Shown here: positions 1 to 64,000 of the stretch, in pieces
How positions within the stretch are numbered: position 1 is the first letter of the stretch
Layout of the letters: every line of letters begins with the position of its first letter
Source of the DNA: a virus
DNA: 64,000 bases
Strand: one strand, 5' to 3'
IMG/VR virus record: IMGVR_UViG_3300005466_000024
Location: 64,001 to 128,000 of that record
Translations under genes and position numbers: made by a program
The notes under the pieces: model-generated
The model's input: only the letters and a program-made list of their open reading frames with translations
The model's database searches: none
What the model was told of the DNA's origin: nothing

Positions 1-40
1 CACACGTAGTTGGGTGGGCTGATGTGTGAGAACTCAAGTT

Positions 41-96
41 CCAGTACACACTGAAGATCCCGATCGCTTCTTTGCTCTCGGGATCTTCAGTGCTGG
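41..96 (-). terminator. Stem-loop downstream of the capsid gene (probable terminator)
   Basis: Perfect 15-bp inverted repeat CACTGAAGATCCCGA (49-63) / TCGGGATCTTCAGTG (78-92), extendable by CCAG/CTGG, just after the capsid stop at 108. Confidence 0.65.
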
Positions 97-107
97 TTGG
101 GAGCTTT

Positions 108-1112
108 TTAAGCTTTGCGCAAAATCATGAGCCCGCGCGGATTGATCACGACCATGCCCAAAAGTTCGTCCATGACCCAGCCACGATGGAACTTGGGCAC
201 GTTGTTGTCCTCTTCGACGTCGAGGCTGTACATGATCGGCAGAACTCCGAGGAATTCCGGTGCCGGCGTCAGGTACGTGGTGCCCTTGGGGATGATGATG
301 GACTTGCCGATCTGGAATTCACCGAACTGGACGATGCGCTCGCCGGCGACGACGCTGTCCTTGAACGCCCAGCCGGTCGTCGCGATGTCCCACCGGTAGA
401 AGTCCCGGTATTCGTTGGGGTTGCACAGCAGCCGAGACGAATCCAACATGCGCTGATCGGTGAAGGTCACCGCGGTGTACAGGTCGTTGGGTTCCAGGTT
501 CTCCCCGGCCACGGTGATCTCGTTGGGCAGGCTGCCCGTCGAGGGGTTGGCGGTGGCGTCGACCAGCCGGTACTGGGCGGCCGACACCTCGAGCAAGGTC
601 ACCAGGCGCGCGTCCTCCTGACGCATGATGCCCTGTTTCGATTCGTCCTGGGTGTACTCCACGATGTTGCTGCGGAGCCAGTACAGGTCTTCCTTCTTGA
701 TGTTCGGGAACGTCGCGATGCGGAACAGCTCGACCCGCACGCGTTTGCCCTCGAAGGGGGTGATCTGCACTTCGCCCTCGTCGCCGTGCAGGATGTAGGC
801 CTGCCCCAGGTCGTCGAGCACGTCGTATTCGACTGGGACGCCGGGGGTGAGCGCGTCCTCGAGCAGGACGTTGCGCACGATGCCCTGGTAGCGCAGCTTG
901 AGCTGGATCGGGCCGATCATGGATTGCCCGAGACGCAGCAGGCCGTTCTGCTTGTCGTTGAGGATCTGGGCGAGTTGGATCTGCTTTTCGCGGGTGGACA
1001 GTTTGCGACCGCCCATGCGTCGCATCATGCCCGCCATTTCGGCGGCGTATTCCTCGGAATGCTTTGCGAGCTTGCCGAATCCGGTTGCGACCGGGAGTGT
1101 CGCCATGTTCAT
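108..1112 (-). CDS. Major capsid protein (Bxz1-like)
   Basis: 334 aa; segments RLGQSMIGPIQLKLRYQGIVRNVLLED, GERIVQFGEFQIGKSIIIP and GWVMDELLGMVVINPRG match recalled Bxz1-type capsids; SD GAGGA upstream. Confidence 0.9.
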   Translation of the reverse strand: MNMATLPVATGFGKLAKHSEEYAAEMAGMMRRMGGRKLSTREKQIQLAQILNDKQNGLLRLGQSMIGPIQLKLRYQGIVRNVLLEDALTPGVPVEYDVLDDLGQAYILHGDEGEVQITPFEGKRVRVELFRIATFPNIKKEDLYWLRSNIVEYTQDESKQGIMRQEDARLVTLLEVSAAQYRLVDATANPSTGSLPNEITVAGENLEPNDLYTAVTFTDQRMLDSSRLLCNPNEYRDFYRWDIATTGWAFKDSVVAGERIVQFGEFQIGKSIIIPKGTTYLTPAPEFLGVLPIMYSLDVEEDNNVPKFHRGWVMDELLGMVVINPRGLMILRKA

Positions 1113-1146
1113 GGTGTGTCCTCGTTTCTGTGTCGGCTCGCCGGAT

Positions 1147-1677
1147 TCAGCTGCCCGCCACCGCGCCGGAGGCGAAGTGGAACCTGTTGAGCCGCACGAG
1201 GATCTTGTCGGTCCCGTAGACGTCCATCAGTTCGGCGACGGCGTTGGTGTTGTCGGCGCCGGTGGGGGTCAGTAGGCCCTTGTTGGTGCCGGTGAGCAGG
1301 GTGCGGCCACCGTCGGAGGGGTTGTAGGAGTTCCAGTTGGCGGTCTGGTCGAAGGCCGGGGCGAAGATGACGAACGTCGCCTCGGAGTCGCCCACCCATA
1401 CGGTGAAGTTGTTGGCACCGGTGCCGGTGACCTCGTCGATCCCCAGGGTGGGGGCGCAGAACAGCGCCGAGAGGCCGAACGGCCTCTGGTTGCCGGTGCC
1501 CTTGTAGGGGGTGAAGAGCTCGCCGCCGAGTCGGCACATGACGCTGCCGGGGTAGATGTCGAAGCTGCGGTCGAAGTTGGGGTCCAGGAATCCCGCGTAG
1601 GTGGTGGCCTGCGTCTGGGCGTACTTGGGCTGAATAGTCCTTTTCTGACCGGGGTTGGCCAGGGTGGGCCGGAACAT
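1147..1677 (-). CDS. Capsid decoration/stabilising protein
   Basis: 176 aa directly upstream of the capsid gene, SD AGGAG; position and size typical of Bxz1-like head modules. Confidence 0.65.
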   Translation of the reverse strand: MFRPTLANPGQKRTIQPKYAQTQATTYAGFLDPNFDRSFDIYPGSVMCRLGGELFTPYKGTGNQRPFGLSALFCAPTLGIDEVTGTGANNFTVWVGDSEATFVIFAPAFDQTANWNSYNPSDGGRTLLTGTNKGLLTPTGADNTNAVAELMDVYGTDKILVRLNRFHFASGAVAGS

Positions 1678-1686
1678 GATGGTCTC

Positions 1687-4545
1687 CTAAATGAACAGCG
1701 CGCTGTCGTTGCTGGGGTCGGTGGCCGCGTACCGCACGTTCGAGGGAGCCGTGCGAGGTGAGGTCAGGCCGGGTGGGATGCGCCCTGCGGCACCAGAGGC
1801 CGCGGCCAGGCGCCGGGAGGCGCTGCGGGCGCGGGTGGCGTTGGCTTGCGCCACCGCCTCCAGGAGTCGGGTGCGGTCCACGATCGTGGCGTGGCGCATC
1901 TGCTGGGCCTGGGCGACCAGCTGCCATTTGTCCTCGTAGGGCAGGCCGCTGTTGATGTAGGCCTCGGCGTAGCGCACTGCCGCGACCGCGTCGGCCTTGC
2001 GGTTGAAGGAGGCGGCCCGTTCCTCGCGATCGGAGGTGCCGCCGCCTTCCCCGGGCGCCCAGATCTGCGAGTTGGTGGACAGGTCGGGTTTGGCGACACT
2101 GTCGCCCGCGTTCTGCCCGAACTCGCCGATGTCGTACTGGCTCTGCTGGGCCCGCTGATCGGTGGTGTCGTTGACCGGTGCCTCCACGTCCACCCGCTCA
2201 TCCGGCGCTGCAACTTCCAGCGATTCGTTGGCACGGCGATCCATGGCTTCCCTCCTGTCGACCTCAGCCCTTCTGGCCCGCCGCAGAAAAACTTCCAGCG
2301 CGGGGAACATGGCCTGCAGGGGGACGCCCGACGCTTCGGCGTAACGAGCCGCCTGGCGCCGAACGAAGTTGGGGTGGTGTGCGGTGGCCGACCGGCCGGT
2401 GGTGGCGCGCATCCAGTCGTCGAATGCCGCGAACGCGCGCACCGAGGCGTCCTTGGGTTGGGTGGAGTCGCTGACCAGTTCGACGTCGGTGAAGTCGTGG
2501 CCCTTGATGTCCTGGTCGTCGGTGCCGCTCAGCGGCGGGTCGAGCACCCGGGAGTCGGTGGTGGCTTCGGCGGCGGTGCGACGACGAGAGTCCTTGTCCC
2601 ACGGGAACTTTTTGTCGTCGTCCTTGTCCTTGTCGTCCTCGTCGTCGTCACTGCCGCACTCGTCGGAACCGGTGAGTGCGCGGTAGGCCTGGATGTCTCG
2701 TTCGAGGTCGACCGAACGACCCCGGATGCGTCGGCGCAGCGAGGCCACCAGGTTGTCGGGGGTGTTGGTGATCTTGGAATCACCGTCCCTGGGCGCTTCG
2801 ACGGCCTCGCCGCCGGGGGTCTGGCTGACGTACACCGGCTCCTGCTCGCCCTGGTCGTTGTCGTCGGTGTGGTAGGGGCCGCCCTCGACGTCGCCCGATC
2901 CGTCGGAGTCGGCGAAGTGCTGCTGGGGCGCCTTGGCGTGCCGGGAGGCCTGCACGACCCGCTCTGTCAACCCGCTCATGCGATGTGCCTCCTTGGACGG
3001 CTTTCTCTTTTCCTTGCGGTTGGCCGCAACCTGTTGCTGCAGTGGCTCGTCGTCGTCACCGAACGCCTGCTCGGCCTGCTGCAGGTCGCCCTCGGCTTCC
3101 TGCAGCAGCTCCGCGTCGGACTTGCCACTGCCATCTCCGCTGTCGCCGGAGTCGTCCGAGTCGCCGTCATCGGAGCCGGAGTCGTCGTCCTCGTAGTCGC
3201 CGTCGTCGGACTCGTCGGAATCCGATGTGTCGTCCTCGTCGCCGTCGGAGTCGTCGGAACCGTCGCTGTCGGAGTCGTCGTCCTCGGCCAGCCATGGCGG
3301 CAGGCCCTTGCCGTCGTCCTCCTCCGCGAAGACGTAGCGCCTCCCGGTCCGCGGGTCGATGAGGATTTGCGGGCGCTCGGCGTAGTCGGCAGAACGCTCG
3401 TGGTTACGGCGCTGCTTGGTGCGGGCCATGTTTCCCCTCCTCAGCCGGGGGTCTTCGGGGTCGACGTCCTCGACGTCTTCGGCGCGGCGGTCGGCGTCTA
3501 ACCCTTCTTCTTCCTGTTCGCGGTCGAGTTGCTTGGTTCGCGACAGGTCGGGGGTGCGCAGTTCCTTCGGCGACCGGATGGTCTGCTGGAACGGGACGTC
3601 GTCCTGTTCCTCGTTCTCCCACGGCGTGATGAACTGGTAGTCGCCGTCATCGAGGTCTTCCCGGCGCAGCGTGTCGATGTCCTCGGGAGCCTCCACCTCG
3701 CCGTACCCTCGCCGCTCGGTGCCGCCTTCGTGGTGGCGACGTCTCTTCTCCTCGAGTTCGGCGTCGAGCTGGTCGAGGAACTTGTCGGGGTCGAAGTAGT
3801 CGCGGATCCGCTGCCGCAGTCGGCTCGGGTGCTCCTCCTCCGGGGGCAGCTCCTTGATGGTGCGGTAGTCCCAGCCTTCGCGGTGGCCTGGCTGACGGCC
3901 GGCGGCGATCACCCGGCTGACCAGCGCGGTCTCGTCGGCCGGGTCGAACACGTACGACAATTCGAAGAACCCGAGTTTCTCGCAGATCTCGTGGACCGGT
4001 TCGACACGCCCGGTGCGCGGGTTGTACAGTTTCTCGCCCTTGCGGGCCGCGACGTGCTCGCAGAATTCTGGTTCGTCGGTGGCCCGGTTACCGCAATGGC
4101 TGCAGATGGTGACCGCGCACTCGACGCCCATCGACACCGAGTCCAGCCCGCCTTCGCGAATCTCCTTGGCCAGCTTGGGGAATCGCTGGGCGTCGACCTC
4201 CATGATGGTTTCGATGTACCGGTCGTCCCCGGCCTCGACGTAGCGCGCGGCGATGACCTTACCGCGGGCCTTTTTCCAATCTTCATTGGTATGGTTTACG
4301 AAGATCGGTTTCCCGATGAATGACCTGTAGCTCTTTTTCAATTCCTCGGAGGGCCAGGCGTCGTAATTCTGATTTATCCTGGCGGTTATCGCCCGAACTT
4401 GCGAGTACAGGAATCCTGGTTTCGGTGCCCAATTTCTGGCTATCGCGGCATGCTTCTGCCCGTGATATGCCATCAGTACTTGTTTGACGCCATCAACGGA
4501 AAAATGCCGCGATGACCCCGTCTTGATCGGGCGAACTATCGACAT
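1687..4545 (-). CDS. Capsid maturation protease fused to scaffolding region
   Basis: N-terminal ~215 aa have a prohead-protease-like pattern (KPIFVNH...RGKV...DSVSMG...FFELSYVFDPAD) with a CSHC/CEH Zn-ribbon insert; long acidic low-complexity C-terminal part; lies upstream of decoration and capsid genes. Confidence 0.7.
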   Translation of the reverse strand: MSIVRPIKTGSSRHFSVDGVKQVLMAYHGQKHAAIARNWAPKPGFLYSQVRAITARINQNYDAWPSEELKKSYRSFIGKPIFVNHTNEDWKKARGKVIAARYVEAGDDRYIETIMEVDAQRFPKLAKEIREGGLDSVSMGVECAVTICSHCGNRATDEPEFCEHVAARKGEKLYNPRTGRVEPVHEICEKLGFFELSYVFDPADETALVSRVIAAGRQPGHREGWDYRTIKELPPEEEHPSRLRQRIRDYFDPDKFLDQLDAELEEKRRRHHEGGTERRGYGEVEAPEDIDTLRREDLDDGDYQFITPWENEEQDDVPFQQTIRSPKELRTPDLSRTKQLDREQEEEGLDADRRAEDVEDVDPEDPRLRRGNMARTKQRRNHERSADYAERPQILIDPRTGRRYVFAEEDDGKGLPPWLAEDDDSDSDGSDDSDGDEDDTSDSDESDDGDYEDDDSGSDDGDSDDSGDSGDGSGKSDAELLQEAEGDLQQAEQAFGDDDEPLQQQVAANRKEKRKPSKEAHRMSGLTERVVQASRHAKAPQQHFADSDGSGDVEGGPYHTDDNDQGEQEPVYVSQTPGGEAVEAPRDGDSKITNTPDNLVASLRRRIRGRSVDLERDIQAYRALTGSDECGSDDDEDDKDKDDDKKFPWDKDSRRRTAAEATTDSRVLDPPLSGTDDQDIKGHDFTDVELVSDSTQPKDASVRAFAAFDDWMRATTGRSATAHHPNFVRRQAARYAEASGVPLQAMFPALEVFLRRARRAEVDRREAMDRRANESLEVAAPDERVDVEAPVNDTTDQRAQQSQYDIGEFGQNAGDSVAKPDLSTNSQIWAPGEGGGTSDREERAASFNRKADAVAAVRYAEAYINSGLPYEDKWQLVAQAQQMRHATIVDRTRLLEAVAQANATRARSASRRLAAASGAAGRIPPGLTSPRTAPSNVRYAATDPSNDSALFI

Positions 4546-4548
4546 CAG

Positions 4549-7500
4549 CTATCCCAGGTAGTGGGTTCCACGAAGTTCGTCCTCAGTGGGCAGGTTGCGT
4601 GCCCCCAGGACATGGCTCTCGCTCTCCAATTCCCTCTGCTCGGCGAGGGTGAAGTGGCGACCGGCGGTCTTGAGGAAGGCCTGTGCGCGACCGGCGATGT
4701 CCGCCATGGAGTAGTCGCCCCCACCGCCCGTAGGGGCGTCGCCACCGAGGGCGGTCGATGCGATGTTGGCCTGGAACTGGCGCACGATGTCCGAGCCCTC
4801 GCCGGATGGCCGACCGATGTCCGCCTTGGTGGCCAGCGCCTCCGGCGAGCCGCCCATACGAGTGAGGGAGGGGATCTGATCGTGGCGCAACAGGCCCGCG
4901 GCCAGCTGGTCGCGCTGGCGGGTGATCCCAGCCGAGCGGGTCGCCGGCTGGGTGGGTGGGGCGGCGTAGTCGCCTACCCCCGCACCACCCGAGAGGGGTA
5001 GTGCGCTGCCGCCGGTGTCGGTGGGGATCGCCGGGGTGGCGTAGACGCCGGGATCCTCGGCCTGACCCTCCTTCAGCGCCCATTCATCGAAATCGGGGTG
5101 CTGACTGATCCCCTCCATGTAGGTGTCGAATGGACGATGTTCCTTCTCCTCTGGCACATACCCATGCGGGAACCACTCTCGATGCAGGTCATCGGGAATT
5201 GCGCCCTGCCTGGGCCGCTGCTGCGGCTTGCCCTCGTCGGTGTACTTGGTCAGGCCGCCCTCAGTGGTGACGTCCTCGAGATCGGGACGTTCGTGCTTGT
5301 CGACGTAGTCCTCGGAGGTGCCCCACCACTGTTTGGGGTCGGGCCCGGATCCCTCGAACCCGTCGTTGGCCCAGTCCCCGCCGCCGGGTGCCTCGAACGA
5401 CCCGCCGGGCGGGATTTCGTCGTCGGCGCCGTAGTGCAGGGCGGCCACCAGTTGGCTGGCGTCGGCGCCGCGGTCGCGCAGCTCCTCAACCAGGTGGGCG
5501 ACCTCATCGTTGCGGTCGTCCATGTCTCCGAGGTCGTCATCGAGGGGTTCGTGGGCCAGGTTGCGCAACCGCTCGAGCAGTGCGGTGTCGTCGGCCTCGT
5601 GCAGCGCACCGAGCGCGCTCAGTCCGCCACCGATCGCACTGCCGATACCCGAGGCGATCGGTCCGGCGAGTTGGCCGACGCCTGAGGCGATCGGGCTGAT
5701 GATGTCGCCGATCATCCCGGGGTCGAACCCGCCGCCCATCGCCTCGTTGCGGTCGGCCGCTGCGGGTGGTCTGTCCGCCTCGTCCGGCGTGGTTCCCCCT
5801 GCGGGGGCGGCCGGATCGTTCAGCGCGGGGTCGGTGTTCGCCGGGCTGTTGGGGTCGTCCTGACCGATGTGCCACATCGGTTCGGGGGTGTAGGCGTTGC
5901 CCAGGGCGTCCATGAATGCCGAGGTCTTGCCGGGGATCTTGATCGTCTCGCCCGGCCGGATCAGGTCGGGGTCGCCGCTGGGGGCGTTCAACTGGCTGTA
6001 GTCCCCGCCCAGGCCGGCCCGCTCGGAGATGCCGCTCAGCGTGTCACCGGGTTTGACGGTGTAGCTGGAGCCGGGATCGATCGCGGTGGTGTCCGACGAT
6101 GGGGTCCACCCCGTACTGCCACCACCTCCGGTCGAGCCACCACTGGTCGCGCCAGTACCACTCGTAGCGGCGGCACCGGCCTCACCCCCGATGCCGGTGC
6201 TGGCCGCACCCCCGACACCGGCTGGACTGACGGCAGCGGGAGCGGTGGGTGCGGTACCCGTAGCACTGGGCGTGGGCAGCCCCAGGCCCTGGCTGTAGTC
6301 GCCCCAGAAACCACCACCCGTGCCACCTGGGGCCGTGCCACCCCCGATCGGGCCGCCGGGCCACATCATGTCCGCGAACCCGCTGCCTCCACTGGGAGTC
6401 GGGTTGTTCAGTCCCGGGTCGGTGTTCGCCGGACCGAAGAGGTCACTGTCGTCGGCGTAGTGGAGTCGGCCGAAGTGCACGATCTCATCGGGACCGGTGG
6501 TGTCGCGTTCGTCCTTGGTGACGTCGACGAACTTCTCGCGGTCCTCGTCGTCCTCGTCGTCGAGGAAGGTGAAGTTGGGGGTCAGCGACTGCGGGTGGGT
6601 GCGCAGCACGTCGGCGTGGCGCCTCCGGTGGGGGTCGTCCTCGTCCCATTCCTCCAGTTCATCGAGATCTGGTTCCAGCCCGTAGGGGTGTCCGCCGGTG
6701 CCCGCACCGAAGCTGCCCGGCCGGTCGGGATCACCGATGCCTTCGGGGTTGTGCTGCCAGCCTGCCGTCTTGTACACCTCGTCGGGATCGTTGACGTAGG
6801 GGACGTCGAAGTCTCGTTCGGGTGCCTCGGTCCGGTGGTCGTCGGCGTAGTCGAAGACCTTGTCGACGTCCTCGGCATCGAGGTCTGCGTTGGGGGTGGA
6901 CACGAAGTTGTCGGCAGCCGGCTGGTCGACGTGGCCGCCGTTGTCCTCGTTGACGTAGGTCTTGAAGTCGTCGACTGCGGCTCCGGAGCGGCTGCGGTAC
7001 TTGCGCTGCTGGGTGCCCGGCCCGGTTTCCAGGACGTAGTCCCCGGTGAAGTGCTCGGGGGATTCCTTCAAGTGCGCGGACTGCATCTCGAGGTACGTTG
7101 CGTAGCCGTGGCTGCACAGCCGCCCGACGTAGGACACCTTGCGTTTGAACGCCCAACTACCCCACGGGCAGGTGCACACCCAGGCACTGATCGACTGCTG
7201 CCCCAAGCCGCCGTGGGCTCCGGACTTGGAGATCATCACGTCGTAGGTGTCGTGGTCGCCCTCCACCGTCGCGTAGATGTCGTTCTTGGAGACGGAGTGC
7301 ACCTCGACCTTGCCCTCGCGGCGCAGCCGCATGGCCTTTTGCCGCACGTCGGCCCAGGCCGACGTGCGCAGCTGCTTGTCGGCCTCGATCAGCAGGACGT
7401 AACGCTTCATCGACTCGTCGTCGTGCAGTCGCGCGTAATGGGTGCCCACCCTGCTGATCTCGCCGAGCGGGTCGTCACGGAAGCGCTGCACGGGGTCGTC

Positions 7501-8217
7501 GCGGCGGGCGGCGGCACCGAAGATCGGGGCGTACTTGTCCGACAGTCCCGCTGGACGGTACATCGTTATCCCGGCCTGGTGTACGACGTCTGGCAGACCC
7601 TGGTGCCAGTCGTCGTCTCCCCAGGCGTTGCCGGCCGGATCATTGCCGCGGTCGGCGTGATGGTGGCGACGTTCGTGCTCGCGGATCAGGTGGCTCTGTT
7701 CGTCGAGCGGCAGGAAGCTGGTCGGGAAAGGTTCCTCGCCTCGGTCGTTGTAGGTGTGAAAGTCATCGGTGCCGTGTCCGGGTCTGTTCCCGCTCTCGGC
7801 CCAGCCGTCATCGCCATCGTCACCGTAGTAGCCGTGCCGAGGACGCACGCCGCCCTTGGCGAACAGTCGCGGGTCCGGGCCGGGCCAGGGCCGGTTGGGA
7901 CGTTCATCGTGGAAGGTGCGCGAATCGCTCGGGGAGAGTCGTTCGTCCCGGTCGATCTCCTGATCGCCGGGCAGAATGGTCGACTGATCTGCCCACATGT
8001 CCACCGGGTACTGCGGGCTGGGGTCGTAGGGCAGTGTCGTCGAGTTGGACTCGTTGACGTCGCCATCATCAATGGTGGTGGCCGCCTCGTGGCACAGCTC
8101 GGTGGCATCGATCCACGTTGCGAAGCCTGCGCCGGCCACCTTGTACTGGGTGCGTCCATGGACTCGCTCGGTGGCCACGATCTCGCCGGGCCCGAACGCG
8201 GTGGAAATTGTGGTCAC
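4549..8217 (-). CDS. Large modular virion/head protein with SWIM-like Zn finger and LysM domain
   Basis: 1222 aa; CTCPWG...GRLCSH (SWIM-like CxC-xn-CxH); YTVKPGDTLSGIS...DPDLIRPGETIKIP (LysM); acidic and Gly-rich linkers. Confidence 0.7.
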   Translation of the reverse strand: MTTISTAFGPGEIVATERVHGRTQYKVAGAGFATWIDATELCHEAATTIDDGDVNESNSTTLPYDPSPQYPVDMWADQSTILPGDQEIDRDERLSPSDSRTFHDERPNRPWPGPDPRLFAKGGVRPRHGYYGDDGDDGWAESGNRPGHGTDDFHTYNDRGEEPFPTSFLPLDEQSHLIREHERRHHHADRGNDPAGNAWGDDDWHQGLPDVVHQAGITMYRPAGLSDKYAPIFGAAARRDDPVQRFRDDPLGEISRVGTHYARLHDDESMKRYVLLIEADKQLRTSAWADVRQKAMRLRREGKVEVHSVSKNDIYATVEGDHDTYDVMISKSGAHGGLGQQSISAWVCTCPWGSWAFKRKVSYVGRLCSHGYATYLEMQSAHLKESPEHFTGDYVLETGPGTQQRKYRSRSGAAVDDFKTYVNEDNGGHVDQPAADNFVSTPNADLDAEDVDKVFDYADDHRTEAPERDFDVPYVNDPDEVYKTAGWQHNPEGIGDPDRPGSFGAGTGGHPYGLEPDLDELEEWDEDDPHRRRHADVLRTHPQSLTPNFTFLDDEDDEDREKFVDVTKDERDTTGPDEIVHFGRLHYADDSDLFGPANTDPGLNNPTPSGGSGFADMMWPGGPIGGGTAPGGTGGGFWGDYSQGLGLPTPSATGTAPTAPAAVSPAGVGGAASTGIGGEAGAAATSGTGATSGGSTGGGGSTGWTPSSDTTAIDPGSSYTVKPGDTLSGISERAGLGGDYSQLNAPSGDPDLIRPGETIKIPGKTSAFMDALGNAYTPEPMWHIGQDDPNSPANTDPALNDPAAPAGGTTPDEADRPPAAADRNEAMGGGFDPGMIGDIISPIASGVGQLAGPIASGIGSAIGGGLSALGALHEADDTALLERLRNLAHEPLDDDLGDMDDRNDEVAHLVEELRDRGADASQLVAALHYGADDEIPPGGSFEAPGGGDWANDGFEGSGPDPKQWWGTSEDYVDKHERPDLEDVTTEGGLTKYTDEGKPQQRPRQGAIPDDLHREWFPHGYVPEEKEHRPFDTYMEGISQHPDFDEWALKEGQAEDPGVYATPAIPTDTGGSALPLSGGAGVGDYAAPPTQPATRSAGITRQRDQLAAGLLRHDQIPSLTRMGGSPEALATKADIGRPSGEGSDIVRQFQANIASTALGGDAPTGGGGDYSMADIAGRAQAFLKTAGRHFTLAEQRELESESHVLGARNLPTEDELRGTHYLG

Positions 8218-8268
8218 GAGAGCCTCCGTCCTACCCTTTTCGGGGGACGGGGCGTAAGCCCTCTGAGG

Positions 8269-8883
8269 TTACCGGCCTGTCAGCGGGTAATCGATGTGGT
8301 TGCCGCCGAAGGCCAGCCGCAGCCGGTCGAAGACGATGTCACCGACGTAGTCCAGTTCGGCGACGTCGAGTCCGTACCCGGCCGTCACATGGGCCGTGAA
8401 CGGTCGGTGTTGACGGGGCAAGTTGAATATCCTGGTCGTTTCGGTGGCCAGCTCGCCTTGCAGGCCGGTCAACGGGGTCTCCTGCCCTGCCTGGTCGTTG
8501 ACCAGGTACACCGCGCACGGCTCGGGAGCTTCGTCGGTGTCGTCGTGCAACGGAACCGCAGGCTGGGGGTTGAACAGGGCGTGCCCGAACACCCGGGCGG
8601 GGATGGCCGGGTTCTCGCTGGCGAACTGGGCCGTCAACCGTTCTACCCGGTCCGGTGATTGCCCGGTCACGTCATCACCGAGGTACACCAGGGTCAGGTG
8701 CAGTTCTTCGACGGGTTCCCCGCCGGGGATGGCCAGTAGCTGTGCGCAGTCCTCGCGGGGTACGGCAGCGATCATGCCCCCGTGCTGCCGTGCGTCGGCA
8801 ACCCGCGGGGGCAGCGCCCCCATCAGCTGACGGTCGGCGTACGGGGTCTGGGCATCGAGGTACAGCCAGGTGTTGTCGGTCAT
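8269..8883 (-). CDS. 2H phosphoesterase (2'-5' RNA ligase-like)
   Basis: Two HxT motifs (HLTL, HVTA); start placed at ATG 8883, overlapping the upstream stop. Confidence 0.8.
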   Translation of the reverse strand: MTDNTWLYLDAQTPYADRQLMGALPPRVADARQHGGMIAAVPREDCAQLLAIPGGEPVEELHLTLVYLGDDVTGQSPDRVERLTAQFASENPAIPARVFGHALFNPQPAVPLHDDTDEAPEPCAVYLVNDQAGQETPLTGLQGELATETTRIFNLPRQHRPFTAHVTAGYGLDVAELDYVGDIVFDRLRLAFGGNHIDYPLTGR

Positions 8884-9206
8884 TCGATCACCGGGCCGGC
8901 CCCGCAGAACGGGCAGCCACTGGGTTCGATGCCGCAGTCGTCCTTGCGGTAGATCGGGGTGGAGGTGAACAGTTCGCGGTCGCTGTGTTCCCAGAACAGT
9001 TTCCAGTGCTTGCGCAGCTGGTTTATCAGTGTCTCGGTGGCTGGGTCGTCCTCCTGCACTGGGCAACTCACCGAATAGGGAATGTCGGCGGCGTTGCCAT
9101 CGCGCAGCGCTTCCACTCCGTGTGCCGTGAAGTAGTGTGCCAGACTGATCGCCTGGTCGGCGCTGTCAACCGGGAAGGTCTTGTAGTAGACGTCTGTGAT
9201 GGTCAT
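8880..9206 (-). CDS. Hypothetical protein
   Basis: ATG 9206 with AG-rich SD; 108 aa; ATGA coupling to the downstream gene. Confidence 0.6.
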   Translation of the reverse strand: MTITDVYYKTFPVDSADQAISLAHYFTAHGVEALRDGNAADIPYSVSCPVQEDDPATETLINQLRKHWKLFWEHSDRELFTSTPIYRKDDCGIEPSGCPFCGAGPVIE

Positions 9207-9252
9207 GACACATCTCTCTCCTTGCTGACCGGGGGAGCCATTGTGTTGGCGC

Positions 9253-9555
9253 TTATTCCGTTCGCGCGCCGCGTTCTCCCGGTGCACCTGCGCCGTCGCA
9301 TGCTGTTTCCTCACGCCCATCACGGCCTGTTCGGTCGTGGTCACAGCGACCTGCACGACAGTTGACCTCGGGCGTGGGAGCTTTGCTGTCATCCAGCACA
9401 CCCATGACGATGTCGCGGTGAATGCGGTAATGTCCCCCTGGCAACCTGACACCCGTCAATTTGCCGTCAGCAATGTAGCGCTGAACGGTGCGCGATGATG
9501 TGCGCCACATCTTGGCGACCTGTGCAGACGTGAGGAGTTCGTCTTCCTCCACCAT
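9253..9555 (-). CDS. Excisionase/MerR-like helix-turn-helix DNA-binding protein
   Basis: LLTSAQVAKMWRTSSRTVQRYIADGKL..VRLPGGHYRI is a typical HTH_17 pattern; SD AGGAGG. Confidence 0.8.
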   Translation of the reverse strand: MVEEDELLTSAQVAKMWRTSSRTVQRYIADGKLTGVRLPGGHYRIHRDIVMGVLDDSKAPTPEVNCRAGRCDHDRTGRDGREETACDGAGAPGERGARTE

Positions 9556-9810
9556 CCGGCCCCCTCCTGACCAGAACCCCATTTACCCGAATTCCCATTG
9601 GCATTCAAGCCTGAAACCATATGAGCCGAGTCACACTCCGAACCAGGACCGGAGCCAGCATAAACCACATCACGCCAGGCACGCCAATCGCGTTGGCGCG
9701 TTTGTCGCGTTTGGCGACCTCGGGATGGCGTCATCGTCTCCACCTTGTCGTAAATTGGACACAAGGCGGCATTCAGCGGACATAAAGTATTTGAACAGGC
9801 CTCATTTTGA

Positions 9811-10770
9811 TTACATGATCGTGCTGCGCAGGGTGTCTGCCGGACCGTAGCCGAACTGTCGGCGGTACTGTGCAGCAAATCGGCCCAAGTGGACGAAACC
9901 GTATCGGCGTGCTATTGACGCCACTGTGACGGCACTGGGATCCGCGTGTGCCAGCTCATCGTGAACCCGCTGCAGACGTAGCTCGCGAAGGTAGGTCATC
10001 GGCGGCGGCAGGTCCGCATGATCGAATGCCCGGTGCAGTGCTCGGGCACTGACCGCCACTTCGCGTGCCAGCATCGCGATACTCCACGGGAATTCCGGGT
10101 GTTCGCGCATCACCTCGATCGCGCGCCCCACCACGGTGGGGCCCGCGCGCCTGCCCTCGGCGAGGATGTGGGAGTGACTGTGCCGTTGGCTCAGTAGCAG
10201 CCCCTCGATCAACAGTTGCTGCAGATGTTCGATCGTCAGCGGGTGGCTCAGGAGCTCGTCGGCACTATTGGCCTGGTGAACCAGCAGACTCAACACGTCA
10301 CGCCAGGTGCGGTGAGGCTCCAGGTGTCGGTCGAACGCAAGGTGGCCGTTCACGGACCGGTCGAGCAGCGCCTCCAACCGCTCGACCAGTACCGGCTTGG
10401 GGATGGTCAACGTCAGTTCGGTGAAGTCGGTGGAGAATCGCCCCCTGCAGGTCTCACCGGCGTTGAACACCGCCACCGATCCGGCCTCGCTGGTGCGCTG
10501 CTGGCCATCCTCCCAGGTGGTCTGCAGTCGGCCGGCCCGGAGGGTGGCGACGTGGTAGGCCGCGGCCCGGCCGCGCAGTGCAAGCTCTGCCCCGAAGGTA
10601 ACGTGCCCGAGAACCAGCATCGGCAGCGTCACGCTGGACAGGTGCATGTTCAGTCCAGTGGTCCGGGGTGCGACATCGACCGTCGTGGACTCACCGAAGA
10701 CCTGCCGCAGGGTGTCGATGCCCTGGCCGATGTCGGTGATGTGCTGCGGAGGATCCGTGCCGATGTTCAT
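9811..10770 (-). CDS. AraC-family transcriptional regulator
   Basis: 319 aa; C-terminal double HTH (WSIAMLAREVAVSARALHRAF...VASIARRYGFVHLGRFAAQYRRQFGYGPADTLR) and N-terminal ligand-binding domain. Confidence 0.9.
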   Translation of the reverse strand: MNIGTDPPQHITDIGQGIDTLRQVFGESTTVDVAPRTTGLNMHLSSVTLPMLVLGHVTFGAELALRGRAAAYHVATLRAGRLQTTWEDGQQRTSEAGSVAVFNAGETCRGRFSTDFTELTLTIPKPVLVERLEALLDRSVNGHLAFDRHLEPHRTWRDVLSLLVHQANSADELLSHPLTIEHLQQLLIEGLLLSQRHSHSHILAEGRRAGPTVVGRAIEVMREHPEFPWSIAMLAREVAVSARALHRAFDHADLPPPMTYLRELRLQRVHDELAHADPSAVTVASIARRYGFVHLGRFAAQYRRQFGYGPADTLRSTIM

Positions 10771-10840
10771 CGGGCAGTCACTCTAGCGCCGCTGTGCCGG
10801 GTTTTCACTTCTACTGTTTCGGCAGCGACCCCCGGGCGTG

Positions 10841-11065
10841 TTACTGCGGCTTCTTGCGCACCTCGTAACCGGCGCGGTCCAGGGGCTGCAGCAGATCGGT
10901 GACGATGGTGTTCACCTTCTCCCGGCGTTCGTCATCGCTCAATTCCTCCCACGGCGGGAACGTGGTCCTCAGCAGGTCATCCTTCACTGCGCCGGCCAAT
11001 TGCCTTTGGAGGTCTTGGCGCTGCTCCTCCCAGAGATCAGCGACCAGTCGCTCCACCGGAATCAC
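10841..11065 (-). CDS. Hypothetical protein (start uncertain)
   Basis: Helical, protein-like segment ERLVADLWEEQ...WEELSDDERREKV; the longer ORF start at 11188 overlaps the upstream gene by ~150 nt. Confidence 0.45.
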   Translation of the reverse strand: MIPVERLVADLWEEQRQDLQRQLAGAVKDDLLRTTFPPWEELSDDERREKVNTIVTDLLQPLDRAGYEVRKKPQ

Positions 11066-11579
11066 CGTTCGTTGGAAGGGGGGCCGCGTCGGCAATGACG
11101 GTACCTTCTTGGTCGGTACCTTCTTCGATCCTGCTGGGGACGCTGGCACCGGGGTCGATACCTTCGTGCTTCGCGTCGTTGCCGTCACGGCCGATTTCCT
11201 GTTCTTCCGTCTCGTAGGCCAGGAGGCTGGTCACGGGCAGGATACCGAGGACGGCATCCCGTGTGATCCATCTATAGTGCGCCAGAAATTCCCGTTCCAC
11301 AAAGTCTAGGTCAGCAGCAGTCTTCTTGAGGACTGCCAATAGTTGTGCCCGGTCATCCGGCGTGTCGATTCCATGCCCCTTGTAACGTGTCGGCGGCCAA
11401 ACCACGGTGCCGTTCGGCAACCGCAGCCCGAACTCCTGAACTCGCCTCGTGGCAGGGGTTTCGTCCGGCCGCGACTCCCCGCTCTCTGGTGGCCATATGT
11501 ACCCCTCGAACGGGGGTGGTGCCAGCATGAGTTTGTCGCACATCCTACCGAATAGTCCCCGGGCCTTCTCGGTCATCAT
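11037..11579 (-). CDS. Hypothetical protein downstream of portal
   Basis: ATGATG preceded by AAGGGGGT; about 180 aa, protein-like composition. Confidence 0.55.
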   Translation of the reverse strand: MMTEKARGLFGRMCDKLMLAPPPFEGYIWPPESGESRPDETPATRRVQEFGLRLPNGTVVWPPTRYKGHGIDTPDDRAQLLAVLKKTAADLDFVEREFLAHYRWITRDAVLGILPVTSLLAYETEEQEIGRDGNDAKHEGIDPGASVPSRIEEGTDQEGTVIADAAPLPTNGDSGGATGR

Positions 11580-11596
11580 TACCCCCTTGAATTTTC

Positions 11597-14026
11597 CTAA
11601 TCCCATTCCGGTGTGACACCCGTCACGTATTCGTATTGTTCTGCCAGTTCCCGTGCGATATCCGCCGACTCGCGTGCCTGCCCGGCCATAATGGCAGGCC
11701 AGTCGGCCTGGAGCTGGGATTCGTGCGGCGAGTTCAGCAGGGCGTAGAACCCGGGATCGTGCACGAGATCCTCCATGCGGGGGACGGGATGGCGGGCGAT
11801 GACCTCGCGACGGCGCACCGCGTCGGTGACGCGTTGTTCGGAGGCGCGCCGCGCGCTGCCGTAGGAACTCGGCCCGCGTTCGAACTGGCTCAGTTTGCGG
11901 GTGTGCCCGTTGGTGGCGGCGGCGCGGGGGGCACCGGCGCGCAGGTCGTCGGACTCCTCGGGGCGCGCCCGATTGCGCGCCACCTCCACGGGAGGTGGCG
12001 CTGCCCCGAGCGGGGGCATGCCCGGCCCACCTGGGGGCGGGCCACCGGCCTGATCGTCCTCCATTCCCGGCGGTGGGGGTGGCGGCATCGGCACGGTGCC
12101 GGGTAGCAGTCCCAGCTGGCCGGCGGGACTCATCTGCGCGGCCTGCTGTTCCATCTGCTTCTGCTGGGTTTCCATCAGGTCGGTTTGGGCGAGCTGTTGG
12201 CGCAGCACCAGGGTCTGGGTCAGCCATTGGGCCAGTTCGGCCGGGTACGGCAGTTCCTTCTGGTCGATGATCTTCTGGGCCTTGGACATGGCCTCGGCCT
12301 CGGCGACCAGCTTGTCGACCTTCTCGTTGCCCTGGCGCACCAGTTCCTGGTCGAATTGCACCGGCAGGTTGACTGCCATGGTTTTGTCGGAAATCGGAAT
12401 CCCCATCTGCTTCAACTGGGTGATGAACGCCCGCTCTGTTTGTTCGTCCCGCAAATTCAGCGAGGAGAATCGGATTTCGGGGATCAGCAGCTTGGGCGCA
12501 CGCACCACCCTTTTCTCCCCGGTCTCCGGATCCTCTTCGATGACCTCACGGTACAAGGGGCGCCGCACCCCACCCTTGAGTTCGTAGTCGAAGTGCTCCT
12601 GGGCCTCGGCGATGACCTCCATCCGCTTGCGGATGTGCTGGACGACCTTGCGTTGGAAGCCCTTCATCAGCAGCTCGCACACCTCGCGGTTGAGGGCGGA
12701 GGAGGCGTAGGTGCCCGCCGCGGCGGTGCCGCCCATCACCAGCGCCGACCCGATCCCCCATGCCTGCATCAATTTCATGTCGATGCGTTCGTAGTCCTGA
12801 TCGAAGCGCGGCACCGCTTCGCGGCCGAACACCGGTTGGATCTGCAGCCCGAAGTGATGGCACATCAGCTTGAAGTCGGCGGCCAGCGCGGACTGGAAGT
12901 CGTCGCGCAGATCATCGAGTTCGCTTTGGTCGGGGATCCATGGTTCGCCGTCGCCCATGTCCTGGATGCCGAGGGTGGCCAGGATCAGCGGGCTGTAGAG
13001 CCGGTCGGCCACCGAGTCCTGGGCGGCGTTCAGGCTCTCCTCCATCAGCAGGGTGCCGAACGAGCGCATCAGGAACGGGGTGCCCCGCAAGTCCCAGGGG
13101 CTGGTCTTGTTGACGATGCGACTCCACAGGGCCTCGGAGATGTCCAGGCCGTCGTCCTGGGTGGCCGCGGAGATGACCTCCGGATAGTGCTTGACCAGCT
13201 GCTGGTACTCCCAGGTGCGTTCCTGGCGTTCGCTGTGCGATTCCTCGCCCAGCGCCATGCCCTGCGGGCCGGCGCGCAGCGATTCGACCATGTCCTTGAC
13301 CAGCAGCTGCACCCGCTCCTCGGTGACGAACAGGCTCTTGGAGACTCGCACCATGTCGGGGTTGAGGATCTCCTCGGAGCTCCAGATGCCCAGCTCCTCG
13401 TTGAAGTGCGCCAGCGAGGTCACCTCGCCGCTGATGTAGTACTCCCGGCCCAGGCATTCGGGCAGCCATTCCTCGTAGTTGAGCTGGTTGAGGAACATGT
13501 CGGAGTAGAAGTTCTCGATCTGCGGATCCTTGGACACGAATTCCAGGCCGGTGAGCGGGAAGCGGGCGTAGATGTCGATGAGCAGCGGCACCAGGTCGTG
13601 GATGCAGTAGAACAGTCGACTCCAGGCCCGGGCCTCCGACAGCTGTTTGGGGTCGGCGATGTCCAGTGGGATGCCCTTGTCCTGCAGCGACATTCCGGGG
13701 GTGCGTATCTTGGGCAGGGCCATGGTCAAATCGGAACCGGTGCGGCGCAGCCCTCCGGTACGCGCCGCGTTGGCCAATCGGGAGCGGCGCATCTGTGCGC
13801 GCACTGTGCGGGTATTCTCCGACAGCGCCCCGGGGGTGTTGACCATGCCCTCGACCTGTTTGGCGGTGATGCGGGCCTGCACCGGGGACTGGGGCAGGCC
13901 GGGGTAGCCGGCGGCTTTGAGCCGGCGCAGTTCGGTGTCGAAGCCGCCCGTCACCAGTCCCGACGAACTGCGGCTGACGCCGCGCCGATCGGTGACGCTA
14001 AATCCTCGAGGGCCTGGGGCTGTCAC
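11597..14026 (-). CDS. Portal protein
   Basis: 809 aa in the head module; segments (PLLIDIYARFPLTGLEF, WSSEEILNPD, AQDSVADRLYSPLILATLG) resemble Bxz1-like portals. Confidence 0.75.
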   Translation of the reverse strand: MTAPGPRGFSVTDRRGVSRSSSGLVTGGFDTELRRLKAAGYPGLPQSPVQARITAKQVEGMVNTPGALSENTRTVRAQMRRSRLANAARTGGLRRTGSDLTMALPKIRTPGMSLQDKGIPLDIADPKQLSEARAWSRLFYCIHDLVPLLIDIYARFPLTGLEFVSKDPQIENFYSDMFLNQLNYEEWLPECLGREYYISGEVTSLAHFNEELGIWSSEEILNPDMVRVSKSLFVTEERVQLLVKDMVESLRAGPQGMALGEESHSERQERTWEYQQLVKHYPEVISAATQDDGLDISEALWSRIVNKTSPWDLRGTPFLMRSFGTLLMEESLNAAQDSVADRLYSPLILATLGIQDMGDGEPWIPDQSELDDLRDDFQSALAADFKLMCHHFGLQIQPVFGREAVPRFDQDYERIDMKLMQAWGIGSALVMGGTAAAGTYASSALNREVCELLMKGFQRKVVQHIRKRMEVIAEAQEHFDYELKGGVRRPLYREVIEEDPETGEKRVVRAPKLLIPEIRFSSLNLRDEQTERAFITQLKQMGIPISDKTMAVNLPVQFDQELVRQGNEKVDKLVAEAEAMSKAQKIIDQKELPYPAELAQWLTQTLVLRQQLAQTDLMETQQKQMEQQAAQMSPAGQLGLLPGTVPMPPPPPPGMEDDQAGGPPPGGPGMPPLGAAPPPVEVARNRARPEESDDLRAGAPRAAATNGHTRKLSQFERGPSSYGSARRASEQRVTDAVRRREVIARHPVPRMEDLVHDPGFYALLNSPHESQLQADWPAIMAGQARESADIARELAEQYEYVTGVTPEWD

Positions 14027-14050
14027 ACCCTTTTCGGCAGGACTGCGGAA

Positions 14051-14428
14051 CTATGAGATTCCTCCAGCGACATCGCTTGTGATTTGCCGGAGGCATATCT
14101 CCGTATACCATGCCTCATCTGGTACTTCTGGATATGCCTTCTCTATTAGAGCCACCTTGAATGACGGATAGATCAGCGAACCCCCATCTTCCAAGGAAAA
14201 GCTGATATCCCTGACGACGCCGGTCCCTTCGTAGAGCAGCCCGGCCAACCGGCACTCGACCTGATCACCCGGTCGAAACGGAACGGTTCGCATCAAAAAT
14301 CCCAATGCGCGGGCCACACTGGGGCCGGGCAGCTGCGCCACGCATCCCACGCAGTACTCCAGCCCGCGAGAGTCGGTGCGCACGACTTCGGCGACCTTCC
14401 TGCAGTTGGTGCACAGCCCGACGGTCAT
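14051..14428 (-). CDS. Conserved hypothetical protein (N-terminal CxxC...CxxC, SH3/KOW-like barrel)
   Basis: MTVGLCTNC...YCVGC...FRPGDQVECRLAGLLYEGTGVV; ATGA overlap with the upstream stop at 14425. Confidence 0.6.
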   Translation of the reverse strand: MTVGLCTNCRKVAEVVRTDSRGLEYCVGCVAQLPGPSVARALGFLMRTVPFRPGDQVECRLAGLLYEGTGVVRDISFSLEDGGSLIYPSFKVALIEKAYPEVPDEAWYTEICLRQITSDVAGGIS

Positions 14429-14886
14429 GTCTGCCGGGGTCGGCCGGGGTGCAGTACCCGTTCGGTCCACCGCTGGTTGCGGTCGCGCTGGTGCCAGTCG
14501 CGCGGGGGTGGTTTCTTCTCGGCGTTGGGGACGGGCGGGTGGTGGTGGGGCCAGTCGTCCTCGGTCTCGTCGTCTTCCGTCGACTCCCCTTGCTTGGCGA
14601 TGATTACCCCTCTCCGTACGGGCACCTCGCGGCAGATGATCTTTTCCAGTGCGGCTTCCCGGCCGTCCCCGCCAGTGCCGATGACGTACGAATTCCATTG
14701 GTTACCGCATTTACACCGATGGAAGCCACCTGGAGTGTCGAATTCCTGTCCGCAATCGCAGGCGAACTTTTCGGCCGCCGTGGTGATGTATCCGTTTAGA
14801 AAGTGGTCGAAGTCCCATCCCGCGACCTTGCGGTGCGCGGGGCCCCATCCCCATTCCGCGCCCGCTACGCGCGGGCGCGTCCGGCT
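14425..14886 (-). CDS. -1 frameshift extension (153 aa, Cys-rich) of the 14865..17360 protein
   Basis: Open -1 frame SRTRPRVAGAEWGWGPAHRKVAGWDFDHFLNGY...FACDCG...HRCKCGNQWNSYVIG...ICREVPV; no ATG/GTG/TTG until 14625; begins at a slippery heptamer. Confidence 0.75.
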   Translation of the reverse strand, partial: SRTRPRVAGAEWGWGPAHRKVAGWDFDHFLNGYITTAAEKFACDCGQEFDTPGGFHRCKCGNQWNSYVIGTGGDGREAALEKIICREVPVRRGVIIAKQGESTEDDETEDDWPHHHPPVPNAEKKPPPRDWHQRDRNQRWTERVLHPGRPRQT

Positions 14887-14892
14887 TTTGGG
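14857..14892 (-). other. Programmed -1 ribosomal frameshift signal
   Basis: C CCA AAA (14892-14886) in the 0 frame, 6-nt spacer, hairpin CGCGCCCGC-GCGTA-GCGGGCGCG (14879-14857) spanning the 0-frame TAG. Confidence 0.8.
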
Positions 14893-17360
14893 TCGTCCCC
14901 GCCCCGCTTCCGCTGGTCCTGCGCACCGAACAGGTGCTGGCGCAGCTGGGACTTGGCCCGCTCCCCGACGCCCCGCTCGTTGGCGAATGCTTCGATGTCG
15001 CTCTCTCCGCCACGCGGTGCGCCGGGTGATTTGTCCACCCAGTCGTAGTAGTCGTCGATGACGCCACTGGTGCGTTGAGTGTCCGGGCCGCCCTCTTTCC
15101 GGACCGCCCCATCATCTTTTGGGCGCCCACCTCGTTTCGCGGCCCGTGCCGGGCCTTGCGGCATTGTCTCCACAGCGGCCATCGCCGGCTGCGGCGTATG
15201 CCCGACCGCCTTGTACCACTTGTCGTGCGAGAACCGGTCGTTGTCGGCCTTGAACATGTCGGCCAGGCCCTCGGCCAGCGGCCCCTTGTGTTCTGGTGGT
15301 AGCCCGGCGACCAGCTTGGCCATCTGCACGTAGTGCTTGCGGCTCATCGCCATGGCGACCATCTCGCGCAGTGATGCGGCGAGCTGCTGCGGGTCCGGGG
15401 GCGCGGCTCCCTGATCTGCGGCGGCGGGAGGCGCAGCAGCCGGGCCCGACTGGTCCGCAGCGGCCGGTGGTGGGGCACCGCCACCGGCCTGCGCCATCCC
15501 CGCGGGTGGCTGCGGCAGCACGTTGACCGTGCCCGCCGGCGGCTGCACGTTCAGCGGGTTGGCGGCCTGCATGGCCTGCTCCTCTTGCTGGACGATCTGC
15601 AGGGCCTGCTGCAGGGCGCCCACGCCCTGCTGGAATTCCTCGGCCTTCTGGTTGAGCAGCTGGGTCAGCGCCTCGTCGGCCTTCTGCAGGTAGTCGGGGG
15701 CGGCGGTACGCCGACCGGCTCCGATTTGATGGTGGGGGTTGTTGGTGGTCCAGCCAGGTCGCCCACGCCTGTTCCACTCCTCCGCGCTCAGCCCCTGCTG
15801 TACCCAGTCCGGATCCTGATGGCGAGGGTGTCCCGGGTGGTCCTCCGACTGCTCGGCGCTGTGTCGCGATGCCAGGTAACCCTGGCCGGTACCGAACTCC
15901 TCTGCCCCCACCGCGTCGGGCGCCTTGGGGTGCTTGTTGCGTCGTGCCGGGTCGGGGTTGCGCACCTGGCCGGGTGGTAGACCCACGATCGCGCCGTGAC
16001 CCTCACCCTCGCGCCGGGAGGCGGGTTTCTTCTTGCGGGGCTGATCGGTCTTGCGTCGCAGCGCAGCGAGCACCGTGTAGTACTCCCGGTCGGGACGTTT
16101 GGCCGCCCACACCTCCAGGGAGTCCACCGACGGACGTACCCGGCGTTGTGCACACCAGGCCGCGAACTTAGCCGCGGACTTGGCGAAGTCGGTGTCGGCG
16201 GGATCCCCGGTGTGTTCGGTGACCGGGGACTCGGTGTCGATGAACCGGTCCCGGACCTTCTCCCGGGCGCCCTGGTCGATACGGTCGAGGTAGCCCTTGA
16301 AGTCGCCCTCGGGGATCAGGTCGCCCTTCGACGGCCGGAAGGTCACGTCGTTGTTCATCGCCGGACCGGTCTTGTCGGCGACCCGTGATTCCTTCTCCTT
16401 GTGGTACTTGCGGGCGTGTTCCTCGTTCTCGTGGCAGCCGGGCCAGCAGGCGACACGGGCCGCCTTCGGTCGGCTCATGTCCTCGATCTTGTCGCAGGTT
16501 CCGGGGTGCTTGCCGTGCACCGACGGCATGTTGCACACCGACTTGGCGTCGTTGAGGTCTTTTTCGGTGCCGACTGGGAAGCTGCCGTGTGGTCCTGCGA
16601 AGGGGCCGGATTCCTTGGCCACGTCGCCGTCGCCGCGGTAGCTCTCGGCTTGATGTCGGCTGGACTGTTTGTCCTGGAAGTTGCGTAGCGGTTCGCCCTT
16701 GCGGCGGCGGCCGTCCTCGACCTGGTGGTAGATCTTGCCGCAGTACGCGTCGGGATCGGCGGCGTTGCTGTTCTGTCTGGTGCAGTCCTCCCAGCCGGAG
16801 TAGCCCGCGAACGGGCCGTGCAGCCGGTCGCTGTCGGCATTCTTGCGGGAGGCATCGTGGTGCAGTCGCGACGGATCGACCGATTGCACGATGCTTCCTG
16901 CCGGTGTCTTGCCGGGCCCCTGAATGTCGCTGGGGATCCCCGGCGCATAGGCGCCGGTACCGGTGCCGGCCTGAGCCTGCTCGTCGGCTCCCCCCATGGT
17001 CATCCCCGGTGCTGGCACACCGGGTCCCCCGAACGGGCTGTCGACGCTCAGGCCTCCGGAGGGGCTGCTGGGGTCCACGTCGGCCCCCAGCTTGGCCCGG
17101 AACTCGGCTTCCAGTGGCTTGAGGACGCGCCGGATCACCCCGGATCGCGGGAACACGTGCGGGGTCATGGTGCGGATGGCGTCGTCGCGGATCAGCGCCA
17201 GCCGGTCCCGGTATTCCTCGAGGTCCCTGGCCGCGAACAGAAACGACCCGAACCGTTCGCGGACGTCGTACACGGCAGCGGCCAGCTGGTTGGCGGCCTC
17301 GCGCTGCTGGTACTTGATTTCGCTGTCCGACGCCACCAGGTTCTCGAACATGCCGCTCAT
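14865..17360 (-). CDS. Large modular head-associated protein (831 aa; about 978 aa if frameshifted)
   Basis: Helical N-terminus, small Cys-containing modules (GPFAGYSGWEDC...DPDAYCGKIYH; GSFPVG...SVCN...TCDKI), coiled-coil; located between lysis cassette and portal. Confidence 0.7.
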   Translation of the reverse strand: MSGMFENLVASDSEIKYQQREAANQLAAAVYDVRERFGSFLFAARDLEEYRDRLALIRDDAIRTMTPHVFPRSGVIRRVLKPLEAEFRAKLGADVDPSSPSGGLSVDSPFGGPGVPAPGMTMGGADEQAQAGTGTGAYAPGIPSDIQGPGKTPAGSIVQSVDPSRLHHDASRKNADSDRLHGPFAGYSGWEDCTRQNSNAADPDAYCGKIYHQVEDGRRRKGEPLRNFQDKQSSRHQAESYRGDGDVAKESGPFAGPHGSFPVGTEKDLNDAKSVCNMPSVHGKHPGTCDKIEDMSRPKAARVACWPGCHENEEHARKYHKEKESRVADKTGPAMNNDVTFRPSKGDLIPEGDFKGYLDRIDQGAREKVRDRFIDTESPVTEHTGDPADTDFAKSAAKFAAWCAQRRVRPSVDSLEVWAAKRPDREYYTVLAALRRKTDQPRKKKPASRREGEGHGAIVGLPPGQVRNPDPARRNKHPKAPDAVGAEEFGTGQGYLASRHSAEQSEDHPGHPRHQDPDWVQQGLSAEEWNRRGRPGWTTNNPHHQIGAGRRTAAPDYLQKADEALTQLLNQKAEEFQQGVGALQQALQIVQQEEQAMQAANPLNVQPPAGTVNVLPQPPAGMAQAGGGAPPPAAADQSGPAAAPPAAADQGAAPPDPQQLAASLREMVAMAMSRKHYVQMAKLVAGLPPEHKGPLAEGLADMFKADNDRFSHDKWYKAVGHTPQPAMAAVETMPQGPARAAKRGGRPKDDGAVRKEGGPDTQRTSGVIDDYYDWVDKSPGAPRGGESDIEAFANERGVGERAKSQLRQHLFGAQDQRKRGGDDPKAGRARA

Positions 17361-17420
17361 CGCTGACTCCGTCCATCCAGTCGGCCGAGAGGGATCCTCT
17401 CTATGCCTTCTGGCGGCAAC

Positions 17421-17831
17421 TCACCCCGGTGCACGCACCTCGCACTGGGGGAACGGGTGCGCCTTGAAGTACTGCTCCATATCGGCGGCGGTGACGTAAT
17501 CCCCGGGTGTGGCCGGATCGTGGGAGACGAACGTTGTGCGGAACTCTATCCACCCCTTGAGCACTTCCAGGGTGTCGGCATTGCATTTCTCCTGCGCAGT
17601 GTCCCGGGCCATGGTTTGGGACACGTAGGTGTTGAACCGGTGGGTTAGCACGATCAGGTCCGCGACCACCAGCAGCGCCACGACGGTGAAGAACACGCTC
17701 AGCGCCATGTTGATCCGTTGCTCGGTGGCTTCGGTGCCCCTGGTGTGCATCCACTGCCAGCCCGCGATACCGCCCAGCACGAAGATCGCGGCCGCCACCC
17801 CCACCAACCCGAGGAACACGGTCCACGTCAT
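17421..17831 (-). CDS. Membrane protein (lysis cassette)
   Basis: Two hydrophobic helices at the N-terminus; ATGA coupling. Confidence 0.65.
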   Translation of the reverse strand: MTWTVFLGLVGVAAAIFVLGGIAGWQWMHTRGTEATEQRINMALSVFFTVVALLVVADLIVLTHRFNTYVSQTMARDTAQEKCNADTLEVLKGWIEFRTTFVSHDPATPGDYVTAADMEQYFKAHPFPQCEVRAPG

Positions 17832-18040
17832 GTCGGCCCCCCGTTTTTCGTGCCGGCCAACGATTTTGCGCTGAACCAGAACCCGATGATCGTGAGCATC
17901 GCCCCGTCCAGGCTGGGGGTGGTGGGGAAGTCGCCGAACAACCGGAGGGCAAAGGCGGTCAGCCACGTCAGCGAGATCAGGATGGTCAGGCCGGTGAGCA
18001 CCGAACCTCTAATGATCTTCGGGAGGCTGCTGTTTTGCAC
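17828..18040 (-). CDS. Small two-TM membrane protein (lysis cassette)
   Basis: SVLTGLTILISLTWLTAFAL...GAMLTIIGFWF; GTG start inferred. Confidence 0.55.
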   Translation of the reverse strand: MQNSSLPKIIRGSVLTGLTILISLTWLTAFALRLFGDFPTTPSLDGAMLTIIGFWFSAKSLAGTKNGGPT

Positions 18041-18377
18041 GAAAGGGCACCTCCCCTTCGTCTGTTTGCTGAGGCGCGGCCGTGGACTCGGAGGCCGCCG
18101 GCGTCGCGGCAGATGGCACCGCCGCGACGACCTTGGTGAACGATGCCGTGCCCGAACGTGGTGCACTCAGGATGCTCATGCCGATGCTCAGGATGGCCAT
18201 GCCCGAACCGGACAGCAGGGCTGCGTTCCACGGGAACCCCTGGATGGTCACGTTGGTCACCGCTCCCCCGGATGCGGACAGCATCCCGCCCGTGACCAGG
18301 AAGCCCTGGATGAAGCTCTTGACGGCACGCTCCAGTGCGTCGGCCCAGAAGTCTCTGGTCACCAGTACCGAGGCCAT
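18009..18377 (-). CDS. Holin (r1t-like)
   Basis: FWADALERAVKSFIQGFL motif and TM helices; SD GAGGAGG; near lysin genes. Confidence 0.75.
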   Translation of the reverse strand: MASVLVTRDFWADALERAVKSFIQGFLVTGGMLSASGGAVTNVTIQGFPWNAALLSGSGMAILSIGMSILSAPRSGTASFTKVVAAVPSAATPAASESTAAPQQTDEGEVPFRAKQQPPEDH

Positions 18378-18401
18378 CGGTACCTCCTCACGTCCGTAGA
18401 C

Positions 18402-18761
18402 TCAGCCGAACCCGGGGATCCTCGGGAACAGGTTCTTGATGTTGGTGAACAGGTTGGTCACCACGCTGTTGATCTCGGTGGTGAGGTTTCGGCCGAGGGT
18501 GTCGAGGTCGCCGGTGATGTTCTGGCCGACGGTGGAGATGCTGGTGCCGACTTCACCGATGATCTTGTCGATGTCCTCGGCGGTGTGGTTGGTGATCTCG
18601 GTGATCACCCGGTCACTCTGGCCGATCACAGCGCCGGTGACACCCTCGACGACGCCCGCGGTGACGCTCTCGATCAGCTTGTCCAGGTTCTCCGGCTTGG
18701 TCAGCTCGACGATGATCGGCGCCACCACGTTCTCGTTGATCCAGTTCCCGATACGGCTCAT
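18402..18761 (-). CDS. Hypothetical protein (lysis cassette)
   Basis: 119 aa amphipathic helical protein; coupled to lysin B stop. Confidence 0.6.
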   Translation of the reverse strand: MSRIGNWINENVVAPIIVELTKPENLDKLIESVTAGVVEGVTGAVIGQSDRVITEITNHTAEDIDKIIGEVGTSISTVGQNITGDLDTLGRNLTTEINSVVTNLFTNIKNLFPRIPGFG

Positions 18762-19657
18762 GCGGCCAGCTCCTTTCCCAGGTTGGTCAGATAGTTGGTG
18801 GCCGGCAGCGAGTCGTAGCGCCAGTGGGGGGCCTGGACCCCCTGACTGGCGAACAGGATCCCGTTGTAGATGGCCTGGAACAGCGGCCAGACATGGCTGA
18901 ACGGTTGCTCGAACAAGTCGATGGCCGCCTTGGCGAGCCCGTAGAGGCTCTTGCCGCTGAAATTCTGGATGAGGTTGTAGATGATCGTCTCGTCGTGCCC
19001 GACGACGGTCTGCCTATTCCACGGCTCATCGCCGACCGGGGCGGAGGTGTACAGGTCGCCGTCGTTGGCGAAATCGTAGACGGCGATCTGCCCGGCCAGC
19101 GGGTGCCCGGCGGGGAACAGGCACTCGCTGGGGCGTAGGCAATCGGGTCCGGCGATGCCGCCGGTGGTGTAACCGTCATCGAGGTCGGGCACTGGGTGTC
19201 CCCACAGCTCGGTGTTGCCGTAGGCGATGCCCGGGGCGCGTAATGGGTTGCCGTAGGTGATCACCCCGAGGCAGTCGTTGAGTCGCCCATGCAATTGCCC
19301 TGCGGGGGAAAGGATGTGGTCGCGCCACACCTTGCAGGCGACGATGGCGCCCTGCGAGTACCCATCGAGCACGAACTTCCACGGGTGCGGGTACACGAAC
19401 GGATCGATGTCACTGGGGGACAGCAGCCGCACCGTTTCGTGCACACCGGCCAGCACACTGGGCCCCATCGGCGCGACCGCCGCGGGATAGCCCACACCCT
19501 GCCAGTGCCAGTTCTTCCCGTTGGGTGCGCCCCAGCACTGACCGAGGGCGATCAGTGCTGGGTCGCTGAGCGCGGCACCGGCTTCCGCTGGGTACTGGCC
19601 GGGGATCCAGTCCCAGGCGGCGCCGGTGCCGGCGATCGTGAGCAGGACCACTGGCAT
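18758..19657 (-). CDS. lysB: Lysin B (cutinase-like mycolylarabinogalactan esterase)
   Basis: GYSQG nucleophile elbow, TYGNP and H-W-x-Y catalytic pattern; in lysis cassette. Confidence 0.85.
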   Translation of the reverse strand: MPVVLLTIAGTGAAWDWIPGQYPAEAGAALSDPALIALGQCWGAPNGKNWHWQGVGYPAAVAPMGPSVLAGVHETVRLLSPSDIDPFVYPHPWKFVLDGYSQGAIVACKVWRDHILSPAGQLHGRLNDCLGVITYGNPLRAPGIAYGNTELWGHPVPDLDDGYTTGGIAGPDCLRPSECLFPAGHPLAGQIAVYDFANDGDLYTSAPVGDEPWNRQTVVGHDETIIYNLIQNFSGKSLYGLAKAAIDLFEQPFSHVWPLFQAIYNGILFASQGVQAPHWRYDSLPATNYLTNLGKELAA

Positions 19658-19658
19658 G

Positions 19659-19997
19659 TCATGCCCCCGGCATGCCCTTGAGGTCGATCTTGGTGGCTTC
19701 GCACAGCTTGCGCAGCATGAAGTTGTTCTGCTCGGCGAGCAGGTGCTGACGGCTCACCTGGTCGCGCAGCCCCCACCGGTTGCTCTTCGGGTTGGGCTGC
19801 TGCTTGGTGTAGGTGGTCCAGTCCTGGAATCGCAGCAGGTCCCACACCGCCCGGTTGAGCCAGCCCCGGATGTCCCACGCCTGCCAGGCACCCTGTCCGT
19901 TGGGGCCGGGGAAGTCGTCGGCGGTCGCCCCGTCGTACAGTTTGATCTTGTCGCCGGGGTTGATGAACTGCAGGTTCACGTCATCGATGGCGGCCAA
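19659..19997 (-). CDS. Hypothetical protein
   Basis: 112 aa between lysA and lysB with tight spacing. Confidence 0.6.
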   Translation of the reverse strand: MAAIDDVNLQFINPGDKIKLYDGATADDFPGPNGQGAWQAWDIRGWLNRAVWDLLRFQDWTTYTKQQPNPKSNRWGLRDQVSRQHLLAEQNNFMLRKLCEATKIDLKGMPGA

Positions 19998-19998
19998 T

Positions 19999-20292
19999 TC
20001 AGTGCACCCAGCCCTTCACTTTCGCCAGGGCGTCGCGCAGCTTGCGCAGCGGCGCCTCGTATTGGTCGGGGATGAGCCAGCCGAACTTGAGGACCACGTC
20101 GAGCGCATCGATGACGGTGGTGAGCGCCTCGGCCACCATGCCCTTGGCGTCGCCCACGTCCACGCTCGTGGGCAGTCCGAGGAAGCTGCGGGGTGCCAGC
20201 GGGTTGTCCGCCGAGTGTTCGGACAACGCCCGATTCACCGCCTGGTTGACGGCGGTGGCGACATCGTCGGGTACGGATTCGGATTCGGTCAT
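19999..20292 (-). CDS. Hypothetical protein
   Basis: ATG 20292 with SD GAGGAG; 97 aa. Confidence 0.6.
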   Translation of the reverse strand: MTESESVPDDVATAVNQAVNRALSEHSADNPLAPRSFLGLPTSVDVGDAKGMVAEALTTVIDALDVVLKFGWLIPDQYEAPLRKLRDALAKVKGWVH

Positions 20293-20306
20293 GGTGGTAG
20301 CTCCTC

Positions 20307-21794
20307 TTACTTGCTGGGCTTGGTGAAGAACGCCATGGTCGATGGCGCGTTCGTCGGTGGAGCCGCATCGATGCCGGCGGTGGCGGTGCGTGGGGAGTTC
20401 GCCGCGGTGGACGGTTGCGGTTCCTCGGTGGGTGGGGTGTCCTCGGGCGGGGCGAAGCCGGGGAGGTTCAACGCCTTGCCGATCACTGCCAGTGCATCGA
20501 CGACGCTGCGGTTGCCCAGTTGCGGCCACCCGGCCCCGTAGCCGTCCATCTGTCGCGGGCCGGCGAGTTGCTCGTAGGTCAGTATCTGGTAGTCGGGCCG
20601 TCCTGGGTCGGGGTGGGGGGGCGGTTCCGGCGACGGAGGTACTGGAGTGGGTGGGGTGACGACGTGACCCCATTGCCCATAGTCTTCGCGGTGCGCCTCG
20701 TTGTAGTCGCACTGCACGCCCCCGACGTACTTGTAGCCCAGTTTGTTGCGCTGGACGATGTTGACGCGGCTGTCGACGTTGCCACCCGACCACGCCTGGG
20801 TCTGCCACAGGTAGTGGCAGACCCCGGCGTTCAGTGCCCGCATGCCCACCCAGTACGCACCGTAGAGGCCGACCTTGTCGGGGCCACCGAGCACGTCGCC
20901 ACAGGCCCGCAGGTAGTCGTTGACGACGGGCTGCTGGGACTCGGCCTCATCGAAGTCGCAGGAGAAGTAGATGACGCCGTCGGCGGGGCCGCCGCAGTGC
21001 ACCACCCAGTCGCGTGCCCGCTGGGCATCGGTGTGGCCCGCCTGGTAGCCACCGAGCATGAAGTCGGCGGTGGTCTCCCAGTTGGATACGATCTCGATGC
21101 CGTTGGCTTTCAGGTCGGCGGCCTCCTGGGGCAGGAGTTGCTTGCCGGGCAATGCGGGTCCGCCGTCGGACAGGTACCGGCAGACGAAGCGCACCCCCGC
21201 GGCTTTGAGGTCCTGTCCGGAGGGTCGGCCGCCGGCGTAGTCCAGCCCCAACGGGTAGCCCATGGGTTGTCGCCAGTTGCCGGCGTCCTCGGTGATCGGG
21301 CCATCGAGTACCCAGTGGTCGTTCCAGTAGTTGTCGGCCATGTCCATGGCGCCGTGCCCTCGGGTGCAGGTGCCGTGGCTGCCGTTGGACTCCATCAGCC
21401 AACCGTCGATCTCGCACTGCATGTGACTGTTGGGGCCGCCGCCGTAGTGCCCGATGTTGACCTTGATCGGGTAGGGGTTGTTCAGTAGATCCTGCTGGCT
21501 TACCCGCCGGAATCCCTTGAACGGGCCAGGGAACGTCTCGGTGGTGAACTGGCGTGCCCATGGCACCGCGAACCCGTCGGGGCCCAGCAGGGCGATGCCG
21601 ATGACGGTGCCGTTCGCGCCGGAACAGTCGGCGCCCACCCCGAAGTTGAACGCGTTGTACACCCCGCCGTACTCGTACTGTTCGCCGGGCCCGGCATCGA
21701 TGTCTCCGGACTGGGCCAGACCCTGCGCATCGGTGGTGAGCCGATCCAGGAACACGCGCTTCGCGAATTCCACACGCGACCTAAGCAGGGCCAT
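20307..21794 (-). CDS. lysA: Lysin A (endolysin): N-terminal peptidase-like domain, DUF1906/GH25-like muramidase, C-terminal binding domain
   Basis: GADCSG...HMQC N-terminal domain; LGLDYA...FVCRYLSD...VSNWE...VIYFSCDFD...WQTQAWS (Rv2525c-like); GWPQLGNRSVVDALA C-terminus. Confidence 0.9.
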   Translation of the reverse strand: MALLRSRVEFAKRVFLDRLTTDAQGLAQSGDIDAGPGEQYEYGGVYNAFNFGVGADCSGANGTVIGIALLGPDGFAVPWARQFTTETFPGPFKGFRRVSQQDLLNNPYPIKVNIGHYGGGPNSHMQCEIDGWLMESNGSHGTCTRGHGAMDMADNYWNDHWVLDGPITEDAGNWRQPMGYPLGLDYAGGRPSGQDLKAAGVRFVCRYLSDGGPALPGKQLLPQEAADLKANGIEIVSNWETTADFMLGGYQAGHTDAQRARDWVVHCGGPADGVIYFSCDFDEAESQQPVVNDYLRACGDVLGGPDKVGLYGAYWVGMRALNAGVCHYLWQTQAWSGGNVDSRVNIVQRNKLGYKYVGGVQCDYNEAHREDYGQWGHVVTPPTPVPPSPEPPPHPDPGRPDYQILTYEQLAGPRQMDGYGAGWPQLGNRSVVDALAVIGKALNLPGFAPPEDTPPTEEPQPSTAANSPRTATAGIDAAPPTNAPSTMAFFTKPSK

Positions 21795-21820
21795 GGAGTG
21801 CCTCCTCGCCCCTTCTGTCG

Positions 21821-22051
21821 CTAATCCGCGGTCAACGCGGACCGCGCCCCCTCCGCCGACAGGTGTTCACAGAAGTGGTCGAGCACTCGGCCGACCGGAT
21901 GATGGCTGAAGACATCGACGTTCTGGCCCCCGATGTCGACGACGCACAGGTACTCGTAGGACCCGTGGTCGTGGACCTTCCTCCGGTACAGGTCTGCCAG
22001 CATCGAGTAGACGAACCGGCCGATCTCCTCGCGTTCGGTGAGTGTGAGCAT
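21821..22051 (-). CDS. Hypothetical protein
   Basis: 76 aa; ATG with upstream AGGGGG. Confidence 0.5.
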   Translation of the reverse strand: MLTLTEREEIGRFVYSMLADLYRRKVHDHGSYEYLCVVDIGGQNVDVFSHHPVGRVLDHFCEHLSAEGARSALTAD

Positions 22052-22064
22052 GATGCGCCCCCTA

Positions 22065-22682
22065 CTAGTCGCTGAGGAAGAGCAGCTCTCCGGGCAGGTT
22101 GGTCGGCGGGGATGATGGCGCGGCCGCGACGCGGGGCCGCGACGCCCGGTGATCGAGGCCGGTGACCTGGTGGACGAACGCGGCGGTGAGTGCGCGGGAA
22201 CGCGCAACCGGCAGGGTGGAAGTGGCGACGTCGGCGTGGCGGCGGGCCCGTTCGGCCAGTTCGCTGCGGGCGGGCCGGTCATCCTGGTCGGCGAAGAACC
22301 GGGCCGCCTCCAGGGTCACCCAGCGCCGATCCCGATCCGACAGCTGTTCCCTACCGGCGGTTCGGGTGACGGGATCCTCCCGATGGGTGGCCCCATTCAG
22401 CAGGTCGTCGCGCAGACCGGCCAGCGCCTCCCGGTCGCGGGAGAGTTCGTTGATCGCCGCCAGGTGCTCGCCGCAGTCCCCGATGGGCAGGTCTGCCACC
22501 GCCGAGCGGGCGGCATTCAGTAGGCGATCACATTCCTTCAGGCGGGCGTCCACGCAGTGGACGCCGCCGTCGAACCAGCCGCTGCCGACGGGTTCGCGGG
22601 CCTCTCGCCACGAGGCGAGGCGCTGGGTGAACGTCGTCCTGACGGGTCGATTGGGGGCAGGATTGTCGGTGCGGAACAACAT
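22065..22682 (-). CDS. Conserved hypothetical protein (probable head-associated)
   Basis: 205 aa; SD GAGGAGG; preceded by the AAAAGGT motif; RxA motifs. Confidence 0.7.
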   Translation of the reverse strand: MLFRTDNPAPNRPVRTTFTQRLASWREAREPVGSGWFDGGVHCVDARLKECDRLLNAARSAVADLPIGDCGEHLAAINELSRDREALAGLRDDLLNGATHREDPVTRTAGREQLSDRDRRWVTLEAARFFADQDDRPARSELAERARRHADVATSTLPVARSRALTAAFVHQVTGLDHRASRPRVAAAPSSPPTNLPGELLFLSD

Positions 22683-22700
22683 GATGTCCTCCTCACCTTT

Positions 22701-22899
22701 TCAGGGCCAGATCGGTTCCTGCGGCTCGTAAACGACCGGCCAGGTGTGGATCTGGTCGATCATCCGTTCGTAGCGCGGCTCCTCGCCACTGACCGGCACG
22801 ACGAGCCATTCCGGTCCTCGCCAGCATCCACCGTCACGGCATTATGGCGACATCCCTGGTTTCGGGGTGCACGCGCACGGTGCCGACGTGGTCATTCAT
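22701..22899 (-). pseudogene. Small gene broken by a one-base insertion (or sequencing error)
   Basis: MNDHVGTVRVHPETRDVAI continues as CRDGGCWRGPEWLVV...PIWP* if one A of GCCATAATGCC (about 22842) is removed. Confidence 0.4.
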
Positions 22900-23227
22900 C
22901 CCTGTGCTTCCCATAGAACATCTCCACCGCCGCGTCGGCGGCCTGTCGTCTCGTCATGCTCGACGGATCCCCATCCCCATGGCCGTCCCGGCACGAACAC
23001 TGACCGTCTTGGTGGCCGACCGAGCCGATGACCTGGCGCAGCCAGCAGTTGCGGTGGTAGCACACGTTGTGGGGCACGACGGCGAAAGCGACCGAAAGGA
23101 CGACCCCGGAGTCGTTGTCGCCGATCGTCTCGTCGCACCAGCCACACAGCTGACCCACCGGGGTGTCGACGTGACTGTCCGGCGCGCAGACGGACGCGTC
23201 CCAGGCCTGTCCGAACCAGGTCACCAT
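22892..23227 (-). CDS. Hypothetical Cys/His-rich protein
   Basis: 111 aa; CxxC and HxxC motifs; coupled to neighbours. Confidence 0.6.
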   Translation of the reverse strand: MVTWFGQAWDASVCAPDSHVDTPVGQLCGWCDETIGDNDSGVVLSVAFAVVPHNVCYHRNCWLRQVIGSVGHQDGQCSCRDGHGDGDPSSMTRRQAADAAVEMFYGKHRDE

Positions 23228-23559
23228 CGTGGTCCGCCGCCGGGATACCCGATGTGGTTGTCGAGGATGAAATTCGCATTGGCCATCGGGCGCTGCTGCT
23301 CGACCACACCGGTACCGCCGCAGGCGTGGCAGTTACCCATCTGCACCAGACCACCCCGGCAGGGACAGCCGGTGGACCCGTTGCAGCATTCGACCTCCCA
23401 GGTACCCCGGCCACCACAAGCACGGCACGTTTCCGGCGCGGGCCGATCATGCTCCTCGAGCAGGTGCAGCAACGCCTGCCCACCGCCAGGGGTCATGTCA
23501 CCATTGGCCACGCAGTCCCGCGCGAACGCAGTCAGATGTGCTTTCAGCTCCGGATCCAT
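23221..23559 (-). CDS. Protein with DnaJ-type CxxCxGxG zinc finger
   Basis: CRACGGRG and CHACGGTG motifs; SD GAGAGG. Confidence 0.65.
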   Translation of the reverse strand: MDPELKAHLTAFARDCVANGDMTPGGGQALLHLLEEHDRPAPETCRACGGRGTWEVECCNGSTGCPCRGGLVQMGNCHACGGTGVVEQQRPMANANFILDNHIGYPGGGPRW

Positions 23560-23569
23560 GGGGAGCCTC

Positions 23570-23794
23570 TCATTCCGGTTCCCGGATCGCGGGGAATCCG
23601 AACTGGTCCTCTGCGCCAGTGCAGCCCGGGGAACCGCACCAGCAGATGTCGTGGTCGTATGCGGGATCGGACTCGTCGCATGGTCCCCGGCCATCGGCGG
23701 TGACCATGAATGGGTACAGATGCACGGGCAGACCACCGTCGTCGTAGAGATGGCCGTCATACCAGCGGCCCGGCCAACCCAGACGCTCAGACAT
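23570..23794 (-). CDS. Hypothetical protein
   Basis: 74 aa; start overlaps the upstream stop. Confidence 0.5.
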   Translation of the reverse strand: MSERLGWPGRWYDGHLYDDGGLPVHLYPFMVTADGRGPCDESDPAYDHDICWCGSPGCTGAEDQFGFPAIREPE

Positions 23795-23981
23795 CAGCTT
23801 GGTCCTGCACCAGCTCGGCCAGGTAGGCCAGCAGCGCCAGTGTGTGACTGAGTACCAGGGTGGCGTTGATGCCCTCGGGCCAGTGGTGGAACTGCTCGTC
23901 GCGCATCTGGATGAGGTCTTCGCGCAGCGCATTGATCCCGGCGGGTGTGTAATCGACACCTTCCACTTTCAGCGGCATCAC
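23787..23981 (-). CDS. Hypothetical protein
   Basis: 64 aa, helical; coupled to neighbours. Confidence 0.55.
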   Translation of the reverse strand: MMPLKVEGVDYTPAGINALREDLIQMRDEQFHHWPEGINATLVLSHTLALLAYLAELVQDQADV

Positions 23982-24160
23982 TGGCCCCCTTCCGTGTCGA
24001 GGTTGATGATCTTCATCCCCTCGAGGAACTCATCGAGGGTATCCGCCGGATTCCAGGTGAACACGCGACAATCGTCATTGCCGCAGAACGCCTGCTGGTA
24101 GAACACCAGTAGGGGCGGTTGATGGCACCCAGGACACGTAAGTCCCATCGGATCAATCAT
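23978..24160 (-). CDS. Small CxxC protein (start may be the leaderless ATG about 12 nt downstream)
   Basis: CPGC...CGNDDC; -10-like TATGAT upstream. Confidence 0.55.
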   Translation of the reverse strand: MIDPMGLTCPGCHQPPLLVFYQQAFCGNDDCRVFTWNPADTLDEFLEGMKIINLDTEGGQ

Positions 24161-24175
24161 ATAGCGATGATACAG
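24159..24175. promoter_or_regulatory. Palindromic operator copy 1 / -10 element
   Basis: ATATAGC-GAT-GATACAG. Confidence 0.5.
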
Positions 24176-24694
24176 CTAATATGGTCGGGCGGCGATCCGA
24201 TACGGCTGGAACGGGGTGTCGGCCCGCACGTAGAGCGGGTGTTTCGGTGAACCGTCGGCGTTCACTCCGAGGCAGATCGGATTGATGGGATCGGGCCAGT
24301 CGTGGGCCAGTGCCGCGAGCGCCTTGTGGGAACCCCACGCCACCAGCGTCATCGAACCGACGGGTCGGCTCAGGTAGTTGTCGTTCAACGGTCCGAATGG
24401 ATCGGGATCGGCCAGCAGTGCCGCAGGATTCGTTGCGCGCAGCGCGAATCGGTTCGTGACCCGGATGGATCCATACCCCCATCGCCGGGCGAATCCGGGC
24501 CGCTTTCCGGTGCCGACGAGGCGCCCGATTGTCGGGTCATCGACTAATCCGTCCGCTTTGGAGGGGTTGAGCATCTGCACTTCCAGGACGGGTAGCTGCG
24601 CATCCCAGGTGCGGATCAGCTCGTATCGGTACCGTCCACATTCGCTGATCACCGCAGATCGAACCATATCGTCCACGATGGGCGCGGGTCTCAC
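24176..24694 (-). CDS. DUF1643-family protein
   Basis: AVISECGRYRYEL.R.W...MLNPSKAD...DDPT...VTNRFALRATNP...VAWG...CLGVNADGSPKHPLY. Confidence 0.85.
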   Translation of the reverse strand: MRPAPIVDDMVRSAVISECGRYRYELIRTWDAQLPVLEVQMLNPSKADGLVDDPTIGRLVGTGKRPGFARRWGYGSIRVTNRFALRATNPAALLADPDPFGPLNDNYLSRPVGSMTLVAWGSHKALAALAHDWPDPINPICLGVNADGSPKHPLYVRADTPFQPYRIAARPY

Positions 24695-25011
24695 CCCTTG
24701 AGTTCCTTCAGCACGTCGTACCCCCTGCCATCCGGAGACCGGCGCACGAGTGCGTCGTATCCCAATCCCGACTCTTCATCGGGCATCACGAACGCATCGT
24801 ACGGCCCCGCCTCGGCCCGCGGCCGGATCGACACGGCTCCCGACGGGTCACCGCCCACCAGGTCTGGGACCGTCCTGGTGTTCTCGTGTGGCCCGTACCG
24901 TTCGCCGAACTCCGGATCACGGTTGCGGAAGTGCTCGCCCTCGTCCAGGGCGTTCTCCCCGGCCATCCGCTGCGGCCATTGTTCGGCCTGGGTCTCGATG
25001 CGGCGCGTCAC
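24691..25011 (-). CDS. Hypothetical protein with shared N-terminal leader (MTRRIETQAEQWPQRMA)
   Basis: GTG 25011 directly after AAAGGGT; 106 aa. Confidence 0.65.
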   Translation of the reverse strand: MTRRIETQAEQWPQRMAGENALDEGEHFRNRDPEFGERYGPHENTRTVPDLVGGDPSGAVSIRPRAEAGPYDAFVMPDEESGLGYDALVRRSPDGRGYDVLKELKG

Positions 25012-25022
25012 ACCCTTTCCCG

Positions 25023-25214
25023 TTAGGCATCGTCGGGTTCTCCAAGCCGCACAGCGCCATAGTTCCAGTTCTGCGAATCGGCGGCGACCGGTTCGGGTAG
25101 CCGCTTCCAGCGGTTCGGATTCTCCAACGCCAGCGCGATGGCCATGTCGGCGTTCGCCGCGTAGACCTCTTGGGTCAGTGCTGTCTTCGGGGTTGCGGTG
25201 ACCAGATATTTCAT
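25023..25214 (-). CDS. Hypothetical protein
   Basis: SD AGGAG, ATG 25214; 63 aa. Confidence 0.6.
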   Translation of the reverse strand: MKYLVTATPKTALTQEVYAANADMAIALALENPNRWKRLPEPVAADSQNWNYGAVRLGEPDDA

Positions 25215-25240
25215 CGTGTTGCTCCTGTGGTGTGTGCCGA

Positions 25241-25429
25241 TCACGTTCGGGCGTTCGGGCAGCCCGCAGCATGGAACCGATCACTACTGAGCGCATCGGC
25301 TCCACAGCAAGTCCATCGACCCGTTTCGGGATCCCACTGCGGCGCATCGAGAGAGGTCCCTGGCGGATGCGCGACCCATGGCGCCACCCGCGTTCCAGGC
25401 ATCGGCCAGTGCGCGTAGATCTTCATCAC
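25241..25429 (-). CDS. Hypothetical protein
   Basis: ATGA overlap with the upstream stop; an alternative frame is also open. Confidence 0.35.
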   Translation of the reverse strand: MMKIYAHWPMPGTRVAPWVAHPPGTSLDAPQWDPETGRWTCCGADALSSDRFHAAGCPNART

Positions 25430-25698
25430 GTCCCCCAGGACGCGCAGGCGTAGAAATATCCGGCCCAGAATTGGGCACTGCTTTTCTGCTCCGGGCTCAA
25501 TTGCGGCAGGGCATCGATGTCCTTCCGTGCCCGCTCCACGTCCCTGCGGTCCGCGGGGTCGAACCGAACCAGCTCCTCCTCGGTGTGCCGGTGGAACAGG
25601 ATGACCTCGTCCCCGATCTGCTGCATGAGCCACGTGCCATCGGGCGGTAGTTGTGCCATCAGCGGTAGTCCCCCGTCATGGTGGTGGTCATGACTCAC
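25426..25698 (-). CDS. Hypothetical protein
   Basis: 90 aa; coupled to neighbours. Confidence 0.6.
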   Translation of the reverse strand: MSHDHHHDGGLPLMAQLPPDGTWLMQQIGDEVILFHRHTEEELVRFDPADRRDVERARKDIDALPQLSPEQKSSAQFWAGYFYACASWGT

Positions 25699-26110
25699 CT
25701 TCCGCTTGCTCCATTGCGTACCGCTTGAGATCGGCTACGTTCTCCGCCCACTCGACGTTCGGCAGGTCGCTCCCGATTTCCTCGGGTTCGATCTTCACGT
25801 CACCATCGTCGCGATGACCGGTGTAGGACACCATGGGCCGGTCAACCCACTGCCTGCCGACCACCATCCGATCACAGGTCACCGGTCGATACCGTTTGTG
25901 CTGCGCCAACCGGTCCTTGTGGGCGGTCAGGCATTCGTCGCACACGTTGAGGACCAGTTCCTCACCATCGAGACTGTCCCAGAACGTCGACCCATACGCC
26001 CCATAGGTGCGAAATTCGGTGCCATCGGCGGGCTGGTTCTCCACAGCGGAGAACACATTGCTCAGCGTCGTGCCGCACACGAAGCAGGGTAGGAGGGCAT
26101 CTCGACTCAT
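25688..26110 (-). CDS. Hypothetical protein (CxxC...CxxC)
   Basis: CFVCG...VCDEC; coupled to neighbours. Confidence 0.65.
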   Translation of the reverse strand: MSRDALLPCFVCGTTLSNVFSAVENQPADGTEFRTYGAYGSTFWDSLDGEELVLNVCDECLTAHKDRLAQHKRYRPVTCDRMVVGRQWVDRPMVSYTGHRDDGDVKIEPEEIGSDLPNVEWAENVADLKRYAMEQAEGES

Positions 26111-26292
26111 GGTTGTTCCTCGGTCAGTGTCAGCATGCCGGGATCGGTGGCCTTGGCGTGGTGACCACCGGCATAGAGCACGAACACCCAGGGGCCGCGT
26201 ACCGCGGTGATCACCCCGGTTTCGGCGCTGCCGCCCGCCGGCCGGTAGACAACCGGCTTGTCCAGATTGTTTCGTGCCTGTTCGATCGTCAT
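26107..26292 (-). CDS. Hypothetical SH3-like small protein
   Basis: VVYRP...ETGVITAVRGPWVFVLY. Confidence 0.6.
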   Translation of the reverse strand: MTIEQARNNLDKPVVYRPAGGSAETGVITAVRGPWVFVLYAGGHHAKATDPGMLTLTEEQP

Positions 26293-26558
26293 GAGTGCAC
26301 CTCGTCGCAGTCGATCTGGCAGCTGTTCTTGGCCATCACCAGGGTGTGTCGGACGCCATCGCGCCACTCAATGCGCCTCGGTGGTGTCGACCCGATCTGG
26401 GGCCAACCCCTCGCGACGAAGTGCATCGACCAGGTGCCCTCCCAGCGATCGACGGTGTAGCGCCCGCCGCCGGGGGCGGCGGCGCTGTGACTGGTCCTGC
26501 CGACCTGACGCCACCGCAGGCGCTTCATCGTGCGCTGCGCTCCCTCATCGATGGTCAC
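26289..26558 (-). CDS. Hypothetical protein
   Basis: GTG 26558 inferred; fills the gap between coupled genes. Confidence 0.45.
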   Translation of the reverse strand: MTIDEGAQRTMKRLRWRQVGRTSHSAAAPGGGRYTVDRWEGTWSMHFVARGWPQIGSTPPRRIEWRDGVRHTLVMAKNSCQIDCDEVHS

Positions 26559-26958
26559 GATGGCCTTCTTCCGTGAGTGCCGCGACCTGGCGTTTGGCCT
26601 CGGCCACCACAGTCTCGGCTTTGCGCTGGTCCTCGGCGTAGGTGTCGACGCCCATGTGTCCGGTTTCCTGCAACCGGCGCAGCTGCAGCTCCTCGGTGAC
26701 CAGGTCGCGATAGGTGTCCCACCCATCGCAATGACCACCGAAACCCAGGTGTGCCAGTGGATCACCGCCATCGGCCAGCCAGCAGTCCCCGAACCGCGGG
26801 TCGATCTCCTGGTAGCAGGCACGGCAAGCGATGCAATCGGCGCACCCCTTGGCCGAGGCGGCACAGCATGTGGTGAGTGGGTTGATGACGGTCTCGCCAT
26901 TGGGGTAGGTCTCGAGGTGCAGCGCGACGGGTGCCTCGGCGTTGATGATGGTCATCAC
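26545..26958 (-). CDS. Hypothetical Cys-rich protein
   Basis: TTCCAASAKGC...ACRACYQE; C-terminal coiled coil. Confidence 0.6.
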   Translation of the reverse strand: MMTIINAEAPVALHLETYPNGETVINPLTTCCAASAKGCADCIACRACYQEIDPRFGDCWLADGGDPLAHLGFGGHCDGWDTYRDLVTEELQLRRLQETGHMGVDTYAEDQRKAETVVAEAKRQVAALTEEGHRDHR

Positions 26959-27542
26959 AGATCCCGGTCTATTTCGATGCCTGCCGGTGCCGTCTTGCGC
27001 GTGCGGTCGAGTGCCGCCAGCCGCGCCAGCTTGCGGTCCCTTTCTCGGGCCCGGAACGCTGTCTGGCCCTCGCTCTCGATCTGTGCGTGACCGTAGTAGT
27101 TCACGTCGTAGTAGTCGGTCAGCGAGTCGCTGCCGTCGTGGTTGTAGGCGGCGTGGATCTCTGCCAGTACCTTCTCGATGCGCCGACCCTCGGCGGTGAG
27201 CACCCGGTGGGTGTTGTCATGACTGCCGGGGTGCGTCTCGGTGTGGACGTAGTTGGGGCACGCCTGCGCTGTCCTGCTGCCGTCGGGGTAGGCGGTTTCG
27301 GTGCCGGGCACGGTGCCGTCGCACTCCTGCCACAGCCCCTGCAGGTCGCGGGCCTCGATGTTGATGGACCGGCCACCGGCATAGTTCTGCACCCGCACGC
27401 TGTAGTTGCCGGCGCGGCCGGGTAGTTTGCCCTCACCGATCGCGGTCTTGATGTCGCGGCGCATCAGTTTGGCGATGTCGGCCGCCGACACGTACGCGCC
27501 TCCCAGTTCCCCGTAGCGGCTTCCGTATGTGCGTGTGGTCAT
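26955..27542 (-). CDS. LPD29-like (large polyvalent protein-associated) domain protein
   Basis: AKLMRRDIK...YSVRVQNYAGGRSINI...AYNHDGSDSLTDYYDVNYY; SD AGGAG. Confidence 0.65.
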   Translation of the reverse strand: MTTRTYGSRYGELGGAYVSAADIAKLMRRDIKTAIGEGKLPGRAGNYSVRVQNYAGGRSINIEARDLQGLWQECDGTVPGTETAYPDGSRTAQACPNYVHTETHPGSHDNTHRVLTAEGRRIEKVLAEIHAAYNHDGSDSLTDYYDVNYYGHAQIESEGQTAFRARERDRKLARLAALDRTRKTAPAGIEIDRDL

Positions 27543-27580
27543 CTCGTACTCCTGCCCTGGTGGTCTCCACCCGTCCAACG

Positions 27581-27597
27581 CTATATCACCACTATAT
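27581..27597. promoter_or_regulatory. Palindromic operator copy 2 / -10 element
   Basis: CTATATC-ACC-ACTATAT upstream of 27542. Confidence 0.55.
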
Positions 27598-27673
27598 ATT
27601 CCTGGACGTAGTAGGTCCACTGTAGCGACCATGACCGACGGCCTCGTGGGGTCGAGGTTTCGCCCAGCCGGAC

Positions 27674-27913
27674 CTAGTACCGGAACCCGTCTGCGCGGCC
27701 CACGGACGCCCACAGTTCGGCCAGCTCGTTCTCCTGGGACGGCAGCAGTCCCAGTGCACCCATCAGATCCCGGGCGTCGGCAACCCGCTCGGCGTGGGTG
27801 TCCCCGACCGCGTAGGCGCAGACCAGGCGCCGCACACTGGCCCGCTGCAGATCCGTCAACGGGGTCGGCACGAAGTCATCGACCTCGGCGATCTGGTTGC
27901 GCGAATCACGCAT
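27674..27913 (-). CDS. Conserved hypothetical protein downstream of terminase
   Basis: 79 aa; TGATG coupling with terminase. Confidence 0.6.
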   Translation of the reverse strand: MRDSRNQIAEVDDFVPTPLTDLQRASVRRLVCAYAVGDTHAERVADARDLMGALGLLPSQENELAELWASVGRADGFRY

Positions 27914-30105
27914 CAGCGTCCTCCCCTGATCATGTGGTCGATACCGCGCCGACCCTGGGACGTCTCCCGCATCTTGATCGAGGACGCCCGTGAGGGCATG
28001 TAGGTGTCGCGGCCGTTTCCGTAGAGCGCGGCCAGCTTACGACGGCCCTCCGCGCCCGGTAGCCGCTCAGCCTCCCGGCCGCTCTTGAGCGCGGCCACGT
28101 TGCTCGAGCCGGTGGTCAGCGCTACCCGCCCGGTGTTGCCGAACCGTTCCAGTGCGTCGTGCAACAGGTCGGCCACCACCACACAGAACGCATCCGCGAG
28201 ATCCTTCGTCGTCACCGGCCCGATCTCCTGTTTGACGATGCGCCCGTTGCGGTCCTGCAGGAACCGCAGCTCCATCTCCAGCAGGGAGCCACCGTCCTCG
28301 TAGTAGGTGTCGCGGAAGCTGCTGACCCACCCCAGGTTCAGCGCCGACTTCACCCTCTCGAACCGGACGAAGTTCTCCCGCTCGGTGAACGTCGCCTCGG
28401 CAACCCGGATCGAGGGGGAGAACTTCTCCCGCAGCGCGTGGATGGCTCCTACCGAGTTCCACTGGTCGAAGCTCATCTTCGTCGTGGAGGGGAATGCGGT
28501 GAGGATGGCCTCGATGTCTCGCTGCACCCACATGTAGTTGATGGTGGGCACCCCGGTTTCGGGGTCGGGCGGGAAGTCCTGGGGCTTCCACACCCGCATC
28601 ATGTCGATCACGCAGTGCGGCCGGATCACACCGCGAGGGCCGGCGTCGCTGCAGGCGTGCGTGGTGTCCTCGCCGTAGGGCACCATGTGCCCGCACACGT
28701 CGCAGGGGGCGTTCTCCAGGTGCCCGACGCACAGCGCGAAGTTGGCGCCGGTCTTGCCGGGGTCGGCGTGGATGCGGTACTTGCGGTACAGGTAGCCGCG
28801 GCCCTGGGATTCGAGGCTACCCAGCCAGTCCGGCGGGGTGAACAGTCGGTCGACCACGCCGGGCTCGAGGTAGGCCCCTTCGACCTCTGCCCACTGGGCG
28901 GCCCGTTCCACCTGGAATTTCTCTGGGTTACGTAGTTTGCGACGTTGCTGGCTTTCGTGCTCGGGGCCGGGCTGGATGGGGCGTTTCTTGTGGATGCCGA
29001 TCAGCTCCACGCCGCGTTCCCAGTCCAGGTACAGCCCCCAGCTGGGCAGCTGCACGATCAGCATGGTGGGGTTGGCGTCGATCTCCACGGCTTCACCGGC
29101 TGCCACCGACAGTGCGGTCAGTTCGTGGCGGGCCCGCTCACCGATGCCCTCGCCGTCCTCGTGGTAGGCCGACATCAGCACGCTGCCCTCTTGGTAGAGG
29201 CTGTAGGCCTTGCCCGCCTTGCGGTAGGGGGAGGTGGGGATGTAGGTCAGCGCATCGAGGTCGAACTGGTCCAGACTGGGGTGGGCGTCCTCGTAGATTT
29301 CGTCGCCGCTCTTCACGCTTCCCGTGCCAAATACCATGTGCGCGAATTCGTCGAGGAACAGCCCGAAGGCGGTGGCGCCGCGGAAGGCCGGCGCCGAGGC
29401 CGACAGTGCCTGAACGACCAGAGTGGCCACGGAGTGTTCGACCGACACCCCGGCCGCCTCCAGTTCACCGATGCGTCGGATGTCGGCCGGGGTGCGGATC
29501 GTCAGGATGTGGTCCTTGGATTCGGCGATGGCCGACTGCAGGTATTTGCAGCGCTCCACCATGGACCGGATATCGGCGAACAGTTGCTGTTTGGCCTGAG
29601 TTTGGCTGGTGGCGCCGACGTTGAGGTAGCCGTCCTTGCCGGGGTCGACACCGTAGTAGGCCTGCCAGTCGTCCAGTGAGTAGAAGTAGGCCGCCTGTTC
29701 ACAGCCCAGGAGGCCACCGTTGAGGCCCTTGGAGCCTCGTCGACCGCCGACGAACTGGATGTGCGGGAATCGGCGCGCACCGCGGGCCTTGAGGTAGGCG
29801 ATGCGCTCCCAGATGTCGGGTTGCACCCCGAACACGTCGCGTCGGCGTTTGAAACCCTGCCGCCATTCCTCGATGACATCGATGTCGTAGGCGGTCATCT
29901 GGTCGGTTTCGAGGAATATCAGCCGCAGCAGGGTGATCTGACGCGGGTACAGTGCCACCCCGCAGAAGCTGGGGTGGCACGCGAAGTCCTTGATGGAGTC
30001 CCAGGGTGCGGGGCGAACAGCGGTGGCCGCGGCGCGCAGCGTCGCGATCGGATCGAATTCCTGCTGGAGGAGAGCCAACTGTTGGCGGGGGTAAAAAGCA
30101 CACAT
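27913..30105 (-). CDS. terL: Terminase large subunit
   Basis: Walker A-like GGRRGSKG, Walker B LFLDEFAH, RNase H-like HADPG...FDQWNS...KDLADA. Confidence 0.9.
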   Translation of the reverse strand: MCAFYPRQQLALLQQEFDPIATLRAAATAVRPAPWDSIKDFACHPSFCGVALYPRQITLLRLIFLETDQMTAYDIDVIEEWRQGFKRRRDVFGVQPDIWERIAYLKARGARRFPHIQFVGGRRGSKGLNGGLLGCEQAAYFYSLDDWQAYYGVDPGKDGYLNVGATSQTQAKQQLFADIRSMVERCKYLQSAIAESKDHILTIRTPADIRRIGELEAAGVSVEHSVATLVVQALSASAPAFRGATAFGLFLDEFAHMVFGTGSVKSGDEIYEDAHPSLDQFDLDALTYIPTSPYRKAGKAYSLYQEGSVLMSAYHEDGEGIGERARHELTALSVAAGEAVEIDANPTMLIVQLPSWGLYLDWERGVELIGIHKKRPIQPGPEHESQQRRKLRNPEKFQVERAAQWAEVEGAYLEPGVVDRLFTPPDWLGSLESQGRGYLYRKYRIHADPGKTGANFALCVGHLENAPCDVCGHMVPYGEDTTHACSDAGPRGVIRPHCVIDMMRVWKPQDFPPDPETGVPTINYMWVQRDIEAILTAFPSTTKMSFDQWNSVGAIHALREKFSPSIRVAEATFTERENFVRFERVKSALNLGWVSSFRDTYYEDGGSLLEMELRFLQDRNGRIVKQEIGPVTTKDLADAFCVVVADLLHDALERFGNTGRVALTTGSSNVAALKSGREAERLPGAEGRRKLAALYGNGRDTYMPSRASSIKMRETSQGRRGIDHMIRGGR

Positions 30106-30120
30106 CAGAGGCTCTTTTCC

Positions 30121-30501
30121 CTACCCACCCGCTCCCGCCGGACCGATGAGTGTGTCCGGCGTGGTTGGGGGTCCACCGGCCCCAGGGCCGAATATCGTGG
30201 TGCCCGGCGGGGTCGAAGTGTCGCCGAACGCTTCCCGACCGTACTGGTCCGGGCCGCCGGATCCGGCCCACGGGTCCTTGGCGGGACCGGTCAGGGTGGT
30301 GTAGGCGGTTTCGCTGGGGAACGGGGTGTCGGGGACGTGGGAGAACGGGGGATCACCGGGCATGCCGACGTTCGTGCCGACCGCACCGGCATCGATGCCC
30401 TTGGTGTCGGTGCAGGTCGGGTCGCCGGGGGCGCATTCGGCTTCTCGGATCCACTCGTACCAGACGGCGACCCGTTCGTGTGCGGTCAGGATGCGTCTCA
30501 C
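30121..30501 (-). CDS. Hypothetical protein with shared leader (MRRILTAHERVAVWYE)
   Basis: GTG 30501 overlapping the upstream TGA; 126 aa, Pro/Gly-rich. Confidence 0.65.
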   Translation of the reverse strand: MRRILTAHERVAVWYEWIREAECAPGDPTCTDTKGIDAGAVGTNVGMPGDPPFSHVPDTPFPSETAYTTLTGPAKDPWAGSGGPDQYGREAFGDTSTPPGTTIFGPGAGGPPTTPDTLIGPAGAGG

Positions 30502-31679
30502 GCGTACTCCGGCTTGCGCTTGTCGCGGTTGCGGACCAGGTCTTTGCCCAGTGGGGGCACCGGGTAGTCGCCCCCGCCGGGGGTCATCTCCCGGGATTGG
30601 TTGATCCAGTGGTACAGGTCGCGGGCCATCAGCCATTCGTCCCGACTGCCGTATTCCTGCGGCTGCGGCCCGGACGGTGGGGTGATGAAGTCGCTTGGGT
30701 CGTACCAGTGCGCGGCTTCGCGCAGCCCGGTGACGGCGTAATCCACGAGCATCGACGTGCGGGTCGGGCGGTGGTAGCCCGGCGCAGACACTGGGTGTGG
30801 GTCGGGCAGCCGGGGGTCGTCGGATTCCTTGGAGTAGTCGGGCAGCGGGAACTTCAGCGGGCCGGGTTCGGCTTGGCGCGGTTCCTGGTAGGGCTTGCCG
30901 GGGTGGCGGCGATCCCAGGTGTCGTGTTTCTGCTGCTCCTTGGCTCTGTCGAGGTCGTTCTTGAACTTCAGCCAGATGGTGGCCTGCATGTGGGCCGGGG
31001 AGATGCCACGTTCGGCGGCGGCCTTGCGTACGACGTCGGCGTAGGCCTCGTAGCCGGCGGGTTGGCCTCCGCGCTGCCAGCCCAGCGGGGCCAGGGATGG
31101 ACCGGCCTTGGCGAATTCGCCGCCGTGGGGGCTGTTGAGTGCGCGAGCCATGTGGGTGTCGATGGTGACTGCGTTGTCGTCGCCCATGAAGTTGCGGTAG
31201 AAGTTGTTGACCTTGGGGCCGGTGCCCAGTTCGGTGAGCACGCCGTCGGGATGGGCGTCGTGGATGCGCATGGCGCGCAGGATGTTCTCGCCCAGCCCGC
31301 TCATCCCGGTGCCGGTTTGCCGCCCCGGCTGCCTGGGATCGTCGCGCAGCCATTGCTGTTTCTGGGCGGGATCGTAGTTGAGCAGGAAATGTGCCCCGGT
31401 GGACAGGTTGGTGTCCCAGTCCTGGCGCGGCGACAGCGCGGCCATGATGGCCGCGCTGCGCGAGTAGTCCCTGTTGGTGGCCCCGGACAGGTTGTGCAGC
31501 CATTCCCGGGCCGCGGGGTACCACTGTCGGCCACCTTCGCGTTCCTCGTCGGTGGCGTTGTCCCAGTGCGACAGGGCGTTGTGGTACAGCGCCGGGGTGT
31601 CGATGAGATCCTCGACCGGGACGGCGGCCTCCTCGTACCAGACCGCTACCCGCTCGTAGGACGTCAGGATGCGCCTCAT
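30498..31679 (-). CDS. DUF7178-like protein (possible HhH glycosylase-like fold) with shared leader (MRRILTSYERVAVWYE)
   Basis: GRQWYPAA...AAIMAALSPRQDWDTN...GPKVNNFY...VTIDTHMARA...Y...AAAERGISPAHMQATIW. Confidence 0.6.
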   Translation of the reverse strand: MRRILTSYERVAVWYEEAAVPVEDLIDTPALYHNALSHWDNATDEEREGGRQWYPAAREWLHNLSGATNRDYSRSAAIMAALSPRQDWDTNLSTGAHFLLNYDPAQKQQWLRDDPRQPGRQTGTGMSGLGENILRAMRIHDAHPDGVLTELGTGPKVNNFYRNFMGDDNAVTIDTHMARALNSPHGGEFAKAGPSLAPLGWQRGGQPAGYEAYADVVRKAAAERGISPAHMQATIWLKFKNDLDRAKEQQKHDTWDRRHPGKPYQEPRQAEPGPLKFPLPDYSKESDDPRLPDPHPVSAPGYHRPTRTSMLVDYAVTGLREAAHWYDPSDFITPPSGPQPQEYGSRDEWLMARDLYHWINQSREMTPGGGDYPVPPLGKDLVRNRDKRKPEYA

Positions 31680-31843
31680 CACGACCTCGTCTCGGTCTTG
31701 TCCGACAGGTTGCCGGTCCAGGACGTTCCGCATTGGCAGACGTGTACGTGGTGCGCGGTCTTTGCGGGATAGGCGCAGACGCACCAGTGGCCGTCGAGGG
31801 CATGTCCCCCGCCGGCTCGGCAGCGGTGTCGGGTGGTTTTCAT
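31679..31843 (-). CDS. Small Cys/His-rich protein
   Basis: 54 aa; C..H..H.C.C...H..H.C.C; coupled on both sides. Confidence 0.55.
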   Translation of the reverse strand: MKTTRHRCRAGGGHALDGHWCVCAYPAKTAHHVHVCQCGTSWTGNLSDKTETRS

Positions 31844-32214
31844 GTCAGCGGCGCGAACGGTGAGCCGGACTGGGGTGTTCTCTTCGGTACGGTTCTGGCC
31901 TCGATGGCCACGTTCAGCGGCACCTTGGCCAGTACCTTGGTGGCCAGCACGGCGTCGGCCTGGCGGTCGGGCCAGCGGCCGGGATCCTTCAGCGCGGAGG
32001 CCACGTGCTGCAGCAGCGCCACCGAGGGCAGGTCGCCGTACTTGACGGCGAGTTCGCAGACCATGAGGACGTGCAGGTTGGCATCGACGTTGAGGGCCAG
32101 CTGCGGCAGTGTGTACACGTAGCCCTCGTCGAGGACGCGCAGCTGGCTGTGGGACCGGAATGTTTCCTGGGTCAGGAACCGGAGTAGTTCGGCGTCGGTC
32201 GCCGGTTCGGTCAC
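31840..32214 (-). CDS. Hypothetical protein
   Basis: GTG 32214 overlapping the HNH stop; 124 aa. Confidence 0.55.
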   Translation of the reverse strand: MTEPATDAELLRFLTQETFRSHSQLRVLDEGYVYTLPQLALNVDANLHVLMVCELAVKYGDLPSVALLQHVASALKDPGRWPDRQADAVLATKVLAKVPLNVAIEARTVPKRTPQSGSPFAPLT

Positions 32215-32552
32215 GCGAACACACCTCCCCCCTCGTTCGGGATCTTGGCGATGGTGTCGGCGGCTGCCGCCGCCGCGTAGCCCTGCTGGGCGTAGCGGGC
32301 GCGCGTGGTTCCCGCGTAACCCTTGAGGGTGGTTAGCTGCCCACCGTTCTTCGCCATCTGGTACAGCAGGACGTGTGTTCCGTAATGGCAGCTGTCGCAG
32401 CATTGGACGAGATTCTCGGGAACCGTTTTCCCCCCGCATTCCTGGGGGTAGATGTGGTGCCAGACGAATCGCAGGGGGCTCGGGGTGTGGCTTTTGGCGA
32501 GGTCGCAGCGTGTCGCCCTGCCGACGCCGGGGAGTTCGAGGACGAATCCCAT
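32211..32552 (-). CDS. HNH endonuclease-like protein
   Basis: WHHIYPQECGGKTVPENLVQCCDSCH. Confidence 0.75.
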   Translation of the reverse strand: MGFVLELPGVGRATRCDLAKSHTPSPLRFVWHHIYPQECGGKTVPENLVQCCDSCHYGTHVLLYQMAKNGGQLTTLKGYAGTTRARYAQQGYAAAAAADTIAKIPNEGGGVFA

Positions 32553-32554
32553 GG

Positions 32555-33295
32555 TTACACCGCCGCAGCACGTAGGACGGTGACATCCCCCTGGTTGGCC
32601 AGCAGCGTTCGCAGGTCGGCGTCGAGCAGCCAGAATTCGCCGGGCTGTTTGACGCCGATGGTGCGCGGGTTCCAGCTGTTCCCCCAGTGGTTGCGGCACA
32701 GGTTCATCCGATGGACGGCGTCACGGCCCCGGCACATGTACTCGTGCCCGCCGGCGATGGTGGAGTCGTTCAGTGGACCCACCCGCAGGATCCCGTTGTC
32801 GTCCGGGGTGAACATCGAGTTGGTCCACAGGGTGCCCAGGCACACCGGCTGGGTGGCGATGGCGGCCAGGTACTGGTCCCAGGTGAAGCAGTGGTCGTAG
32901 CGGCTGATCAGGCCGATCGACTTGAGTGCCTTGGCCAGGCCCAGACCGCTCGATCCGGTGTCATCGGGAGGGTAGGTGCCGTCGAACTCGTCCTTCTGGG
33001 TGGCCAGCCCGTAGAACCAGCGACCGCTGGCGTCGTCGTAGAAGCCGCCGCCGTGTTTGGCCTTGCGCAGCTGCGTGAAGGGTCCGGTGTTGAGCACGTC
33101 GGCACCGGTCCAGCCGACGCAGCCACCGAGGTTGCCCTGGTTGAGGATGGGGGCGGCGTCGGGCCAGATGACGGTGGTGGCGCGCCGTGGCGGTGGGGCG
33201 GTGAACGCGTACGCCCGCGACCGTGGGTCGTGCTCGACGTGCCGGCCCAGGGGGTAGGGGCCTGCAGGCATCGGCAGCTTTTCTACTGTGGTCAC
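32555..33295 (-). CDS. Papain-like (C1-type) cysteine protease
   Basis: NQGNLGGCVGW (Q/C), GGHEY (H), RNHWG (N) catalytic motifs. Confidence 0.8.
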   Translation of the reverse strand: MTTVEKLPMPAGPYPLGRHVEHDPRSRAYAFTAPPPRRATTVIWPDAAPILNQGNLGGCVGWTGADVLNTGPFTQLRKAKHGGGFYDDASGRWFYGLATQKDEFDGTYPPDDTGSSGLGLAKALKSIGLISRYDHCFTWDQYLAAIATQPVCLGTLWTNSMFTPDDNGILRVGPLNDSTIAGGHEYMCRGRDAVHRMNLCRNHWGNSWNPRTIGVKQPGEFWLLDADLRTLLANQGDVTVLRAAAV

Positions 33296-33329
33296 ACTGG
33301 CTCCTGCCGCGAGGGGTTTCTACTCCTTT

Positions 33330-34073
33330 TCACTGGGCGACACGAAGGAGGTACACGCCTGCGGAGGGGATGCCGGTGGAGGCCACGGTGCTGGTCTGGC
33401 CGTTGAGGTCGCGCAACCACAGCGAAATGACGATGTTGGTGGTGGACGCATAGGGGGTTGGGGACATGCCGGGGCCGGCGGGGCACGGACTCACCGCGAC
33501 CGCCTGCAGGTCGTTGAAGTTGGACCGGCCCACCCCACGGGCCACGATGGTCTGCCCGGCATAGGACGCGGAGCCGTCGGAGATGGCGGCCTCGATGACC
33601 GGGCGCCCGTAGCTGGCGGGGGTGGCCAGCACGGTGGCGAACACCCACGGCTGGAACGCGATGTTCTGCACGCCGATGGCGAAGTTGGCGATCAGCACCG
33701 GGGTGGTGCCCGTACTGCCACCGGTCACCGAAGTCGGCCCGAATGGACCCAGGAGGTACCCGGCGCCCAGGGGCGGGAACTGGGCCAGCGGCACCTTGCC
33801 GCTGGCGTTCAGTGAGGCGACCCCGTTGGGTTGGCCCACCGTGGACAGCGGGATGTTCAGTGCATCCTGGCTTTGGTAGTAGGCGGGCAGCTCGAAGGTC
33901 TGATCCTGGGTGTCGATGTAGGTTTTCGAGGCCTTGGTGGCGGCGGCATCATCGACGTCGCTGGCGGCGCTGATCTGGCTGACCGGCCCGGAGGTCAGCA
34001 CGGTTTCGGCCTGCAGCCTGTTGGCGAGGTCGGTGCCGTTCTGCGGCGACGGGCCGACGTAATTCAGCGGCAT
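33330..34073 (-). CDS. Minor tail protein
   Basis: Y.G...YIDTQD...GQPNGVASLNASGKVP motif shared with the two upstream paralogues. Confidence 0.7.
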   Translation of the reverse strand: MPLNYVGPSPQNGTDLANRLQAETVLTSGPVSQISAASDVDDAAATKASKTYIDTQDQTFELPAYYQSQDALNIPLSTVGQPNGVASLNASGKVPLAQFPPLGAGYLLGPFGPTSVTGGSTGTTPVLIANFAIGVQNIAFQPWVFATVLATPASYGRPVIEAAISDGSASYAGQTIVARGVGRSNFNDLQAVAVSPCPAGPGMSPTPYASTTNIVISLWLRDLNGQTSTVASTGIPSAGVYLLRVAQ

Positions 34074-34188
34074 GTCGCGGCTCTTTCCATGACGGCGTTA
34101 CAGGCGTTGATGGTCTGCATTGCGTAAATGAAGAGCTGGACAATCATTGCTCGTATTATCAAACTGGTTTCCGCACTCATTTCCCACC

Positions 34189-34986
34189 TCATATTGCGGG
34201 CATGACGAGGACGCTGAACACCAGGCCGGTCCCGGAGAACACGTATCCACTGGTAGCGTAATTACATCCCCATAAATCCAGTTCCAGTGCTCCATTGATG
34301 GGCGGGACACTTGTCGGTGTGTTTCCCGATGCGCCGTACGGCAGCACGGGGTAGAACGCCAGTTTCTGGTAGGCCCCGGTGCACACTGCGGTGGCGTAGA
34401 CGGTATTGCCGACTCCCGAGGGCGGCATGACGGTCAGCAGGCCGAGGTTGCCGCTGCCCAGGGTGCGGTCGCCGGGCGGGGTGCCGCCATTGGAGTAGCC
34501 GCCGACGATCGCGAACGGGATGGCCCGCCACGGCCAGCCGGGGTCGGGGATGGGCAGCGACGCCAGCTGGTATTCGCGCAGGCTCTGGGTGGTCACCTGG
34601 TGGGTGTTGCCCGAGGTGAGGAACACGTTGCCGTTGGTGGCGGCGTCGTAGGCCTTGGTGACTCGGTCGGTGACCACACCGGTGGGCACCTGCCCGGTGG
34701 GCAGGTTGCCCGAGCTCAGGCTGGCGACCCCGTTGGCGGCGCCGAGCGCGCTGGTGGGCACGTACAACGCGTCTGCGGCGGTGACGTCGGTTTTGTGGGC
34801 GCGCAGCGCGTCCTGGCTGTTGACGTAGGTCTGCGTCTGCAGGGCGTTGGCGGTGATCGCGTCGGCGATCTGGGCGTTGACGTAGGCGGCGTCGACGAGC
34901 ACGGAATCGTTCTCGTCGTCTGCCCACGCCTTGGGCAGGATGCTGGCGTCGGAGTTCGGGTACTGCCCCTCGTACTGGAGACTCAT
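34189..34986 (-). CDS. Minor tail protein
   Basis: Paralogous N-terminus (YVNSQDAL...GAANGVASL..GNLP). Confidence 0.7.
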   Translation of the reverse strand: MSLQYEGQYPNSDASILPKAWADDENDSVLVDAAYVNAQIADAITANALQTQTYVNSQDALRAHKTDVTAADALYVPTSALGAANGVASLSSGNLPTGQVPTGVVTDRVTKAYDAATNGNVFLTSGNTHQVTTQSLREYQLASLPIPDPGWPWRAIPFAIVGGYSNGGTPPGDRTLGSGNLGLLTVMPPSGVGNTVYATAVCTGAYQKLAFYPVLPYGASGNTPTSVPPINGALELDLWGCNYATSGYVFSGTGLVFSVLVMPAI

Positions 34987-34990
34987 GCGC

Positions 34991-36229
34991 TCACGCCGGT
35001 ATCGGGACGATGTGCAGCGCCGGTTCCAGGGTGGAGGCCGCCGCCGTGGAGGTGGTGCCGCTGCGCACGAGTGTGACGACCAGGGTGGTGGCCCCGGTTA
35101 GGACGGATTGTGCCGCGTAGGCGACCGGCAGGATGGTGGCGGTGGAGTGGTTGTTGGGGTCGCCGGTCGGCACGGTGTTGGAGAACCAGGCGCCACCGGG
35201 CTGGCCGGGCCCACCGCGACCCCAGAACAGGCCGAACAGTCCCCACCCGCCGCCGCCGCCGCCCTGCCCCGCCGTGCCGGGGTTGTAGGTCTTCGAGTTG
35301 AAGGTGAAGTTGCCCGGGGCTTGGGCGCCGCCGTGGCCGGAGCCGCCGGTGGCGGTCAGCCCGGCCCACACGTCGGGGGTCAGGGTGGTGTTGCCGCCAG
35401 CGGCGCCGGCCGCGCCCTCCGTTGATCCGCCGGCGCCGGCCGTCCCGACGGTCCCGTTGATCGTGGTGGTGCCTGCGGGTAGGTTGCCGCCCACTGTCAG
35501 GGTGATCCCGGCCCAGTGCCCGGCGTTGCCGGATTCCCCGTTGGTCAGTTCACCGCCCGCCTGTCCGCCGGCTCCGGCACCGAGGATCACCACGTCGAAC
35601 GGAGAGGTGGTGATGGAGTAGCTGAACGCTCCGGGCGTGAGGTAGACGCCGCTGGAGCTGAAGACGTAGTGCTCGGAGCTGCCGTAGCCGTTCGCGACGA
35701 TGGCTCCGGTGGTCGAGCCGATCCGCACCCGCACGACCGGGTACTCGCCGTCGATGGTGGTGGTCACATCGACGGTGCCGATCACCGCCAACTTGTAGGC
35801 GAAGCCGGGGTCGGCGACGGTGGCGGAGTAGATGGTGGTTTCGGTGCTGGTGGCGTTGCTGACGGTGGCCTGGTTGTAGCTGACCGGGGAGAAGAACGGG
35901 GCGGGCCAGCGCTGGGTGGAGGCGATGTTGGCGAGGTTGGCGACCCCGATCTTGCCACTGGCGTTCAGCGCGACCGGGCCGCTGGCGGTACCGACCTGTG
36001 ACAGGTGCAGCCGTGTGGAGTCGCCGGCATCGATGAACCCGCGGGTGGCGTTGAGTGCGTCCTGGGTGTCCACGTAGGACCGTGTCACATAGGCGGCAAA
36101 CCCAGCAGTGATGAGCGTATCGACCTGGTCCTGGGGCAGGTTCTCGGCGAGCAGCGACTGTAGGTAGGCGTTGTTGACCAGATCCTGGGACTGGGTCGGA
36201 GTGGGACCGGCATAAGGGAGGCCTGCCAT
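34991..36229 (-). CDS. Minor tail protein with glycine-rich domain
   Basis: Paralogous N-terminus (YVDTQDAL...SGPVALNASGKI); VVILGAGAGG glycine-rich domain. Confidence 0.7.
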   Translation of the reverse strand: MAGLPYAGPTPTQSQDLVNNAYLQSLLAENLPQDQVDTLITAGFAAYVTRSYVDTQDALNATRGFIDAGDSTRLHLSQVGTASGPVALNASGKIGVANLANIASTQRWPAPFFSPVSYNQATVSNATSTETTIYSATVADPGFAYKLAVIGTVDVTTTIDGEYPVVRVRIGSTTGAIVANGYGSSEHYVFSSSGVYLTPGAFSYSITTSPFDVVILGAGAGGQAGGELTNGESGNAGHWAGITLTVGGNLPAGTTTINGTVGTAGAGGSTEGAAGAAGGNTTLTPDVWAGLTATGGSGHGGAQAPGNFTFNSKTYNPGTAGQGGGGGGWGLFGLFWGRGGPGQPGGAWFSNTVPTGDPNNHSTATILPVAYAAQSVLTGATTLVVTLVRSGTTSTAAASTLEPALHIVPIPA

Positions 36230-36276
36230 TCGTCACCACCTTGCCCTATTATCCATCGGGGATATACGCCCTGCTA

Positions 36277-39200
36277 TCATCCGATTACCAGAGCATTCCA
36301 TTGCCCCGTAGTGGGTGTACTGTCGAATTGCAGTGACACGGTATTCGCGCTCGTAGCGGTCCATCCGATGAGCGCTCCCGTTCCTCCCGCAACCTGCGTC
36401 AGGGACACCCACAAGGTGGTGGTGTTGAGGTTGTGCGTCAGTGTCGCCGGGTTGGAGGGGGGTACCGGCAGCACCTTCTTGCGGGCGGCGACCGCCGGGT
36501 CCAGGGCGATGCCGCTGCTGGTGACCTGGCAGCCACCGCCTGTGGCGGCGACGGCGGTGAAGGTTTGTGCCGGGGCGGTCCCGGTGATGTTGATGCCGTT
36601 GCCCTGGGCGGGTGCGTACGGCGGGGCGACCGACCCGACCTGGGTCCAGTTGTTGGCGTTGGTGTCCACCACCCCGGAGGCCGAGCTGACCTGCCACAGC
36701 GTGTTGGCCCTGGTGTTGCCGGAGGCGACCACGACGAGGGTGCCGCGCACCAGGTAGGCGCCGGAGGCCATGTCGGTGGTACGCGTCCACGCCGAGCTGT
36801 TCACCGTCCAGGCACCGTTCTGGATGGAGGAGGACTGCGCGGTGAGCAGCACGGTGGAGCCGACCGCCATCAGTACCCCGTCGGCGCTCTGCTGCCCGGA
36901 CAGTGAGGCGATGTTGGCGGTGGCGACGTAGTTGACTCGCTGTTTGATCTCGGTGGAGGTGGCCAGGATCGTCTGCACGTCGGTGGGCGAGGTCTTGCCG
37001 GCCAGCCCGGTGGTCAGTGCGGTGGTGGTGGCCAGGCTGTTGATGGTGTTTTGCAGGTTGGTGATCTGGCTGATCGGAATGCTGGCGTTGGCGGCCAGTG
37101 CCCCCACGTCGGCGGCCTGCAGGAACACCGTGCCGGTTTGGCCGTTGACGGTGAGCACCGGTGCCAGCGGCACCGACAGCGGCATCCAGTTGGCTGCCTG
37201 CGACGGGTCGGTGCCCATCAGCATGTAGGTGCCCTGGTCGGCGGTGGCGGTGATGCTGGCCAGCCAGCCGGGACCGACCTGGGAGGTGGTCAGTGCGAGC
37301 ATCGCCGCCTTGTTGGCCACCTGCACCATCAGGGTGACCACGGTGGTGGGGATCTGGTTGGCCGGGACCACCCCGCCGACCAGGTCGGCCTTGGCCGCCA
37401 GTGTGGAGCCGAGTCCGCTCACCTGACTCTGTGGGATCGTCGGGATCTCGCCCAGGGGCACGGTGCCGGAGATGAGGTCGGCCTTGACCGCCAGGGTCGA
37501 GGTGAGTCCGGTGACCTGGGTTTGCGGGATGGACGGCAGTTCACCCAGGGGGATGACCCCGGAAACCAGGTCGGCCTTGGTTCCCAGCGCGGACGTCAAT
37601 CCACTGACCTGGGATTGTGGGATCGTCGGCAGCTGGGACAGCGGCACGGTGCCGCTGACCAGGTCGGCCTTGGTGGCGAACTGCGCCAGCGCCGTCGTCA
37701 GCCCCGTCACCTGGCTTTGTGGCAGCGCCGGGATCTCGGCGAGCGGTACGGTGCCGGAGACCAGATCTGCCTTCGTTGGCATTGCGTTTTGCAGTGTCGT
37801 CACGTCCGAGGCGAGCGCGTAGACCGCGTCGGCGGGTCCGGCCTCGTTCCAGCGACGCAGCTGCAGGTGTCCGTTGGGGGTGATGTAGGCGTAGCGCACG
37901 TCCTGGGCGCGGGCCCCGGCCGGGTTGTTGTAGGGGGTACCGGTGGTGCCGGTGACGGTGCCGTCGGAGTCGACGCCCCACGGCGAGTGCAGGGTGACGG
38001 TCGAGAAGTTGGTGGTCTGGCTGGCGGCCTGCCAGTATTCGGTCGCACCGGCGGGGGCACCGGCTCCGCCGGTGCCGCCCACTTGGCTTTGCAGCGCCGA
38101 AATGTCGTCGCGGATGGTGGTCAGGTCGGTGGGCAGGCTGGTGATCTGGCTTTGCGGGATCGCCGCACTGGCCGCCAGCGCCCCGACGTCGTCGGGTCCG
38201 AGGATGACGTTGCCGGTCATGGCGTTGACCGACAGCACGGCACCGCCAGCGGCCACCACGTCGCCGTCCTTGTCGGTCACCTGGTGCAGTTCGTTGACCA
38301 GTGCGATGTTGGCGGGCAGCACCGAGTCGTCGATGGTGCCGGTGGTGCCGCCGCTGGTGCGCACGATGGTGGTGTCGTTCTGGATGGCGGTGACGTCGTC
38401 GGCCACCGCGGCGACCGCTTCCGTGGTGGCCAGTCCGGACAGTGTGGTGGCCAGCCCGGTCACCTGGGCCATCGACACGTGACCGGTGGCGGCGTCGACC
38501 GCCCCGACGTCGGCGGCGGTGAGCACCACGTCGCCCTGTTTGCCGTTGACCGACACGACGCGTTGCAGGGCGATCCAGTTGTTCAGCTGCGACGGGTTGG
38601 GTCCGGCCAGCCCGTAGAGCAGGGGGCCGGTGCCGACCAGGGCGATGTCGCCGATCTGCACCTGGGAGGGGTATTGCAGGGCGAGCATGTCGGAAACGGT
38701 GGTCACCGGGATCCAGCTGGTGATCGCGGCCGGCGGGATCTCCGAGATGGGGACGTGGTTGGTGTCATCGAGGTCGGCCTTGTGCGGCAGGGTGGTCTGG
38801 ATGGTGCCGATCGCGATGGAGTTCGTGTTGACCGTGTTGCCCAGCGAGGTCTGCAGGGCGGCGATGTTCTGCTGGCTGGTGATGATGGCCTGGTTGAACT
38901 GCTCATCGATGAGCAAGGTCATGTCGGCGCGCACCCGGGTGTCGGCGGCACCGCGAGTGACCGTCTCGGCGGTCAGCGAGTTCTGCAGTGCCTCCACGTC
39001 GGCACTGGTGGCGACTGGGGTGCCGGCGGCGTCCACGACGTCACCGGCGTCGTTGAGGCGGGCCACGCGACCGGGCACCCCCAGGTCGGCCTGCTGCAGG
39101 TAGACCTCGGCATCAATGATGAGCCCCAGGTTGGGCAGCTCATCGAAGCTGATGTCGGCGTCGGGCATGGCGAAGTCCGACGTGAACAGCTCCCCGGTCA

Positions 39201-39483
39201 CCCCACCGGCCCGCCACGCCGCCCGGTAGGTCAGGGGTGTGCTCAGGTTCGGGTTGTTGCTCGGCACCAGCTGGAAGGTGACCGGGTTGTTGGGCTGCGC
39301 CAGCAGCACCTCCTGTACCCCGGCGGGGTCGACGAAGGTGGCGGATCCGTTGGTGACGGGCAGCGATGCGGTGGCCAGCGACTGCACGATGACCTGCATG
39401 GTTTGGGGGCGCTGGTCGGGGTAGGTGACGCTGCGCGCGAAATTGAACGTCAGCGCGCGGCGGATCACAGCTGGAGCCGTCAT
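36277..39483 (-). CDS. Tail fibre / minor tail protein with internal repeats
   Basis: 1068 aa; three V.SVNG.TG.V.L.A.DVGA units, five KADL repeats, ATANIASLSGQQSADGV fibre domain, HNLNT C-terminal domain. Confidence 0.75.
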   Translation of the reverse strand: MTAPAVIRRALTFNFARSVTYPDQRPQTMQVIVQSLATASLPVTNGSATFVDPAGVQEVLLAQPNNPVTFQLVPSNNPNLSTPLTYRAAWRAGGVTGELFTSDFAMPDADISFDELPNLGLIIDAEVYLQQADLGVPGRVARLNDAGDVVDAAGTPVATSADVEALQNSLTAETVTRGAADTRVRADMTLLIDEQFNQAIITSQQNIAALQTSLGNTVNTNSIAIGTIQTTLPHKADLDDTNHVPISEIPPAAITSWIPVTTVSDMLALQYPSQVQIGDIALVGTGPLLYGLAGPNPSQLNNWIALQRVVSVNGKQGDVVLTAADVGAVDAATGHVSMAQVTGLATTLSGLATTEAVAAVADDVTAIQNDTTIVRTSGGTTGTIDDSVLPANIALVNELHQVTDKDGDVVAAGGAVLSVNAMTGNVILGPDDVGALAASAAIPQSQITSLPTDLTTIRDDISALQSQVGGTGGAGAPAGATEYWQAASQTTNFSTVTLHSPWGVDSDGTVTGTTGTPYNNPAGARAQDVRYAYITPNGHLQLRRWNEAGPADAVYALASDVTTLQNAMPTKADLVSGTVPLAEIPALPQSQVTGLTTALAQFATKADLVSGTVPLSQLPTIPQSQVSGLTSALGTKADLVSGVIPLGELPSIPQTQVTGLTSTLAVKADLISGTVPLGEIPTIPQSQVSGLGSTLAAKADLVGGVVPANQIPTTVVTLMVQVANKAAMLALTTSQVGPGWLASITATADQGTYMLMGTDPSQAANWMPLSVPLAPVLTVNGQTGTVFLQAADVGALAANASIPISQITNLQNTINSLATTTALTTGLAGKTSPTDVQTILATSTEIKQRVNYVATANIASLSGQQSADGVLMAVGSTVLLTAQSSSIQNGAWTVNSSAWTRTTDMASGAYLVRGTLVVVASGNTRANTLWQVSSASGVVDTNANNWTQVGSVAPPYAPAQGNGINITGTAPAQTFTAVAATGGGCQVTSSGIALDPAVAARKKVLPVPPSNPATLTHNLNTTTLWVSLTQVAGGTGALIGWTATSANTVSLQFDSTPTTGQWNALVIG
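37345..37778 (-). repeat. Five ~31-aa tandem repeats (KADL.SG.VPL...P.IPQSQV.GL...L)
   Basis: Visible in both protein and DNA; boundaries approximate. Confidence 0.8.
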
Positions 39484-39532
39484 GTCGGCACCCTCACGGC
39501 GAACCTCCCGACGGTCGGTTCTTTGTCACCCC

Positions 39533-40276
39533 TTAGCGCGTGAAGGGCCGCAGCTGCAGCCTGATCTGGTGGTCGGGGGCCACCGCCCCGTCGGGGGCGG
39601 TGCCCCGGTGGTAGTGCCTCTGCCAGCCCTCGCCCGACGCTGCGAACGCGGCGTGGAACGCGTCACGGCTCTTGCACCACGCCGCGTTGGCGCTGGCTAG
39701 TTCGGGGTCGTCGGTGATCGGCCGGATCCGTGGGGTGAATTCCTCGAGTTCGCCGCGACGCACCGGCATGATCATCGTGATCGGTTCGCCCTTGTAGAAG
39801 GTGACCCAGTGCCCGGGCCGGGTGATCTGCCAGTTCATCGTGAACGTCGCTGGTGTCCAGTCGGTCTCCACCAGACCCTCCAGCGCCGCGATGCCGTCCT
39901 TGGGCCTGTTGGCCGGGCCGCGCACCAGCAGGTTGTAACCGGGTGGGGTGCGAAACAGCCAGGGCAGTGTCCACGTCACAATGCCCTGACCGAAGTGTGA
40001 TGCCGGGTAGCAGTACTCCGGGTTGGCCACCGGGTTGTCGCGGTCCGTCTGCATGGCCTGCATCTCGATGTCGGTCCGCAGGGGGCTACCGTTCCAGCGC
40101 ATCCGTACGGTGGCCGGGCAGGAGATCAGCCAGCCGGCCTGGTTGGCCATCAGCATCGGCAGGCACCGGTAGGCGTGCCGGTCGTGGGTGGTGTCCATCC
40201 AGTCGCGCCGCGGCGGCGCCGGGGTCAACGCGAACCCTTCGGCGGGCACCGTTTCGTAGGCGATCAGCTCGCTCAT
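39533..40276 (-). CDS. DUF6065-family protein
   Basis: PAP.RRDWMD....HAYRCLPM.MANQAGW...FRTPPGYNLLVRGPAN...LEGLVETDW...FTMNWQIT; ATGA coupling. Confidence 0.75.
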   Translation of the reverse strand: MSELIAYETVPAEGFALTPAPPRRDWMDTTHDRHAYRCLPMLMANQAGWLISCPATVRMRWNGSPLRTDIEMQAMQTDRDNPVANPEYCYPASHFGQGIVTWTLPWLFRTPPGYNLLVRGPANRPKDGIAALEGLVETDWTPATFTMNWQITRPGHWVTFYKGEPITMIMPVRRGELEEFTPRIRPITDDPELASANAAWCKSRDAFHAAFAASGEGWQRHYHRGTAPDGAVAPDHQIRLQLRPFTR

Positions 40277-41007
40277 CCGGGGCTGCACAGCTCCTGGGGC
40301 AGCGGGATCTCTGCGACGGTCGATGACCACTGTTCGCGGGTGTCGACCAGCCAGGCGGTGCGCCGCTGGTCGCGCGGGTAGCCGTCGGCGCGCTCCTCGA
40401 TCAACGATGGGCCGTCGCTGTGGTCGAGCAGGGAGGGGCGGCTGTAGGCCACCCGGTGTCCGCACTCGAGTGTCCAGTCGCTGACTGCCTCGTCCAGTGG
40501 CCGCGTGCTGCTGCGCAGGTGGGCCACCAGGTCGGGGATCAGGGCGGTGCGCACGGCGTAGCCGACGCCGTGCAGCAGGTGCCCGCAGACCAGGAAATTG
40601 GGGTCCTCGGCACCGGGCAGCCCGTTGTTGGGCCAGATCACTCGCGCGATGGGGCGCTGCCAATGGGGAGGATTCCCGCGGCCCAGGTACAGGCTGACCA
40701 CGTCGGTGGGGGCGACACGTAGCACCTGGGTGAGCTGGTCGCCGAACCCGTCCACCGCGAGGGCGTCGTCCTCGAGCACCACGCCCCATTCCGTGGTGCT
40801 GTCGGCGAGCCATTCCCAGGCGTCGGTGTGGGTCGGTGTGCAGCCTTGATTCACGCTGTCCCAGATGATCGCCTCGGGTTCGACTTGTTCGGCGAGTGTG
40901 CGCACGAGGTCTTCTCGTAACGGGTGGGCGACGATCACCAGGGAGTACGGGGATTCGACCGGCACATCCTGGATGATCGCCTCGAATTCGGTCGTCAGTT
41001 CTGCCAT
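40273..41007 (-). CDS. Glycosyltransferase (GT-A, GT25-like)
   Basis: H..AWEWL...WGVVLEDDA motif; HGVGYAV; PSLLDH.DGPS. Confidence 0.7.
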   Translation of the reverse strand: MAELTTEFEAIIQDVPVESPYSLVIVAHPLREDLVRTLAEQVEPEAIIWDSVNQGCTPTHTDAWEWLADSTTEWGVVLEDDALAVDGFGDQLTQVLRVAPTDVVSLYLGRGNPPHWQRPIARVIWPNNGLPGAEDPNFLVCGHLLHGVGYAVRTALIPDLVAHLRSSTRPLDEAVSDWTLECGHRVAYSRPSLLDHSDGPSLIEERADGYPRDQRRTAWLVDTREQWSSTVAEIPLPQELCSPG

Positions 41008-41085
41008 ACCCTTTCCCGTTGGGCATTACCGGGTGGCGTAACGGGTGCTCCCCATTCGCGCGTGGGAAAGGGAGACCACCGGAGA

Positions 41086-41117
41086 TGCGGTCGGGGTGGT
41101 TGAGCACCCCGACCGCA
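41086..41117 (-). terminator. Hairpin immediately after the Ro60 stop
   Basis: Perfect 13-bp stem TGCGGTCGGGGTG / CACCCCGACCGCA with a 6-nt loop. Confidence 0.65.
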
Positions 41118-41121
41118 CGCC

Positions 41122-42810
41122 TTACACGCGGCTTGCCGAGAAGTCCGCGATCAGCTGCGGCACGGTGGAGTCGAAGCCCGAGATGTCCATCTGCCGCAGC
41201 GGATCCCGGGGGTCGCACACGCTGGTGCCGGTGGCAGTCATGGCGACGACGACCAGCTTGGCATCGATGCCCATCTTCTGACGGTACTGCTCCAGCGCCT
41301 GGTACGGGTGGACGTCCCCAGCCCAGGTCTCGTTGTCGGTCCAGACCGTGAAGGTGTCGATCGCCACCTTGTTGGCCGCCGCCCACAGCATCGGCAGGGC
41401 CACGTCGGTGCCCCCGGCGGACAGCTGGCTGATGTAGCGGACCACATCGTCCAGCCGACGGCGGGGACTGATGTCCAGCTCGGTGAGGCCACGGCCGCCC
41501 CGGCCGATACCCCTCTGCCACCCACCCGAGCAGAAGCCGGCCACCCGGTAGTCCTTCTCGGTGTTGGCGGTCACCAGGGAGATGGCCGCGCACGCCTCCC
41601 GCGGCGCGAGTGGCAGGCCCGAGCAGTCCAACCAGTCCGCCACCTTGCCCGCCATCGACAGCGACACGTCCAGCGCGATCAGGGTGCGCTTGTTGGCGGG
41701 TTCCACCGCGCCGTAGGACGCGTAGAACGCGGCATCGAGCGCGTCGGTGATCCGGCGATGCGGTGTCCAGTTCAGCTTGCCCTTCTCGCCGTGGCCCTGG
41801 GCGTAGGTCTTCTGCGCCACCAGCACGTCGACCGGGTGCACGCGGGCCCGCTTGAGCACCTCGGGGTTCTGCAGCTGATCGGCAACCAGCTTCATCGTGC
41901 CCGAACCCAGGTTCAGGTTGGTGATCCGCGGCAGCTGGCGCAGCAGCGCGGTCTGCGGCAGGGTGTGGCTGATCAACGACTCCCAGACCAGCGCCTCGTT
42001 GAGGTACTCGTCGGGGATCATCTCCCAACTGATGTTGCCGTTGTCGTTGAGCACCGCGAGCACGTCGCGCACATGGGTGGCCGACCGCAGTCGCCGATAG
42101 GCCTCGACCAGTTCGGGCAGCGGGGTGTCGACCGGGTTGCCATACAGATCCCGGCCCTCGCCGTGGGCCTTGCGGCGGGTGCCGGCGCTCGGGCTGGTGG
42201 CCGCCAGCCAGTTGTACAGCGCGTTGTGCGCGGCATCGCCGACCGGGTGGGCCTGGCGCAGCACGTCGTCGTGGCGCATGTTCTCCCGGTTGCGGTACTT
42301 GAGCACCTGGTAGGCGACTTGGTCGACGGGCTTCTCGTTGTACCAGCGGGCGATGGCCTTGACGAACGCGGGGCCCCAGCCGCGGAACTGTTCGGCGTAC
42401 TTGATGAACGTGAACAGCGTGGAACCGGTTCGCGCCACCTGGGGCAGCACCGCCAGGGCGGTGCGCCGGGCGTCGTCAGTGCCGTGGCTGGCCGCAACGG
42501 CCAGAGCGAACAGCGCCGGGTTCTGCTTGGGGGCACGGCCAGCCACGGAGATCTCAACGATGTGGTTGATGACCTTCACCGGGTCGGCGGCTATCGCGCG
42601 GAACAGCACGTCGGCGTTCTCGCGGGTCAGATCCTTCGCCGACGTGTAGTACGTGGAATCGGCCGTGCCCAACGTCAGGAACCGATGCAGCCTGGCTTCG
42701 TCGCTGATCTCGAAGACGTAGCCTCCGGCAGCGTTTTGCACCTGCTCGAGGCGCGCCTTCTGGTGTTGCGGCGTGCTACGGGTGCTGATCGAAGTCAGGA
42801 TATCGGCCAT
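41122..42810 (-). CDS. rsr: Ro60/Rsr RNA-binding protein (TROVE + vWA)
   Basis: VQNAAGGYVF...RLHRFLTLGT...KYRNRE...MIP...LLRQL...ARVHP...ALDVSLSM...GGTDVALPM...VWTDNETWAG...D.SGFD. Confidence 0.95.
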   Translation of the reverse strand: MADILTSISTRSTPQHQKARLEQVQNAAGGYVFEISDEARLHRFLTLGTADSTYYTSAKDLTRENADVLFRAIAADPVKVINHIVEISVAGRAPKQNPALFALAVAASHGTDDARRTALAVLPQVARTGSTLFTFIKYAEQFRGWGPAFVKAIARWYNEKPVDQVAYQVLKYRNRENMRHDDVLRQAHPVGDAAHNALYNWLAATSPSAGTRRKAHGEGRDLYGNPVDTPLPELVEAYRRLRSATHVRDVLAVLNDNGNISWEMIPDEYLNEALVWESLISHTLPQTALLRQLPRITNLNLGSGTMKLVADQLQNPEVLKRARVHPVDVLVAQKTYAQGHGEKGKLNWTPHRRITDALDAAFYASYGAVEPANKRTLIALDVSLSMAGKVADWLDCSGLPLAPREACAAISLVTANTEKDYRVAGFCSGGWQRGIGRGGRGLTELDISPRRRLDDVVRYISQLSAGGTDVALPMLWAAANKVAIDTFTVWTDNETWAGDVHPYQALEQYRQKMGIDAKLVVVAMTATGTSVCDPRDPLRQMDISGFDSTVPQLIADFSASRV

Positions 42811-42837
42811 TGTCGATTTTTCTCCCTCTGGATTCGG

Positions 42838-42978
42838 GGTGTGGGCATCGATAGGTGAGCACCGGGAACCCTTTCGGGCACTTGCTCTGCCAACTGAGCT
42901 ACGGGGCCGGGGCCCCGGCAGGATTCGAACCTGCGACCCAGTGATTAACAGTTAACCGATGTTCGTCCGGCTCACACC
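42838..42978 (-). ncRNA. yrlA: Y RNA 1 (YrlA-type; permuted tRNA-Asn-like domain)
   Basis: Ends pair GGUGUG/CACACC; internal order: loop CUGUUAA, T-arm GCAGG-UUCGAAU-CCUGC, closed acceptor CGGGGC..GCCCCG, D-arm GCUC-AGUUGGCA-GAGC; adjacent to rsr. Confidence 0.9.
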
Positions 42979-42992
42979 GTCTTCAGTTTTGG

Positions 42993-43128
42993 GGATGCGG
43001 GCATCCATTGGCGCCGACCGGGTTTTAGCGACTTAGGCCACTCGTCCATACCTGTTCCCAGGCAACGGGATTTGAACCCGTGTCTCTCTCTTGCAGGGAG
43101 ATAACCAATCAACTTCCGGCTCGCATCC
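42993..43128 (-). ncRNA. yrlA: Y RNA 2 (YrlA-type; permuted tRNA-Cys-like domain)
   Basis: Ends pair GGAUGCG/CGCAUCC; CCUGCAA loop, T-arm ACGGG-UUCAAAU-CCCGU, acceptor UGCCUG-GGAA-CAGGUA, D-arm GAC-GAGUGGCCUAA-GUC. Confidence 0.85.
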
Positions 43129-43138
43129 AACGTTAGGG

Positions 43139-43213
43139 GGTGCAGGCATCCATGTAGTGACTCCCGGGGGGTATCTTCACATTAGATAACCGAGTGTCAT
43201 TCCGGCTTGCACC
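43139..43213 (-). ncRNA. Y RNA 3 (short, no tRNA domain)
   Basis: GGUGCAAGCCGGA...UCGGUUA...AUGGAUGCCUGCACC; same terminal stem motifs as Y1 and Y2. Confidence 0.75.
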
Positions 43214-43234
43214 GATATCCAATTCTTGTGCAGA

Positions 43235-43302
43235 GAGCAGGCATCCATAGACGAGACCGAATTTTCGTGGCTGGAAGGTAACCGATCTCATGCGGCTTGC
43301 CC
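43235..43302 (-). ncRNA. Y RNA 4 (short, no tRNA domain)
   Basis: GGGCAAGCCGC...UCGGUUA...AUGGAUGCCUGCUC. Confidence 0.7.
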
Positions 43303-43361
43303 CCTGTGGCATCGTCGACCTTACTGCTTTCGGTCACCGACCACCAACTTCTTTTCCGCGT

Positions 43362-43775
43362 TCAGCGGGTCGCCGTTCTCCGCTTCAAGCATTCCCGGTG
43401 GATCTTGGTGAAGGTTTCCGCGTCGGGGTCGGGTTGCCACGAGTCCGTGTCGAGGATCACGTGTCCGCACCCGCTGCACTGGTCGCCGGTGATCGGCACC
43501 GACGCCACCGTAGTGGGCGGATTCAGGGACTCCCCGCCGCGCCGGCGTGACTCGAACGGACTGTCCCCGTCGTGGGGCATCCGCAGGGATGACACCTTCT
43601 CGCGGGCACTCTGCGCCCGGGCCACTGTCTGGGCGCGCCACCCGGCGTAGGCTGCCGCCTCGTCACCGTCGTAGAAGCGACACACCTCACGGCTGCCGCC
43701 CTCCCCCTTCACCTCGTAAACCCCGTGGCGCAGACCGCCCTCGTAGGGGTCACTGATCACCGTGTACTGAGTCAT
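43362..43775 (-). CDS. Hypothetical protein
   Basis: 137 aa, C-terminal CxxC...HxxC; SD GGAGG. Confidence 0.55.
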   Translation of the reverse strand: MTQYTVISDPYEGGLRHGVYEVKGEGGSREVCRFYDGDEAAAYAGWRAQTVARAQSAREKVSSLRMPHDGDSPFESRRRGGESLNPPTTVASVPITGDQCSGCGHVILDTDSWQPDPDAETFTKIHRECLKRRTATR

Positions 43776-44913
43776 TGCCCACCTCCACCCCTTCCAGCAG
43801 CTCCACGTAGCGCGGCTTCAGGCTGTCCCAGCTGTGCCGGTGCGCCCAGTCCCGCGCCGCGGCTTGGCCATCGACGAACAGGGTCGCGTCGGTGGCGAAC
43901 TCGTCGATCTTGGCGGCCAGCATCCGTGGATCGACCTCGAAGACGTCGATCCACACACGGGTCAGCAGTCGGTCGACCTTTCGTGAAGGTACGGCCCAGG
44001 TACGCCGCGCGTGCGCCTGGGCGTACACGTCGTGGGCACCGAAGATGACCGGCATGCCAGCCGCCATAGCCTCTTGACATGGAAGGGATAAGCCAGCGAA
44101 TCGTCTGGGCGCCACCAGTACGTCCTGTCCCTCGTACAGTTCCTCGTAGCAATCGACATCATTCTCTTCGACCACCATTTCCACGTTGGCGGGCAATCGC
44201 ACCTGCGTAGCTCTCACGAGCTGGTCGATGTATCCCGGTAGCAAACACCTGAACGTGATCGTGATCTCGGACTTCACATGGGGCAGCGCCCGCAACACGT
44301 CGGTCGTGCCGCCCCTGTCCTTGACCGCTGGTCTACCTGCAACATGCAAAAATGCTGTAGCATGACTGTGGTTGCCATATGGTGCGGTCGGTTGGTTACG
44401 GTGGGCTAAGGCCTGGCTACTTTGAGGTTGCCCCCGAGCTTGCTCGGGGGCAACTTTCTGAAACCGTTCGGTGGCCACCGGCACCGGCAGCAAGATCTTG
44501 GGTTCCGGCAGTTGGTCCCATAGCCACGGTCCCGGCGCACAAAACAGATCAGGCCGCGGCAGGTTCGTGTTCTGTATGTGATCGCAGAACTCGGGATTCA
44601 CGTGAAGTAGGGTTCTTATCCCGCGTTCACGCGCCGATCGCACCAAATCCCAGGTATAAAACGTTTCCGCACTGTAAACGACATCCAATCCGTCCAGGAA
44701 TTCGTTGATCTGCCCGGTAGTGGGATGCCATCCCTTGATCACCTGGGCGTCAGGATAAGTAAAAACCCGCCTCTTGTTGCAATTGTCGGCTTTGTTGTAG
44801 AGGTCCGATACGTCGATCTCCAATATCTTGTCGGGATGAAGATGGGCATACATTTCATATGTCTGTATCCCCAACCCGGAGCAATCGTTACGCGCTATCA
44901 GGCCCCACGTCAT
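43750..44913 (-). CDS. Glycosyltransferase (GT-B)
   Basis: GLIAR.D.SGLG.QT...YSAETFY...FLHVAGRPAVKDRGGT...PRRFAGLSLPCQEAMAAGMPVI. Confidence 0.8.
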   Translation of the reverse strand: MTWGLIARNDCSGLGIQTYEMYAHLHPDKILEIDVSDLYNKADNCNKRRVFTYPDAQVIKGWHPTTGQINEFLDGLDVVYSAETFYTWDLVRSARERGIRTLLHVNPEFCDHIQNTNLPRPDLFCAPGPWLWDQLPEPKILLPVPVATERFQKVAPEQARGQPQSSQALAHRNQPTAPYGNHSHATAFLHVAGRPAVKDRGGTTDVLRALPHVKSEITITFRCLLPGYIDQLVRATQVRLPANVEMVVEENDVDCYEELYEGQDVLVAPRRFAGLSLPCQEAMAAGMPVIFGAHDVYAQAHARRTWAVPSRKVDRLLTRVWIDVFEVDPRMLAAKIDEFATDATLFVDGQAAARDWAHRHSWDSLKPRYVELLEGVEVGNDSVHGDQ

Positions 44914-45209
44914 TTGTTTTCCGGCCGCCAGGAGAACCATTCGTCGAGCGCCTGGGATAGGTTCACGTGGCCACCGCCCTGCATGGAGGTGAACTCGTCG
45001 CCGCGGGTCCAGCTCAGCCCGTTGAGTAGGCCGGCGTGGTTGTACCCGACCTCGATCTGCTTGTCCAGCTCGGGTTGTCTGAGGATCAGTGGCTCGCGGG
45101 AGACCACCACCCAGCCGTGTTTGGCGCCGCGTTTGACGAGCCGGTCCTTGTCGGCATCGACTCGCAGCTGGCCCACCGGGCGTGGTTTGTCGTCTGGATT
45201 CACGGGCAT
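44910..45209 (-). CDS. Hypothetical protein
   Basis: 99 aa; SD AGGAG; ATGA coupling. Confidence 0.55.
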   Translation of the reverse strand: MPVNPDDKPRPVGQLRVDADKDRLVKRGAKHGWVVVSREPLILRQPELDKQIEVGYNHAGLLNGLSWTRGDEFTSMQGGGHVNLSQALDEWFSWRPENK

Positions 45210-45913
45210 TTCGGGTCTCCTGCACGGCCGTCGAGGTGGTATGAGCGTTGCATATTGGGGCCAGGATTGTAGAGGTGCACGCAGTATTGGTTCCACCCTG
45301 CCATCCCGTAGGTCTTGTAGGCGTCGGCCAGCACGCCGTGCATGACGTCTTCGATGAATCCGTGTCGCCCGTCGAGGTGGTCGGCGTGGATGCGCCGGTA
45401 GAACGCCAGGCTGGCGACGTGCGGGCGCTGCGACCACTGGCTGGTGCGGATGAAGCCGCTGTCGTCGCCGTGCACCATGTGTTCGTGATCGGGCAGGATC
45501 TGCGATTCGTGGTGCAGGCGCACGCAGTTGGATCGCCCGCTGGACACGAATCCGCTGATCAGGTCGAAGTCGATGTGCTCGTCGATGACCATGGGGGTGT
45601 CCTGTTCGACGTAGGCCACGAGGGGGGTTTCCACGAGGTTCAGTGCGTGCGCCAGCATGCCGATTTGGTGGTGGTGTTCATCGAAGATTATCGGGCAGAT
45701 GTTGCCGTAGTGGTGGTCGGCCAGCCACAGGGCGTTGGCGATGTGTTCCTCGTAGGCCTGGCGGCGGTGTTCCAGGTGCGGCGCGGCACCGTCGAAGGTC
45801 AGGATGATCTCGGCGTCGGGCAGCCAGTGGCGCACCGAATCGAGGGTTTCGGTGAGGATCGCGGTGTCGGGGTGACTGGGGATCGGGCTGACCGGGACGA
45901 TGGCGGTGATCAT
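45200..45913 (-). CDS. Glycosyltransferase (GT-A), paralogue 1
   Basis: ITAIVPVSPIPSHP...IILTFDG...AYVEQD...WSQRPHVA. Confidence 0.75.
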   Translation of the reverse strand: MITAIVPVSPIPSHPDTAILTETLDSVRHWLPDAEIILTFDGAAPHLEHRRQAYEEHIANALWLADHHYGNICPIIFDEHHHQIGMLAHALNLVETPLVAYVEQDTPMVIDEHIDFDLISGFVSSGRSNCVRLHHESQILPDHEHMVHGDDSGFIRTSQWSQRPHVASLAFYRRIHADHLDGRHGFIEDVMHGVLADAYKTYGMAGWNQYCVHLYNPGPNMQRSYHLDGRAGDPKCP

Positions 45914-46642
45914 CTAGTACACCTGCTGGGCTTCGAACTTGGATTCGGTGCGCCGCCCGTCCAGGTGCAGCAGGTATTTGATGTCGTCCTCGGGCCAGTA
46001 GATGTGCAGGCGGAACTTCTCGGGGCAGGTTTCGGAGGCCGCCCCCCACATGCGGTCTTCGATGAAGCAGTTGGCGTCCGGTGAGAAGTGTTCGGTCAGG
46101 ATCCGCCGGTACAGCTCGGTGCTGGCGACGTGCACGTTCTGCGACCACTGCGTGGTGCGCAGAAACCGTGCGTCGATCTCGTCGCGGCCGTGCATCAGGT
46201 AGGCGTGGGCGTCGGGCATCGTCTCGCGTAGATATAGGCGTACCAGGTCGGACCGGCCGGACAGGATGAATTCCGCAATGCCGGGGAAGTCTATCCGGCG
46301 TCCGACGCGTAGCGGCATGTCGTGCTCGACGTACATCAACAGCGGGGTGTCGATCTGGTCGATGGCGTGGCGCATCATGCCGACCTGGTGTTGGTGGGTA
46401 TCGAACTCAAGGATTCGCACTGGGCGCCCGAATTTGCCGGTGTCGGACATCCGGTGGACCCGTGCGATGTGCTCGGTGTACTGCTCGCGCAGGTGCTGCT
46501 GCTCGGCGCGCACACCGTCGAACGTGAGCAGGATGTCGACCCCGGGCAGGTGGTGGCGCACGGAGTCGATGGTGGCGGTGAGGATGTCGGCGTCGGGGTG
46601 TGCGGGGATGGGGCTGACCGGGATCACGACGGTGATCAGCAC
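45914..46642 (-). CDS. Glycosyltransferase (GT-A), paralogue 2
   Basis: ITVVIPVSPIPAHP...ILLTFDG...MYVEHD...WSQNVHVA. Confidence 0.75.
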   Translation of the reverse strand: MLITVVIPVSPIPAHPDADILTATIDSVRHHLPGVDILLTFDGVRAEQQHLREQYTEHIARVHRMSDTGKFGRPVRILEFDTHQHQVGMMRHAIDQIDTPLLMYVEHDMPLRVGRRIDFPGIAEFILSGRSDLVRLYLRETMPDAHAYLMHGRDEIDARFLRTTQWSQNVHVASTELYRRILTEHFSPDANCFIEDRMWGAASETCPEKFRLHIYWPEDDIKYLLHLDGRRTESKFEAQQVY

Positions 46643-47511
46643 GACGCCCCCAATGCGCGCAGGTCGGCGCGCAGGCGCCGGGCCATGCGCCGTTTCTCGC
46701 CGATCCACCAGGCGGTGATGCGGTTGGCCGCGCGTGGGTAGTCGCGCAGGGCGTCATCGATGTAGCCGGGCAGGTCGGAGTACTTCTCGATGACCGGCAT
46801 CGGGGTGTTGGGGTACAGGCGTCGCCAGTAGCCACGGCTGTCGTAGGCGATGGTGATGTCGTCGGCGATCGGGATGGTGTGCGCAGCCAGGGCTTCGTAG
46901 GTGCGGAAGGTGTCCGGTGTGGCCGGTCCGGCCGGTGCGGGCGCGACTTTCGCGGTGGTCATCATGGTGGCGTAGACATCGGTGGACACGCCTTCGTCGC
47001 AGGCGGCGAAGTTCTTGGTGCGGTAGATCAGTGCGTTGTGGTGGCTGGCCAGCAGGGTTTCGAAGCATTCGTGACGCCGCTCATGGGTGTCCTGGGCGGC
47101 GATGAACACGTCGGTGCTGCGCCGCGGTGGCGGGCCGCCGAGGGTGTTGAATGCGGGTGTGTACCCGACACCGAACAGGTAGGCGGCACCGTAGTCCGTG
47201 TCGGTGCGCGGGGTCTGGACCCACCAGGCGATGTTGGGGTGGCTGATCGCGGTGGGCGCCAGCCAGTCCTCCTCGTCGGAGACGCGGATCGCCAGCACCC
47301 ACTCGTAGCGGCCCAGTTGGGCGTTGAGCTGATCGGTGCGTTCGTGCCAGTGGCGCCCGGGGATGACGATGATCGCCCCGTTGTCGGGGGGCCAGGTGTC
47401 GTGGCGGCGGAACTGCAGGCCGGTCGGGTAGAGCCGGTTGGCGAATAGTTGCGCAAGGGTGTTCTGGTCCCAGCATTCCTGTGGGGGCAGCCACCCGACG
47501 TGGATCACCAT
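46636..47511 (-). CDS. Glycosyltransferase-like protein (GT-B/exostosin-like)
   Basis: DVFIAAQDTH.RR...AKVAPAPAGPATPDTFRTYEAL.A..IPI. Confidence 0.65.
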   Translation of the reverse strand: MVIHVGWLPPQECWDQNTLAQLFANRLYPTGLQFRRHDTWPPDNGAIIVIPGRHWHERTDQLNAQLGRYEWVLAIRVSDEEDWLAPTAISHPNIAWWVQTPRTDTDYGAAYLFGVGYTPAFNTLGGPPPRRSTDVFIAAQDTHERRHECFETLLASHHNALIYRTKNFAACDEGVSTDVYATMMTTAKVAPAPAGPATPDTFRTYEALAAHTIPIADDITIAYDSRGYWRRLYPNTPMPVIEKYSDLPGYIDDALRDYPRAANRITAWWIGEKRRMARRLRADLRALGASC

Positions 47512-48536
47512 GGGTTCCTCGTCAGGCGCACCCCGCTGGGTGGTACGGGCTGATCCATGACACTGCGCGATACCCGTGGCGGCGGCGCCGCCACGTAGTT
47601 TTCACCGAGCACCTCGTGCAGGATGGTTTCCCACCGATGCCGGTAGGTGTAGTTGTTCTTGACGTGCTCGTGGCCGGCCAGCCGGATCCGTTCCCGCTCC
47701 TCGTCGTGGGTCAGGTAGTGGTCGATCTTGGCCCGCAATCCCTTCCAGTCGTTGTACTGGTAGAGCACCAGGTGCTCGCCATCGACGTAGTCGTCTTCGA
47801 GGCCGGTGATGCGGGGGTGGATGAGGAAGCCGCCCCGGCCCAGCGTTTCGGGGATGCGATCACTGAAGTAGGGGCCGTAGGTGAACTTGGGACAGAAGGT
47901 GTCGCCGACGATCACCTTGGCGTCGGCGTACACCTGGTTGAGTGCGGCACCGCGCACGACGATGCCGGCGTCCTGCCCGTAGAGCCGGAACCGGTTACCG
48001 TAGGTCTTCCTCAACCAGTCGATGAGCTTGGGCCGGTACGGCCACTCCGGGTGATACCGCTCGGAGCCGACGAACCCGACGTCGAACCGGTCGGCGCTGG
48101 GGGTCGCACAGTAGGTCTCCTCGGCGAGCACCCCAGGAGGCAGGTAGTGGCCCTTCACTGCGGTGTTGGCGTTGAGCCAGTCGGCCAGCGGGCCGTCCGC
48201 CGTGAAGAAGTGGTCCAGGCCGCGGATGTAGAGCTCGTTGCGGTAGGTCTCCCATCGCTGCGGCAGTCCGTAGAACAGGTCGAGGTGGTAGGCGACGCGG
48301 GGGATGCGCAGCCGGGCGAGCACCTGTTCCATGGTGAGGTTGCCGGTGGGGCGCACCTCATGGGGGTGCACCCACACGAACAGGTTGGTCTGCGCGGCCC
48401 GGCCCAGGATCTGGTCGGTGGAGGTGTTGGTTTCCTGGATCTGCACGACGGTGTGACCCAGGGACTCCAGTGACCGGGTGTGGTGGACTTCCGAGCACCA
48501 GGGTGCCTGGAAATTACCCAGCAACGCGATGATCAT
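47505..48536 (-). CDS. Glycosyltransferase (CgeB/YkvP-like GT-B)
   Basis: DVGFVGS..YH.EW.YR...LNQVYADAKVIVGD...FSDRIPETLGRGGFLI...HLVLY...KNNYTYRHR. Confidence 0.8.
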   Translation of the reverse strand: MIIALLGNFQAPWCSEVHHTRSLESLGHTVVQIQETNTSTDQILGRAAQTNLFVWVHPHEVRPTGNLTMEQVLARLRIPRVAYHLDLFYGLPQRWETYRNELYIRGLDHFFTADGPLADWLNANTAVKGHYLPPGVLAEETYCATPSADRFDVGFVGSERYHPEWPYRPKLIDWLRKTYGNRFRLYGQDAGIVVRGAALNQVYADAKVIVGDTFCPKFTYGPYFSDRIPETLGRGGFLIHPRITGLEDDYVDGEHLVLYQYNDWKGLRAKIDHYLTHDEERERIRLAGHEHVKNNYTYRHRWETILHEVLGENYVAAPPPRVSRSVMDQPVPPSGVRLTRNPW

Positions 48537-48688
48537 CGGCCGCGGATCCTGGCGTCGACGATTTCGGCGCACGGTTCGCACAGCCAGCACGGTGTGTGGC
48601 CGATGAGCCGGAGCACCTTCCCGGGGTGGGGGCAGTCCGGGCGGGCGCAGTCGGGGGCCACGTGGTGTTTGTCGGCGTAACGGGACAT
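48533..48688 (-). CDS. Small Cys-rich protein
   Basis: MSRYADKHH...CARPDC...CWLCEPC; 51 aa; ATGA coupling to the glycosyltransferase; absent from the ORF track. Confidence 0.5.
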   Translation of the reverse strand: MSRYADKHHVAPDCARPDCPHPGKVLRLIGHTPCWLCEPCAEIVDARIRGR

Positions 48689-48755
48689 CAGTACCGAATA
48701 CCACTCGGCGATTCGCCGGGTTCCGTGGAAGTAGTGGTGGCAGACATATTCGCCC

Positions 48756-48795
48756 TTTACCGTGCGGGACGCCTATCGGCGTGTCGCACGGTAAA
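48756..48795. other. Intergenic long hairpin
   Basis: TTTACCGTGCG-gg-ACGCC-tatc-GGCGT-gt-CGCACGGTAAA. Confidence 0.7.
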
Positions 48796-48928
48796 CGGAG
48801 CCGTCGCGCCGACACTTAATCATGGGCACTACCCAACTTCCGTTGCCTTATCCACTGGCCTGGGGTCGCCGATGGCGATGGCATGGATGGGAATTGGAAT
48901 TCTTCCTCCGACGCACCTGGCGGTCATC

Positions 48929-49183
48929 GTGGCCTACTCACTGTGCAGACACTGCCATCACCCCCGCGACAAACACCGCGACCTTGACTTGAAGTGCTCC
49001 ATAACGATCTTGACCAACTGGGACGAGGCCGCGCGACTGTTCGCTGGTGATCGGTCCTGCGATTGCCCCGGGTACTGCGGTACCGGGCTGGATGCCCCGT
49101 GCCGAACCGACTGCCCGCACGAATACGTCGAGGACGATCCGAAGTGTGTGTGTTGTGGTCGACCCGCCCCGGCGAGTAGCTGA
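48929..49183 (+). CDS. Cys-rich hypothetical protein (counter-oriented)
   Basis: CRHCHHPRDKH...CDCPGY...CPH...CVCCG; GTG start inferred. Confidence 0.5.
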   Translation: MAYSLCRHCHHPRDKHRDLDLKCSITILTNWDEAARLFAGDRSCDCPGYCGTGLDAPCRTDCPHEYVEDDPKCVCCGRPAPASS

Positions 49184-49191
49184 CCACGTCA

Positions 49192-49413
49192 TCACTCCGT
49201 CAGTGCCATGGCGGCAGCACCCTGATCCTCTGCCACAACCCCGCGCCGGCGCATGTTCCATGCGGTTTCCCCCAGTCGCCGGGAAACGTCCAGTAGCGCA
49301 TGCTCCTTGTCGCTGGATCCCGTGTACGCCAGTCTTCGTATCTCGATGGCCAGTCCACTGAGGTCGTTGGCGAGGTCGTGGACACTCATGGGCATGGGCA
49401 TGGGGGTATCCAC
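49192..49413 (-). CDS. Hypothetical protein
   Basis: 73 aa, helical; start uncertain. Confidence 0.5.
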   Translation of the reverse strand: MDTPMPMPMSVHDLANDLSGLAIEIRRLAYTGSSDKEHALLDVSRRLGETAWNMRRRGVVAEDQGAAAMALTE

Positions 49414-49430
49414 ACTCTCTGTAATTCGTT

Positions 49431-49457
49431 GGGACTCACCGAATTTCGGTGAGTCTC
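49431..49457 (-). terminator. Perfect palindrome / terminator-like hairpin
   Basis: GACTCACCGAA-T-TTCGGTGAGTC (49433-49455) downstream of the 49484 stop. Confidence 0.55.
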
Positions 49458-49483
49458 CGTTCTATCACAGCGGTGCGGATATG

Positions 49484-49711
49484 TCAGTAGTCGGGGTCAC
49501 TGCTCTCGAATCGCTCGGCCCTGATCCTGGCCGCTCCAGCGTCGGCCGACAGGCTGCCTCGTATCGGGGTCCACTCGCCGTGCCGTTGGCATGCTCCGGG
49601 TTCCGCGTGCAGCGCTTGCCAGCCGAAGTCGTGGTTCTTGACCACCATGTAGGCGCGGCTACGGCCGTCGGCGAAGTATGCGCCGTAGCCGGTTCGCCAC
49701 ACCAGGCCCAT
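49484..49711 (-). CDS. Hypothetical protein
   Basis: 75 aa; SD GGGGAAG. Confidence 0.55.
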   Translation of the reverse strand: MGLVWRTGYGAYFADGRSRAYMVVKNHDFGWQALHAEPGACQRHGEWTPIRGSLSADAGAARIRAERFESSDPDY

Positions 49712-49724
49712 CAGGCTTCCCCCA

Positions 49725-49961
49725 TTACCCAGACCCCAGCACCCCGTCGGGCCAGTTGGCGCTCATCACGAACGACGACTCGGCGTCGCCGTTCCACCGC
49801 CACAGCTTCGGCGGGTTGCGGACAACGACCAACCCGACGTAGTCACCGGCGTTGTCGAGAACCGCGAGGTTGCCGGTACCTCCTCGAGAGCGCGTCAACC
49901 GGGCATCTGGCCACCGTTCGATGACATCGTTGAGAATGCCGATCAAGGTGTCTGGGTTCAC
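49725..49961 (-). CDS. Hypothetical protein
   Basis: GTGA coupling; 78 aa. Confidence 0.55.
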   Translation of the reverse strand: MNPDTLIGILNDVIERWPDARLTRSRGGTGNLAVLDNAGDYVGLVVVRNPPKLWRWNGDAESSFVMSANWPDGVLGSG

Positions 49962-50164
49962 GCGCCGATGATCTCCGGCCACGGCGGAATCTCCGGCCCC
50001 AGACTTGTCCGGCCATCCCACTCCCAGTTCGCGTGGAACCCGCTCAACGCACTCGTTGCTTCGCCGTCTTCAGCCCGGGCCAGCTCTACCAGTGCGCCGA
50101 GTTTGACGAACACCTCCTGTTCGAGAGCCTCCAGATCTTCGGTCGCCGTACCTGGCTCATCCAC
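49958..50164 (-). CDS. Hypothetical protein
   Basis: 68 aa; coupled to neighbours. Confidence 0.55.
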   Translation of the reverse strand: MDEPGTATEDLEALEQEVFVKLGALVELARAEDGEATSALSGFHANWEWDGRTSLGPEIPPWPEIIGA

Positions 50165-50648
50165 GCTCGTGTCCCTTCTTTTTCGCGCGCTCGATGGCGC
50201 GCCGCACGTACTCGGCTTCGTTGTCGTCGCTGTCCATCAGGTGAGGCCACCACGCCGGGTCCACCCACCGCCTGATGAACACATTGAAACATGCGATGGG
50301 GTCGTTACCGGCCTGTAACTCCAAATAATCGTCCAGCTCACCGGGCACCGGCCGCCCCTCGGTGATCGCCTCGTCCAGTTGGCGTCGGACCCATTCCCGA
50401 CCGTCATGCCGCGCGGGGGCGCCGTCGTCGATCTCGGTGAATCCCTGCACCAGCGACCAGTCCGTGGCGGGGCCGTTGATCCAGGTGGTCGGCATGTACC
50501 AGCGGTCACCGTTGGCGGTGGTGCCGACAGCGGCGACGCTGGTGCCTCCGCTCACCCAGTACAGCCGGTACAGCCCGCCCTGATCGGGGATACCAGTCTT
50601 ACGCCAGGCATGAAATTCCTCGGTGTCGCCGAGCCGTTCGGGTTCCAT
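50157..50648 (-). CDS. Hypothetical protein (probably leaderless mRNA)
   Basis: ATG 7 nt downstream of TATAGT. Confidence 0.65.
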   Translation of the reverse strand: MEPERLGDTEEFHAWRKTGIPDQGGLYRLYWVSGGTSVAAVGTTANGDRWYMPTTWINGPATDWSLVQGFTEIDDGAPARHDGREWVRRQLDEAITEGRPVPGELDDYLELQAGNDPIACFNVFIRRWVDPAWWPHLMDSDDNEAEYVRRAIERAKKKGHERG

Positions 50649-50656
50649 AGCTCACA

Positions 50657-50673
50657 CTATAGCAGTGCTATAG
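50657..50673. promoter_or_regulatory. Palindromic operator copy 3 / -10 element (perfect palindrome)
   Basis: CTATAGC-AGT-GCTATAG. Confidence 0.7.
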
Positions 50674-51660
50674 CTCCCTGTCCCGCCATCCTGGCCAGTC
50701 ACGGTCGTAGTCGAACTCACGATCACGCTGCCCGGGCACCAGCGGGGCGTCGGGATCCCGCCGCGGCACCCACTTGCCCCGCCCCCAGTCCCACTGCAGG
50801 TTTCCCATGTCCTCCTCCGACAACCCCGCCATGTGCAGGTCGCCGGTGCCGCTCCAGAACTGCGACGGCAGGATCGCGGTCTTCTGGGGCTGGAAGCCGC
50901 CGTAGTAGATCAGCGCACTGTTCTGGCCGCGCGTTTCCGTACCGAGCGCGGGACGGGCCTGCGGACTGAACATCTGCGCATGCGCGAGGTAGGCGGCTTG
51001 TTCACCGTGGCGGTCGAAGGACCGCCCGGTGGCGGCATGACCGAACAAGTCATGGACAAAGCGAAAGCGGTCGTTTGTGGCGTCGTCTAGGTAGGGGTGC
51101 CCGCCGGTGGCGTGGGTACCCAGGATCTGCAGCCGACGGTTGGTGTTGACGTCGTCGAGCATTTCGTGGACGTCGTTGTAGGGGTCGTGGTCGGTGATCT
51201 GGGGGCGGATGCCGAGGCGCTGGGTGGCGAAGTCGTACTGGTGGTTGATGTCGTTGCGGTAGGCGTCGAAGTGTTTGACGGCGGCCGGGTCGTGCATCGG
51301 CAGTGCGTCGTAGGCCGTCGCGACGGCGCGCACGCTCTGGGGTGTCCGGCGGGCGCCCAGGTAGTCGGTGGCGCCCGAATGCGGGTCGGGCATCCCCTTC
51401 AGTGCGGCGTAGGCGCTGGCGCCCTGGCGGGCGATCTGGGAGGGCTCGAACGACTTGTGGTAGGTCCACCCTGCCGGGTCATCGAAGCCGTTGAACGTAA
51501 CAGTGGGTGCCGCCGCGGTGCGGTAATGGGGCAGCACCCGGCCGCCGGTGCTGTGGACTGTTCCGCAGCAGCCCAGGCTGGCGGGCAGGTCGGGGTGCCG
51601 GTCGTCAGTGGCCGCAACACGTTGCGGCCACTGCTCGGCCTGGGTCTCGACACGCCTCAT
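50668..51660 (-). CDS. Zincin-like metallopeptidase-fold protein with shared leader (MRRVETQAEQWPQRVA)
   Basis: NDRFRFVHDLFGHAATG..F..HGE..A...H (HExxH-like); ATG 51660 coupled to the upstream stop. Confidence 0.6.
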   Translation of the reverse strand: MRRVETQAEQWPQRVAATDDRHPDLPASLGCCGTVHSTGGRVLPHYRTAAAPTVTFNGFDDPAGWTYHKSFEPSQIARQGASAYAALKGMPDPHSGATDYLGARRTPQSVRAVATAYDALPMHDPAAVKHFDAYRNDINHQYDFATQRLGIRPQITDHDPYNDVHEMLDDVNTNRRLQILGTHATGGHPYLDDATNDRFRFVHDLFGHAATGRSFDRHGEQAAYLAHAQMFSPQARPALGTETRGQNSALIYYGGFQPQKTAILPSQFWSGTGDLHMAGLSEEDMGNLQWDWGRGKWVPRRDPDAPLVPGQRDREFDYDRDWPGWRDREL

Positions 51661-52046
51661 CGCCTCGTCCGCCGCCGTGGCGCCTGGTCCTGCGGATCCC
51701 ATCCGTGTTCGACCATGTCCGACCAGTGGCCGGGATCTCCCCCGTGGGACAGGGCGAGATCGGCGGCTGCCCTGGCATCCTCGAGTGAGTGCACCCGACC
51801 CCAGGCCGAGGGATACTGTGCCCCCTCGAACGGATCCGCAACATCGTAGTGCGACCAGGTCCACGGTGGCTCACCGGGGTGCATGCCGGTGGTGTCTTCC
51901 ACCAGGACGCTGCGGCCACCGTGCGAGCGCGCCCACTGTTCCGGCTCGTAGTCGGGGGTCTGCTGCCACTCGTCGCGGGCGTCGTCGCCGACGATTCTGC
52001 GGCCCTCCCGCACCATCTTCTCGGCCCTCGCGATCACGCCGTCCAT
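51657..52046 (-). CDS. Hypothetical protein
   Basis: 129 aa; AAAGGGT motif then SD GGGAGG. Confidence 0.65.
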   Translation of the reverse strand: MDGVIARAEKMVREGRRIVGDDARDEWQQTPDYEPEQWARSHGGRSVLVEDTTGMHPGEPPWTWSHYDVADPFEGAQYPSAWGRVHSLEDARAAADLALSHGGDPGHWSDMVEHGWDPQDQAPRRRTRR

Positions 52047-52067
52047 GTTGGCCTCCCACCCTTTCGG

Positions 52068-52481
52068 TCAACGGGGTTTCACGTCGGAGCGAGTGCGGGT
52101 GATCTTCCTGATCAACCTGCAAGCCACATCGTCTGGCGCCTCGATCCCGGCCTCCCCGTGCTCGGCGGCCTCGGCACCCGAGGCGAACAGCGGCACCGGG
52201 GTGGTGTAGTCCATCACGGCCGGGTCGATCCGCTGGTGCGCGATGGCCAGCCGCAGCGCCAGCAGTTGGTCGCCGTGGCAAGCGACCCAGCCGGCGCACA
52301 AACGGGCCTTGTCGCTGTCGTGATCATTCTGGTGGCATTGAAATAGCTCTACTGGCTGCGCCCAGGTCTCGCTGTCGTAGGCGCGCAGCTTCTCGTACTC
52401 CTCGGTGGCCCAGATGCCGGACGGCACGTCGCGCCGGTAGGGGCAGGAGGAGCAGGGTCTCGGTGCGGGGGCCTGGATCAT
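52068..52481 (-). CDS. DUF6283-family protein
   Basis: PRPCSSCPYRRDVPSGIW..EEY.KL..YD...LFQCHQ...LCAGWVACH. Confidence 0.75.
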   Translation of the reverse strand: MIQAPAPRPCSSCPYRRDVPSGIWATEEYEKLRAYDSETWAQPVELFQCHQNDHDSDKARLCAGWVACHGDQLLALRLAIAHQRIDPAVMDYTTPVPLFASGAEAAEHGEAGIEAPDDVACRLIRKITRTRSDVKPR

Positions 52482-52491
52482 GACGAGCCGG

Positions 52492-52719
52492 TCATCGTGC
52501 GCCCCGATCCAGGATGTCCCGGACGAACTCCCCATACGAACCGTCGGGATCGGGCGGTGGCTCCAGGGAGTCGGCGACTTCCTTGGCGATGTGGTCGGCG
52601 TGTACCTCGGGGTCGCGGCGGTCCACGCACTCGCACCCGAGGTGGTCACGAATGACCATGGCCAGCAGGATCTCGACGTCGCTGCGCACCATCCCGAGGA
52701 TGATCGGGTCGATCTTCAC
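52492..52719 (-). CDS. Hypothetical protein
   Basis: 75 aa; GTG 3 nt after the upstream stop. Confidence 0.5.
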   Translation of the reverse strand: MKIDPIILGMVRSDVEILLAMVIRDHLGCECVDRRDPEVHADHIAKEVADSLEPPPDPDGSYGEFVRDILDRGAR

Positions 52720-52721
52720 GG

Positions 52722-52925
52722 TCAGTCCGCTTTTTCGAGAAGTCGCCTGCGCTGCACCCATGCCCAGTACCCGAGCCGCGTGTCGTCGTCGGTGACCTCT
52801 CGCTTCCAGTCGGAGACGGGATGCTCGGGATGCTCCCCCCAGTAGTCGTTGTGGTACTGGCGACAGCTGCCGCAGTAACCGAACTTGACGTCGTTGGAAC
52901 AGGTGATCGACTCCTCAGCGGTCAT
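52722..52925 (-). CDS. Hypothetical protein
   Basis: 67 aa; HPEHPVSDWKREV.DDDTRLGYWAWV. Confidence 0.6.
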   Translation of the reverse strand: MTAEESITCSNDVKFGYCGSCRQYHNDYWGEHPEHPVSDWKREVTDDDTRLGYWAWVQRRRLLEKAD

Positions 52926-53455
52926 GATCGCCCCTCCACCCGGAACAGTGTCGTTGTCATGTCGGCCTCGGTGTAGGCCTGCCCATCGACGATGCCGCCC
53001 TTGGGGTAGGTGTCGGTGTACAATCGCCGACCGCGCGCCGACACGACGTCACCGTGTTCCTCGTCCCACACGTCGTCGAAGGTTTCCCAGTCGCCGATCT
53101 CGGTGATGGTGTGCCGTTTGCCCTGGATGTCGATGATCACGTCGCCGACTGCCAGCTCCTCGAACGTCTTGCGGGTGATCGTGTCGTGATGTGACGTGCA
53201 GCCGATGCTGGGGCACTCGCTCTGCGGCATGGCGTGGTGCCCGGCGAGGGCTTGCACGTCGCCGAGCGCCCGCGCGCGCGAACCCCTGGCTCGGAAGCGA
53301 GGGATCTCCCGGCCGCGGTAGGTCGCGACCGCCTCGTACAACCGGCGCGATTTTCCCGTCAGCCCGACGGACGAGGTTCCCAGGTCGTGCAGGGTGACCT
53401 CGTAGTCGCCGCTGCGGTAGACGTCCTGGCCCTTGACCTTGACGAACTTCAGCAT
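52922..53455 (-). CDS. Hypothetical protein
   Basis: 177 aa; SD GGAAG. Confidence 0.55.
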   Translation of the reverse strand: MLKFVKVKGQDVYRSGDYEVTLHDLGTSSVGLTGKSRRLYEAVATYRGREIPRFRARGSRARALGDVQALAGHHAMPQSECPSIGCTSHHDTITRKTFEELAVGDVIIDIQGKRHTITEIGDWETFDDVWDEEHGDVVSARGRRLYTDTYPKGGIVDGQAYTEADMTTTLFRVEGRS

Positions 53456-53456
53456 G

Positions 53457-53705
53457 TCACTGCCCACTTCCCTGATCGTTGGTCACCACCGAGACGAGCT
53501 GGTATGCGATACGCGTGGGTTGCCAGTCGATGACCTTGACGTACCCCAGTGCGGCGAGGACATCATCACCCTCGGTGGTGCTGGGACGTCGCGACCGCAC
53601 CGGGTACAGGTTGACGAACTCGCCGTCCATGTCATCAAGGAACACGTAGCCGTCGCTAAGTGTGGCTAGTAGTTGCTGCTCGGTGATTCGTGCGTTGGTG
53701 GCCAT
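53457..53705 (-). CDS. Hypothetical protein
   Basis: 82 aa; SD GAAGGA; promoter upstream. Confidence 0.6.
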   Translation of the reverse strand: MATNARITEQQLLATLSDGYVFLDDMDGEFVNLYPVRSRRPSTTEGDDVLAALGYVKVIDWQPTRIAYQLVSVVTNDQGSGQ

Positions 53706-53735
53706 GGCTTGTGTCCTTCCCTACCGGAGATAACA

Positions 53736-53752
53736 CTATAGTCCCGCTATAT
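53736..53752. promoter_or_regulatory. Palindromic operator copy 4 / -10 element
   Basis: CTATAGT-CCC-GCTATAT. Confidence 0.65.
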
Positions 53753-54110
53753 GCTCTGTCTTCTCGAGTTCCTGTACGTTGACACCCGCCCAGACGATGA
53801 GGCGTTGACCGAGGTCGATGACATCGGCGTCGGTGAGTGCGAACTGGTCACTGCCCTGAATGGACACGAACGCCGCACCGTCAGCGACGGTGACGACCAG
53901 GTCGGGCGCGATAATGGTGTCCCACGAGGAGTCGCTGCCGGTGGCGCGCAGCAGCCGCGTCCCGACCTCGCGAGCAGTAGCATGATCGAACTCCACGGCG
54001 CGCACGAGAAGACTGTCGTGATAGCTCAGTCGACATTCGATGAGGTAGCCGGTATTGATGATCAGGTACCGTCCACCATCGGTGTATTCGCGGAACGTGG
54101 CCATACTCAT
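53736..54110 (-). CDS. Hypothetical protein with internal duplication
   Basis: AREVGTRLL / VIDLGQRLI half-repeats. Confidence 0.55.
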   Translation of the reverse strand: MSMATFREYTDGGRYLIINTGYLIECRLSYHDSLLVRAVEFDHATAREVGTRLLRATGSDSSWDTIIAPDLVVTVADGAAFVSIQGSDQFALTDADVIDLGQRLIVWAGVNVQELEKTEHIAGL

Positions 54111-54301
54111 GACTGAGACCGCCCCTCGATATCGATGAGCCGTTCCGCAATATAGCTATCGGCTTCACTACGTAAATCGACGGCCTTGATGACCTCGCCG
54201 TCCTCGTAGATGAGGTATTGCATCGGGTGCGTGATTTTTGGCTGCCCCCAACGATCACGCTGCATCCAGGTCACGCGCTCACGTTTGACGTAGACGGCCA
54301 T
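54107..54301 (-). CDS. Hypothetical protein
   Basis: 64 aa; SD AGGAG. Confidence 0.6.
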   Translation of the reverse strand: MAVYVKRERVTWMQRDRWGQPKITHPMQYLIYEDGEVIKAVDLRSEADSYIAERLIDIEGRSQS

Positions 54302-54344
54302 TTTCAGCTCCTGTGTGGGTTCTTCTCTCTCACTCCACACAACA

Positions 54345-54361
54345 CTATAGCACCGCTATAT
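54345..54361. promoter_or_regulatory. Palindromic operator copy 5 / -10 element
   Basis: CTATAGC-ACC-GCTATAT. Confidence 0.7.
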
Positions 54362-54368
54362 CTTCCCG

Positions 54369-56366
54369 TCAGTCGTTCTCGGCGAACAATCCCGACAGCG
54401 CGCGCATCAGTTGGGCGGGTACGCAACCGTTCCCGATGATGCGCAGTGCATCGTTGCGGCTGATCGTCCCTGTCGGCCGCTTGCGCGCCGGCAGTAGGTT
54501 GACGAGATCGGTGACCCAGCCGTCGGGCCACCCCATCATCCATTCGGCGAACCGCGCCGATAGCCGCGGGTTGCCCTTGGTGTTGGGTTCGGTGGGTGGT
54601 GGTGCGGGCCGGGTCAGCGCCTCCCAGCGCCGGATCGCTGGTTCGTACTTGCCCCACGCGCTCACCGGTTCGATGCCCAGGTCGATCAGCTGCACGTTGT
54701 GGTGCCAGTTCTCGCCACTGGTCTTGCGGTTGCGATTGGGCCCGCCACCATTGCCGTCGGAGGCCGCCGGGGTGGGCAGCAGCACGTCGTCGGACTGCGT
54801 CGGCAGCAGCAGGTCGGGGCGACTGGCACCGGGCACCTCGTCCCAGGACTCGAACTCGCGGGGCAGCTCGCCGCGCGCGATCTCCAGCGCCTGCTCGAGA
54901 CCTGGTGCCGACCACTGTCGGTAGTCCACCATGGCCTTGCGCGACGCCCGGTTGGTGGCCGCCTTCGGGGTGGGCAGCAGATTGTCCTGCTCGCCCAGAA
55001 GGGTGGCAACATCAGCCAGACCACTGGCCCCACCCTCGCCACGAGATCGCGTGGTGTTGTCCCATGACACCTTCTTGGGGTTGGCACCCTTGAAGTCGTT
55101 GGCATTGGGCGTAGGCAACAGGTCTGGTTCGGCGATTTCGAGCGCCGCGAGTTGCAGGTCGCCCAGCTGCTCGCGCCGACGGCCGTTGCCGGCGGGTCGG
55201 CGGTCGCGCCAGGCTTCGGCGGTGGTCCCGGTGTAGTTGGTCTGCGGGGTGGGCAGCAGCACCGGATCCTGCGCGGCCAGATCGCGCAGCACCGCGTCGG
55301 GCAGCGTGTCGTCGCATTCGGGACGATCTCGCCCTGTGTTCGCGGCCCCCTTGTGGTCGCGGGCCTGCGGGGTGGGCAGTAGTCGCAGTGCATCGGTCAG
55401 CGACGTGCCGGGGTGCATGACGCCGGTGTCGGTGCTGTGCCGGGCGCTGTCGCGGGCGTCGCTGGTGACTGGCGTCGGCAGCAGCTCTACTACATCGGAT
55501 TCTCTGCCTCGTTCGCCATCGCCAGCATCTGTACTTCCTTGCCCAGGTTCCGGGCATGCCCATTCCCCGTCGTAGGTTGTGTCGTCGGGGTCGGCAGCAG
55601 CTCCCCGCCCGTTTCCAGTAGATCGTTCTCCACCAGCACCGCCAGGTCCGTCACCCGTTTGCGGCCCGGTTTCTTGGCCAGGTGATTCTCCGGGGTGTTG
55701 TTGTCCGGCTGCGCGCACACCGTGGGCAAGAGTAGATCCTTCTCCGGCGGCGTCTCGGACGGCGTCGCGGACGACGTGCCAGCCGAGGGTTTGCGGCCAC
55801 GCGAGGGCGAAGACCCTTTCGCGTTTGTGCGGCGCACCGGCTGCGGACGCGGGTACAGTAGCCCAGCGCGCATCGTACCCGAGGTTGGCCAGGTCGCCGA
55901 ATACGGCTCCGGCTGCTCGCAGGACGGCGTCGGGGGCTTCCACCACAGCTGGGTCTCCCGATCCCAGATCGCGGTGGGCTTTCGCGGAGAGGAGTCCCCG
56001 CACGTTTTCGATGCAGACAAGGAGCGGCTCCAGTTCTTTGATCGCAATGGCCATGGCTACCCATAGGCCCGAACGGGTGGCCTCGCCTTTTTCGTTGGGG
56101 CCGATGCCCAGCCTGCGCCCGGCGGCCGATACATCCTGGCACGGGAATCCTCCGCAGAGAATGTCCACGGGTTCCACTTCGGCCCAATTCACCTGGGTGA
56201 TATCGCCGAGGTTGGGGATGTCGGGCCAGTGTTTGGCCAGTACGACCGAGGCGGCCGGATCGCTCTCGCACTGCCACATGAGCTGGCCACCGAAGAATGC
56301 TTCGACCCCCTGGTCGAGCCCGCCCCCACCGGAGAACACGGACCCGATGCGCAGCGCGTCACCCAT
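54369..56366 (-). CDS. C5 cytosine DNA methyltransferase with expanded variable region
   Basis: Motif I FSGGGG, IV GGFPCQD, VI ENV, VIII PHKRERVF, IX-X EWMMGWP...IGNGCVP. Confidence 0.9.
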   Translation of the reverse strand: MGDALRIGSVFSGGGGLDQGVEAFFGGQLMWQCESDPAASVVLAKHWPDIPNLGDITQVNWAEVEPVDILCGGFPCQDVSAAGRRLGIGPNEKGEATRSGLWVAMAIAIKELEPLLVCIENVRGLLSAKAHRDLGSGDPAVVEAPDAVLRAAGAVFGDLANLGYDARWATVPASAAGAPHKRERVFALAWPQTLGWHVVRDAVRDAAGEGSTLAHGVRAAGQQHPGESPGQETGPQTGDGPGGAGGERSTGNGRGAAADPDDTTYDGEWACPEPGQGSTDAGDGERGRESDVVELLPTPVTSDARDSARHSTDTGVMHPGTSLTDALRLLPTPQARDHKGAANTGRDRPECDDTLPDAVLRDLAAQDPVLLPTPQTNYTGTTAEAWRDRRPAGNGRRREQLGDLQLAALEIAEPDLLPTPNANDFKGANPKKVSWDNTTRSRGEGGASGLADVATLLGEQDNLLPTPKAATNRASRKAMVDYRQWSAPGLEQALEIARGELPREFESWDEVPGASRPDLLLPTQSDDVLLPTPAASDGNGGGPNRNRKTSGENWHHNVQLIDLGIEPVSAWGKYEPAIRRWEALTRPAPPPTEPNTKGNPRLSARFAEWMMGWPDGWVTDLVNLLPARKRPTGTISRNDALRIIGNGCVPAQLMRALSGLFAEND
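55490..56047 (-). CDS. Overlapping out-of-frame ORF related to the methyltransferase variable region
   Basis: SATWPTSGTMRAG...LLLPT...VTDLAVL...ELLPTP; carries the same modules as the main frame. Confidence 0.5.
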   Translation of the reverse strand: MRSKNWSRSLSASKTCGDSSPRKPTAIWDRETQLWWKPPTPSCEQPEPYSATWPTSGTMRAGLLYPRPQPVRRTNAKGSSPSRGRKPSAGTSSATPSETPPEKDLLLPTVCAQPDNNTPENHLAKKPGRKRVTDLAVLVENDLLETGGELLPTPTTQPTTGNGHARNLGKEVQMLAMANEAENPM

Positions 56367-56466
56367 CGTTTGTGCGCCTCACACCTTTTCCGGCTGGGGA
56401 GGCCCGGGGGCGGATCTCAGGGGGTGGTGGACCCGGCCCCCGGGCAGCTTCTCGTCCCCCTCCTTT

Positions 56467-56745
56467 TCACTCGCCGAGCAACGCGATCACGTCGTCGAGC
56501 GTCGTGGTGGTTTCGCTGGTGCCCGGCCGCGGGTGCGGCCGGGCACCCAGGTATTCGGCCTTGGCCCAGATCGTGACGATCGGCTTGACGGCCCTGGCCA
56601 CACTCATCGGCCACTCGGCCAGGAACTGGCGGCAGATGGCGGTGTGCGCCGCTTCGGCGTCCTCGCGCATCCGGAGGATTTCGTTGCTGGTCATCGCGTG
56701 TACGCGGTGGCACCGACCGGACTGGTCGATGAGGTAACTGGGCAT
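56467..56745 (-). CDS. Hypothetical protein
   Basis: SD AGGAGG; 92 aa. Confidence 0.6.
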   Translation of the reverse strand: MPSYLIDQSGRCHRVHAMTSNEILRMREDAEAAHTAICRQFLAEWPMSVARAVKPIVTIWAKAEYLGARPHPRPGTSETTTTLDDVIALLGE

Positions 56746-56877
56746 CTCACGGCCTCCTGTCCCCTTACTGCTTCCCCGCGCCGCCGTGGGTCCACTGGAC
56801 GCCAGGAAATCCTTTGCACCATTTCTGCCCCTAATGTCACACTGCCTTATGGCCACCGATAACTGCCCGGATCCGAC

Positions 56878-57030
56878 GTGAACACTCATGACCCGCAAGA
56901 CCGGGAACACCTGCGCACCTTGTCCACCAAGAAGCTGCGTCGGCTGCGGGTCAACGTCGAGCGCAGCCTATCCGAGCTGCAAGCCTATGCGGGGGCGGTC
57001 GATGCGGTCCTGAAGGAGCGCGATGGCTGA
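56878..57030 (+). CDS. Small coiled-coil protein
   Basis: VNTHDPQDREHLRTLSTKKLRRLRVNVERSLSELQAYAGAVDAVLKERDG*; overlaps the next start; absent from the ORF track. Confidence 0.5.
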   Translation: MNTHDPQDREHLRTLSTKKLRRLRVNVERSLSELQAYAGAVDAVLKERDG

Positions 57031-57649
57031 CCTGCACAATCCGTACTGGGACGAGGTTGGGCACGCGGCCAGGCCCGGTGAATTCCCCTGGGAGCACCAC
57101 CAGTTGGAGATCGCCCGCTTCCGGTCCGATTCCGGTGAGGAGTACCTGGACCGGCAGAAGTTCGTCGGCCGGTACTCCTGGACGGTCACCGACCCCGACA
57201 GTGTGCAGTTCGTGGCTGATCACGTGGTGGGCGGCGTCGTGGATCCGATGGCGGGTACCGGCTACTGGGCCTACCTGCTGGGGCAGCTGGGTATCACGGT
57301 GGTGTGCTACGACCTGCACGCCGACTGCGACAATCCGTGGCACGGGGATCACTCGCATTGGGTGCCGGTGCAGCCCATGGACGGCGCGGAGTCGGTAGTT
57401 CTACACCCGGACAAGACCCTGCTGCTGGCGTGGCCCCCGTACAGCGACCCGGCCGGGGCTCGCATCCTCGATGCCTACCGCGGGAACCGTGTCATCTACC
57501 TCGGGGAGTTCGATGGCTGTTGCGGCGACGACGCCATGCACGAGGCGCTGGCAAGCGGGTGGGAGGAGGTCGCGTCGATCAGGCCGGTGCTGTGGTGGGG
57601 GCTGCACGACCGGATCACGGTGTTCGTGCGAAAGCCCACCGGGGAATGA
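57023..57649 (+). CDS. SAM-dependent methyltransferase-like protein
   Basis: VVDPMAGTGYWA SAM-binding motif; LLLAWPP; VIYLGE. Confidence 0.7.
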   Translation: MADLHNPYWDEVGHAARPGEFPWEHHQLEIARFRSDSGEEYLDRQKFVGRYSWTVTDPDSVQFVADHVVGGVVDPMAGTGYWAYLLGQLGITVVCYDLHADCDNPWHGDHSHWVPVQPMDGAESVVLHPDKTLLLAWPPYSDPAGARILDAYRGNRVIYLGEFDGCCGDDAMHEALASGWEEVASIRPVLWWGLHDRITVFVRKPTGE

Positions 57650-57710
57650 TTTACTCAACCCTGGGCGTCATGCTTGTCCTGTAGCACCATTATTGGGTAC
57701 GTTCCCTCGC

Positions 57711-58799
57711 ATGCGGACTCTACTTGCTGTTGCCACACTGTCGGGCGCGATGACCGCCGTGGCGTCCACGTCGGTGGCACTGGCGGCCACCGTCCTCACC
57801 GTGAGCGGCAGCACGTTGCTCGTAAGCACGCCCATGGAGCACGAACTGCAGGGCGCCCTGTGTCGGGCGCCCAACACCTGCGAGAAGGTCGACTACCCGG
57901 CGGGCGGGATCGGTCAGGGCCCCCTGGACCAGGGTGAAGTGGCACTGCAGGACAAGATCGCCGCCACTTCCGGGGATAAGATCGTGATGGCGTACTCCCA
58001 GGGCGGGATCATCGCGACCCAGTGGCTCGAGCAGCACGCCGGCCAACCCGACGCACCACCGGCGAGCGATCTCACGTTCGTGCTGTTCGGCAACCCGCAG
58101 CGCGCCGAAGGAGGGTTGGGCCCCGCGAGCGGTGGGGGACGATCGAACACCCCGACCCCCACCGATACGCCGTACTCGATCGTCGATGTCAGCCGGCAGT
58201 ACGATCTCCTGTCCGACTGGCCCACGGACCCCACCAACGGGCTGGCGGTCGCGAACGCGCTTGCGGGCTACCTCTTCGTCCACACCGACTACACCGGTGT
58301 GGACGTCAATTCGCCGGACAACCTCGTGAAGAAGGTCGGCAACACGACCTACGTACTGGCCCCCACCGCGAACCTGCCGCTTCTGGAGCCACTGCGGCGG
58401 GTCGGTCTGGGCGGTGCGGCCGATGCGCTCAATGCACCGCTGAAGAAGGTGGTGGACGCCGGCTACGACCGCTCGGGGTACGCGCCACTGACTTCGCCCG
58501 TACTGCCGACCGGCAGTGCGGAGACGAGCGTCGCGGCAGTGTCACCAAGGACACCCACTGCCGCATCCGGCATTCACACCGGGTTGACCAAACTCGGTGA
58601 AGCCGCGATTGGAGCGCGCCCGCGCCGTCACCTCAATGCCCAGGTGACGGGGGGCGCTGCACGTCGTGACGTTGCCACGCCACCATCGAACGGCAAGCGC
58701 GCCCACGCAGCGGATGGCGCCCCGGTGAAGGCGGCGGTGCGATCCATCGCGCACGCCCTGTCGAAGCGACAGGGCGGGTCGTTACAGCGGAAGGGCTGA
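57711..58799 (+). CDS. Secreted PE-PPE-domain alpha/beta hydrolase
   Basis: Signal-peptide-like N-terminus; AYSQG elbow; FVLFGNPQR; RQYD..SDWP...NALAGYLFVHTDY; LPLLEPLR. Confidence 0.8.
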   Translation: MRTLLAVATLSGAMTAVASTSVALAATVLTVSGSTLLVSTPMEHELQGALCRAPNTCEKVDYPAGGIGQGPLDQGEVALQDKIAATSGDKIVMAYSQGGIIATQWLEQHAGQPDAPPASDLTFVLFGNPQRAEGGLGPASGGGRSNTPTPTDTPYSIVDVSRQYDLLSDWPTDPTNGLAVANALAGYLFVHTDYTGVDVNSPDNLVKKVGNTTYVLAPTANLPLLEPLRRVGLGGAADALNAPLKKVVDAGYDRSGYAPLTSPVLPTGSAETSVAAVSPRTPTAASGIHTGLTKLGEAAIGARPRRHLNAQVTGGAARRDVATPPSNGKRAHAADGAPVKAAVRSIAHALSKRQGGSLQRKG

Positions 58800-58949
58800 C
58801 AATTCGCTCAGCGTCACGTCGACCACTTGGGTGTGTTGGGCGTCGTCGCTGAACGGATACTCCGTGAGCAGCGCAGCGGCCTCCTTCTCCGAGGAGGCCT
58901 CCACCCGTGTCACCCCTGCCGTGCACCAGTGGACGTCGTATTCAGCCAT
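58782..58949 (-). CDS. Hypothetical protein
   Basis: 55 aa; RVEASSEKEA motif. Confidence 0.5.
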   Translation of the reverse strand: MAEYDVHWCTAGVTRVEASSEKEAAALLTEYPFSDDAQHTQVVDVTLSELSALPL

Positions 58950-58960
58950 GATCCCTACCC

Positions 58961-59353
58961 TCAGCCGATTATTTTCTTCCGCGGCTCCTCGGTCCTGGTG
59001 CCGTCCTCTCGGATGACACCCTTGACCCCGTCCGCCAGGCCCTCTCGGACCTCCCACTGGATTCGATCATGGTCTTGCTCGGTTTGGTGCACGACACGCC
59101 CGGTCACCGTCACCTCGGGGATGAACAACCCGGTGGGGCGCCCGTTCTGGTAGACCTGGTCGATCCCGACATCGACGGTGAACCCGGCCTCACCGAACAA
59201 GTCGGCCGCCGCGCGCAGGAAGCAGTCCAGGTTCGTGTCGGTCAGGGGGGTGTTGGCGAACCGTCTGGAGAGCTGTTCGTAGGCATGCCTGAGCCGGGGC
59301 AGTTCGCTGGGATAGGGTTCTGTGTCCGGCACCGGACTGGGGACGTGCGCCAC
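58961..59353 (-). CDS. Conserved hypothetical protein
   Basis: 130 aa; GTG directly after AAAAAGGGT. Confidence 0.65.
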   Translation of the reverse strand: MAHVPSPVPDTEPYPSELPRLRHAYEQLSRRFANTPLTDTNLDCFLRAAADLFGEAGFTVDVGIDQVYQNGRPTGLFIPEVTVTGRVVHQTEQDHDRIQWEVREGLADGVKGVIREDGTRTEEPRKKIIG

Positions 59354-59443
59354 ACCCTTTTTCCTGTGAACGCCCGAGCGACCTTGTATCAGCTAGGCTT
59401 ACAGGTATTCCCCCGACGAGGAATCCGGTTTCTTGCCTCCGGC

Positions 59444-59983
59444 TCAAGGGCAAGTGGTGGATCCCGCTTCCCGGTTCAGCATCGGTGGCGCCCCTGAGAG
59501 GGTCCCCGCTACGGCGGGGACCTTTCTCGGCTCCAGGTACGTCATCCGTCCATCGGCGTACCGGTAGGTTTCGGCGACATCCCGCGCCAACTCGAGGCAA
59601 CCGGGTGTGCCGGGGCCGTCGAGCGGGAAACCCATGCACACGTCGATACCGGAGTCGACCATCTCCTTGTTGCGGACGTAGCCGGCGCAGGCGTAGAAGG
59701 TGGTGCCGTCGCGGCGGCGGCGCTGATGGTGGCAGTACTCACCGCAGGGGGTGTTCCAGTCGGCGGGGTGCGGCTCGTGATCGATGCGTTGATCCCACCG
59801 ACGGCGCTGCTGCACCCATTCCATGGCGATGGTGTCCCCGCCGCGAGCTTTGCCGTGCACCACGATGAACCGCTCGCCGGAGCCAGGATGCTGATCAAGC
59901 CACCACTGGTAGAGATCCTCGAGATAGTTCTCGATGATCCTGGGTTCGCTCCACTTACGTGAAGCCGTGACCAGAACCCTCAC
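59444..59983 (-). CDS. SLOG-superfamily (DUF2493/YspA-like) protein
   Basis: RVLVTASRKW...VVHGKARGGD..A...HPADW...AGYVRNKEMVD. Confidence 0.75.
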   Translation of the reverse strand: MRVLVTASRKWSEPRIIENYLEDLYQWWLDQHPGSGERFIVVHGKARGGDTIAMEWVQQRRRWDQRIDHEPHPADWNTPCGEYCHHQRRRRDGTTFYACAGYVRNKEMVDSGIDVCMGFPLDGPGTPGCLELARDVAETYRYADGRMTYLEPRKVPAVAGTLSGAPPMLNREAGSTTCP

Positions 59984-60252
59984 GGGACCGGCCGAAGTCG
60001 GACGACCATGTGCTCGATCAGGCGGCATGCCGCAGAACTCGACGAGTGCGCGTGGACGTGCTGCGGCCAGCGGTCCGGGTGGTTCTCGAGCCAGTACAGC
60101 ACGGTATCGGTGCGGTCGCCGTGCTTGAGGACGTAGTCCAGCGACATTTCGGTCACGGTGTGGGTGGCCAGCACGTCGATGGCCGCGGCACTGGTCTCGA
60201 CCCCACACCAACCCTCCGGTGCGGGCCGCTCGTCGTCAACCCAGAGCTTCAT
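59980..60252 (-). CDS. Cyclic-phosphate-processing receiver (cREC)-like domain protein
   Basis: MKLWVDDERPAPEGW...AIDVL...EMSLDY...VHAHS. Confidence 0.7.
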   Translation of the reverse strand: MKLWVDDERPAPEGWCGVETSAAAIDVLATHTVTEMSLDYVLKHGDRTDTVLYWLENHPDRWPQHVHAHSSSSAACRLIEHMVVRLRPVP

Positions 60253-60260
60253 GCCGGTCA

Positions 60261-61643
60261 TCAGAACCCGTAGTCACTGCCACCCGAGGATGAGCTGCCA
60301 CCGTAGTCGCCGCCGCTGAACCCGCTGCTGGAGCCACCGAAGTCCCAGCTCGATGAGGAGCTGCTCGAAGAGCTGCTGTCGTCACGACGCAACCCCGAGT
60401 AGTCGTAGGTGACTGACTTGCTGCTGCTTTCCCGCTCACCGGAGAACCCGACATTGGACTGGTCACTGGTGGTGCGCCACTCGTTGTGGTCGCGCAGATC
60501 GTCATCGAAGCGCTGTCGTGAGCCGTCGTAGGTGTAGTCGCGCAACGGGGTGTCGGTCACGGTGACCGATGTCGGATCCCAGCCCCAGTTGTAGAACGGC
60601 GTCGGGTAGTAGCCGGGGAAGAAGTACACGTTGTTGTACTGGCCACCGGCCCAGTAGTACGGATAGCCCGATTCGCGATTGCGCCGGTAGTCGGCATTGT
60701 CGATGAGTACGCGTTCACCCGAAACCGGGTGCTGCGCCTGCACGGTGGCCTGCTTGCGCCGCCGGCGCGGGGTTTTGGCCACCGCCGACCAATCGGGGGT
60801 GTGTGTGGGGTTGATCTTGTAATCGGCGTCTCCCGCCGCAGTCGCCACCACCCCCAGGTGCGCGCGGGCGGCGACGTAGTCCTTGCGGGTCATCGCGTCC
60901 TTGGCGTCGGCCAGCGCGGCGTGCGCCTTGAGGCTCTCGTCGGCCACCTCGTCGCCGTTGAGCACCATCTGGCCCAGGTCGTTCACCTTGGATTCGGCGG
61001 CGATCAGATCCGAGCGCAGTTGCTCCTCACGTTCGCGCTCGCGGGTCTGGTGGCGTATCCACCGGCTCAACGCCCACGCCAGCGCAGCCAGCAACCCAAT
61101 ACCGGCCACCACGATCAGTGTCACCCACAGCCAGGTCCAGTCGGTCGGCTCGCTCGATGATGCTGCAGCCTGCGGCCCACCGCGCAGCCCGTCGATCTTG
61201 GCCACGAACGCTTCCACCGCGCCCTGCGGGTCGCCCTTGTGTTCCTTGGCCGAGCTGCCCATGAATCCGTCCACCGAGTCGGCGGTGCGCTGGTTCACGT
61301 TGAAGGCCCGCACGTGGTAGCCCTTGGAGTCGATGATCAGCAGGATGCCCGAGAAATGCCCGACGCGCGCGGTCAGCGCTGCGTACAGGGCATCGGGTGT
61401 GGTGATACCGGTCTGGGGCGGCGCCACCACCGCCACGTAGATCGGTAGGTTCTTGTCGACGATCGTCCGGTTGATCCGGCCGGGATCGCTCAGTGTCGGG
61501 TGGGCGGCCGGGTCGGCCACCACGTGCGACTGGGCGCCGAACCTGCCGGCGAGGTCATCGGTGTAGGTGTCGGCCCACACCGGTGCGGCCAACAGGCCGA
61601 GTGTCACCAGTGGGGCGAGCAGCCAGAGCAGCCGTCGCGTCAT
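60261..61643 (-). CDS. Exported/membrane protein (signal peptide, TPM-like domain, one TM, Ser/Gly-rich tail)
   Basis: Hydrophobic N-terminus; WTWLWVTLIVVAGIGLLAALAW TM; SSSSWDFGGSS C-terminus. Confidence 0.65.
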   Translation of the reverse strand: MTRRLLWLLAPLVTLGLLAAPVWADTYTDDLAGRFGAQSHVVADPAAHPTLSDPGRINRTIVDKNLPIYVAVVAPPQTGITTPDALYAALTARVGHFSGILLIIDSKGYHVRAFNVNQRTADSVDGFMGSSAKEHKGDPQGAVEAFVAKIDGLRGGPQAAASSSEPTDWTWLWVTLIVVAGIGLLAALAWALSRWIRHQTREREREEQLRSDLIAAESKVNDLGQMVLNGDEVADESLKAHAALADAKDAMTRKDYVAARAHLGVVATAAGDADYKINPTHTPDWSAVAKTPRRRRKQATVQAQHPVSGERVLIDNADYRRNRESGYPYYWAGGQYNNVYFFPGYYPTPFYNWGWDPTSVTVTDTPLRDYTYDGSRQRFDDDLRDHNEWRTTSDQSNVGFSGERESSSKSVTYDYSGLRRDDSSSSSSSSSSWDFGGSSSGFSGGDYGGSSSSGGSDYGF

Positions 61644-61693
61644 TTCGGGATCCCCTTCGGGTCGTGTCGGGCCCTCCACCCGAACTCACATCA

Positions 61694-61710
61694 CTATAAC
61701 GCCGCTATGG
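61694..61710. promoter_or_regulatory. Palindromic operator copy 6 / -10 element
   Basis: CTATAAC-GCC-GCTATGG. Confidence 0.55.
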
Positions 61711-61721
61711 CATCCTTGCCG

Positions 61722-62141
61722 TCACCCGGCCGCCAGTCTCCGGTGTTTCACGTTCTCGTTGGTCACCGGCTCCAGCACCACCGCCGCGTCCAGCCCCAGG
61801 TCGGTCAACAGCGGCCGGATCGATTCCGGTTCCAGCACCAGCTGCTCGTAGGTCAGGCAGTAAACCCGACGGTGCGCGATGGCGGCGAGCTGCCGGTAAC
61901 CGTCCTGCAACTTGCGCCATGCCTCATTCGGGGAGAGACCACCGGCGATCTGGGAGGCCATCGTGGCGAACGGGTCGCGGTACACCATGATCACCGCCTC
62001 GCAGTCGGCGGCCAGGGCAGGCAGGTCGGCCCAGTCGTCGGGATAGGTGGCCGAGCGGTGCGCCACGACGCCACCGGCGGCCCGCAGCATCCGGGTGACC
62101 AGGGAGGTGCCCGAGGATTCGGGGCCGGTGACCAGCAGCAT
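61722..62141 (-). CDS. Sulfotransferase-like P-loop protein
   Basis: LLVTGPESSGTSLVTRML (5'-PSB-like loop), IMVYRDP..TMAS, LTYEQLV. Confidence 0.65.
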   Translation of the reverse strand: MLLVTGPESSGTSLVTRMLRAAGGVVAHRSATYPDDWADLPALAADCEAVIMVYRDPFATMASQIAGGLSPNEAWRKLQDGYRQLAAIAHRRVYCLTYEQLVLEPESIRPLLTDLGLDAAVVLEPVTNENVKHRRLAAG

Positions 62142-62416
62142 CAGATCAGTCCATGGGGTATGAGGGTGACGTAGCTATCATCGCTCAAAGAGTGCAGTGC
62201 ACACTCGATCAACGCGGTGATGGCCTCGGCCCGGTTTGTGGCCTGCACTACGTTCAGGCCACCGGCATCCCTCACGATCCACGGGCCGTCGGATCGTATC
62301 GCGGTGAGCAGGACTTGCCCGGTGCCGCAGTCGACGAGCACCATCAGGTTGGGGTAGGGCGCATCGATGCGGTGATCCGGTGCGACGCCAACCCGCAGGT
62401 CGGCGTCCACACTCAA
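62141..62416 (-). CDS. Hypothetical protein
   Basis: TTGA coupling to the upstream gene; 91 aa. Confidence 0.55.
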   Translation of the reverse strand: MSVDADLRVGVAPDHRIDAPYPNLMVLVDCGTGQVLLTAIRSDGPWIVRDAGGLNVVQATNRAEAITALIECALHSLSDDSYVTLIPHGLI

Positions 62417-62754
62417 GCGCTCCACGACAGCACGACCCGCACGCCTGATCCCAATCCGCTCACGATCACCGTGCCCTCGGCAAACGGTGCCGAGCCCACG
62501 AACACGCCACCGCTGGCCGCCGAGAAGATGCCCGCCTCGGTGTAGCTGCCGGCCTGGCACGGTACGACGACCTGGGCGGCGGTGTTGGTGCCCGCCCCGT
62601 CAGGGGTCCACATGGTCAGCTGGCGCCCGTAGCCGCCGCCGCTGGTCTCGTTGGCGCCGGTGACGCCGGCATCACTGGTGTGCAGACTGATCCAGTGGCC
62701 CCGCGCCGCGGCGGCGTCGCTGGCCGCCTGGCGGGTGTCGTCGGGGATGCCCAC
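62413..62754 (-). CDS. Minor tail protein
   Basis: ISLHT.D.G.TGANE.SGGGY.R...GSYT.AGIFSAASGG.F. Confidence 0.7.
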   Translation of the reverse strand: MGIPDDTRQAASDAAAARGHWISLHTSDAGVTGANETSGGGYGRQLTMWTPDGAGTNTAAQVVVPCQAGSYTEAGIFSAASGGVFVGSAPFAEGTVIVSGLGSGVRVVLSWSA

Positions 62755-62770
62755 ACCCTTTCCCCGTGGA

Positions 62771-64000
62771 TCACACCCACTCCAGCAGTGTGTAGCCAGG
62801 ACCACCGGCGCCGCCCTGGCCGGCCGGACCGGACACGTTGCCGCGGGCGCCACCGCCACCGCCACCGCCGCCGTAGTTGCCGCCGACTCCACCGGGACCG
62901 GGCGCTGTGGAGCCGCTTGTGGCACTGCTGCCGTGACCACCGGCACCGTTGAGCCCGGTGGGGGTGCCGCCCGACGCGGTGCCACCCGCGGAGCTGGACG
63001 AGAGGGAGTCGTTGGACTGCACGTCGCCGCCGCCGCCGCCGCCGGCCCCGGCGCCGACCGTGTTGGAGGCTCCGGTGCTGCCCGAGCCGGCGGAGCCGTT
63101 GGCCAGGATCATGCCGGTGATGCCCGATTGGCTGGCAGTGCCTCCGGTCGTGCCACTGCCCCCACCTGCGGTGAGTGTGATGCCGCCGGAGGTGACGGTG
63201 CTGGCTGCGCCGCTGGTGGTGCCACGGGTGACGCTGTACGTCGCCCCCAGGCTGCTCACGTCGATGAAGCTGCGGCCGACGCGGGCGCCGCCACCTCCTC
63301 CGGAACCACCGTGACGCAAACCGGAGTTGCCCGCCGCGCCGTTGCCGCCGCTGGCACCGGCGCCGAGCAGGGTAACCCAGACACCGCTGGCCCCCTGCGG
63401 GACGGGCTGGTTGGTCCGGTTGAGGTTCTCCTCGTTGAAGGGAGCGAAGGTGACCTTGGTGGCGGTGGCCGACAGGATACCCTGCCCACCGAGGCGGGCC
63501 CCGAACATGAAGGCCAGAAGGTAGAAGGGGCCGCGCACGACGCAACGCCCGCTCAGCGGCGCGGTGAGGACGAACTTGTTCGCCACGGCGGTGGCCGACA
63601 GGGTGCCGGTGCCCAGTGTGGCGCCGTTCAGCCGCAGGCTGGCGCTCAGGGTGCCGCGCCCGCCCAGGGCACTGGTGCGGGCGTACCGGGCGAACGCGGC
63701 GACGCTGGGGGTGCCGCGCCCGCCCATCGCGGCCACCGAATTGATCCGGTACATGCGGGCGACCGCGGTCGATGCCCCGTTACCCTGCAGGGTCGCCGAC
63801 AGTTGCGGTACCGGTTTGGCGGTGACGGTGCCACGCCCGCTGATCGGTGTGGCCACGGTGAACCTGGTGGCTTTCGCGATGACGGACACGGTGCCGCGCC
63901 CAGGGAACGCGACGGTGGTCCTGACCCCGGCCAGCCAGAACAGGGTGCCGCGCCCGCTCAGCGGCGCCGTGAAGGTGAACTTGGTGGCGGCCCTGGTCAC
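62771..64000 (-). CDS. Glycine-rich minor tail protein (5' end outside the window)
   Basis: Repeated LSGRGTL units; VWVTLLGAGASGG...GGAGGPGYTLLEW domain. Confidence 0.7.
   Translation of the reverse strand: MTRAATKFTFTAPLSGRGTLFWLAGVRTTVAFPGRGTVSVIAKATRFTVATPISGRGTVTAKPVPQLSATLQGNGASTAVARMYRINSVAAMGGRGTPSVAAFARYARTSALGGRGTLSASLRLNGATLGTGTLSATAVANKFVLTAPLSGRCVVRGPFYLLAFMFGARLGGQGILSATATKVTFAPFNEENLNRTNQPVPQGASGVWVTLLGAGASGGNGAAGNSGLRHGGSGGGGGARVGRSFIDVSSLGATYSVTRGTTSGAASTVTSGGITLTAGGGSGTTGGTASQSGITGMILANGSAGSGSTGASNTVGAGAGGGGGGDVQSNDSLSSSSAGGTASGGTPTGLNGAGGHGSSATSGSTAPGPGGVGGNYGGGGGGGGARGNVSGPAGQGGAGGPGYTLLEWV

Follow-up and report, generated by a model that had tools for sequence, protein, structure and literature searches.

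A programmed −1 ribosomal frameshift very probably takes place at positions 14892-14886 of the window, yielding 831- and 978-aa isoforms of a single head-module protein. The window is the whole stretch of DNA analyzed (66% G+C), 64,000 nucleotides taken from a complete IMG/VR virus record of 180.7 kb, in which they are bases 64001-128000. In the mechanism that we propose, most ribosomes translating the 831-aa ORF would stop at the TAG codon at 14867-14865, and a fraction of them would pause on a hairpin lying 6 nt past the heptamer C CCA AAA. The P-site tRNA-Pro and the A-site tRNA-Lys would re-pair one base upstream, from CCA to CCC and from AAA to AAA, respectively. The slipped ribosomes would read 153 more codons in the −1 frame, and the resulting isoform of 978 aa would include a conserved Cys4 beta-domain. 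The TGA that terminates it is coupled to the DUF7245 start. We infer that this slippage occurs, and with it an efficiency that sends a part of the ribosomes into the −1 frame. The original prediction of a programmed −1 frameshift with 831- and 978-aa isoforms gained support from independent assemblies, from selection on the −1 frame, from collinearity with homologues, and from other broken lineages. The signal, the break as real DNA, the −1 selection, the collinearity with fused homologues, and the occurrence of the same type of cassette elsewhere were all established computationally.

All features described here are on the minus strand. The 0-frame ORF, which forms the N part of the split gene, occupies 17360-14865 including its TAG; it encodes 831 aa and belongs to the phrog_2922 family. 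The −1 frame extension (14425-14886) consists of 153 codons at 14886-14428, counted from the slip, and the TGA at 14427-14425. The DUF7245 gene follows at 14051-14428 (Pfam PF23897, E 1e-35), and its ATG at 14428 shares the ATGA with the TGA of the extension. The same 4-nt overlap is found between gp44 and gp45 of Phrappuccino, a fused homologue. The portal protein gene is located at 11597-14026 (phrog_2833 portal, E = 0). The order along the coding strand is two endolysins, small genes, the split gene, DUF7245, the portal, and a 1222-aa protein, after which come a 952-aa protein with a head-maturation protease domain and the major head protein. This order bears out the assignment to a head module, and both isoforms presumably function in head assembly or in the virion. 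Gene callers return a 66-aa fragment of the extension or stretch the DUF7245 gene to 215 aa, so the expectation that they would miss or shorten the extension proved correct. As a result of this splitting and truncation, the 978-aa product is absent from annotations. The source phage is an uncultured soil actinobacteriophage.

We also considered a tail assembly chaperone of the G/GT type. The lambda G/GT pair has a canonical −1 slip and a fixed ratio of short to extended product, both of which are predicted for the present gene as well, and it shares with this gene a place in a morphogenesis module of a tailed phage. However, the position of the split gene, after the endolysins and before the portal where the head module begins, is not that of a tail assembly chaperone. 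Its 0-frame product is 831 aa long, no tape-measure gene adjoins it, and it has no sequence relation to chaperones. The chaperone assignment was ruled out, in agreement with the original prediction.

The heptamer at 14886-14892, hereafter site B, is in phase with the 0 frame and encodes Pro824-Lys825. The same heptamer, C CCA AAA, may also be used by phage A2, a parallel that forms no part of the evidence. The 0-frame TAG lies 6 codons past site B. Inspection of the minus strand showed the heptamer, the 6-nt spacing, the 9-bp stem, and the TAG as they had been predicted. The homology on the two sides limits the frame change to approximately 9 codons, from the 0-frame RKRGG to the 0-frame stop, and the heptamer is inside this interval. 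We estimated from base composition that an in-phase X XXY YYZ (Y = A or T) would occur within those codons by chance in about 1% of cases. The motif CCCAAAA is not enriched in the window (4 copies vs. 3.6 expected); two of the four copies sit in phase within the split gene.

The candidate stimulatory hairpin (14857-14879) has a 9-bp G/C stem, a 5-nt loop, and a 6-nt spacer. Its perfect stem pairs 14879-14871 with 14865-14857, the loop comprises 14870-14866, and the spacer 14885-14880. The TAG straddles the loop and the 3′ arm, with U and A in the loop and G as the first base of the arm. The folding energy of the hairpin was not significant when compared with shuffled sequence of the same composition (z = −0.7 and −1.4), the RNA having 66% G+C. 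The hairpin is non-random in its position and not in its energy. We therefore relied on position and on conservation across lineages, and these suggest that the hairpin stimulates slippage.

A sequencing or assembly indel would be the simplest cause of a broken ORF: the true genome would encode a single 978-aa ORF, from which one base was lost near the A4/C3 run. The single ORF seen in most homologues and the short homopolymers adjoining the break are in line with this. However, no fewer than four additional assemblies, made from different samples, contain the same 831-aa ORF and junction DNA (JGI 3300005330, JGI 3300005544, ENA ERZ27265385, and ERZ27264386). The variant L007, which comes from the unrelated run SRR9179559, retains the heptamer, the TAG, the stem, and the −1 ORF. 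Its identity to the window is 80% over the whole protein and ~97% in the junction region, and the site B heptamer is identical in L004-L007. Furthermore, the runs at the break are just 3-4 nt long, and slippery heptamers mark a break of the same direction in eight further lineages. An indel is thus a very improbable origin of the break. As L007 is only ~3% diverged, site B itself is known from one lineage.

The comparison of the window with L007 reveals the frame in which the extension has been constrained. There are 13 substitutions in the extension, 12 of them at third positions of the −1 frame; 11 are synonymous and 2 non-synonymous, which gives a dN/dS of ~0.05 (binomial P = 5e-6). The first of these substitutions lies 17 nt from the start of the heptamer; it is silent when read in the −1 frame, whereas it would change Ala to Val in the 0 frame. 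The same substitution is a C-to-U change that converts a G-C pair of the stem to G.U, so pairing is kept. In the 180 nt upstream of the heptamer, the two sequences differ by 4 substitutions, all of which are synonymous in the 0 frame. This pattern shows that the extension is under strong purifying selection in the −1 frame. Consequently, it appears to be translated in that frame from the heptamer or from a point just after it, without a start of its own.

These substitutions also bear on the possibility that the break is a genuine frameshift mutation, after which the 831-aa protein alone is made and the extension persists as an untranslated remnant. The fused forms look ancestral, and two members of the family, L017 and Phrappuccino, have no slip site, which indicates that the family tolerates variation. 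A remnant, however, would not be expected to show purifying selection on the −1 frame since the split of the window and L007 lineages. The stop of the extension is still ATGA-coupled to the next gene, and the four Cys residues remain intact together with the 15 positions that are invariant in the family. We consider an untranslated remnant very improbable.

Both halves of the split gene have homologues in cultured phages. The tblastn searches matched both halves to 219-223 phage records, which belong to cluster C mycobacteriophages (I3, for example), to Phrappuccino and Myrna, and to phages of Gordonia and Rhodococcus. Among the matches listed, every record in which both halves were matched has them within a single annotated CDS and in the same frame. 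The succession of the big gene, DUF7245, and the portal is kept in the homologous phages. PHROG profile 2922 spans both halves in order, covering the N part with positions 582-735 (E 8e-55) and the extension with positions 925-1022 (E 1e-23). We built a virtual product with a −1 slip at the heptamer (825 + 153 = 978 aa), and this sequence crosses the junction in single HSPs with the one-ORF homologues P0003, P0031, P0023, P0018, P0026, P0045, and I3 gp94. In the alignment to one-ORF homologues, RKRGG stands three residues before the slip, and W.GWG..VAGWDFDH ~12 residues after it.

According to the original prediction, homologues with a single fused ORF would count against frameshifting. Such homologues do exist, with the Cys4 domain residing in the same ORF in 55 of 89 metagenomic homologues. 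They do not refute frameshifting, because the slipped product is collinear with them and because the break is real DNA, conserved and under selection. Several other searches were negative. No match to the locus was obtained by megablast among 50,697 phage records, and Pfam gave nothing significant for the 831-aa part or for the extension. An ESM Atlas search with the 831-aa part produced no usable match. The IMG/VR scan with the extension alone found no relative, and an alignment query was required. Literature searches on this heptamer in phages, on DUF7245, and on the virion proteomics of phage I3 brought up no report on this phrog_2922 gene family.

The two parts could alternatively be separate proteins, the extension being initiated alone through a non-canonical start or through termination-reinitiation after the TAG. 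Some relatives have such an arrangement. In loci L008 and L010, an ATG follows the upstream stop after 6 nt at the same junction as in the window, the Gordonia phage Stormageddon has two genes there (gp8/gp9), and candidate in-frame starts are located close to the stop in L043 and L044. The split forms with their own ATG demonstrate that the two parts can work as separate polypeptides, and covalent fusion is accordingly not obligatory in the family. In the window, however, the open −1 frame, which begins at 15111 and is closed by the TGA at 14427-14425, contains no ATG, GTG, or TTG in its 162 codons between 15111 and 14625. The first such codon is the GTG at 14625, 89 codons past the heptamer, so the 153 open codons have no early start, as had been predicted, and our check for an independent start of the extension found none. 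The region of ~14985-14800 has no Leu, Ile, or Met codon in this frame, and the two ATGs near the junction (14854 and 14848) belong to the +1 frame. Moreover, the conserved domain starts 13 codons past the slip site, ahead of any possible start, and the −1 selection is already visible before the 0-frame stop. Independent initiation of the extension is hence unlikely in the window, and a −1 slip at site B is the preferred reading.

The conserved core of the extension (14596-14832) is predicted to be all-beta. An alignment of 27 sequences placed this core at approximately extension residues 21-99, with 15 invariant positions, the four Cys residues among them. The Cys codons are at 14760, 14754, 14715, and 14709, following the pattern CxC...CxC, and they may form a metal-binding knuckle. 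The AlphaFold2 model of the core had a pLDDT of ~88-90 for extension residues 21-72. The comparison with known structures provided no counterpart: a sequence-profile search of the PDB with the extension gave 0 matches, Foldseek of the extension against the PDB yielded nothing at E ≤ 1e-3, and the best Z of VIA-align wide (3.4) was at the noise level. The original prediction had called the extension a Zn-binding module. The extension has four invariant Cys residues, and on that ground it might bind Zn.

To place the break in the context of the family, approximately 40 loci were gathered through an alignment-based IMG/VR scan and through look-ups of homologues ending in ..GG.PKG. Wherever the N part and the Cys4 part lie in different, overlapping frames in these loci, the shift is −1. 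Eight other diverged lineages are broken, and each of the broken loci L009, L019, L021/L023, L033, L041, L042, L043, L044, and L045 has an in-phase X XXY YYZ at most 8 codons from its 0-frame stop. The heptamer is C CCA AAA in L009, L021/L023, L033, L042, and L043, G GGA AAA in L019, A AAA AAA in L041, and C CCT TTA in L044 and L045. The encoded residues vary among these lineages (Pro, Gly, or Lys followed by Lys or Phe/Leu), and the slipperiness is constant. The distant L009 has the same 6-nt spacing and the same TAG-bearing loop as the window, with a stem of different sequence. Two extend-type relatives, L021 and L043, showed no clear hairpin. The other extend-type sites are in a different linker from site B, ~77 codons earlier in the alignment.

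Transcriptional slippage, in which RNA polymerase inserts an extra base within the A or C run, would be expected to give the same two isoforms, the long one by standard translation of the edited mRNA, and one relative, L041, has an A7 run. In the window, the runs are A4 and C3, as opposed to the ~9 identical bases that are typical in bacteria (Atkins et al. 2016, PMC5009743). The lineages conserve the phase of X XXY YYZ together with a hairpin that lies 5-8 nt downstream, and these are features of ribosomal and not of polymerase slippage. Transcriptional slippage is therefore a highly improbable source of the long form, and ribosomal frameshifting accounts better for the conserved elements.

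Slippery heptamers were also found where the gene is not broken. All RGG..(P/G/K)K linkers in the family are encoded by a slippery heptamer, the fused ORFs included; no slip site was detected in L017 and Phrappuccino. In the fused loci L011, L013, L016, L020, L024, L026, and L027, the −1 frame reaches a stop 1-5 codons after the heptamer, and L012, L028, L008, and L010 likewise combine a heptamer with an early −1 stop. Across the fused relatives with a heptamer at the same linkers, the −1 stop comes 0-5 codons later. The heptamer is C CCT TTC in cluster C phages, in Gordonia phage Skog, and in L038, and there the −1 frame is closed two codons past it. The fused loci listed above, together with L012 and L028, have hairpins 5-7 nt 3′ of the heptamer. 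Cultured cluster C mycobacteriophages such as I3 and Bxz1-like phages may be included among the switch-bearing members of the family.

The association of heptamer, stop, and stem exceeds the background. The density of heptamers that have a stop in one or the other frame no more than 8 codons away is 1.09 per 1000 codons for the family ORFs vs. 0.25 for the neighboring ORFs. Perfect stems of at least 5 bp starting 5-8 nt past the heptamer are present at 18 of 27 sites, compared with 12% of random nearby positions (P = 6e-11); for stems of at least 6 bp, the corresponding values are 14 of 27 and 4.9%. The stem sequences differ among lineages. The stop codon is typically in or beside the loop, and a register change of one base decides whether the 0 frame or the −1 frame is closed. 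The tree of the Cys4 domain shows extend and truncate layouts interspersed, which forces at least 3-4 switches. In this tree, the clade of the window is sister to L008/L010, which are split, and to L011, which is fused and of the truncate type, all at the same junction. This sequence evidence supports a shared cassette, a conserved slip signal that serves either polarity within the family.

The split gene of the window has a second heptamer of this kind, site A, at 15117-15123. This C CCA AAA is also in phase and encodes Pro747-Lys748 in the linker KRGGRPK, 77 codons upstream of site B. It is of the truncate type: the −1 frame reads AGA and then TGA (15114-15112). An imperfect hairpin is predicted at 15085-15109, 7 nt 3′ of site A, with an RNAfold energy of −18 kcal/mol and a weak z of −1.1. 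Site A is kept in L007, and it aligns with the linker where L009, L019, L021, and others shift to extend. The same two-site layout occurs in L044 and L045 with C CCT TTA. Slippage at site A would probably give a third, shorter product of ~749 aa, and with two in-phase sites, three nested products (~749, 831, and 978 aa) may arise. The original prediction had overlooked this second in-phase heptamer and the family-wide nature of the signal. In the broadest reading, the whole phrog_2922 family has an ancient, unannotated −1 switch in its basic linkers, repeatedly flipped between extend, truncate, and split layouts, and the window gene uses its two sites for the three nested isoforms. We give this reading an even chance.

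The mechanism itself is a textbook one, and phage head proteins extended by a −1 slip are already known from gene 10A/10B of T7/T3, from the major head protein of Lactobacillus phage A2, and from Listeria phages A118/A500 (Atkins et al. 2016, PMC5009743). Garcia et al. 2004, as related in PMC10885494, likewise describes C-terminal extension of a head protein by −1 frameshifting. As in T7/T3, A2, and A118/A500, the predicted slip is near the 3′ end of a head-module ORF and would add a folded C-terminal domain to some of the molecules; the signal is a heptamer with a 3′ structure, and relatives exist with or without frameshifting. Unlike in those phages, the gene is not that of the major capsid protein, and it is large (831/978 aa) and upstream of the portal. 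The domain added would be a Cys4 beta-domain instead of an Ig-like one.

A second point of comparison is dnaX, where the −1 frameshift of E. coli makes the short product (tau/gamma) and the polarity is reversed in a few bacteria (PMC5009743). A single-nucleotide change in dnaX can swap which product needs the slip, at an efficiency near 50% (Atkins et al. 2016, PMC5009743). The phrog_2922 family similarly shows both polarities, extend in some phages and at site B of the window, truncate in others and at site A. It differs from dnaX in that the product is a phage structural-module protein and not a polymerase subunit, in that A AAA AAG is replaced as the heptamer by C CCA AAA, G GGA AAA, or C CCU UUN, and in that two sites of opposite polarity can occur in a single gene. 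Beyond the routine are the gene family, which is unannotated and has cultured mycobacteriophages among its members, the repeated polarity reversal of one cassette, and the two-site layout. The comparative pattern is a clean natural experiment on a frameshift cassette that changes polarity, a behavior known until now chiefly from dnaX. The pattern is indicative of a fixed short:long ratio of a large protein encoded at the start of the head module in big actinobacteriophages. Cultured relatives exist among the phages of Mycobacterium smegmatis and Gordonia, and this makes the family-level prediction directly testable.

Codon choice at the two linkers was also unusual. In the codon usage of the phage, CCA makes up 16% of the Pro codons and AAA 23% of the Lys codons, and CCA-AAA is thus expected for ~3.5% of Pro-Lys pairs. 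Both linker Pro-Lys pairs are encoded by CCA AAA preceded by C, a combination found at no other Pro-Lys pair in these genes. This usage supports nucleotide-level selection on the linkers. Another homologous protein, P0007, ends in GGHPKG.

Besides the C CCA AAA heptamer at which the proposed frameshift would extend the protein (site B), the phrog_2922-family gene of the window contains another in-phase C CCA AAA on the minus strand (site A; 15117–15123, or 15112–15123 with the -1 stop included). After a slip at site A, the -1 frame reads AGA and then TGA, i.e., it stops one codon on, and slippage here would yield a truncated product of ~749 aa. The site is kept in L007, a variant with ~97% identity around the site B junction. 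Conserved Arg-Gly-Gly codons that immediately precede site A (15126–15134, minus strand; e.g., GAGGTGG) and site B (14895–14909, minus strand) are rich in G and resemble a Shine–Dalgarno sequence. By analogy with the bacterial frameshift gene dnaX, these codons could be a candidate 5' stimulator. The spacing of the dnaX 5' stimulator is roughly 10 nt; the stretch in the window lies closer to the heptamer.

For the cultured relatives, an in-phase C CCT TTC (..RRPF..) was located in gp94 of Mycobacterium phage I3 (L003:4158–4164), and it was also present in L036, L038, L039, and Gordonia phage Skog (L034). In the cluster C mycobacteriophages and Skog, this heptamer lies ~100 codons upstream of the Cys4 domain, the beta-domain with four invariant Cys residues. 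The -1 frame stops two codons later, and the hairpin is weak (4 bp). It is possible that this site is an unannotated truncating frameshift. The portal ORF of the window contains an in-phase C CCA AAC (12183–12189, minus strand), with a -1 frame stop two codons later. Because slippery sites with a nearby stop occur at ~0.25 per 1000 codons in control ORFs, this heptamer is probably a chance occurrence.

Some gene callers choose an upstream ATG for the DUF7245 gene, which results in an over-long call of 215 aa (14051–14698, minus strand) overlapping the frameshift extension; an over-long call was also found in L005 (gene 5663–6310). In the 125-aa version, the very first residue is where the Pfam match begins, and the phase of the substitutions favors the extension frame. 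The 215-aa call is therefore artefactual and arises because the frameshift was overlooked.

A short Cys-containing module (..HGPFAGY..C..PDAYCG..) is located upstream of the frameshift in the window protein (residues 161–243, approx. 16650–16900, minus strand), whereas it follows the slip site in L021 (2278–2532), L041 (4594–4773), L023, and L033. Judged by these arrangements, the modules of the family are shuffled across the linker, from one side to the other.

Split genes, in which the Cys4 part is separate and has its own ATG, were found in L008 (5437–5444), L010 (1421–1428), and phage Stormageddon (L046, genes 8 and 9). This ATG follows the stop of the upstream gene by 6 nt in L008 and L010, and by 13 nt in Stormageddon. 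At L015:2978–3740, the upstream and Cys4 parts are in the same frame, yet stops and ~760 nt lie between them.

Follow-up and report, generated by a model that had tools for sequence, protein, structure and literature searches.

A tandem array of four Y RNA genes upstream of a Ro60 gene in an uncultured soil phage, and its relatives in other phages

INTRODUCTION

Ro60 and Y RNAs are conserved from bacteria to humans. The Ro60 gene (rsr) of an uncultured soil phage is preceded by four tandem units with self-pairing ends, which raises the question of what these units encode and what they could do for the Ro60 protein beside which they lie. Bacterial Y RNAs share a scaffold with a 5' GNCGAA-type motif, thought to be the contact to Rsr, and a conserved YUAY; in YrlA, the stem-loops V, T, AS and D mimic tRNA, with a closed acceptor stem and an anticodon stem made from the flanks (PMC4201824). 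Wang et al. [quoted passage not shown] The YrlA and YrlB of M. smegmatis are bound to Rsr and are processed from one precursor upstream of rsr (PMC4201824), and the Ro60 of the Thermus phage phiLo binds two upstream Y-like RNAs and forms complexes with the host PNPase (PMC12135203). In the literature that we searched, the arrangement was described for only one or two RNAs per locus, and anticodon-like loops were not found described.

RESULTS

Four units lie between an upstream ORF and rsr

The window, by which we mean the whole stretch of 64,000 nucleotides that was analysed, is part of a 180,705-bp IMG/VR virus record that was judged complete. The phage is uncultured and comes from soil, and its DNA recurs in several metagenomes (rhizosphere and soil). 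The main features of the locus are listed here, with the evidence in brackets; R1 and R2 are the covariance models and A4 is one of the alignments used below.

41122-42810, minus strand: rsr, 562-aa Ro60 ortholog with TROVE and Ro60-vWA domains (Pfam and PDB matches)
42822-42829, minus strand: Shine-Dalgarno-like AGAGGGAG, 11 nt before the rsr ATG (read from the sequence)
42838-42978, minus strand: Y1, 141-nt YrlA-type Y RNA (R2, Rfam YrlA, ARAGORN)
42993-43128, minus strand: Y2, 136-nt YrlA-type Y RNA (R2, R1, covariation in A4, ARAGORN)
43139-43213, minus strand: Y3, 75-nt minimal YrlB-like Y RNA with P1, GCCGGAA bulge, P2 and UUAUC (R1, R2)
43231-43306, core 43234-43303, minus strand: Y4, minimal Y RNA of about 70-76 nt (R1, R2)

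The rsr product matched Pfam PF05731 (E 1.4e-44) and PF25045 (E 1.5e-52) and aligned end to end with the Rsr of D. radiodurans (2NVO, E 1e-93) and with Xenopus Ro60 (1YVP, E 2e-93). Among cultured phages, the Ro proteins of Bxz1-like mycobacteriophages come closest to it, with 55% identity. The four units occupy the minus strand from 43306 down to 42838 in the 5'-to-3' order Y4, Y3, Y2, Y1, are separated by spacers of 10-21 nt and have the coordinates, strand and sizes that the original prediction had given them. The upstream ORF stops 15 nt before Y4, and only 27 nt, with AGAGGGAG inside the gap, separate the 3' end of Y1 from the rsr start codon. The prediction of Y RNAs that feed a phage Ro60 was supported: YrlA-like and YrlB-like Y RNA genes directly precede rsr and share its strand.

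Neither promoter-like sites nor minus-strand terminator-like sites were predicted in or around the array. Since promoter and terminator matches were missing, the gaps are tight and there is the precedent of M. smegmatis, co-transcription of the array with rsr is plausible. In a soil metatranscriptome, the Y4-Y3 junction (43168-43287) was spanned by a single contig of 151 nt that comes from a relative with about 92% identity; contigs show neither ends nor strand, and this contig cannot prove transcription. The metatranscriptome run X24 covered a small share of the stretch only, with pieces that were mostly tRNAs of other organisms.

A credible tRNA gene is absent from the phage genome, and ARAGORN called no tRNA gene in the window. 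A search of the genome for RtcB and a CCA-adding enzyme also found neither. With credible tRNA genes, RtcB and a CCA-adding enzyme all missing, the bacterial repair context is therefore not carried by this phage.

All units share a putative docking scaffold

The scaffold common to all four units consists of a terminal helix P1, a GCCG(G/C)A bulge, a second helix P2 and the sequence GGUUAYC. Shared self-pairing ends and an internal (C/U)GGUUA had been predicted, and indeed, the motifs 5' GG..(A)GCCG(G/C)A, internal YGGUUA(Y/A)C and 3' (A/U/C)GAUGCC were present in four of four units and the outer helices pair. The sequence of P1 differs from unit to unit with the pairing always kept (GGUGUG/CACACC, GGAUGCG/CGCAUCC, GGUGCA/UGCACC and GGGGGCA/UGCUCUC), and an A.C mismatch and two G-C pairs lengthen P1. 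The bulge begins with CG(G/C)A on its 5' side and ends with (A/U/C)GAU on its 3' side. P2 is formed by CAUCGG/CCGGUG, GAUUGG/CCGGUC, ACUCGG/CCGGGAGU and GAGAUCGG/UCGGUCUC and leads into the junction UUA(Y/A)C. GGUUA(U/A/C)C was found in every unit and is invariant in alignments A2 and A4; this internal element, present as predicted, is the published conserved YUAY junction (PMC4201824).

The 5' motif reads GCCGGAAG, GCCGGAAUG, GCCGGACGAAC and GCCGCAUG at the aligned position, with one extra or different base compared with GNCGAAN0-1G. Where YrlA has GNCGAA, the units of the window have GCCG(G/C)A, which is probably a local form of the published motif; exact GNCGAA is found at the same model position in units of Bxz1 and Mareelih.

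Two covariance models were built from units of other phages together with some units of the window, R1 for minimal units and R2 for long units. With filters off, R1 had a length limit that kept the long units out of reach, and therefore R2 was built as a second model. R1 scored Y3 with 57.6, Y4 with 48.1 and Y2 with 36.3 bits; R2 scored Y2, a member of its seed, with 110.9 bits, Y1, which is outside the seed, with 73.4 bits (E 1e-15), Y3 with 27.0 bits and Y4 with 19.7 bits. Neither model matched anything beyond the four units in the 64-kb window or in the whole 180,705-bp genome.

The Infernal check that had been proposed with the Rfam YrlA model and a new covariance model was answered in two ways: R1 and R2 together match all four units, whereas Rfam YrlA (RF02553) reached 51.2 bits on Y1 (E 2e-10), below its gathering score of 69. 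At gathering thresholds Rfam made no calls in the window, and Y2 to Y4 had no YrlA match at E<=10. Also, none of the cultured-phage units tested reached the YrlA threshold (best score, 52 bits). Because they score below this threshold, phage units stay unannotated or are misannotated.

Several observations were counted against a Y RNA reading: Rfam YrlA stays below its gathering score on every unit, the GNCGAA motif is inexact and the folding z-scores are weak. The lack of an RtcB or CCA-adding enzyme that would tie the phage to the bacterial rsr-rtcBA context was counted in the same way.

Covariation and strain variation preserve the fold

The long units form a six-helix structure of P1, P2, hairpin X, T arm, acceptor hairpin AS and D arm. 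When 11 long units from six phages were aligned with MAFFT, 93.1% of the cells were paired, compared to 34-46% in slid controls; double changes occurred in 27 of 36 pairs, and none of 500 shuffles reached the observed values. A further 94 non-seed IMG/VR units, picked by a DNA pattern independent of Ro60 and aligned by R2, were paired in 92.6% of the cells (37-44% in slid controls), with double changes in 34 of 36 pairs. The MAFFT result tests covariation more cleanly, since the alignment made by R2 is itself fitted to the model. Covariation in the terminal stems among relatives, by which the original prediction was open to refutation, was thus found in both sets. Single-sequence folding energies were not significant (z -0.7 to -2.0), and it is the comparative data that support the fold.

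A close relative of the phage was not found, the best Ro60 identity being 43% in IMG/VR and 55% among cultured phages. Covariation between orthologous units was therefore impossible, and the analysis turned to covariation across the family and to variation among strains. A variant haplotype of Y4 is present on contigs from two other rhizosphere samples; it has eight transitions, of which three are in helices and none breaks a pair. The changes at 43288 and 43254 together convert an A-U pair of P2 to G-C and are compensatory, and the change at 43236 converts a G.U pair of P1 to G-C. The remaining transitions, five in all, change the bulges, the YUAY pyrimidine (C to U) and the hairpin loop (CAGCCAC to CAGUUAC). 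Y1 to Y3 were nearly invariant in the samples carrying this haplotype.

Y1 and Y2 contain permuted tRNA bodies

Y1 had been predicted to hold a complete tRNA body in the order anticodon loop, T arm, closed acceptor and D arm, with anticodon-stem (AC-stem) halves that still pair, and Y2 to have the same order with a Cys-like CCUGCAA loop and a GGAA-capped acceptor. All of these elements are in the sequence, as follows.

42973-42978 with 42838-42843, minus strand: Y1 P1
42956-42961 with 42860-42865, minus strand: Y1 P2, with bulge GCCGGA
42945-42951, minus strand: Y1 open anticodon-like CUGUUAA
42940-42943 (CACU) and 42879-42882 (AGUG), minus strand: Y1 AC-stem halves
42918-42934, minus strand: Y1 T arm
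42902-42917, minus strand: Y1 acceptor hairpin, CCCG-closed
42884-42899, minus strand: Y1 D arm
42869-42878, minus strand: Y1 extra hairpin CCCGAAAGGG
43105-43110 with 43016-43021, minus strand: Y2 P2; Y2 P1 has an A.C mismatch
43087-43101, minus strand: Y2 closed hairpin X, loop CCUGCAA, or CUGCAAG in the other register
43065-43081, minus strand: Y2 T arm
43049-43064, minus strand: Y2 acceptor hairpin, GGAA-capped
43030-43046, minus strand: Y2 D arm

In Y1, CUGUUAA is single stranded and lies directly 5' of UCACU, which pairs with AGUG one A past the D arm; UCACU, AGUG and the A correspond exactly to tRNA positions 39-43, 27-30 and 26. The stretch that starts at ACUGUUAAUC and includes the T arm matches many phage tRNA-Asn genes at 94% identity, and only 3-5 positions separate it from environmental tRNA genes on tRNA-Asn contigs from the same metagenomes; over both sets, the identity is 92-94%. 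The environmental contigs continue into a normal D arm on the far side, and the arm order of Y1 is therefore swapped relative to real tRNAs. The Y1 design, including the extra CCCGAAAGGG hairpin, recurs at 2198-2348 of the IMG/VR phage L008, whose Ro protein is 43% identical. Hairpin X of Y2 can be drawn as UCUC-CCUGCAA-GAGA or as a 5-bp stem with a CUGCAAG loop, and five bases separate it from the T arm.

After circular permutation, ARAGORN at default settings called Y1 a tRNA-Asn(gtt) and Y2 a tRNA-Cys(gca), in line with the prediction of permuted tRNAs. The permuted order of T arm, acceptor and D arm is not new, being that of published YrlA RNAs; what goes further than published work are the open CUGUUAA of Y1 beside its pairing stem halves, the closed hairpin of Y2 and the tRNA calls on permuted units. 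Among the long units of all loci, 59 of 110 were called as tRNAs in the permuted and none in the native order; with the hairpin segment shuffled, the mean was 36.8. The hairpin thus adds tRNA-likeness, yet ARAGORN is lenient. A genuine cloverleaf in the native order was found by ARAGORN in none of 118 long units, and the Rfam tRNA model gave 15.9 bits on Y2, against a threshold of 29. By global identity to 30 phage tRNAs, permuted Y1 was closest to a tRNA-Lys (0.83), followed by three tRNA-Asn (0.75-0.78), and the set held no tRNA-Cys with which Y2 could be compared; isotype labels taken from global identity are accordingly soft. Overall, these data support Y1 and Y2 as permuted tRNA bodies with differing anticodon-like loops and opening points.

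Y1 and Y2 resemble YrlA in the same-strand rsr neighbour, a candidate 5' docking motif, the YUAY junction and the permuted tRNA topology, with the T arm, the loop-closed acceptor stem and the D arm in that order. In Y1, the AC stem follows directly on the D arm, matching the Rfam YrlA consensus. Unlike YrlA, Y1 keeps a single-stranded tRNA-Asn anticodon loop, which S. Typhimurium YrlA is said to lack, and has the extra CCCGAAAGGG hairpin. Y2 differs from YrlA in its closed hairpin with a 7-nt loop and in the 8-9 nt from the D stem to P2, and its tRNA body is readable as opened at position 26 and not within the anticodon loop.

A fold in which the 5' module is the first tRNA of a dimer, with a D-arm-like GCCG...CGGU hairpin, was considered and rejected. 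It competes with P1 and P2, is built on invariant bases and is missing from the units of prophiGD43A-5. None of 118 units in native order gave an ARAGORN call, and the lone tRNA-Thr call in GenBank has a poor acceptor stem. The dimer was kept as an evolutionary idea from the literature only, not as a fold.

Y3 and Y4 are minimal units with a small hairpin

Y4 comprises a P1 of up to 9 bp plus GC, a GCCGCA bulge, an 8-bp P2 and UUACC. The original prediction had taken the inserts of Y3 and Y4 to be unrelated, which did not hold: each is a hairpin with a 3-bp stem and a 7-nt loop, UCU[AAUGUGA]AGA in Y3 and UUC[CAGCCAC]GAA in Y4, at the position of the Y2 hairpin. Position 2 of these loops is not U. 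Like the YrlB/Yrn2-type RNAs of S. Typhimurium, M. smegmatis and D. radiodurans (PMC4201824), Y3 and Y4 are short and have the putative docking module and no tRNA body, and like YrlB they stand beside a YrlA and rsr; the M. smegmatis equivalents are cut from the same precursor. Y3 and Y4 have no sequence homology to characterised YrlBs, are two units rather than one and carry the apical 3-bp stem and 7-nt loop exactly where the long units have their hairpin. Yrl1 and Yrl2 of phiLo likewise lie upstream of a phage Ro60 and have a stem, a CGAA-type bulge and a second stem (PMC12135203). In phiLo there are two units, which the text of that paper does not call tRNA-like, and binding and the PNPase complex are experimental, whereas the array of the window is known from its sequence.

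The hairpin after YUAY commonly has an anticodon-like loop

In 108 of 128 units, a hairpin begins within 3 nt of YUAY. Its loop is most often 7 nt long (49 of 108), followed by 6 nt (16), and the 7-nt loops have U at position 2 in 80%, a purine at position 6 in 86% and A at position 7 in 69%. These base preferences are the pattern of anticodon loops. Loops also recur in classes. One of these, CUGCAA/CUGCWAA, is common to the window phage, Bxz1, Cashline, BearBQ and Trina; CUGUUAA is shared by Y1 and L012_a, L008 having the variant CUUGUUAA; AUGCGGA occurs in both Myrna and L012, and AUUUGGA in Cashline, BearBQ and GMA2.

Chen et al. 2014 described this hairpin as a less conserved V (variable) arm and P2 as the anticodon stem (PMC4201824). 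With P2 in the role of the anticodon stem, two spacings are unusual, namely, 8-9 nt from the D stem to P2 and 5 nt ahead of the T stem. Taking hairpin X for the anticodon arm would put the opening of the tRNA at position 26 and make the 5-nt spacer fit a class I variable loop. The spacing favours neither model decisively.

Similar arrays occur in other phages

Unannotated arrays with a scaffold like that of the window units were found in cultured actinophages, namely, the Bxz1/ET08-like cluster, Myrna, Cashline, BearBQ, prophiGD43A-5, Trina, Mareelih and GMA2. There are three units upstream of Ro60 in Bxz1, two each in Myrna, Cashline and BearBQ, six in prophiGD43A-5 and five in Trina; Mareelih has two units and more among its tRNAs. 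As in the window, these arrays lie 5' of the Ro gene and mix long and minimal units, and a Y2-type unit with a CUGCAA-like loop is also found in Bxz1, Cashline, BearBQ and Trina. They differ from the window phage in that their Ro proteins are only 37-55% identical, that the number of units ranges from 2 to 6 and that most of these phages carry real tRNA genes, which the window phage does not. GenBank labels one unit of prophiGD43A-5 "tRNA-Thr(tgt)" and one of Trina "tRNA-OTHER".

In 37 IMG/VR loci, chosen with a DNA pattern in which Ro60 plays no part, we counted one unit in 12 loci, two in 10, three in 5, four in 3 and five in 7, all counts being lower bounds. A Ro60 homolog was present in the available DNA of 23 of these 37 loci, on the same strand in 23 of 23 and with the units upstream in 21 of 23; several of the other 14 loci are cut off at the array. 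Units that follow Ro60 or stand among tRNA genes were seen in Mareelih, GMA2 and two IMG/VR loci. The four-unit array is thus an ordinary case of a widespread arrangement, with two to six units being common in actinophages and uncultured phages.

DISCUSSION

Membership of the four units in the Y RNA family, their fold, their uniqueness in the genome and their linkage to Ro60 follow directly from the analyses above. We consider it likely that the stretch encodes four Y RNAs that act as partners of Ro60 and that are co-transcribed, cut apart and built from a common docking module and differing effector modules. One transcript would cover the upstream gene, the array and rsr and would be processed into four separate RNAs. 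Each RNA would dock on Ro60 by P1 and the asymmetric GCCG(G/C)A bulge, with P2 ending in the YUAY junction, and its variable module would select a partner. The tRNA-like domain of Y1 and Y2 probably folds as a tRNA L-shape and, by analogy with the Rsr-Y RNA-PNPase machine, may recruit tRNA-recognising host proteins and/or PNPase to Ro60. Y3 and Y4 would offer the small 7-nt-loop hairpin only, in the manner of YrlB. Ro60 binding, processing and recruitment of effectors are assigned here by comparison with characterised systems; if the assignment is right, the array would provide the phage Ro60 ring with several alternative RNA adaptors.

A different purpose of the variable module is possible, albeit doubtful: the hairpin after YUAY, closed in Y2, Y3 and Y4 and open in Y1, may mimic an anticodon arm, and isoacceptor look-alikes might serve as decoys, inhibitors or sensors for host anticodon nucleases or modifying enzymes, with Ro60 protecting the RNA or coupling it to decay. 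This would fit the modal 7-nt loop with its U2/purine6/A7 pattern, the recurrence of loop classes in distant phages, the 92-94% identity of the Y1 block from CUGUUAA to the T arm with real tRNA-Asn genes and the excess of ARAGORN calls on permuted units over shuffled ones (59/110 vs 36.8); moreover, YrlA has already been suggested to be a competitive inhibitor of anticodon nucleases (Hughes et al. 2020, PMC7790460). However, the shuffled control also shows how lenient ARAGORN is, the stems often have just 3-4 bp, U is missing from position 2 of the Y3 and Y4 loops (AAUGUGA and CAGCCAC), stable U-turn loops are a generic motif, and in the model of Chen et al. 2014 the hairpin is the variable arm and P2 the anticodon stem. 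By extension, it is conceivable, at tentative strength, that phage Ro60 arrays are libraries of anticodon-arm mimics in which the "V arm" displays isoacceptor-specific loops, Asn-like in Y1, Cys-like in Y2 and of many further types in related phages.

Two further readings dispense with stable, trans-acting RNAs. That the array abuts the ribosome-binding site of rsr (27 nt) and that no internal promoter or terminator was predicted would be expected if it were a structured 5' leader of the rsr mRNA that acts in cis on translation or stability. We regard this as improbable, since every unit is closed by a covarying terminal helix of its own, since in Mareelih, GMA2 and two IMG/VR loci there are units that follow Ro60 or stand among tRNA genes, and since the characterised relatives are discrete Ro-bound RNAs (PMC4201824, PMC12135203). 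Strongly disfavoured is the view that the units are decayed or rearranged tRNA genes, functionless relics of a phage tRNA cluster. Y1 and Y2 do hold tRNA-derived arms, and Y units stand beside real tRNAs in other phages, but the genome of the window phage has no credible tRNA gene, the non-tRNA scaffold of P1, bulge and P2 is conserved and covaries across about 100 phages, population variation leaves the pairs intact and the permuted order is constant across units.

For the window itself, the main value of reading the four units as Y RNAs is a correct annotation. More generally, this locus and its about 100 relatives indicate that phages routinely carry several Y RNAs per Ro60 gene, which the current Rfam model misses and GenBank sometimes labels as tRNAs, and that the supposedly variable hairpin has a strikingly anticodon-like loop in recurring classes. 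If the arrays were indeed libraries of anticodon mimics, a phage could titrate or sense tRNA-targeting defences of its host or hijack anticodon-modifying enzymes, and the RNAs would be living intermediates that support the proposed origin of Y RNAs from tRNA transcripts. The family gives testable candidates for the purpose of tRNA mimicry, be it recruitment of PNPase or interference with tRNA-directed host defences, in the cultivable systems Bxz1 (M. smegmatis), Cashline (Gordonia terrae) and Trina (Rhodococcus).

Setting and variation of the Ro/Y cassette

The cassette, composed of the phage Ro60 gene rsr and the Y-RNA units Y1 to Y4, is flanked by two genes (window positions):
39533-42028 (-), DUF6065-containing gene
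43750-45225 (-), group-1 glycosyltransferase gene
Since the long ORF at 39533-42028 overlaps rsr, its true start must be downstream of 41122. Among the four units, Y4 (window 43231-43306) alone varied between rhizosphere samples, with eight transitions in one haplotype, whereas Y1 to Y3 were nearly invariant; the Y4 loop CAGCCAC is CAGUUAC in the variant haplotype.

Y RNAs and tRNA genes

The closest Ro60 is found in Bxz1-like phages, which are tRNA rich, but no credible tRNA gene was detected in the whole genome of the phage studied here (180,705 bp), in which ARAGORN made only two doubtful calls. Neither RtcB nor a CCA-adding enzyme was found in this genome. In two Gordonia phages, Y-like units alternate with tRNA genes:
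Mareelih, 3892-4526 of the locus
GMA2, 4188-5008 of the locus
In both, these units adjoin a tmRNA gene and lie 3' of Ro60, rather than exclusively upstream of it. Separately, GMA2 matches the Pistol ribozyme model (RF02679) at 4491-4547 of the locus, in the gap between tRNA-Trp and tRNA-Gln within the tRNA cluster, with 56.8 bits exceeding the gathering score of 34.5.

Two GenBank features overlap units found with R2, the covariance model of long Y RNAs (positions in each locus):
prophiGD43A-5, 747-825, "tRNA-Thr(tgt)", overlapping the unit at 753-884
Rhodococcus phage Trina, 1643-1851, pseudo "tRNA-OTHER", overlapping the units at 1563-1703 and 1778-1912
Both features are probably misannotated Y RNAs. 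In Trina (578-790 of the locus) and the phage of locus L012 (1408-1619), which are unrelated, a Y unit sits immediately downstream of a genuine tRNA-Asn, and in L012 the hairpin loop of the Y unit, CUGUUAA, is also the anticodon loop of the adjacent tRNA. This adjacency and the shared loop hint that sequence has been exchanged between Y RNAs and tRNA genes.
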